Under the pieces are notes generated by a model. That model saw nothing but the letters and a program-made list of their open reading frames with translations. It did not search any database and was not told the origin of the DNA. DNA of 20,000 nucleotides from an uncultured virus (IMG/VR IMGVR_UViG_3300034019_001883) (taxonomy: Duplodnaviria; Heunggongvirae; Uroviricota; Caudoviricetes): IMG/VR virus record IMGVR_UViG_3300034019_001883, positions 56,050 through 76,049 of that record; one strand, written 5' to 3'. This document shows, piece by piece, positions 1-20,000 of the stretch. A program made the translations under genes and the position numbers. Within the stretch, counting starts at the first letter, position 1. Each line of letters starts with the position of its first letter.

Positions 1-414
1 AACCCTAAATCCCTGGCGCTGGAGTACGCCCAGGAGTACAGCAAAAGCGAGCTTAAAAGCTTTCGCAGGGAGATGGAACAAGATATGGCAAGCGAAACCG
101 ACCCGAAAGAACGGCGCGAATATGAGCTAAACATCAAGCTTGCTGACAATGTTTTAGAAAATTACCCGGCAATTGATAAGGAGCTTAGGAAAATCCGGGA
201 TATAGGCGATCGCATGCCTGACGAATTTTTCGACCATGACACCGCTGATGGTGCCAAGCGAAACTTGGCAATGATTCAAACTGCCATGACTCCATCGGCT
301 CGTAACATCGGCAAGATACTCCTTTCCTGGGCAGATGACGATGTTGACGCAGAAAAGGCTGAAGCCGCTGAGAAAGCCTATGACCATTATTGGCAGCAAG
401 CCTCCCAAAGCTAA
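1..414 (+). CDS. Hypothetical acidic protein, 5' partial (frame open from base 1)
   Basis: The frame of ORF 73..414 has no stop upstream to base 1 (NPKSLALEYAQEYSKSELKSFRREM...). No family recognised. Confidence 0.7.
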   Translation, partial: NPKSLALEYAQEYSKSELKSFRREMEQDMASETDPKERREYELNIKLADNVLENYPAIDKELRKIRDIGDRMPDEFFDHDTADGAKRNLAMIQTAMTPSARNIGKILLSWADDDVDAEKAEAAEKAYDHYWQQASQS

Positions 415-477
415 CCACCGCGAACCCCGTTAAAATAGGCAGTAAATTGCGCTCCTTATCTCCTTCGGGTTCTGCCA

Positions 478-1980
478 TTGGCGGAACCCATTTTTATGGC
501 AACCCCTGTTAACCCTGCCTACCAACTAGACGCCTTCCAGGAATTTGAGCGGCACCTACCGCCCACCTGGTTTCGGCAATTGCACCAGCGACAGGGACCG
601 CTTTACCCAGTGGTATGGGCACTCTGTGGCGCGATCGCGGGCGCACGGGAGTCCATCGACTCAGCGCGATCGATGGCGATACCGCAAACCTCAGAAGGCT
701 TTTGGCTATCGCTACACCTATTAGGGCTAGGGCTAACCCGCCGTAGTGCTGAGAGCGACGCTCAAGCCCGCACCCGATACCGCCTTGAATTTAGCCAGTC
801 TCGCAATACCCGCCAAGGACTCCAGCTATCGCTGACCACCTTCAGTGGACTATCCGCCAATGAGCTACGGCTAGAGACAGCCTTTTCAGAAGGGCGCTAC
901 GGTGAATTATCCTTAGTCGTTGATACCACCGACCCGTGGTTTGATATTGATTGGTGGTGGCTAGAGGACCTATTTACTAAGCGCGTTGCCAATGGCATCA
1001 ACTACAAGGCATCTATCACCGCCCAGGGGCTAGAGACAGTCGCCCTGCCGCCCTGGGACTATTACACCCGTTTCCCTACCTCCACGGACCTATTAGCGCC
1101 CTTCTGGCAGCGACCCGCCTTCATTAATGAGCTGCGCATCATTGACAGTGACTTGTTGCTCGAAGAGGTAGTTAGCCTTTCGCTAGGTAGCTATAGCCTA
1201 CCGGCCAGTGCCGATGCCCTGGACCTACCCGCCAGTGCCGATAGCTACGACCTGCCGGTGACCATCACCGCGATCGCGCTCACCCCGACCGCTATCAGCA
1301 ATAGTCCCTTCTCTCGTAATGTGCTGGGCTTCATTTGCCGCACCAATTGGAATAACCATAGCCTGCGGTTAGCGGAGCTATGGCGCAACCTAGCCTATAC
1401 CCAGCAGCCGGGGCAACCCTTTTTCTATGTCGGTGAGGATAACGACTGCTCTTACTTGGTGGTTGATACCATCACCCTACCGACACCTCCCTTTGTGGGC
1501 GATACCGCTGATGACCTATTTGGTTACGGGCCATGGCGATTGGCGCTAGGCAATAGCACCGCGGTAGCAACCACTATCACAAGCCCGATCGCGACTTTAC
1601 CCCTAGCTGGACAATGGTGGACCGATGGCGACGTGGAGGAGCGATCGCCGGTGCCAATCATCGAGGCAGGTGTCCGCTACCTAATGCTGGAATTTCTATT
1701 GCCCAAGACCAGCACCGGGACAACAATCCGACAGTTAGAACTACTCCTGGGCTACGACCAGACCAGCTATGACGTCGTACTGGACTGGAGTTTGCCAAGT
1801 AGTGCAGATGAATGGCTAGTGTCCCTCGAAAACCAATGGTTTCTGACAGCCGGCGAGGACAATGATGCCTTGACGCCTAACCTGCCTAGCCGTAGCAGCA
1901 TCCATTACCGCACTGTCAACTTGACGGTGCCACCTGATGTGAATACAGCCTTTTTATTGTTGCTGGAGTATAGCCCGTGA
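478..1980 (+). CDS. Putative baseplate wedge protein (start may be ATG at 496)
   Basis: N-terminal GLGLTRRSAESDAQARTRYR...NTRQGLQLSL resembles the 'R..GESD..YR.RI...GT..AI..AL' motif of contractile-tail baseplate wedge proteins. It precedes tail-fibre-like genes and overlaps the next ORF by GTGA. Confidence 0.6.
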   Translation: MAEPIFMATPVNPAYQLDAFQEFERHLPPTWFRQLHQRQGPLYPVVWALCGAIAGARESIDSARSMAIPQTSEGFWLSLHLLGLGLTRRSAESDAQARTRYRLEFSQSRNTRQGLQLSLTTFSGLSANELRLETAFSEGRYGELSLVVDTTDPWFDIDWWWLEDLFTKRVANGINYKASITAQGLETVALPPWDYYTRFPTSTDLLAPFWQRPAFINELRIIDSDLLLEEVVSLSLGSYSLPASADALDLPASADSYDLPVTITAIALTPTAISNSPFSRNVLGFICRTNWNNHSLRLAELWRNLAYTQQPGQPFFYVGEDNDCSYLVVDTITLPTPPFVGDTADDLFGYGPWRLALGNSTAVATTITSPIATLPLAGQWWTDGDVEERSPVPIIEAGVRYLMLEFLLPKTSTGTTIRQLELLLGYDQTSYDVVLDWSLPSSADEWLVSLENQWFLTAGEDNDALTPNLPSRSSIHYRTVNLTVPPDVNTAFLLLLEYSP

Positions 1981-4178
1981 GCCTGAATGTTTACCGTCAT
2001 GCCCGGGACTTAGCGATCCTTTGGCTGGGGCAGCAGTCTGATACCGATAGCCGGGTGCCGACCGCCGAGGAATTGGCGGCGACCGAGGATATTATCCGCA
2101 GCCATGTCAGTGCTACCCGGCGATCGCGTCCCAATGGGTTGTTGAACCGTCCCACCTTCACCGGCGGCAGCCAGACGGTAACCCTATCCTCCCTATCGCC
2201 TTGGCTCCATAGCCACCCTGGGTTAGCTACTATCTCATCGACGGCGGTGGAGCTACCACCTTTAACCAGTGGCGCTGTTGTCAACCGCTACGACTACCTT
2301 TACCTGGTGGCCATGGCGGTACAGGTGGGCACCGCCCAAGATGCTAACGTAGCGCTTACGTTTCAATGGCGCAGCGGCAACCTATTGCAATCAGTCACCC
2401 GTGAAAATACGGCACGACTGCGTTCTGTCTATGGCATTTGGGTATCCCAGGGGGAGATGAGTGCAGCCGCGATCGCAACGGCGATCGGCAACAGCATTGC
2501 TGTCTCCACCTCAGCACCGCTTATCTATGGCAACAGTCGCCTTTACCTGAGTGATACCGCCCTGGCTGATGGCGTCACCTACGCTATCAATGGCACGCCG
2601 GAGGTAATTAGCCTATTGCGAGCATGGCGGGTACAGGGCAATACCATTGACGGATGGCAATGGGGGCCAACGGAGCAACCGCTGGAGGCCGCCATTCACT
2701 TGCAGCCAACCTATCGCTATGTAGGCGACGGGTGGGACAATTGGCGCGATCGCTTGCAAGAAAGCGTCTATCGACTAATGCGCGGCGAACCCTTGCAGAA
2801 CGCACCAACCCAGGCAAGAGGTGTTTATAACTTGCTCAACGGGCAAGTGGGCAGCAATACGGCAGCGCCAGGGGTGGCAACCACCTCCCCCAATGGCTCG
2901 ACGATGCTGGCCAATGAGCAGCGCATTACCTTCACCAATGAGGCGATCATTCAGACCACCTACGCGATCGCGCTAACCACGACCAGTGATGGCAGCAGCC
3001 CAGCTAAGGCACAGGCGACCATTAACTTTGCTGGCAATTCACCCACCGGGGCCACCTTTGCCAGTAGCGGCCATGCCATCTTTGATGGCACCGGCGCTAA
3101 TATCAGCGCCAATGGTAGCTTTACCGGCGGTGGTGGCACCGCCGCCCTAACCTGGACGGCAACGACAGCCGGAGCGCCTGCAGTTGGCACGACGCTTTAC
3201 TTGGTTCCCGCCATCTCCTACCCAGCAGGTTCAGGGTTACCCGTCTGTGGAGCAATTGAAAAAGTCTACCTAAATGGCACCGCCCTGAGCCCTGCCAACG
3301 TGCGGGAGTCAGACATTACGGGCTATGCCAACCCGGCGGCGGCGGAGACTTACATTGTGGTGATGAACCGCAACAATGCAGCCGTTCAGTGGATTTACCG
3401 CAAATTTACAGTTACCTCCAGCGGCTCCGGCATCGTCACCCTACCCAGTGGCGCCCGGGGCGCGATCGCCTGGATTAGTGGCACCAATGCCCCCACGACG
3501 CGCCAGGATGCGCCGGTCATCACCGGGCTAGCCAATAGCAGCGAGTATTCTATCCTGTGCTACCATGCACCGCCCGCTAGTGAGCAATGGCAATTTCAGC
3601 TATTGTCTCCCGCCTATGCTGGCACCTTAGATCGGGCTTGGCTGAATGGCGCACGGGTGACGACGGCCCCCATGGCGATCGCTCACTCGCTTGGCGGCGG
3701 CACTACCTTTAACCCCCCTAGCCGTCCATTGCCGGATGGTGATGTAGCGGGCCATTGTGTCGCTTGGCGGTTGCCGCGCAATGGTGAAGCGTTAGCGGTG
3801 GCTGACCATACCCTTAATGCTGAAATCAACCTAGGTGGGTTATTTAGCCGTAATGCGCCCTTTGTTGTTTTCCCCGTCTCTACGCCAGAGGCAGGTTTAG
3901 CTGGGCTACGGCCCGGGCAGGTGGTAAGCGTCACCAACCTGGTTGCCACCTACCCGCGATCGGTGGCGGCAACGCTAACTGCCAGAGGCACTGCGATCGG
4001 GGTATTTAAGCCAACCCTTAGCAATAGCAAGGCGTACCAATTGGTGATCTTTTGCGGGTTAGAAAAGGACGGCGACCATCGGTTTTTGGTGCTTACCTTC
4101 AACGGTAGCGGCAACAGCCTAGCGGCAAGCACCGATAGCACTGGCTATGCCGGGATTGATGTTTTTAGGTATTACTAA
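1977..4178 (+). CDS. Phage tail/baseplate structural protein (733 aa, T/G/A/S-rich, probably beta-rich)
   Basis: Long ORF coupled to both neighbours (GTGA, TAATG). Composition and position fit a virion structural protein. Confidence 0.6.
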   Translation: MSLNVYRHARDLAILWLGQQSDTDSRVPTAEELAATEDIIRSHVSATRRSRPNGLLNRPTFTGGSQTVTLSSLSPWLHSHPGLATISSTAVELPPLTSGAVVNRYDYLYLVAMAVQVGTAQDANVALTFQWRSGNLLQSVTRENTARLRSVYGIWVSQGEMSAAAIATAIGNSIAVSTSAPLIYGNSRLYLSDTALADGVTYAINGTPEVISLLRAWRVQGNTIDGWQWGPTEQPLEAAIHLQPTYRYVGDGWDNWRDRLQESVYRLMRGEPLQNAPTQARGVYNLLNGQVGSNTAAPGVATTSPNGSTMLANEQRITFTNEAIIQTTYAIALTTTSDGSSPAKAQATINFAGNSPTGATFASSGHAIFDGTGANISANGSFTGGGGTAALTWTATTAGAPAVGTTLYLVPAISYPAGSGLPVCGAIEKVYLNGTALSPANVRESDITGYANPAAAETYIVVMNRNNAAVQWIYRKFTVTSSGSGIVTLPSGARGAIAWISGTNAPTTRQDAPVITGLANSSEYSILCYHAPPASEQWQFQLLSPAYAGTLDRAWLNGARVTTAPMAIAHSLGGGTTFNPPSRPLPDGDVAGHCVAWRLPRNGEALAVADHTLNAEINLGGLFSRNAPFVVFPVSTPEAGLAGLRPGQVVSVTNLVATYPRSVAATLTARGTAIGVFKPTLSNSKAYQLVIFCGLEKDGDHRFLVLTFNGSGNSLAASTDSTGYAGIDVFRYY

Positions 4179-4558
4179 TGGCCACATACACTGTCGAAAA
4201 TGGTTACAAAAAGCTGGTCCTAGACGACGCGTCCAAGGTGGATGTTGTCGCTCCCTTGTCGCTCGACGAAGGACAATTTGTCCGACTTATCCCGGCTCAG
4301 CTAACAGTCCTCAACAATATCAAGACCGGCGTTGATACCCTCAACGCGGCAACCGGTGCCAACGATGCTCAGCTTGTCCTTAATGCTGAAGACCTGGCGA
4401 TCGCCTACACCTACAACGACCCTGGCACCGCCAACCAACGCATTGCCACCGTCGTCTATACCAGCACCAGTGCGGGGCATACGGTGACTGACACCTACGC
4501 CTATGCCGGTAGTGCCCCCAACTATTACCTGACCTCTATCACCCGAGTAACCACCTAA
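4178..4558 (+). CDS. Small putative virion/tail protein
   Basis: Coupled to the upstream gene by TAATG. T/Y-rich beta-type C-terminus (YTYNDPGTANQRIATVVY...YYLTSITRV). Confidence 0.6.
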   Translation: MATYTVENGYKKLVLDDASKVDVVAPLSLDEGQFVRLIPAQLTVLNNIKTGVDTLNAATGANDAQLVLNAEDLAIAYTYNDPGTANQRIATVVYTSTSAGHTVTDTYAYAGSAPNYYLTSITRVTT

Positions 4559-4560
4559 CC

Positions 4561-5844
4561 ATGGCTTTTAACTTTGGGGATATTCCCCTAATCCTGCAAG
4601 AACTACGGCGTTATTTCGCTAGCAAAGCCCAGGGGACACTGGCCGATAGTGCTCTCCAACCCGGCGCGATCGGCTCCACCGTCCAAGCCTATGACGCGGA
4701 CCTCGCCGCCGTTGCCGCTATCACCACCACCGGGGGCATTAAGCGTACTGGCGCTAATACCTGGACTACATTCCCCCTCACCAATGCCGGGGAGGCGGTG
4801 ACAGGGGCCGCTGATGCCGCCGCCCAACGGACCGCACTGGGGTTAACTATTGGCTCTAATGTTCAAGCCTGGGATGCGGACCTGGATGCGATCGCCGCCA
4901 TCTCGACCACCGGACCTATCGAACGGACTGGGGCAGGTACTTGGGCGGTCAGCGATCGGGTGAGGTTGTTTGGCGGCAATGGACGGGGGACCAATACAGA
5001 CTTTAGTACTACTGGTAATACAACCCTTGCCGAAGGGTTGTATTATTTCCGCAATTTCACCGTCAATACTGGCCACACCGTCACTATCAACGGGTTTGCT
5101 CGCATCTATTGCAGTGGCACCTTTACGGTACAGTCGGGGGCAACCATTACAGTTGGTATTGCCACAAGGAACACAAGCTCAGCGCCTGGATACAGCGGCG
5201 CGGACCTCAGATATTTTGGCGGGGAAGGAACATGGGGACCATCTTTTGCTTACAGCCCCCACTTATTCCCTGCTGGCGGAGCAGGCGGATCTGGGTTCAG
5301 CCGAGTTGTTAACGGCACAATCAATAATATTGCCTTAGGAGGAAATGGCGGAGGTTCAATATGGATAGAAGCCAATGACGCAATCTCCGTCAACGGAACT
5401 ATTACCGCAATAGGAGGCAATGGTACCGCAATCAGTTCTGGCAGTGGAGGGTATCTTTCCGGTGGCGGTGGTGGTGGCAGTGGTGGCGCTATTATGCTAA
5501 CCAGCCTTGCTAGTATCACTATCGCCTCAGCCGCTACGTTATCGGTCAGAGGCGGCGATGGCGGAAACGGGGTTTTGAACATAGGAAATTCCAGGGGCTA
5601 TGGCGGTAGCGGTGGGGGTGGCGGATGGGTATGGCTAACCGCGCCTACCGTAACAACGACTGGCTCAACCATCACCCTGTCTGGCGGCAGCGCCGGCGTA
5701 ACTGCTAGCAACGGAACGGTAGGCGCAACTGAAGGTAGCGGCTATGGCGGATCGTTTGGAGGCTTAGGTGGATACACTGCCAGCGACGGAGCCAGTGGTC
5801 AGTCCGGCATCTTGGTCACTCGAACCTATAAGGCGGTAGCATAA
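4561..5844 (+). CDS. Tail fibre / receptor-binding protein with glycine-rich C-terminal domain
   Basis: Two copies of a fibre-shaft repeat (IGSTVQAYDADLAAVAAITTTGGIKRTGANTW and IGSNVQAWDADLDAIAAISTTGPIERTGAGTW), then a GGxGGxGG-rich domain. Followed by a chaperone-like gene. Confidence 0.75.
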   Translation: MAFNFGDIPLILQELRRYFASKAQGTLADSALQPGAIGSTVQAYDADLAAVAAITTTGGIKRTGANTWTTFPLTNAGEAVTGAADAAAQRTALGLTIGSNVQAWDADLDAIAAISTTGPIERTGAGTWAVSDRVRLFGGNGRGTNTDFSTTGNTTLAEGLYYFRNFTVNTGHTVTINGFARIYCSGTFTVQSGATITVGIATRNTSSAPGYSGADLRYFGGEGTWGPSFAYSPHLFPAGGAGGSGFSRVVNGTINNIALGGNGGGSIWIEANDAISVNGTITAIGGNGTAISSGSGGYLSGGGGGGSGGAIMLTSLASITIASAATLSVRGGDGGNGVLNIGNSRGYGGSGGGGGWVWLTAPTVTTTGSTITLSGGSAGVTASNGTVGATEGSGYGGSFGGLGGYTASDGASGQSGILVTRTYKAVA

Positions 5845-6350
5845 TGTTTTTCTTCGTTGACCAAGACAATCAAATTGTTGGTTATTGCAATGACGAAAGC
5901 GTCGGCACTCCGACTGGCTTTTCCTTGGTCGAAGGGCCAGACGCTAGCCGCGACGACCTCTATTACGACGGCACCGCCATTCAGCTAAAGCCCGATCGCC
6001 CCAGCGATACCGCCTATTGGGACAACACCACCAACACCTGGCAGGAGCCACCCCCGCCTCCACCCGCGCCAGTGCTGCCCAACTGGGGCAACCTCGCCGA
6101 TCGCTTGGTGGCTGACATCGACATCCTCGCCATCTTGGCCACTAACCCGTTATTCCCTGCCTTGGTGGGCCGCCTGCAAACCCTGCGCAATGGTGGCGCC
6201 ATGGGTGACCCGGAACCTTTGATAGCGCTCTGGAACCACCAGTCCTATAGCTTCACTGAGGCACAGCTAGATACCCTCAGCGCCATGGCCGAGGATGAGC
6301 ATATCCCGCTAGCGATCACAGCGGAGGGGATGTTAGCAGCTACGTCTTGA
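5844..6350 (+). CDS. Putative tail fibre assembly/chaperone protein
   Basis: Directly after the fibre gene (TAATG coupling). The 'YYDGTAIQLKPDRPSDTAYWDNTTNTWQEP' segment is typical of tail fibre assembly proteins. Confidence 0.6.
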   Translation: MFFFVDQDNQIVGYCNDESVGTPTGFSLVEGPDASRDDLYYDGTAIQLKPDRPSDTAYWDNTTNTWQEPPPPPPAPVLPNWGNLADRLVADIDILAILATNPLFPALVGRLQTLRNGGAMGDPEPLIALWNHQSYSFTEAQLDTLSAMAEDEHIPLAITAEGMLAATS

Positions 6351-6534
6351 AGTAGCGCCAGGTGCCGATCGCACCCCCCGCGATCGCGGCAAGGCCAGCG
6401 GCAAGCATGATTACATCCCCAGCGCGAATTTGCGCCAACATTACTAAAAAGACCCCATAGCCTAGGCTGTGGGGTCTTTGCTTTGACCATTCAAAAGCCG
6501 CCTGGATGGCGGCCAACACCCGCATTAAAGTCAT
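6340..6534 (-). CDS. Small membrane protein (about 2 hydrophobic segments)
   Basis: ATGA overlap with the 6531..7106 ORF. Hydrophobic stretches LGYGVFLVMLA and VIMLAAGLAAIAGGAIGTW. Confidence 0.6.
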   Translation of the reverse strand: MTLMRVLAAIQAAFEWSKQRPHSLGYGVFLVMLAQIRAGDVIMLAAGLAAIAGGAIGTWRYFKT

Positions 6535-7106
6535 TGAGCAAGCGACCTAGGAGAACTGCCTGTCATACTAGCATTATTGCTACTGGCTAGCAGGCGACCG
6601 TAGAAATGGGTGCCGTGGAAGAAGGCTTCTGGCCCCACCACGTTCAGCCAGACTGGAAAGGCGCTAATCGCCCAAAGCGATGGCACGCCAAAAGCAAGCA
6701 TCGACGTCCTCAGGTTGTACGAGTACGCCCAGAAGCCGCCATAACCCAGGGCCAGTACCACCGCTATAGTAACCACGGTCCTCAAGGACCGGCTGACCAC
6801 GTTGTCCGAGCTGAGCCGCTTGATTTCGCCATAGGCCAGCGGTAGCCCCTGGGGGTGGAAGGCAATGCCACTGATCACCAAGCACAGCAAGTCAGTCGCG
6901 ATCGCACTACCGTAGCGAGCGATCATCCCCTCCATGCCCGCCCGGGCGGCCACTGGGGTAAAGTCTACCGTCGCCGCCGCCTTGGCGACTGCACCAATCC
7001 CCACTGCCGAATAGTGGATATTGGTGGCCATCAACAGGGCAGCGATCGCCAGGGCGCCGTAGTTCAGGCTACGGCTAATCATTGGGTTGCGGCCTATCGC
7101 GGTCAT
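6531..7106 (-). CDS. Polytopic membrane protein of unknown function
   Basis: About 4 hydrophobic segments by eye. ATGA coupling at both ends. Confidence 0.75.
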   Translation of the reverse strand: MTAIGRNPMISRSLNYGALAIAALLMATNIHYSAVGIGAVAKAAATVDFTPVAARAGMEGMIARYGSAIATDLLCLVISGIAFHPQGLPLAYGEIKRLSSDNVVSRSLRTVVTIAVVLALGYGGFWAYSYNLRTSMLAFGVPSLWAISAFPVWLNVVGPEAFFHGTHFYGRLLASSNNASMTGSSPRSLAQ

Positions 7107-7750
7107 GATTTTACGTCCTTTATCAACGAAATAATCCGGTTATACTTTTCAGTCCCTTTGGACTGACCAAACACCACAGTGACGATCTTGTTTTGACTAA
7201 CCCCTGCTGTTATCGCCCGCTCCACCCAAACAGACGCATTAACCAACGCCTTGCGATCGCGATAATTAGTAACCTGAGCAGGCGGTAAATGCACTGGAAA
7301 AAAGCATTTGTTTTGCTCCAACCATTCGTTAGGCGGTAGTGTTTCCACCTCACTACAACCGGTTGCTCCACCGGTTGTACAACCAGTTGCTACAACCGGT
7401 TGTAATGCTGGTTGCACCAAGGTTTCAGGGGCATGTGAGGGGGTAGGCTCAGGGGCGGTTGCAGGTGAGTCTATGCCTACCCAGGGGTAACGCTCGATCG
7501 CTTCTATTTCTTCTTTTGAATACTTACGATCTAACTCATCCCAAAATTGCTTAGACGCCGTTGCCCGCACTGGCGGCTTCTCCACTTCAACCCTAGCAGT
7601 AGCCATGGCTGGACTTGCTAGCCAGGGTGAACCCTCCCCGCCTGTTCTCGCCACCAATTCCAGCTGCTCCCGCTCGTTGTCCCATTGCGCAAGCTTAGCG
7701 GCGCCAACACCTAGAGCAAGGAAGAAAAAGAAAGCGATCGCGTTACCCAT
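7103..7750 (-). CDS. N-terminally membrane-anchored protein with putative C-terminal HTH
   Basis: GGAGG RBS before ATG 7750. N-terminal TM (AIAFFFFLALGVGAA), P/A/T-rich linker, and C-terminal 'AITAGVSQNKIVTVVFGQSKGTEKYNRI' resembling a helix-turn-helix. Confidence 0.7.
   Translation of the reverse strand: MGNAIAFFFFLALGVGAAKLAQWDNEREQLELVARTGGEGSPWLASPAMATARVEVEKPPVRATASKQFWDELDRKYSKEEIEAIERYPWVGIDSPATAPEPTPSHAPETLVQPALQPVVATGCTTGGATGCSEVETLPPNEWLEQNKCFFPVHLPPAQVTNYRDRKALVNASVWVERAITAGVSQNKIVTVVFGQSKGTEKYNRIISLIKDVKS
7355..7415. repeat. Tandem array of five 12-bp near-palindromes (consensus ACAACCGGTTGY)
   Basis: ACAACCGGTTGC (7355), TCCACCGGTTGT (7367), ACAACCAGTTGC (7379), ACAACCGGTTGT (7392), AATGCTGGTTGC (7404). 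Confidence 0.85.
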
Positions 7751-7766
7751 ATGCACCCTCCAACCC

Positions 7767-8321
7767 TTAACTACCGGCAATCACCGCCACCAACACACCG
7801 AAAAACAATCCGGCAATAATCATTACCCCGCCGCCCTCGCCTGCCGTCTGGCTGACGGTGATATTAGGGTTTGACTCAACGTAGATATGCTGTGGCTGTT
7901 GGGGCTGCTGCTGTTGGGCCATCATGGCCGCCAACAACGCATCAGAACGCTGTTGCTGTTGAGCCATTAACGCCATCATCTCAGAGACACCTGTAGGTGC
8001 CTCCTGAGGGCGTTGGGCGGCCTGGACGATAGCTAGGACATCAGCGGCGGTTAAGCCGCCTTCCTGGGCCGCAGAAGCGCCGGGAGTGCCGTGGTAATGG
8101 TTGTGGGTTTCATTGTGAACATTAACCACCATGACTGGCAGCCCTGCCTCTTTGCACAGCCGCACAAAGTCAGGGGGATCGTGAGTGATCGCATCCTGCA
8201 GGGTAGCCAAGTTATCAGGGCGACGCTGCACGGGCGGCAATGCCTCCCACGCATGGCGCGCGATCGCCGCCTTTTGTCGTGGGTCAGCAAGCGCGATCGC
8301 TCTCACATCAACGGTTTCCAT
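7767..8321 (-). CDS. Q-rich protein with C-terminal membrane anchor
   Basis: AGGAGG RBS before ATG 8321 (METVDV...). Poly-Q tracts and C-terminal TM VMIIAGLFFGVLVAVIA. Confidence 0.75.
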   Translation of the reverse strand: METVDVRAIALADPRQKAAIARHAWEALPPVQRRPDNLATLQDAITHDPPDFVRLCKEAGLPVMVVNVHNETHNHYHGTPGASAAQEGGLTAADVLAIVQAAQRPQEAPTGVSEMMALMAQQQQRSDALLAAMMAQQQQPQQPQHIYVESNPNITVSQTAGEGGGVMIIAGLFFGVLVAVIAGS

Positions 8322-8628
8322 TCTTCGCCTCCTTCTGCTTGGTGCGAGACATGGCGACAAGTGCCGCCACCGTGAGCCCAGCGCCAGCGGCCAAAATGCC
8401 AGGATCTAACACCGGCCCTGCCATTGGCGTATCAACCGCTGTAGCGCCCTGGGGAATACCTAGCACCTCCGCCTGGCGAGGTTCTTGCCCAGCGCAGTAG
8501 GTAACACCATCTACCTGCACGTGGCTATCGCACTCGCGTAATTTTCGTTGCTCAATGTCTATTGCGGACAGGCACTCACTGGTCGTGCCGTCCTCGTATT
8601 CAAACTGTGTACACTGGCTGGCTTCCAT
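8308..8628 (-). CDS. Small Cys-containing protein with C-terminal membrane anchor
   Basis: Four Cys in an acidic N-terminal part, then TM GILAAGAGLTVAALVAM followed by a basic tail. Overlaps the start of the next gene. Confidence 0.65.
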   Translation of the reverse strand: MEASQCTQFEYEDGTTSECLSAIDIEQRKLRECDSHVQVDGVTYCAGQEPRQAEVLGIPQGATAVDTPMAGPVLDPGILAAGAGLTVAALVAMSRTKQKEAKNGNR

Positions 8629-8657
8629 GGTTTTCGGTCTTTTGAGTGGTGGTTAGG

Positions 8658-8695
8658 AAAGGCGATCGCATAACGGAGGTGCTACGCGATCGCCT
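8658..8695 (-). terminator. Hairpin formed by two HIP1 sites (terminator/attenuator-like)
   Basis: Minus strand reads AGGCGATCGC-gtagcacctccgttat-GCGATCGCCTTT, in an intergenic gap. The U-tail is short. Confidence 0.5.
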
Positions 8696-8702
8696 GGAGC
8701 AG

Positions 8703-9116
8703 TCATTCAGCCTTGCAATCCACCGATGAGGCGGAGGAAGGGCTCAAAGTTGCCTTGCTTGGCTGCCAAGACAACGCGGGCAGTGGTTCTAGGTCCAGGG
8801 CCACTGCCGCCGTGGACTTTGGGAGCGCTTCCAATTGCTCCTGAAGCAACTGCGCTGTGCGCCCCCACATCAGCTGTCCACTCATCGCGGCGGCCAGGAA
8901 GCCAGCATTTTGCTGGGCCACTCGGTCAATAGCCGCGATCGCGGCCTCCTGGATGCCTGCAGCATGGTCCCGCTGTTCTTTTAGCGCTAGCTGGAGAGGG
9001 TGAGAAACAGAAAGGCTGCTTGCCTCATTGGGTACACCCGGACCCGACTGGGTACAGTTGGGTACAGTCGCCCCCGGATTGCGGGGTTGGTTGAGCTTGT
9101 CGGTATTTAGAGCCAT
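8703..9116 (-). CDS. Hypothetical helical protein
   Basis: AGGAG RBS before ATG 9116 (MALNTD...). A/Q-rich helical core. Confidence 0.65.
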   Translation of the reverse strand: MALNTDKLNQPRNPGATVPNCTQSGPGVPNEASSLSVSHPLQLALKEQRDHAAGIQEAAIAAIDRVAQQNAGFLAAAMSGQLMWGRTAQLLQEQLEALPKSTAAVALDLEPLPALSWQPSKATLSPSSASSVDCKAE

Positions 9117-9387
9117 TAGTTTTCTCCTGACGATATTTTTCAACTTGCCTGAGGGTGTAGTCCAACGCCTCTTGGTGGGTGTAACCCCAGCTCATGCACT
9201 GCCCGTAACAAACCAGCGCTAGGGCATCCTCCTGATCCCACTGCCGCCGGCGGCCAGGCTGACCAGGTTCATAGCCCAGTTTTGCCATCCACCGGGATAG
9301 CGTGGAAGTAGGAATACTTCCACGACTCAAACTCTCTGCCAGCAAGGCTTTGAGTTCGGTGTAGGTGTAGGTGACGGTTACTTCCAT
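9025..9387 (-). CDS. MerR/excisionase-like winged-HTH DNA-binding protein (alternative GTG start 9408)
   Basis: 'YTYTELKALL...IPTSTLSRWMAKLGYEP...RRRQWDQEDALAL' matches the MerR-type HTH plus wing pattern. First gene after a sigma70-like promoter. Confidence 0.65.
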   Translation of the reverse strand: MEVTVTYTYTELKALLAESLSRGSIPTSTLSRWMAKLGYEPGQPGRRRQWDQEDALALVCYGQCMSWGYTHQEALDYTLRQVEKYRQEKTNGSKYRQAQPTPQSGGDCTQLYPVGSGCTQ

Positions 9388-9424
9388 GGAACTTCGTGGA
9401 ACTTCCACGCTCTAGGACTCTTGT

Positions 9425-9454
9425 ACTGTAGTTCCGCTATATCCTCCCTGTCAA
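9425..9454 (-). promoter_or_regulatory. Sigma70-like leftward promoter
   Basis: Minus strand TTGACA (9454-9449), 18 nt, TACAGT (9430-9425), upstream of the HTH gene. Confidence 0.6.
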
Positions 9455-9524
9455 CCCCCTATCTAGGGGTTAAGTAGGGAGAAAGCGCTAAAATGGGCGC
9501 ACTACCTCGATGGAGTAAAATCAG

Positions 9525-9773
9525 ATGTTCCCCATCACAGAACCGATGCCTGCTAGCAAGCGGAGACTGAAAGAAATCAAGATCAACGTCCCCGAGGATT
9601 TACTGGAAGACGCCCAGCGATTGTTTGAAGCGATCGGGGTTACTGATGGCGATGGCCACCGCGACGTATGGATGGATGGAGTCTATCGCCTTGCGGAACG
9701 GTACAACAAAATTTTAGTTAGCAGGAAATTACTTAGGGATTCTGTCAAGGCAGACGAAACTGGTGATAATTAA
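9525..9773 (+). CDS. Putative ribbon-helix-helix DNA-binding protein
   Basis: GGAG RBS. 'KEIKINVPEDLLEDAQRLFEAIG' fits the RHH strand-helix pattern. Confidence 0.55.
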   Translation: MFPITEPMPASKRRLKEIKINVPEDLLEDAQRLFEAIGVTDGDGHRDVWMDGVYRLAERYNKILVSRKLLRDSVKADETGDN

Positions 9774-9795
9774 TTCAGTACTTCTACTTACTTCC

Positions 9796-10149
9796 ATGGC
9801 ATTTTTACCACCGCCTCCATTAAGCGCGATCGCGCAACTGATAGCGGCTAACCTTGGCCCGCTTGTGCCCGCCGGCTGTGATATGCAGCTAAAGCGCCAC
9901 CCCAAAGAAGGATATGTAATTTACTTTTATGTAGCTAACGCTACCATCGGCGCTCTTATTGCAAATAATCTTTTATCTGTTATTGGTATTGCTAAAAACA
10001 TAATTCCCCTAACCTCTGTCGAAGTCAGGGGAGGGTTTGAGCTGAAGGTAGATGCAGCACGGCTAGAAAAGCTATACCCTGATGAGACGAAACTGGTGGA
10101 CGGAAGGATTGACCTTGCTCTTAGGGGCTGTGGTTTGCCTCCTTCCTGA
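9796..10149 (+). CDS. Hypothetical protein (AT-rich coding; ORF track start 9763)
   Basis: Open frame of 117 aa from ATG 9796, directly after the RHH gene. No family recognised. Confidence 0.55.
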   Translation: MAFLPPPPLSAIAQLIAANLGPLVPAGCDMQLKRHPKEGYVIYFYVANATIGALIANNLLSVIGIAKNIIPLTSVEVRGGFELKVDAARLEKLYPDETKLVDGRIDLALRGCGLPPS

Positions 10150-10465
10150 TGGTATGTCCGTAAACGTCCATCTCGCCAAGCAGCACTTTGGTCAGGTCAT
10201 CTATTGATGGACGAGCCGTGCTTTCAAAAAAGGTAAATTCCGGCACCCTCGATAATGCCACTAGCACAATCCAGGCCGGAGTTTTTGCCAACCGTCCCCC
10301 ACGGTACAGAATGTCCTTGCTTAGCGGGATGCCAGAGCGATCGCTTATCCACTGGGTAAAATCTGTCCAGGGTAAATTGTCGCGTTTTGCTCTTAAAGCA
10401 TCGACTAACCGCTTAAAGTTGCGGTTGCCCTCATCCGTCACGTAGCTTCTTCGTTCATCAGCCAT
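10121..10465 (-). CDS. Putative XRE/CI-like HTH repressor
   Basis: 'FKRLVDALRAKRDNLPWTDFTQWISDRSGIPLSKDILYR...TPAWIVLVALSR' follows the XRE helix layout. Divergent from the replication arm, like cI. Confidence 0.55.
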   Translation of the reverse strand: MADERRSYVTDEGNRNFKRLVDALRAKRDNLPWTDFTQWISDRSGIPLSKDILYRGGRLAKTPAWIVLVALSRVPEFTFFESTARPSIDDLTKVLLGEMDVYGHTIRKEANHSP

Positions 10466-10516
10466 TTTCAACTACCTACAAGTAACACCCGGTCTATCGC
10501 AATTCTAAACCCCAGT

Positions 10517-10553
10517 TGCAAAAATGTGAAAACTAGCACATTTGCACTACAAT
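10517..10553 (+). promoter_or_regulatory. Operator-like inverted repeat over a candidate rightward promoter
   Basis: AAATGTG-N8-CACATTT (10522-10543) with TGCA on both sides, followed by TACAAT at 10548-10553, in the divergent intergenic region. Confidence 0.5.
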
Positions 10554-10580
10554 GAGGCGCAGTTAGTTGTAGGTGATGAT

Positions 10581-10940
10581 ATGGCCGAGTACAGACGGAT
10601 TGCATTGCCCCGGCGCTATACCCGGGTAGTAATGGGCGCTGCCGCCCTAAAGAACATGAAGCCGATCGCTTACCAGGAGAAAATCCTGGTGGCAGCGGCA
10701 AAGAAGGTGATTGAAGCGGGGCCGGACGGTAAAGGATTTAAGGCGATCGCCCGCAAGCCCGGCGAGCCGAATTTAGCCTTAATCTTTACCAAGGAAGGCT
10801 ACGATACAATCAGGGCAGCCGTTCAGATCGAGGGGTTGAACCCTCCACAATTTGCCGTGAAGCATTTATTGCCCAGGGCGTTCAAGGACATTGAAGCTGG
10901 CTTCAGAGCCATTAAGGCTACCTACGACGGAGCAGCGTAA
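10581..10940 (+). CDS. Putative DNA-binding regulator in the cro position (possibly tandem RHH-like)
   Basis: AGGTGA RBS before ATG 10581. Two similar halves (RRIALPRRYTRVVMGAAALKNMKP and NLALIFTKEGYDTIRAAVQIEGLNP). Confidence 0.55.
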   Translation: MAEYRRIALPRRYTRVVMGAAALKNMKPIAYQEKILVAAAKKVIEAGPDGKGFKAIARKPGEPNLALIFTKEGYDTIRAAVQIEGLNPPQFAVKHLLPRAFKDIEAGFRAIKATYDGAA

Positions 10941-10942
10941 TA

Positions 10943-10977
10943 AAAAAGGCGATCGCCGGTTATGCGATCGCCTTTTT
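10943..10977. terminator. Intrinsic (possibly bidirectional) terminator built from two HIP1 sites
   Basis: AAAAAGGCGATCGC-cggttat-GCGATCGCCTTTTT directly after the stop codon at 10940. Confidence 0.75.
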
Positions 10978-11080
10978 GTTGTTTATTGCCAATAACCACT
11001 AGTAAAGGCAATAGAGGTTTAATCGATGAGAGTAACACCTACCAGAGTATTACCAACAGAATCATTGAGGTAATTTTACC

Positions 11081-11602
11081 ATGAAATACTTTAAGCACGA
11101 TCTTTTGTCCCGCGAAGATGACAAAATTTGGGAACTCATTGACAGCCACGGGATGCAGGGGTATGGCATCTGGTGGGTCATCCTAGAAGAGCTTTATAAG
11201 GCAGAATCCACCGGCTTCCAAGTAGAAGCTACCGACATCTGGCTAAAGCGCCTTAGCCGCCAGCTAGGGTTAAGCGATTGGCTGACCATGGTGCGAACCC
11301 TCGATAGGTTTGCCGAACTAAACCTGATTGATGGGCAACTGTGGCGCGATCGCGTGATCTATGCCCACGGCATCGCCAAGCTGCACAGGGACGGAGCGTA
11401 CAGGAGACACAGAGATGCTGTTTTCGAGCGCGATAGGTATTGCTGTGTTTACTGCAGCGCGACGGAGGATTTAACCCTTGACCATGTGATTCCCTACAGC
11501 AAGGGTGGTTCTGATGAGCCAGACAATTTGGCCACCTGCTGCCGCTCCTGCAACAGCAGAAAACACGCTCGCACACCACAAGAATGGCTAGGAGGTCTGT
11601 AA
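11081..11602 (+). CDS. HNH endonuclease fused to a Lin1244/Lin1753 (DUF4373)-like replication-initiator N-terminal domain
   Basis: N-terminal 'YFKHD...DDKI...HGMQGYGIWWVILEELY'. C-terminal 'VFERDRYCCVYC...LTLDHVIPYSKGGSDEPDNLATCCRSCNSRK' is a canonical McrA-type HNH. GAGG RBS. Confidence 0.85.
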   Translation: MKYFKHDLLSREDDKIWELIDSHGMQGYGIWWVILEELYKAESTGFQVEATDIWLKRLSRQLGLSDWLTMVRTLDRFAELNLIDGQLWRDRVIYAHGIAKLHRDGAYRRHRDAVFERDRYCCVYCSATEDLTLDHVIPYSKGGSDEPDNLATCCRSCNSRKHARTPQEWLGGL

Positions 11603-11603
11603 C

Positions 11604-12791
11604 ATGCAATGGTTTCGTTTTTACAGTGAATTTAGATGCGACCCCAAGTTGTCATTGATGACCCCTCACCACCAGTGGGCTTTCATCATCCTCCTATGCC
11701 TTGCTTCAGACAATTCAGAACGAGGAAGGATTGACAACCTGACCGACGAAGAAATTGCCTACCAAATCAGAATGCCGGTCGAGGACTGGCAAACCTTAAA
11801 AGCTAAATTCAAAGTAAAAGGCATGATCGATTGGGATGAGACGGGAATCAAGATCACCCATTGGGCAAGACGCCAGTTTGAATCTGACAACTCCACCGAA
11901 AGAGTGCGAAAGCACCGTGAACAAAAGCGTTTAGCTACAGCTACGACAAAAGAAACGGGAGTGAAACGTTTCAGTAACGTTAATGCAACGCCCCCAGATA
12001 CAGATACAGATCCAGATTCAGATCCGGAGATCGTTAAAAATCTATTAGAAAGTTCTATACCTAAGTGTCCGGAACCGAACATCGAGCCGCTTTGTAGCGC
12101 TGACGCGCTACGCGATCGCGCCCCCATCTCAAAAACCAAAGAACCCGAACCGGCTAAACAGGAAACAGCCGATACCTTTCCCCCTCTGGATAGCCAGGTA
12201 GAAAAACCTGGGGCTCAACCAAAACCCCGGACAAGAAAAAAATCTGGCGGCAGCGCGCGAAAAATTAGCACACCCAAAAACCATCCCGAGCAGTTTGATG
12301 CTGCATGGGATTCCTACCGCAAGTTTTGCATAGCCGTAGAGAGCACTGTCGCCCTCTCTCAGGCGCGCAAAGAAGCTGTTAGGGAGTGGGACAAGCTAAT
12401 AGAGGGCGGAGACGCCTTAGAGGCGATTCTGGACGGGCTGAACTTCTACATGGAGGTAAAGCGGGTTGAGCATCAACGCAAAGGGGAAGCGTTTGGCATT
12501 TCCCACTTTTGCCGGTTTCTGTCTAACCGCAAATGGGAGGCCGCGATCGCCTACCGCGAGCAAAAGCGATCGCAGCCCGCCCCCGCCAAAGACATCACTG
12601 CCAACGTCCACGCGGACCTGCAGGACATCACCGTCCTGCTACGTCAATTAGGCCGCTCCGCTGTGCTGCCCCCCGAATGGCAGGAACGCACCGGCAAAAC
12701 CTTTACCCGCCAGTTGGACGCCGTTGAAAGCGACGACTATGTCGCCTACCTCAAGGGCGAACTAAAGCGTCTTGCTGTGGCCAATCCGTAG
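11604..12791 (+). CDS. Phage replication initiator / replisome organiser
   Basis: N-terminal 'WFRFYSEFRCDPKL...AFIILLCLA...IKITHWARRQ...STERVRKHRE' (replisome-organiser N-domain type), DTDTD linker, and C-terminal 'FDAAWDSY...KEAVREWDKL...HFCRFLSNRKWE' domain. Confidence 0.8.
   Translation: MQWFRFYSEFRCDPKLSLMTPHHQWAFIILLCLASDNSERGRIDNLTDEEIAYQIRMPVEDWQTLKAKFKVKGMIDWDETGIKITHWARRQFESDNSTERVRKHREQKRLATATTKETGVKRFSNVNATPPDTDTDPDSDPEIVKNLLESSIPKCPEPNIEPLCSADALRDRAPISKTKEPEPAKQETADTFPPLDSQVEKPGAQPKPRTRKKSGGSARKISTPKNHPEQFDAAWDSYRKFCIAVESTVALSQARKEAVREWDKLIEGGDALEAILDGLNFYMEVKRVEHQRKGEAFGISHFCRFLSNRKWEAAIAYREQKRSQPAPAKDITANVHADLQDITVLLRQLGRSAVLPPEWQERTGKTFTRQLDAVESDDYVAYLKGELKRLAVANP
11952..12026 (+). 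other. Candidate replication origin/iteron region inside the initiator gene
   Basis: Clustered GAAACG, GAAACGTTTC, TAACGTTA and CAACG motifs, followed by five CAGATH hexamers. Lambdoid-type origins lie in the linker of the initiator gene. Confidence 0.4.
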
Positions 12792-12862
12792 CAAATTTAA
12801 TATAACTTTGCTGTTGCATATTTGCTTTATGCAGCGTATGGTTGTGTTAGGAGGTGATACCG

Positions 12863-13387
12863 ATGAACCATAATCCGTTGGAGCCCGAAGAGCTGCGATC
12901 GCTGATGGCGACGCTGTGCGAAGCTCAGGGCTGGCGCCCTATTAGTGATGAGCTTTTGCAGCAATTTTGGCGGGAGGTTAAGGATATTTCTGGGCATGAG
13001 GTTATCCGCATGTTCGGGAACTCTATGGCAACGCCATACCTGAAGCCTGCCATGTTGCTAGATGGGCTTAAGCAAGAACGACGCCGACTGCTTGAGGAGC
13101 AGGTGGCTAGTGTCCCTAGTGGGCACAAACGTTACGCGGACATGTCGCCTAAAGAGCAGGCTGCCTATATGGCGGCTCAAAAGCTGGCAAGGGACAAGCT
13201 TAAGGCTGATTTGGCTAGTTTGTACCAACAAGGCAAAATCCCTACTACTCGTGTAGGAGGGTTTAGCAGCCTTGCTGACGTATTAGTCCGCAGTGGTCCT
13301 CACCGTGGCGAAAGCCTGATGGACGAAGTTATCGCGGAGGTAGAAGCCCGCGATCGCCTGGAGGCCGCTGGTGGATCGTTTAGATGA
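12863..13387 (+). CDS. Putative helicase loader/loader-inhibitor-type replication protein
   Basis: AGGAGG RBS before ATG 12863. Follows the initiator gene. The helical N-terminus 'LLQQFWREVKDISGHEV...YLKPAMLL' loosely resembles G39P/lambda-P-position proteins; the function call is mostly positional. Confidence 0.45.
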   Translation: MNHNPLEPEELRSLMATLCEAQGWRPISDELLQQFWREVKDISGHEVIRMFGNSMATPYLKPAMLLDGLKQERRRLLEEQVASVPSGHKRYADMSPKEQAAYMAAQKLARDKLKADLASLYQQGKIPTTRVGGFSSLADVLVRSGPHRGESLMDEVIAEVEARDRLEAAGGSFR

Positions 13388-13637
13388 TTTTTTGGCACGT
13401 ATCCAGTGCAATTTTAAGATGGCAACCCAGTTGCTAAATCAGGATGCTGCCAAAGTCGAGGGTTACATCTATCGGGTAGCCGTGCGCTCCATTGTCCTTG
13501 AGGACGGTGTAAGCGAGGAAGAAGCTATCCAACGCCTGCAGGGTACATCCCCCATGGGTCAACTGTCGCTGATGTCCTACGAGGCATTAGAGGCACTTGA
13601 CCGCAAATTTCAATCCGTTGTGGAGAGTTTTTTATGA
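13371..13637 (+). CDS. Hypothetical protein
   Basis: GGAGG RBS before a GTG start. ATGA overlap with the next gene. Confidence 0.65.
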   Translation: MDRLDDFLARIQCNFKMATQLLNQDAAKVEGYIYRVAVRSIVLEDGVSEEEAIQRLQGTSPMGQLSLMSYEALEALDRKFQSVVESFL

Positions 13638-14155
13638 TTACACTTACTCCAGATAAATTGGCCCAAGTGGCCACCCATGCTGCTTTTAAGGGCGTACCAG
13701 ATGATTGCTTAGAGGCGATCGCTGCCCTGGCCGCCCAAGAAGTACAACAAGCCCAGCGCCCTTTAACCAAGGTGTTGGTGCGGAAGATTTTGGCTGATTA
13801 TCAAGCAGGCTATGACTACGGCAGGCTTCAAAATACCTATGCCGATTACGGCTACTTTGGTTATTTCGCTCCCCTGGGGCGGACAGTAGCCACCTACCGA
13901 TTTAAGTTTGAGTGCATCGGCTATACCCGCTTATTCCGCACCTTGGCGGAGGCGGACCAATATTTTATTGACACCGTCAGCCGTCAACCCATGGCAGTTG
14001 GCAAGGGTTGCCCCACCTGTGTCTACTCTGGTGACGGCAACGCTGAGGGGCGATTCTGTGCTTCTCAACGGTGTACGGTGCCTTACCGACAGCTATGGCA
14101 GGCTCACCTGTCTTGCAATGGCTACAAGCCCTTCCAGGCGGAGGTGACGGCATGA
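13634..14155 (+). CDS. Hypothetical protein with C-terminal Cys-rich (putative Zn-binding) motif
   Basis: CPTC...FCASQRC...HLSC motif. ATGA coupling at both ends. Confidence 0.7.
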   Translation: MITLTPDKLAQVATHAAFKGVPDDCLEAIAALAAQEVQQAQRPLTKVLVRKILADYQAGYDYGRLQNTYADYGYFGYFAPLGRTVATYRFKFECIGYTRLFRTLAEADQYFIDTVSRQPMAVGKGCPTCVYSGDGNAEGRFCASQRCTVPYRQLWQAHLSCNGYKPFQAEVTA

Positions 14156-14373
14156 ATGAACCGATTTCTATGGTGGCAGAAATTCAACCACCAGTGGCCG
14201 CCGCGATCGCGGCCTACCTCGATAGCCATCGGGAGTGGGACTGCGATCGCATCGTCAACGCAGCTCTCGCTATGTTTTTGTTGCAGGGTAGCAATTCAGG
14301 TGATCCTGAGTTGGCCCGGGTGTATTTGCAGGCTGTTTTTGGGGATGTGTTTCAGGTGGAGGAACAGCCATGA
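14152..14373 (+). CDS. DUF2811-family protein
   Basis: 'ISMVAEI...YLDSHREWDCDRIVNAALAMFLLQ...ARVYLQAVF' matches the cyanobacterial DUF2811 pattern. True start is ATG 14152 after GGAGG. Confidence 0.8.
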   Translation: MNEPISMVAEIQPPVAAAIAAYLDSHREWDCDRIVNAALAMFLLQGSNSGDPELARVYLQAVFGDVFQVEEQP

Positions 14374-14537
14374 GCCCCCAGGTAAGACAAAACCTTGAGT
14401 TAGCGATCGCGCTAACCAAGCAGGAAAAACAAGTTGCCTATCAACTTGCCGAGGCGGTGTTAAAAATGCCGGATGCACCCCCTAAAGTGCGACAACTGGC
14501 GGAGAAGTTATTGAGGCCGTTGAAAGAGGCGGCATAG
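14370..14537 (+). CDS. 55-aa hypothetical protein (not in ORF track)
   Basis: GGAGG RBS and ATGA overlap. Translates as MSPQVRQNLELAIALTKQEKQVAYQLAEAVLKMPDAPPKVRQLAEKLLRPLKEAA. Confidence 0.65.
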   Translation: MSPQVRQNLELAIALTKQEKQVAYQLAEAVLKMPDAPPKVRQLAEKLLRPLKEAA

Positions 14538-14555
14538 ACAGGTGACTAACATTAA

Positions 14556-14584
14556 GCGCCATGGGGATCCCGTGGCGTTTTGTT
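14556..14584 (+). terminator. Intrinsic terminator ending the replication operon
   Basis: GCGCCATGGG-gat-CCCGTGGCGT followed by TTTGTT. Confidence 0.6.
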
Positions 14585-14634
14585 AATTATTTGTGACATC
14601 CGATAGACTAAGGCTATGCACTCTCGTTAGAGAG

Positions 14635-15498
14635 ATGGACATTGACGTAAAGCGCTTATCAGATGAACTTCTCGAAATCCGGATGCGCTACACCGGGGAG
14701 GAGACCCAGCACTTTTTGTTAGCCTCAGACATTCACCTGGATAACCCAAAGTGCGATCGCAAGCTATTCTTCTCTCACCTCGATAAAATGAAGGCTCTCG
14801 GTGGTAGAGCCTTATTTTTTGGCGACGTGCTATGCCTGATGCAGGGCAAACGCGACAAACGCGGCAGCAAGTCCAGCATCCGCCCCGAGCACCAGGGGGC
14901 CAATTATTTTGACTTGGTATTCAAAGAGTCTGCCGATATTCTTGGCCCCTACGGCAAAGAAATTTTGATGATGGGCAATGGCAACCACGAAACTGCCATT
15001 ATCAACAATCAAGAGGTGGACCCACTCGCTAACGTAGTGCAGCAGATGCGCGATCGCCATAAGGCGGTTACTGAGCACATGGGTTACCAGGGCTGGGTGC
15101 GCTTTGTGTTTTACAAGCAACGGGGCAATGGCGTTGAAAAGGTACGACGCTGCACCCTGTTTTTTCACCATGGCGCCTGGGGCGGCATTGTCACCAAAGG
15201 CACCATGGGCGGCGGTCGCTATGCCAGCATCGCCCCGGATGCCGATATTATCGTCAATGGCCATAACCATGAACGCTCTATTGTTAGTCACCCCTGCTAT
15301 CGTTTGGCGGAGACCGGCAAGGTAAAGGTAACCCCGCGATACCATGTTCAGACCGGCACCTACAAAGAAGAATTTGAGGGCGGCAACGGCTGGGCGGTGG
15401 AGCGCATTGTCATGCCGAAAAGCCTCGGCGGCGTCTGGCTGAAGCTTACCCCCGATCGCCAGTCAGGCGTTACCGTATCGCTAGAGCCCGCTGTCTGA
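14635..15498 (+). CDS. Calcineurin-like metallophosphoesterase
   Basis: All five motifs present: SDIH, GD, GNHE, HHG, GHNH. Likely start ATG 14635. Confidence 0.88.
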   Translation: MDIDVKRLSDELLEIRMRYTGEETQHFLLASDIHLDNPKCDRKLFFSHLDKMKALGGRALFFGDVLCLMQGKRDKRGSKSSIRPEHQGANYFDLVFKESADILGPYGKEILMMGNGNHETAIINNQEVDPLANVVQQMRDRHKAVTEHMGYQGWVRFVFYKQRGNGVEKVRRCTLFFHHGAWGGIVTKGTMGGGRYASIAPDADIIVNGHNHERSIVSHPCYRLAETGKVKVTPRYHVQTGTYKEEFEGGNGWAVERIVMPKSLGGVWLKLTPDRQSGVTVSLEPAV

Positions 15499-16821
15499 CG
15501 GTTGCTTATTGGCAATAAGCTTTAACCGCACCTCCACCACTTCATTCCCCTGCAAGATCACTCGCTCCACCAATTCCGCGTAAATTTCCCGGCGCCTTAC
15601 CACCGGCAATAAGTTTAGGTCCGCCTGCGCGATCGCCATTGTCTTTTCCCGTAGCTCTTGCTGGTTAGCACTGGCATAGCTTGCCATGCCCGCCAAGGCT
15701 TGTAGCTCCGCCTCGATTTCAGCTATCTCTTCGGCGATCGCCGCCCGGTGGGCCAAAGGTCGAAGTGCTTCTAGTTCTCGCTCCAGCGCGATCGCCTGCG
15801 GGTTCACCGTCGAGGGCTGTAGCATATCCGCCGCGATCGCCTCGGCGGCCTCTACCAACGCCTCCTGAATGGCTGCTTCAATGGCATCCTGGCGGCAAGA
15901 ACGGGTGTAGGAGCATTCCCGGTCATGGTAGTCAGCTTTGGCCGCACAGGCAAAATAGCGATGGCCCCGGCGGATAAGCGCACGGCACCGGCAGCCACAA
16001 ATACAGGACACAATAGGCGGCACCGCATGGATGCGTCCTTGATTGTTGCCGCGCAACTGACGGTTGAGGCTAATCAGGTATTCAATACGCTTGTACTCTT
16101 CTTCGGTGATCAGTGCTGGGTGGGTGTTGTAGCGCCACTCATCAGTTTTGGCATAGTGCAAATGCCCCCGTAGGGCAGCACTACGCAGCCACCACCGCCA
16201 ACCCGCTCGAGACTTATAAAACCCGTAGCGCCCCTCCATGTGGGCTGACAATGCCATCAGGTTGCCGTGCTCTAGGTAAAATTCTATCGCCGCCCTTGCC
16301 TTTGCCCACTCTGGCCCCGGCTCATAGCGGCTACCGTCTAGCGATCGCTGGTAGCCAAAGGGAGGCGGGCCACACATGGGGCGCCCCTGTCGCCTCATCT
16401 GGGCATAGGCGCGCTGGATGCGCTCGCCTAGTTCTACCGAATAGTAGTGGGCCATCAGCGACTTAACGCCAGTGGTGAGCAACCCTGAGGCGGTTTGTAG
16501 CGTGATCTCCTGGCCAGTGGTTAGCTCCTTCACCTGCACGCCCGCCGCCTCCAACTGAGCCAAGCTTTCCATCGAATAAACCGTATCCCGTGCCCACCGG
16601 GTCCACTCAATGACCCATACTGTAACTAAATGACGTTGACCACGGAGGTCCAATGCCCGTTCCACCATGCGCAAAAATTCAGGGCGATCGCGCCTGCGCC
16701 CTGACAAATTTTCAGCAAACAGTTCATCAAACTCAAGCTGTTGCTGAAATTGCTGCATCTGTAATTCCAGGCTTTGCTCTTCAGTCGATACCCGCCCGTA
16801 GCAAAGTTGATAGTGTGCCAT
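15481..16821 (-). CDS. Large serine recombinase (integrase; XisF-like)
   Basis: Catalytic YGRVSTEEQ, SGRRRDRPEF, PPFGY recombinase domain, Zn ribbon (CICGC...YFAC...C) and coiled coil. ATG 16821 preceded by GAGGGG. Confidence 0.93.
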   Translation of the reverse strand: MAHYQLCYGRVSTEEQSLELQMQQFQQQLEFDELFAENLSGRRRDRPEFLRMVERALDLRGQRHLVTVWVIEWTRWARDTVYSMESLAQLEAAGVQVKELTTGQEITLQTASGLLTTGVKSLMAHYYSVELGERIQRAYAQMRRQGRPMCGPPPFGYQRSLDGSRYEPGPEWAKARAAIEFYLEHGNLMALSAHMEGRYGFYKSRAGWRWWLRSAALRGHLHYAKTDEWRYNTHPALITEEEYKRIEYLISLNRQLRGNNQGRIHAVPPIVSCICGCRCRALIRRGHRYFACAAKADYHDRECSYTRSCRQDAIEAAIQEALVEAAEAIAADMLQPSTVNPQAIALERELEALRPLAHRAAIAEEIAEIEAELQALAGMASYASANQQELREKTMAIAQADLNLLPVVRRREIYAELVERVILQGNEVVEVRLKLIANKQPSDSGL

Positions 16822-16870
16822 GGTCAATCCCCTCTCCAATTTCAGCGTACTACGCCGCATCTAAAAGGAG

Positions 16871-16910
16871 GTGCCATGGTGAGAATTGCTCAGAGTTCTA
16901 GCTATGGCAC
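16871..16910. other. Candidate attP site
   Basis: Imperfect inverted repeat GTGCCATGGTGAGAATT-gctcag-AGTTCTAGCTATGGCAC (13/17 arm matches), 50 bp upstream of the integrase start. Central dinucleotide TC at 16890-16891. Confidence 0.65.
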
Positions 16911-16967
16911 GACTAGCCTAAATTGGGCTGGTATCGTAAGATATACACAAATAGAACCGGAGGCATT

Positions 16968-17192
16968 ATGGCTTGGCGTCCCCAGGCTTGCTTAGATAAC
17001 TTAAAACCCAAGGCGCCACGCTATGACGAGCATAAAAAGCGCGGGCAACTTATCTTAACCCCCACCGCATGGGATATTCTCAACACCCTAGCGAAAGAGG
17101 CAGGCTTATCCCGCTCTGAATTTGTGGAGCAACTGGCCAGGGGTGAATTGAACCTCAGTGGCGGTATCGTTACTCGAAAAACTCCCGCATAA
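16968..17192 (+). CDS. CopG/ribbon-helix-helix DNA-binding protein
   Basis: GGAGG RBS before ATG 16968. 'KKRGQLILTPTAWDILNTLAKEAGLSRSEFVEQLARG' is a typical cyanobacterial RHH. Confidence 0.8.
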   Translation: MAWRPQACLDNLKPKAPRYDEHKKRGQLILTPTAWDILNTLAKEAGLSRSEFVEQLARGELNLSGGIVTRKTPA

Positions 17193-19041
17193 TTTCGCTC
17201 TGGGTCTTGCTGTAGTCAGACTTAAGCTCTATCGGCCCTGTGGGCTCTTCTGTGCCCTCTTCTACCACCTCTGGCTCTGGCAGGCTATAGAATTCACCAG
17301 AGGCGGCTGATAGCTTACACAGTGCCCCCACAACCGACGCTACTGCATCGGCAATATCTTTATGGCTATCCACGTCACTACCTAAGGCGGTACGCGGGGC
17401 ATCAATCCGTCCGGTCGATAGCCTCACCAATTTCCGCAATTCCCCGAACAGGATCGGGTCGATGCGGTACACCAACTGTCTGGCATAAATAAGCGCCTTT
17501 AGTTCATCGTAATAACCTGGGTTACGGTCCACCGAAAAATTCTGGCTGCTAACGCCATAGTGGTATAGCAGCTGTCGAGCCGTAGCGCTATTGAATTGGT
17601 CGAACGTCACCCGCGCGATCGCAAACCCTAGCCGCTTGCTCAGCAGCAATACAAATTCCACCGGTGTCTGCAAGTCTATCTCCGCCTGGCGGATGTCCAC
17701 AGTTGTGGAATCGCCGCCCTCCCAGTTAATGCGCTGCAACTGGCCGCGTCCAGTAAAGTGGGCCGCCTTCCAGCGAAAGGATAGGTCCAGTACCGGTATC
17801 AGTCGGTCCGCGCGATCGCCCACCGGCTCCAGGTGGGCCATGGCAAACCCGGCACTATCACCCGATAGCCCCAGGTCGATATGAATGTAATACTCGCGTT
17901 CGGGCTTGCCCTTGAACCAGTTGGCTAACATCGGAAAGCCATAGCTATCCAGTACCACGTCACCAAATAGGTCGCGCTCTAGGATGGGGTCAGGGCTGCG
18001 ATCGCTACCCGTCACGCCATAGCGCTTCAGTAGGTCGGATGTCCCCCCACTGGCATGACGCACAATGAGTTCAGGCGATCTAAAGTAGGCTTCAGTCGCC
18101 GCTCTGGGTTGGGCTGCTAACTTAGCCGCTGATCCCTCTGGGTCCCTAATAAATTCAGTTTCAAAGTCTTTGTATTCCAGGTGGGGCACGACTTCCCAGG
18201 TGGGGCGACGCACCACAAATAATTCAGGGAATCGTCCCTCCTGGTGGGCTTCAATCAACTGCTCCTGCGGGTCCGATACGCTACGCGGAAAGCTGGTCAG
18301 AAAACCTTTCCATGCCTTTCTGAAGCGGGTGCGGCAGGAGGTGACAAAAGTATTGAACAATGCCTCCGCCGTGGCCCCCTGCGCCTCAGACTCTAGCCCT
18401 GCAAACTCGCTAATTACAAAGGCCAGTAGGTTGAACCCCTCCGCGCTACTGCTAATCAGCGGTAGGTTGTGGATTCGGATATTGTGGGGTAGCTCAATAT
18501 AGTCCGCCGCGTCGGTCGCTTTCTTGATATAGCGGTCAACGTCTGCGATCGCAAACTCCGAACGCGCCAGGTGACTTTTTAGCCAGGTGCAGGTCCGCAA
18601 TCGGTTCTTTAGCTTGGTGAAGGTTACCCGCCGCGTCTGGCGCAACGTAGGTGAGGCTAAGGCAATATCAATGGGTTCCTGGGGGGCAAGCCCTAGAAAA
18701 TCCTGGGGGTCTCTCAGGCACAACAGCACATGGGCGAACCATACAAGGCAGACGGAGGCTAAGGTATCCTTGCCCGCACCCTTGCCGTAGCACAAAATGC
18801 CACAATTGTAAAGGGTTGGCGGATTTTGAGTAAACAATGCCTTAGCATCCGCCGCTGTGGTGCCTAGGAACTGGCTTAGGTCCTGTTGCTGCACATCCCA
18901 GGGGGTAACGTCCAGGTAGGCGCGGCAGAACTCACCCAAGGGTAAGGGGTCCTCTAGCCAGGGGGAGTCACCCGCCGTTGGTTCCTGGCCCTGGCTCATT
19001 AGCTCCAATAGCGCGATCGCGTTACCCTGCTTTCTCTGCAT
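17170..19041 (-). CDS. terL: Terminase large subunit
   Basis: Walker A GKGAGKD, Walker B region 'GFNLLAFVISE', coupling motif TSFP, and RNase H-fold nuclease motifs IHIDLG, FDQFNS and HKDIADA. Confidence 0.9.
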   Translation of the reverse strand: MQRKQGNAIALLELMSQGQEPTAGDSPWLEDPLPLGEFCRAYLDVTPWDVQQQDLSQFLGTTAADAKALFTQNPPTLYNCGILCYGKGAGKDTLASVCLVWFAHVLLCLRDPQDFLGLAPQEPIDIALASPTLRQTRRVTFTKLKNRLRTCTWLKSHLARSEFAIADVDRYIKKATDAADYIELPHNIRIHNLPLISSSAEGFNLLAFVISEFAGLESEAQGATAEALFNTFVTSCRTRFRKAWKGFLTSFPRSVSDPQEQLIEAHQEGRFPELFVVRRPTWEVVPHLEYKDFETEFIRDPEGSAAKLAAQPRAATEAYFRSPELIVRHASGGTSDLLKRYGVTGSDRSPDPILERDLFGDVVLDSYGFPMLANWFKGKPEREYYIHIDLGLSGDSAGFAMAHLEPVGDRADRLIPVLDLSFRWKAAHFTGRGQLQRINWEGGDSTTVDIRQAEIDLQTPVEFVLLLSKRLGFAIARVTFDQFNSATARQLLYHYGVSSQNFSVDRNPGYYDELKALIYARQLVYRIDPILFGELRKLVRLSTGRIDAPRTALGSDVDSHKDIADAVASVVGALCKLSAASGEFYSLPEPEVVEEGTEEPTGPIELKSDYSKTQSEIMREFFE

Positions 19042-19477
19042 GGCGTTGTAGGATGCGGTGGAAGGTTTGCGCGTCGAAGTCTGGCCGGTTCAATAGCGCG
19101 ATCGTCGCCTCTTCCAGCGTGGTCGGGTTCATCTCCCGGTATAGCTGCAGGTACTTAGCCAGCGCTGTGGCGACGCCCTCCAGCGACTTCGCTTCTGTCT
19201 CATTGACAGCACCCGCCAAAGTCTTGATGGTGCGGGTCATATAGTCGTTAACGTCGAGCCCGTCGATGGTAACCTTGGCCCCCGCCGCGATCGCTGTTGT
19301 AACCACTTGGTTAACGCTACGGGTAGGCGTTCGGCTCAAATTATTCTCTTTGACTACCCGCTTAACGGTGCCAGTGGAGACGCCACAAATCTGGGCGATG
19401 TCCTCAATGGTATTGCTGGACTCGGCATAAAGCTTTTTGATGCGGGCTTGGATCAACTCTGGAGTCTTGGCAGGCAT
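19022..19477 (-). CDS. terS: Terminase small subunit (N-terminal HTH)
   Basis: HTH 'TIEDIAQICGVSTGTVKRVVK' plus helical C-terminus. Immediately upstream of and overlapping terL. Confidence 0.75.
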   Translation of the reverse strand: MPAKTPELIQARIKKLYAESSNTIEDIAQICGVSTGTVKRVVKENNLSRTPTRSVNQVVTTAIAAGAKVTIDGLDVNDYMTRTIKTLAGAVNETEAKSLEGVATALAKYLQLYREMNPTTLEEATIALLNRPDFDAQTFHRILQRHAEKAG

Positions 19478-19494
19478 AGGTTTGTAGCGTTAAT

Positions 19495-19532
19495 GGATCT
19501 ACCGTAGATCCTTAGATCAACTATAGTTGATC
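19495..19532. repeat. Two adjacent palindromes upstream of terS
   Basis: GGATCTAC-C-GTAGATCC (19495-19511) and GATCAACTATAGTTGATC (19515-19532). Confidence 0.85.
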
Positions 19533-19587
19533 CTCCCCGCGATCGCGCCAATACCCAACCCCATTGTAAAATTGCTATCGAAAAGTG

Positions 19588-19616
19588 TTGACACTACGAT
19601 AGGGGGTTGATAGAGT
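19588..19616 (+). promoter_or_regulatory. Near-consensus sigma70 promoter
   Basis: TTGACA (19588), 17 nt, TAGAGT (19611). Confidence 0.7.
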
Positions 19617-19646
19617 GTAAATGTACACGACAAAGAGGACAGACTC

Positions 19647-19823
19647 ATGCCCAAGTTCATCAGCATTCAAGACGGCGCTTACCTGCTCAACCTGGCCCAC
19701 ATCGTTAGCATCGAGGTAAATAAAGGTTCCTTTGAGGTCACTTGCAACGATGGCCAAGGGGCCTACACCGTAGACAGCCCCGACGAAATGGGTACACTGA
19801 TGGACTTGATCGAGATAGCCTGA
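19647..19823 (+). CDS. 58-aa acidic small protein (not in ORF track)
   Basis: AGAGGA RBS. Translates as MPKFISIQDGAYLLNLAHIVSIEVNKGSFEVTCNDGQGAYTVDSPDEMGTLMDLIEIA. Bracketed by a promoter and a terminator. Confidence 0.75.
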   Translation: MPKFISIQDGAYLLNLAHIVSIEVNKGSFEVTCNDGQGAYTVDSPDEMGTLMDLIEIA

Positions 19824-19842
19824 CCCCACTCCACTCACCACC

Positions 19843-19869
19843 ACCCCGGTCCCATGGCTGGGGTTTTTT
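19843..19869 (+). terminator. Intrinsic terminator
   Basis: ACCCCGGTC-ccat-GGCTGGGGT followed by TTTTT, 20 nt after the small ORF. Confidence 0.7.
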
Positions 19870-20000
19870 ATTGCCCTGCCCCCAGCTTTGTCCGCCTCAC
19901 CCGATCGCGCAATGCCCAGGCGACGCTATCAACGCTATGGCGGTTGGGGGAGAGCGTTGGGGTGTAGTGTTCCCCCATCCATAGCCGCTTGGCAGTATCT

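Follow-up and report, generated by a model that had tools for sequence, protein, structure and literature searches.

A motorless relative of TraB/FtsK-like translocases in a seven-gene cyanophage operon, a candidate module for DNA capture at the membrane

Among the seven small minus-strand genes (g1 to g7, 6340-9408) clustered in the 20,000-nucleotide stretch of cyanophage DNA analyzed here (the window), g5 is, by its sequence relationships, a motorless relative of TraB/FtsK-like translocases, as its C-terminal domain caps membrane-anchored FtsK-like ATPases in related loci (L070-L073). This kinship supports the analogy with Streptomyces spd loci that was drawn in an earlier note on this DNA, which had proposed that the operon tethers phage DNA to the membrane or moves it between the cells of a filament; the analogy gains from the g5 domain on FtsK-like membrane ATPases of relatives and from the occurrence of those ATPases on named plasmids of filamentous genera only. 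A search of the 72%-complete contig found no motor of this family, and the family scans found no sequence kinship to Spd proteins. Our preferred, though still tentative, explanation is a motorless, TraB/FtsK-like membrane module that captures DNA so that it can spread along the filament. In its fuller form, which we regard as possible but somewhat short of probable, this explanation takes the operon for an accessory module of the early or lysogeny side in a temperate cyanophage, equivalent to a cyanobacterial TraB/FtsK-like translocation system minus its motor, which would be borrowed as DNA is handed from cell to cell.

The seven open reading frames were confirmed as described earlier, with overlaps at four of the six junctions (92, 14, 4 and 4 nt) and gaps of 74 and 16 nt at the remaining two, and comparison with a relative (L005) reveals purifying selection on each (dN/dS of 0.26, 0.20, 0.14, 0.12, 0.20, 0.12 and 0.05 for g1 to g7), values that mark them, at the sequence level, as real genes. 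Hydropathy analysis assigns them 0, 0, 1 (C-terminal), 1 (C-terminal), 1 (N-terminal), 4 and 1 segments, in agreement with the five membrane proteins (g3 to g7) counted previously; g7, earlier called a two-helix protein, has a single hydrophobic run of 35 residues, enough length for two helices. No protein has a significant family match in Pfam, PHROG or NCBIfam and PADLOC matches g1 only (mad1); the same Pfam, PHROG and NCBIfam scans bear out the earlier statement that no enzyme or ATPase motif is visible. The promoter that had been placed ahead of the operon survives as a sequence match (TTGACA-18-TACAGT, 9425..9454, minus strand, 10 of 12 consensus positions), but with 16 such sites across the window against 14.3 in shuffles, it should be read as no more than a match to the consensus. 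The contig (76 kb, 72% complete) belongs to a temperate cyanophage, whose host is probably a thread-forming cyanobacterium, and the operon is divergent from the replication genes, beside regulator genes and on the strand opposite to the structural and tail genes. In one metatranscriptome (share 0.06), contigs from a relative span g1 (9021-9365) and tail genes alike and give no evidence on expression.

The end of g7 overlaps a converging tail-region gene. Small membrane proteins adjoin the end of the tail genes here, which would fit a lysis cassette (holin, antiholin, spanin), and the loss of the motor from g5 could likewise signal a decaying remnant of a transfer region. We consider either very unlikely: the strand is opposite to that of the structural genes, PHROG and Pfam return no lysis match, the module also resides on non-phage elements, and purifying selection across all seven genes speaks against decay. 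The cluster matches no holin, spanin or superinfection-exclusion family in Pfam, PHROG, PADLOC or NCBIfam.

The g5 product (7103-7750, minus strand, 215 aa) is predicted from structure models and a domain profile to consist of an N-terminal membrane anchor, a disordered linker and a three-helix C-terminal domain. The model of this domain (pLDDT 77) lacks the wing strand of FtsK gamma, and its matches to helix-turn-helix proteins (DeoR, Z 4.3, rmsd 2.0 over 47 residues; KorB, Z 4.1, rmsd 2.1 over 42) are non-significant and tied with unrelated helical bundles, one of which is the best match overall (Z 5.4). Foldseek returned no match for either model and the ESM Atlas no usable match for the domain; FtsK gamma is absent among the VIA structure rows, which excludes nothing. 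Querying with the C-terminal region of g5 from the window itself brought up no relatives of greater length, and the ATPase fusions surfaced only via the domain profile (A10), which matches at 34 places (4 ATPase-fused, 27 ATPase-less and 3 cut at a contig end) spread over 30 of 173 genomes from a single cyanobacterial order. The ATPase family, for which FtsK is the best profile match (E 6.6e-5), occurs in 47 of the 173 genomes and carries the g5 domain at its end in 19 of 26 inspected copies. At L070, a g6 homologue (E 1e-9) comes after the ATPase form as well.

The ATPases of four named plasmids, pDU1 among them, end in the g5 domain as well (E 2e-10 to 7e-7). The pDU1 ATP-binding protein of Nostoc PCC 7524 (WP_011666303.1, E 3.8e-7) and its cyanobacterial plasmid kin share with the phage operon a true end-domain homologue, as well as small co-oriented genes upstream; they differ in possessing the ATPase, in being annotated only as ATP-binding proteins with no annotated g6 neighbour, and in the weakness of the motif array, the best motif being present on pDU1 in only 3 copies. 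Named plasmids carrying the ATPase amount to 33 records in 13 genera, all of which (33/33 records) we take to be filamentous, while a ParA control taken from elements of the same type has 6 of its 11 records in unicellular genera. Hosts of the motorless form are presumably filamentous as well. The ATPase is encoded elsewhere in 13 of the 26 genomes with the motorless form versus 34 of the 147 others (p 0.008, kinship not controlled), and none was detected in the remaining half (13/26). The family was not found in the contig itself (G000, 72% complete), in three related phage records (G572-G574, 73-87% complete) or in G001, nor did the ATPase query match any GenBank phage.

This co-occurrence above expectation, together with an anchor and end domain kept while the motor was dropped, is also what one would expect of a dominant-negative g5 subunit that poisons the ATPase machines of rivals, and the position and direction of the genes would suit an early or lysogen operon whose membrane proteins block the DNA of superinfecting phages. 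Such exclusion or jamming is nevertheless improbable in our judgment. It does not require a motif array in its own gene that tracks the domain, the module also occurs on plasmid-like and small integrative elements with no virion genes nearby, and g2 to g7 have no exclusion or defence match in PADLOC, PHROG or NCBIfam, although such exclusion proteins share no defining sequence.

The array in question lies in the g5 linker (7319..7419), where CAACC/GGTTG (ACAACCGGTTG) occurs in 8 copies within 100 nt from 7319 and forms a candidate cis-acting binding site. It is the densest CAACC spot of the 76-kb contig, runs on both strands in four strand/frame phases, and holds 9 copies against 2.5 expected under synonymous recoding, the motif having been chosen after the fact; furthermore, two of the three contig copies of the palindrome CAACCGGTTG lie inside g5. 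With two further clusters described below, the three repeat arrays reported earlier inside the genes are recovered as clusters of short motifs, not as long tandem arrays (TRF scores 38-81). Similarity of linker motifs follows similarity of domains across 27 loci (rho 0.48) and across 13 loci with non-aligning linkers (rho 0.33, p 0.0016); co-inheritance of adjacent linker and domain can alone explain part of this co-variation, and about 9 of the 27 loci lack a clear array. A residue-to-motif code (G-N before the first helix with GAATT) fits 8 loci, fails out of sample in L087 (CCCAT instead of GAATT), L085 and L086, and was dropped as a rule.

Streptomyces TraB recognizes 8-bp repeats of its own plasmid, arranged as direct repeats in clt, and is required for pSVH1 spreading, which counts against a module that lacks a motor, with spd genes forming overlapping operons and spdB2 homologues reported from some actinophages (PMC4447253). 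The relatives of g5 reproduce the order of membrane anchor, FtsK-like ATPase and small C-terminal domain; their elements, too, bear short repeats, and for the ATPase-bearing named plasmids the hosts are multicellular. Unlike TraB, g5 has no ATPase and its end domain is modelled as three helices with no wing. Its repeats, 5-6-mers lying within the gene, run in both orientations, unlike the direct 8-bp repeats of clt (PMC4447253), and the envelope is Gram-negative. A second parallel is offered by SpdA2 of pIJ101, which binds a palindrome within its own gene (sps) and acts on stability rather than transfer (PMC4170104). In both cases, a short palindromic motif lies inside the coding region of a DNA-binding protein, here a putative one; however, the SpdA binding domain is N-terminal in proteins of 117-163 aa for which the paper mentions no membrane segment, whereas the g5 domain is C-terminal and membrane-anchored, and sps is one conserved 12-mer, whereas the g5-type motif changes between elements.

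The full g1-g7 order recurs in five related phages and one plasmid-like contig; two other prophages have the stretch g4-g5-g6-g7. A g6-type gene directly follows the A10 domain gene at 27 of the 34 places, and this pairing is found on many kinds of mobile element. Homologues therefore remain clustered, as the earlier note had expected, but the conserved core is, on the gene orders compared, g5 plus g6, often with g7, rather than all seven genes; g1 to g4 are exchangeable. A tblastn search against plasmids with g5, g6, the second-type g6 and the second-type domain gave no real match. Partition-type genes often stand upstream, namely a ParM-like actin with a small partner in L012 and L010 (weak Pfam MreB-like/ALP matches, E 0.01-0.05), actin-like genes recognized by motif in L072, L083 and L084, and a ParA/ParB-like pair in L006. 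Together with the 27 places at which the module is intact yet ATPase-less and with the effect of SpdA2/sps, these genes lend some credit to a segregation tether, in which g5 on its own-gene array, with g6 and g7, would pin an extrachromosomal copy to the membrane for keeping and sharing at division, with no motor and no crossing of a finished wall. We hold this to be rather unlikely: the majority of carriers are integrated and encode an integrase of their own, so that as lysogens they need no tether, and the idea accounts neither for the conserved four-helix membrane partner nor for the lack of the ATPase form on plasmids from unicellular genera.

That partner, g6 (6531-7106, minus strand), carries invariant R, N-x-H-x-S, Y-x-[FY]-D and GPE motifs and is a candidate channel or scaffold, and g7 (6340-6534, minus strand) is a 64-aa membrane protein with a W-x4-P-x3,4-YG motif. 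Eight relatives of g6 are found among 1.84 billion representatives, distant g6 alignments scanned against viral sequences gave nothing, and the g7 profile matches 9 of the 173 genomes. In a sample of 401 genomes of the phylum, the g6 profile matches only G001 itself and the g7 profile has three matches, two of them weak and in long unrelated frames, counts that do not amount to absence, as few candidates per genome were scored. Like spdB3-spd79-spdB2 of pSVH1, these are small membrane genes with overlapping stop and start codons and one four-helix member; they differ in that SpdB2 has long soluble domains missing from g6 and in that no TraB was found on the 72%-complete contig. No relevant Pfam match links 13 g6 and 8 g5 members to Spd proteins, nor do PHROG and NCBIfam for the window proteins. 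This lowers the case for membership in the Spd families but not for analogy, because Spd proteins are diverse among themselves (PMC4170104).

A second group of g6-type genes (16 places) is accompanied by a protein that at most of these places has a cysteine-bearing N-domain, one membrane helix and a DNA-binding-like end. This architecture would suit a membrane-bound transcription regulator, with g5 as a ToxR/CadC-like sensor and an outer cysteine domain (g3 or fused) that together with g6 senses an envelope cue and controls induction. We judge that reading decidedly improbable, as the motif array sits within the gene and not at a promoter, and the domain is derived from, or common to, translocase-type ATPases. 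We claim no kinship between the two g6-type families (profile-profile probability 0.6%, no significant alignment). In the ESM Atlas, the second family matches an unnamed, mostly cyanobacterial cluster (0.92) and a Chloroflexota cluster (0.88), both taken as a lead only.

In the motorless translocation model that we prefer, binding of the linker array by the g5 domain would capture the phage DNA, excised or replicating, at the membrane. The membrane part would be built from g6 together with g7, g3 and g4, a role that SpdB2, Spd79 and SpdB3 have in Streptomyces, and an ATPase-bearing element of the same host would lend the motor for passing the DNA through the cross-wall into the next cell of the filament. 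DNA binding by g5, its septal location and DNA transfer are what we infer. Known septal junctions pass small molecules, and our literature search found no paper showing DNA passage along a cyanobacterial filament. A review suggests that cyanobacteria may use an uncharacterized transfer system (PMC4379921), T4SS-type systems were found in cyanobacteria later (PMC3158045), and a 2026 preprint gives no more than a hint that phages spread from cell to cell in Anabaena (10.64898/2026.02.14.705889). The module would supply candidate genes and a candidate DNA site for plasmid and phage movement within and between cyanobacterial filaments, and as pDU1, which carries the ATPase form, already serves as a replicon in Anabaena PCC 7120, the question is testable with existing tools. 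If the model is right, such a phage, having dropped the motor but retained the parts for DNA recognition and the membrane, would parasitize transfer machines in a new way; even as a plain tether, the module would provide a domain family not described before, whose DNA motif can be swapped. More doubtful is the broader proposal of a Streptomyces-like dsDNA spreading system in filamentous cyanobacteria, even on pDU1, to whose motor phages and satellites with a motorless adaptor would hook their genomes, colonizing the filament without virions. The parts of such a system would be an FtsK-like ATPase, a four-helix membrane partner and a self-encoded repeat site with a changeable recognition domain.

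The exchangeable genes upstream of the core are likewise on the minus strand. The g4 product (7767-8321) comprises a helical N-domain, a Q/P-rich linker and a C-terminal membrane anchor, and is kept upstream of g5 in L006, L010, L012 and L015. Sequence and hydropathy give g3 (8308-8628) a four-cysteine N-domain, a C-terminal membrane helix and a basic tail; a homologue is present in L006 (p 0.002), and its similarity to the cysteine N-domain that g5-like proteins of L031 carry as a fusion reaches p 0.03 only. The soluble helical g2 (8703-9116, 137 aa) has no family match and is not alignable to the L006 gene in the same place (p 0.98). For g1 (9025-9408, with a possible alternative start at ATG 9384), the earlier helix-turn-helix call finds weak backing in the PADLOC mad1 match (E 6.6e-4), which makes it a candidate soluble MerR/excisionase-like protein, with a homologue in the same position in L006 (shuffle p 0.002). 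TGTACCC(A) is repeated three times in the g1/g2 overlap (9029..9068; 3 of 11 contig copies of TGTACCC within 9030-9066) and is the weakest of the three clusters because L005 keeps only one copy. Over the g1 start, GGAAGT occurs in both orientations (9303..9407; 4 of 17 contig copies within 9304-9401), with a further copy at 9790. This cluster is a candidate operator through which g1 could repress the operon, and its four copies are retained in L001, L003, L004 and L005.

The minus-strand operon g1–g7 (6340–9408) is a real and conserved unit. The seven ORFs, their overlaps, the membrane segments and the three motif clusters listed in an earlier note are all present, and every gene is under purifying selection (dN/dS 0.05–0.26 against the related phage locus L005); a role in lysis, or a state of decay, appears very improbable. 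The promoter proposed by the same note does match the consensus, but the window holds 16 such sites against 14.3 expected, so nothing beyond the match can be claimed, while the helix-turn-helix (HTH) assigned to g1 was recovered as a weak match, the sole one obtained when family libraries were scanned with the operon proteins. g1 may autoregulate; a membrane regulator as the purpose of the whole module is quite improbable. The seven-gene order is intact in five IMG/VR phages (L001–L005) and recurs in locus L006, where g4–g7 retain ~30–45% identity, g1 and g3 are homologous to the window genes and g2 is not alignable. The L006 neighbours encode ParA, a prim-pol replicase and a restriction enzyme, and no virion genes were found among the ORFs read there.

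The run g4-g5-g6-g7 is kept in G032 and G053, prophages as judged by eye from neighbouring genes, and in the metagenome contig L010, with variable upstream genes: an actin-like gene and a small partner in G032 and L010, an HTH protein and a coiled coil in G053. Among 173 genomes of one cyanobacterial order, the g6 profile finds matches in 3 and the g7 profile in 9, the latter opening the way to a second group of integrase-bearing elements, in which the gene order is a g5-like gene, a member of another four-helix family and g7; the two four-helix families give no significant alignment to each other. ParM-like actin genes lie upstream of the module in prophage or integrative contexts at L012:11407–12904, L010:2346–3734, L072:6478–7482 and L083:3522–4502, and may be compared with the chromosomal, ParMR-derived CorMR reported for multicellular cyanobacteria (10.1101/2025.06.27.661541). 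A tether serving segregation is, in our estimate, a somewhat unlikely role for the module. In four loci of the second group (L031–L034), the opposite strand just 3′ of g7 encodes, convergently with the cassette, an FHA-domain protein whose C-terminus carries a membrane helix, and in L031 the block is duplicated in tandem. The second-type g6 gene at L084:4276–5002 is split into two frames in genome G165 and intact in the near-identical G164, reflecting either sequencing error or decay.

In the AlphaFold model of g5 (7103–7750), a helix at the N-terminus is joined through a disordered stretch to an end domain predicted with confidence; modelled alone, this domain forms helices at 28–47, 51–58 and 66–79. 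Structure searches with this domain return the HTH folds of DeoR (Z 4.3, rmsd 2.0 over 47) and KorB (Z 4.1, rmsd 2.1 over 42), with which unrelated bundles tie. The profile of the end domain matches 34 places in 30 of the 173 genomes. We read every one of these places, counting G078:C6 as a duplicate of G078:C1: in four, the domain is part of a fusion with a P-loop ATPase that follows a membrane anchor, 27 stand without ATPase and three are cut by contig ends. A g6-type gene lies directly 3′ in 27 of the 34 (11 of the first type, as in the window, and 16 of the second), g7 is also present after it in 15, and in six of the remaining seven a gene for a polytopic membrane protein immediately precedes the domain gene. 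In L070, the ATPase form has a g6 homologue (E 1e-9) downstream of it.

The end domain is thus shared with membrane-anchored FtsK-like ATPases, and g5, which carries the domain without an ATPase, is their motorless relative. The ATPase profile, present in 47 of the 173 genomes, has FtsK as its best solved-structure match (E 6.6e-5), and its score against Pfam FtsK_SpoIIIE (22.8 bits) falls below the cut-off of 24. In 26 further loci, the g5 domain ends the ATPase in 19, many being near-copies of one element. An ATPase of this family was not found in the virus record itself (72% complete), three related phage records or G001, a genome of the same order. An ATPase is encoded elsewhere in 13 of 26 genomes with a motorless or cut form versus 34 of 147 others (p 0.008), a soft association because kin share elements. 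Exclusion, or dominant-negative jamming of such a motor, we regard as unlikely. In a multi-copy element (L095–L116, up to six per genome), the g5-domain ATPase sits among consecutive single-helix membrane genes that do not resemble g6 and constitute a third partner set. In L098 and L117–L120 the same ATPase ends in another type of C-terminal domain, and end-domain swapping thus extends to the motor form.

The linker DNA of g5 contains an array within its own gene, CAACC/GGTTG at 7319–7419, with nine CAACC copies versus 2.5 under synonymous recoding. We surveyed the 249 bases before the domain in 27 loci, two of 29 lacking an anchor being set aside and read separately. Most repeat a 5–6-mer in both orientations and in various reading frames, about nine show no clear array, and the array of plasmid pDU1 is weak; 17 of 18 loci tested exceed the recoding null at p < 0.05 (the exception is L085), under uniform codon use and with motifs chosen after the fact. 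GAATT is common to eight loci whose domains belong to a single type, among them two ATPases and several with linkers that do not align; as a rule for that type it is broken by L087. L035, whose g6 belongs to the other family and whose domain identity is 34%, has CAACC as in the window, and CAACC is not seen in L085 and L086. Motif and domain similarity correlate (Mantel rho 0.48, 27 loci; rho 0.33, p 0.0016 for the 13 left after removing those with alignable linkers), although linkage of linker and domain alone gives some co-variation. A CCTGAA(A)N-CCTT word lies 5′ of the array in the g5 linkers of the window, L012, L010 and L035, taking the form CCTT-N7-AAGG in L012 and L010.

Known transfer systems offer a parallel. 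TraB binds direct 8-bp clt repeats and is needed for spreading; the spd genes are arranged in operons with overlapping genes, SpdB2, a protein of four membrane helices, forms pores, and some actinophages carry spdB2 homologues (PMC4447253). SpdA2 binds a palindrome that lies within the gene encoding it, and it has an effect on stability (PMC4170104). By analogy, the module would work like these systems; by the comparisons made it is not a member of them, since the TraB system has an ATPase whereas the window cassette encodes none, and the module gives no sequence match to Spd proteins. Neither the module nor a TraB-like system in cyanobacteria is described in the literature searched, which covered few subscription journals, so that prior mention is possible; as far as that search reaches, the module appears to be an undescribed variant on a known kind of transfer system. 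We propose a plausible mechanism in which the g5 domain would bind its own-gene array and g6, g7, g3 and g4 would build the membrane part. That DNA is held at the membrane, whether for passage or as a tether, seems likely; that phage DNA is captured there and passed along the filament by a borrowed motor is our best, if tentative, reading of this putative system.

The named motor forms come from filamentous hosts. Two ATPase queries returned 11 and 22 plasmid records (pDU1 being filed twice) from Nostoc, Tolypothrix, Trichormus, Calothrix, Scytonema, Aulosira, Microchaete, Fischerella, Leptolyngbya, Pseudanabaena, Allocoleopsis, Moorena and Annamia, 13 genera that we take to be all filamentous, and the pDU1 protein as query (12 records) added no genus. 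A control query with the L006 ParA gave 11 records, six from unicellular genera, a difference in unicellular share of p 7e-5 by records and, by genera, of 0/13 versus 4/7 (p ~0.007, by hand), with a single control and ATPase queries from one lineage.

The source virus, whose 76,049-base record is 72% complete and ends with the window, is a temperate cyanophage: family scans place a serine integrase (15481–16860) alongside terminase, replication initiator and baseplate/tail genes, and the record holds 157 copies of GCGATCGC, the HIP1 octamer of cyanobacteria. The integrase lies mid-genome, with replication genes on one side and terminase on the other, and does not adjoin the operon, which runs in the opposite direction to the tail genes, whose end is at 6350, and points away from the replication genes. 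Between operon and replication genes, three small genes without family match (9525–9773, plus; 10121–10471, minus; 10542–10940, plus; 94–100% in L001–L004 for all three) are probably an immunity region, and no recognisable CI repressor is among them. At 11081–11602, a Lin1244-like N-domain is fused to HNH, with a separate replication initiator coming after it; in L005 a single 440-aa frame appears to span both places without HNH, which suggests a mobile HNH insertion. Several long ORFs at G000:C1:2488–48442 and 55339–56463 of the virus record share a short N-terminal leader (‘QLGLFG’, ‘HNEGDTK/QQGETR...RW’), forming a repeated domain family of the phage, and the ORF at G000:C1:9586–10707 resembles an RpoD-type sigma factor (‘LLTPTQEIELGRQVQ’). 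Finally, a near-perfect 16-bp inverted repeat within g7 (6448–6479) faces the converging tail transcript and is a possible terminator.

Follow-up and report, generated by a model that had tools for sequence, protein, structure and literature searches.

A 40-bp imperfect inverted repeat at positions 16871-16910 of the window, the 20,000-nucleotide stretch of DNA analysed here, is a real attP of a known kind and very probably that of the XisF-like large serine integrase encoded beside it, with a core TC dinucleotide at 16890-16891. The ATG at 16876, in which the initial annotation had seen the replacement start of an interrupted host gene, most likely owes its presence to the motif that the integrase binds, and the neighbouring SD-like run would be incidental. 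The window forms the final 20 kb of a linear virus record of 76,049 bp (G000; CheckV completeness 72%, GC 55.6%), in which 157 GCGATCGC sites were counted, a sequence that we take to be HIP1, a trait of cyanobacteria. Among the 24 listed runs with at least half of the region's sampled words, 23 were lake-water metagenomes. An Rfam scan of five sources returned no match, and a literature search found nothing on the phage family of G000.

Table 1. Features of the predicted integration module, in window positions.
Feature	Position	Strand	Remark
SD-like run AAAAGGAGG	16863..16871	+	left arm begins at its last G
Probable attP left arm, integrase-proximal	16871..16889	+	motif 47-54 nt from the integrase start in 18/18 loci tabulated
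Putative zinc-ribbon-domain motif in left arm	16871-16879	+	holds the ATG at 16876; concept from the available part of PMC3783163
Predicted crossover dinucleotide TC	16890..16891	+	symmetry centre; 19 nt from motif start in the attP of three relatives
Probable attP right arm	16892..16910	+	mirrored motif at 16902-16910
39-codon ORF, MVRIAQ...	16876..16995	+	0 Pfam families
TTG, other frame	16886..16888	+	in-silico recombination; speculative stand-in rsmD start if rsmD were the target
74-aa ribbon-helix-helix (RHH)-like protein, own GGAGG	16968..17192	+	right of attP; weak RHH matches below cut-off
Large serine integrase, XisF-like, 446 aa	15481..16821	-	start MAHYQL at 16821
Purine run GGAGAGGGG, probable RBS of integrase	16829..16837	-	function assumed from sequence

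The arms of the repeat are complementary at 13 of 19 positions, and the symmetry centre, GCT/CAG, falls on TC. Symmetry alone is at chance level, with 30 of 75,999 centres in G000 scoring at least 13/20, and with the outer motif on both arms 16871-16910 is a unique site in G000; it shows the marks of an attP, namely imperfect inverted symmetry about a central dinucleotide and an outer motif in each arm. The neighbouring gene encodes a serine catalytic domain, a recombinase domain and a four-Cys zinc ribbon, as in large serine integrases. Its product matched Pfam Resolvase above the cut-off (E 7e-19) and Recombinase weakly, below the cut-off, and its best PDB match was the C-terminal domain of the A118/LI integrase (E 1.5e-17), while R10, S12 and the four Cys were invariant across 26 aligned integrase sequences. 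Against NCBIfam recomb_XisF (NF041201) it reached 162.8 bits (E 1.3e-47) at a cut-off of 375, so it is XisF-like rather than a member of that equivalog. An in-frame ATG at 16860, upstream of the integrase start, is unused by homologues. The 74-aa RHH-like gene on the other side of the repeat is also kept in loci L022 and L030, and its product is possibly a regulator or directionality factor.

What makes the attP assignment real is not the symmetry of the repeat, but the conserved position of its motif and the junctions recovered in relatives. Seventeen of 18 loci had the outer motif at 51-54 nt from the start of the integrase gene; in the remaining one the distance was 47 nt. The integrase profile, run against 173 genomes from a single cyanobacterial order, matched eight genomes at E 1e-60 and four at E 1e-90, and we kept those at 1e-90, the remaining four having no such site. 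Both junctions were recovered for three integrated relatives (G008, G015 and G090): in G008, comM is split after PCGYYG by an element of ~61 kb; in G015, radC is split by a related element; and in G090, a 15-kb element is intergenic and integrated via the homologous site. At the fourth genome locus, L010 (36%), neither a junction nor an intact site was assignable. A metagenome scan with the integrase alignment yielded 16 loci, 11 of them close enough to read, and a contig, L042, held a second comM junction. In all three reconstructed attP sites of relatives, crossover lay 19 nt from the motif start, which corresponds to TC in the window, and we infer the same crossover position for the window phage. 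The conserved motif position and the crossovers in these relatives lend support to the candidate attP and to the crossover at GCT/CAG that the initial annotation had proposed. Class-wide, the integrase family appeared in 1 of 401 sampled genomes; among the genomes searched, the phage family was found in one cyanobacterial order only.

The targets of these relatives are in part familiar ones, as 12.4% of site-specific LSRs target comM and RadC is within the target families given, according to the available part of PMC10083194; RsmD and GT4 terms were absent from eight supplementary files of that study. Core dinucleotides among the relatives included TC, GA, AA, TT, GG, TG, CC, AC and AG, and with nine cores these phages evidently retarget often, so that their behaviour is not binding for the window clade. 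The intergenic site of the G090 element is conserved in G081, G088 and G101. The element is flanked by what we presume to be an ssb-like gene and a psbQ-like gene, and its far end was located by DNA search, a guessed pattern having given nothing.

Within the predicted attP, the ATG at 16876 forms part of the putative integrase-binding motif GTGCCATG. The attP arms described in the accessible text of PMC3783163 carry a 9-bp zinc-ribbon-domain motif at their outer ends, and GTGCCAT(A/G)G may by analogy play that role here. In the 68% clade, all eight loci had the same ATG after AGGGG, with a stop at codon 3 and the ATG repeated on the other arm, and two of three loci in the 46% clade had a stop at codon 4 after the motif ATG; several of these loci are near-duplicates. 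At the L042 junction the motif ATG is directed against the interrupted comM, and at the comM 3′ junction of G008 it is out of the comM frame. In the window itself, the opposite arm mirrors 8 of the 12 bases that encode MVRI. Re-heading of a host gene would call for a start and RBS conserved among relatives sharing the site; instead, L009 (89%) reads MVRAA, and L007/L008 (~72%), in which the same TC-core site is inverted, read MVRLP and lack an SD upstream of the arm that holds the ATG. GGAGG is kept in nine of nine loci of the 89-100% clade and is absent before the equivalent arm in L007/L008.

The features themselves, namely AAAAGGAGG, the ATG, the reading M-V-R-I-A-Q, the 40-bp repeat and its centre, were all confirmed in the sequence, as was the 39-aa ORF of no recognisable family. 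Within the 89-100% clade, the ORF at the site is 39 aa long in two of nine loci and 16 aa in seven, so the 39-aa ORF is not a conserved gene, and the full-length conservation that would have spoken for a phage gene of its own was not found. The RBS called strong in the initial annotation is present as an SD-like GGAGG, a run found ahead of 37 of 2,257 ATGs (1.6%) and 6 of 69 long-ORF starts in G000; it is uncommon, yet function does not follow from that. The "replacement gene start" was an interpretation that we could not confirm; the ATG is explained by the motif, and a stop precedes the crossover in eight of eight loci of the 68% clade. Nor do the relatives with known junctions favour an attB at a gene start, as they insert mid-gene or between genes.

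The element in G090 and G000 have 7 of 81 G000 ORFs in common (six early genes and the integrase), and on this ground G090 and the drafts G081, G088, G101 and G108, chosen for resemblance to G090 or G000, were taken as the likeliest host clade. Protein clusters of this putative clade have members named Nodosilinea sp. In a host search by DNA similarity, eight of 13 matches were inspected and none was a CRISPR spacer. The G090 element (G090:C29:3790-19025; L210) is an integrated 15-kb segment that carries the integrase together with six early genes of this phage family; none of its structural genes, if any, matches G000, and it may be a satellite or reduced prophage. The comM element of G008 (G008:C1:4675500-4737500; L252-L255), at 61 kb, has only the integrase in common with G000, and in G015 (C175; L058, L060) two radC 3′ fragments lie ~7 kb apart on one contig, one of them being the junction used.

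Re-heading, as first proposed, is unproven and partly contradicted, and its best surviving form, which we consider unlikely, would take sqdX as the target. The attB would lie in codons 4-5 of sqdX, the phage arm supplying GGAGG, the ATG and V-R-I-A, to give a full-length enzyme one residue longer; the second gene of the sqdB-sqdX pair would be cut off from sqdB and placed under phage-side expression signals. The name sqdX rests on synteny, for a GT4 starting MRIALF directly after UDP-sulfoquinovose synthase. In line with this target, the sqdX-type start pattern occurs in 118 of 173 family genomes, the gene upstream is UDP-sulfoquinovose synthase, and 9 nt (GAATTGCTC) are common to the left arm and many family genomes. 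In three of the four lake-clade genomes (G081, G088 and G101), sqdX presents ATTGC-TC in frame with the phage ATG; the native sqdX start in this clade has a pyrimidine-rich leader, and G090, of the same clade, bears the element with 7 of 81 G000 ORFs. One-sided identity by the core, as seen here, is also present in the radC pair. The match may nevertheless be due to chance, MRIA being a common start of the fold.

The proteins themselves argue against an sqdX start rebuilt by the phage. None of 142 full-length SqdX-like proteins starts MV, and positions 3-4 are I/V and A in all 141 that start at M, which the readings MVRAA in L009 and MVRLP in L007/L008 do not fit; the set was drawn from 15 listed members of each cluster and from the 120 best of 6,290 matches. 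At sqdX the core is TT in G090 and TC in just 14 of 35 loci read, and the right arm is without the outer motif (2-3/19); the site scores 10/30 on the shifted model, where known pairs reach 11-14. No junction was found in viral contigs or the 173 genomes, and no promoter-like site was found at 16300-17300, where a weak scan that only partly covers cyanobacterial promoters gave no sigma-70-like site. Even if sqdX were the target, its product works in thylakoid sulfolipid synthesis and is no envelope glycosyltransferase. The sqdB and sqdX genes are neighbours and probably an operon, according to the available part of PMC7401256; in the literature, sqdX, prophage and integrase were not found together, and neither rsmD nor sqdX was found as a prophage target.

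A different gene start, that of the 16S rRNA methyltransferase gene rsmD, is a still more doubtful target. Here crossover would fall in codon 2, the ATG at 16876 would be out of frame and yield 33 aa, and the start codon would be replaced by the TTG at 16886, which has GGTGA ahead of it, the expected host-side junction being AGGGTTTATGG. The identity of RsmD is secure (TIGR00095 over the cut-off), and with each arm taken 5 bp off, following the shorter attB arm spacing in the accessible text of PMC3783163, the rsmD start of G088 and G090 matched at 16/19 for core plus right arm and 20/30 overall. It was the sole match at three mismatches in G090 and one of two in G088, and in none of 30 other matched loci did the crossover fall within the second codon of an evident gene; in one it lay three codons past an ATG. 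Against these points, matches this good are present in 112 of 173 genomes, a peptidase site in mid-gene reaches the same 20/30, and the shift model gives real attB sites only 11, 13 and 14 of 30 and so has no shown power. L007/L008 are without a start codon at this place and L009 has CTG; RsmD was absent from the viral contigs searched, and the literature search offered no precedent for it as a prophage target. The 5-bp-shift attB model was for the same scores (11-14/30 for real pairs, matches in 112/173 genomes) rejected as a discriminator between targets. Resemblances of radC ('IAH') and comM ('LEFLR') were considered by eye and set aside.

The target named in the initial annotation, a GT4 starting MRIAQ(V/I) whose capture would bring an envelope glycosyltransferase under phage control, fares worse and is very improbable. 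Such genes do exist in cyanobacteria, as had been claimed: the MRIAQ start pattern was present in 37 of the 173 family genomes; of 20 loci fetched, 7 were GT4-like, and all three scanned were Pfam GT4. These loci share at most 12 nt with attP across the core. They were not found in the five lake-clade drafts, however. The protein at 73% in control G061 has no orthologue in G081, G088, G090 or G101 (best 27-34%) and was not found in G108 at E 1e-30, and the pattern occurs in none of the five clade drafts, which are incomplete and belong to a predicted host. These loci scored 11-13/30 on the shifted model, and the readings of L009 and L007/L008 also speak against them. The host would have to supply the Q of MRIAQ, which falls beyond the crossover, so any MRIA-[C] start fits, and as three gene starts could be fitted to the site, such fits are cheap. 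Finally, the repeat could serve as an operator lying between the divergently oriented integrase and RHH genes, or be left over in a phage that has ceased to integrate, given its place between two divergent genes and the finding of only the uninterrupted site in four of four runs and in all close-clade viral and metagenome contigs. This is just as improbable: three genomes have their crossover at the equivalent site, the integrase ORF is uninterrupted and retains its catalytic residues, and contigs lose rare variants.

Searches for junctions of the window phage itself found none in viral contigs, four Logan runs or 173 genomes, a set in which rare lysogens are missed. Left- and right-arm patterns in viral contigs gave eight loci, which were seven known phage contigs and the chance match L011; a further arm-pattern search gave nine loci, all on contigs with the intact site; the predicted rsmD and sqdX junction patterns gave none in viral contigs; and the left arm of the 68% clade retrieved three known contigs only. 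In Logan contigs of 4 of the 24 listed runs, two of which are possibly the source of the window DNA, the site was bridged in all four with no joint or loose end. The left arm searched against the 173 genomes gave 35 matches in 30 genomes, and the 30 loci read were chance matches without integrase. As contigs lose rare variants, these empty searches are no evidence against lysogens.

Taking the above together, we favour ordinary serine-integrase integration through TC with no gene start rebuilt, which we regard as probable, all such gradings in this text being judgement rather than computation. The window DNA would belong to a temperate cyanophage of a Nodosilinea-like lake cyanobacterium, with 16871-16910 as its attP. 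One dimer of the XisF-like integrase would span the 40-bp repeat, its zinc-ribbon domains presumably contacting the outer GTGCCAT(A/G)G motifs and its recombinase domains the inner bases; the TC core would be cut and the arms joined to a host attB that shares it. The ATG would then be a by-product of the outer motif, and integration would most likely lead, as in relatives, into a conserved host gene or an intergenic site, presumably with no re-heading. Against this account may be counted the empty searches for a junction of the window phage, the rarity of GGAGG (1.6%) together with its retention in nine of nine loci, the in-frame fit of sqdX, the frequent change of target among relatives, and the fact that re-heading is documented elsewhere.

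The attP sites of these phages are unusually plastic, both in their inversion relative to the integrase and in carrying different cores beside integrases that are 99.8% identical. The latter is the case for L027 and L028, whose attP centres read CCTGC-AA-AGAGG and CACGC-TT-GCAGG; that of L035, grouped with L027, L028 and L029, is GG. Differences of this type suggest orientation flips or fast retargeting with the protein unchanged. In L007/L008 (L025/L026), the attP as a whole runs the opposite way to that of the window with respect to the integrase; their integrase is 78-81% identical to the 68% clade and ~73% to the window, the site is nonetheless window-type, and the integrase alignment that includes them looks mosaic.

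In the window, the integrase, attP and RHH gene directly adjoin putative terminase genes (15481-19477), a label that we assume from remembered motifs and a weak Pfam match, whereas the attP neighbours in L026-L028 are tail-type genes; as judged from gene order, the integration module changes place within these phage genomes. A 301-aa ORF at 14593-15498, whose end overlaps the end of the integrase gene, had no Pfam or NCBIfam match and carries what we take to be metallophosphoesterase-like motifs. Outside the window, G000:9595-10707 and 23633-24751 are ORFs presumably for a sigma-70 factor and the sliding clamp of a DNA polymerase.

Once its attB is known, the integrase with its attP is a possible integration tool for filamentous cyanobacteria. 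Should sqdX after all be the target, the lysogen's synthesis of SQDG, a phosphorus-free thylakoid lipid, would no longer be coupled to sqdB but be driven from the end of the prophage, and start signals would be written into the recombinase binding site itself. Thylakoid sulfolipid is regarded as a phosphorus-sparing substitute in the available part of PMC7401256.

Among known systems, re-heading upon integration is the one that the initial annotation had called to mind. The integrases of the dusA-targeting IMEs and of SXT at prfC are tyrosine-type. Re-heading is already documented for these elements, and in the dusA IMEs the replacement comprises ~35 codons and was demonstrated by junction sequence and a lacZ fusion (bioRxiv 10.1101/2021.06.18.448947), whereas the window phage would offer at most four codons, inside the binding arm. 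XisF-type elements, which interrupt many cyanobacterial genes as far as the accessible text of PMC4874684 describes them, have the XisF-like serine recombinase in common with the window phage, whose relatives also interrupt conserved genes (comM, radC). Unlike those elements, the window integrase scores under the equivalog cut-off and is carried by a large phage with structural genes, and no link to heterocyst development was seen. The comM- and radC-targeting LSRs in the available part of PMC10083194 share their targets with window relatives at 39-42% identity; the cores of the relatives with these targets are GG and GT, whereas the window core is TC. In the A118/LI model, taken from the available part of PMC3783163, the outer motif is numbered 16-24, while by our own reading that of the window spans positions 11-19 from the core, and, unlike in the LI model, the motif shifted by 5 bp is weak in all three reconstructed attB sites of the window family. 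The attP of that model is likewise an imperfect inverted repeat of ~40 bp beside the gene of a zinc-ribbon integrase, with a central dinucleotide and an outer 9-bp motif on both arms.
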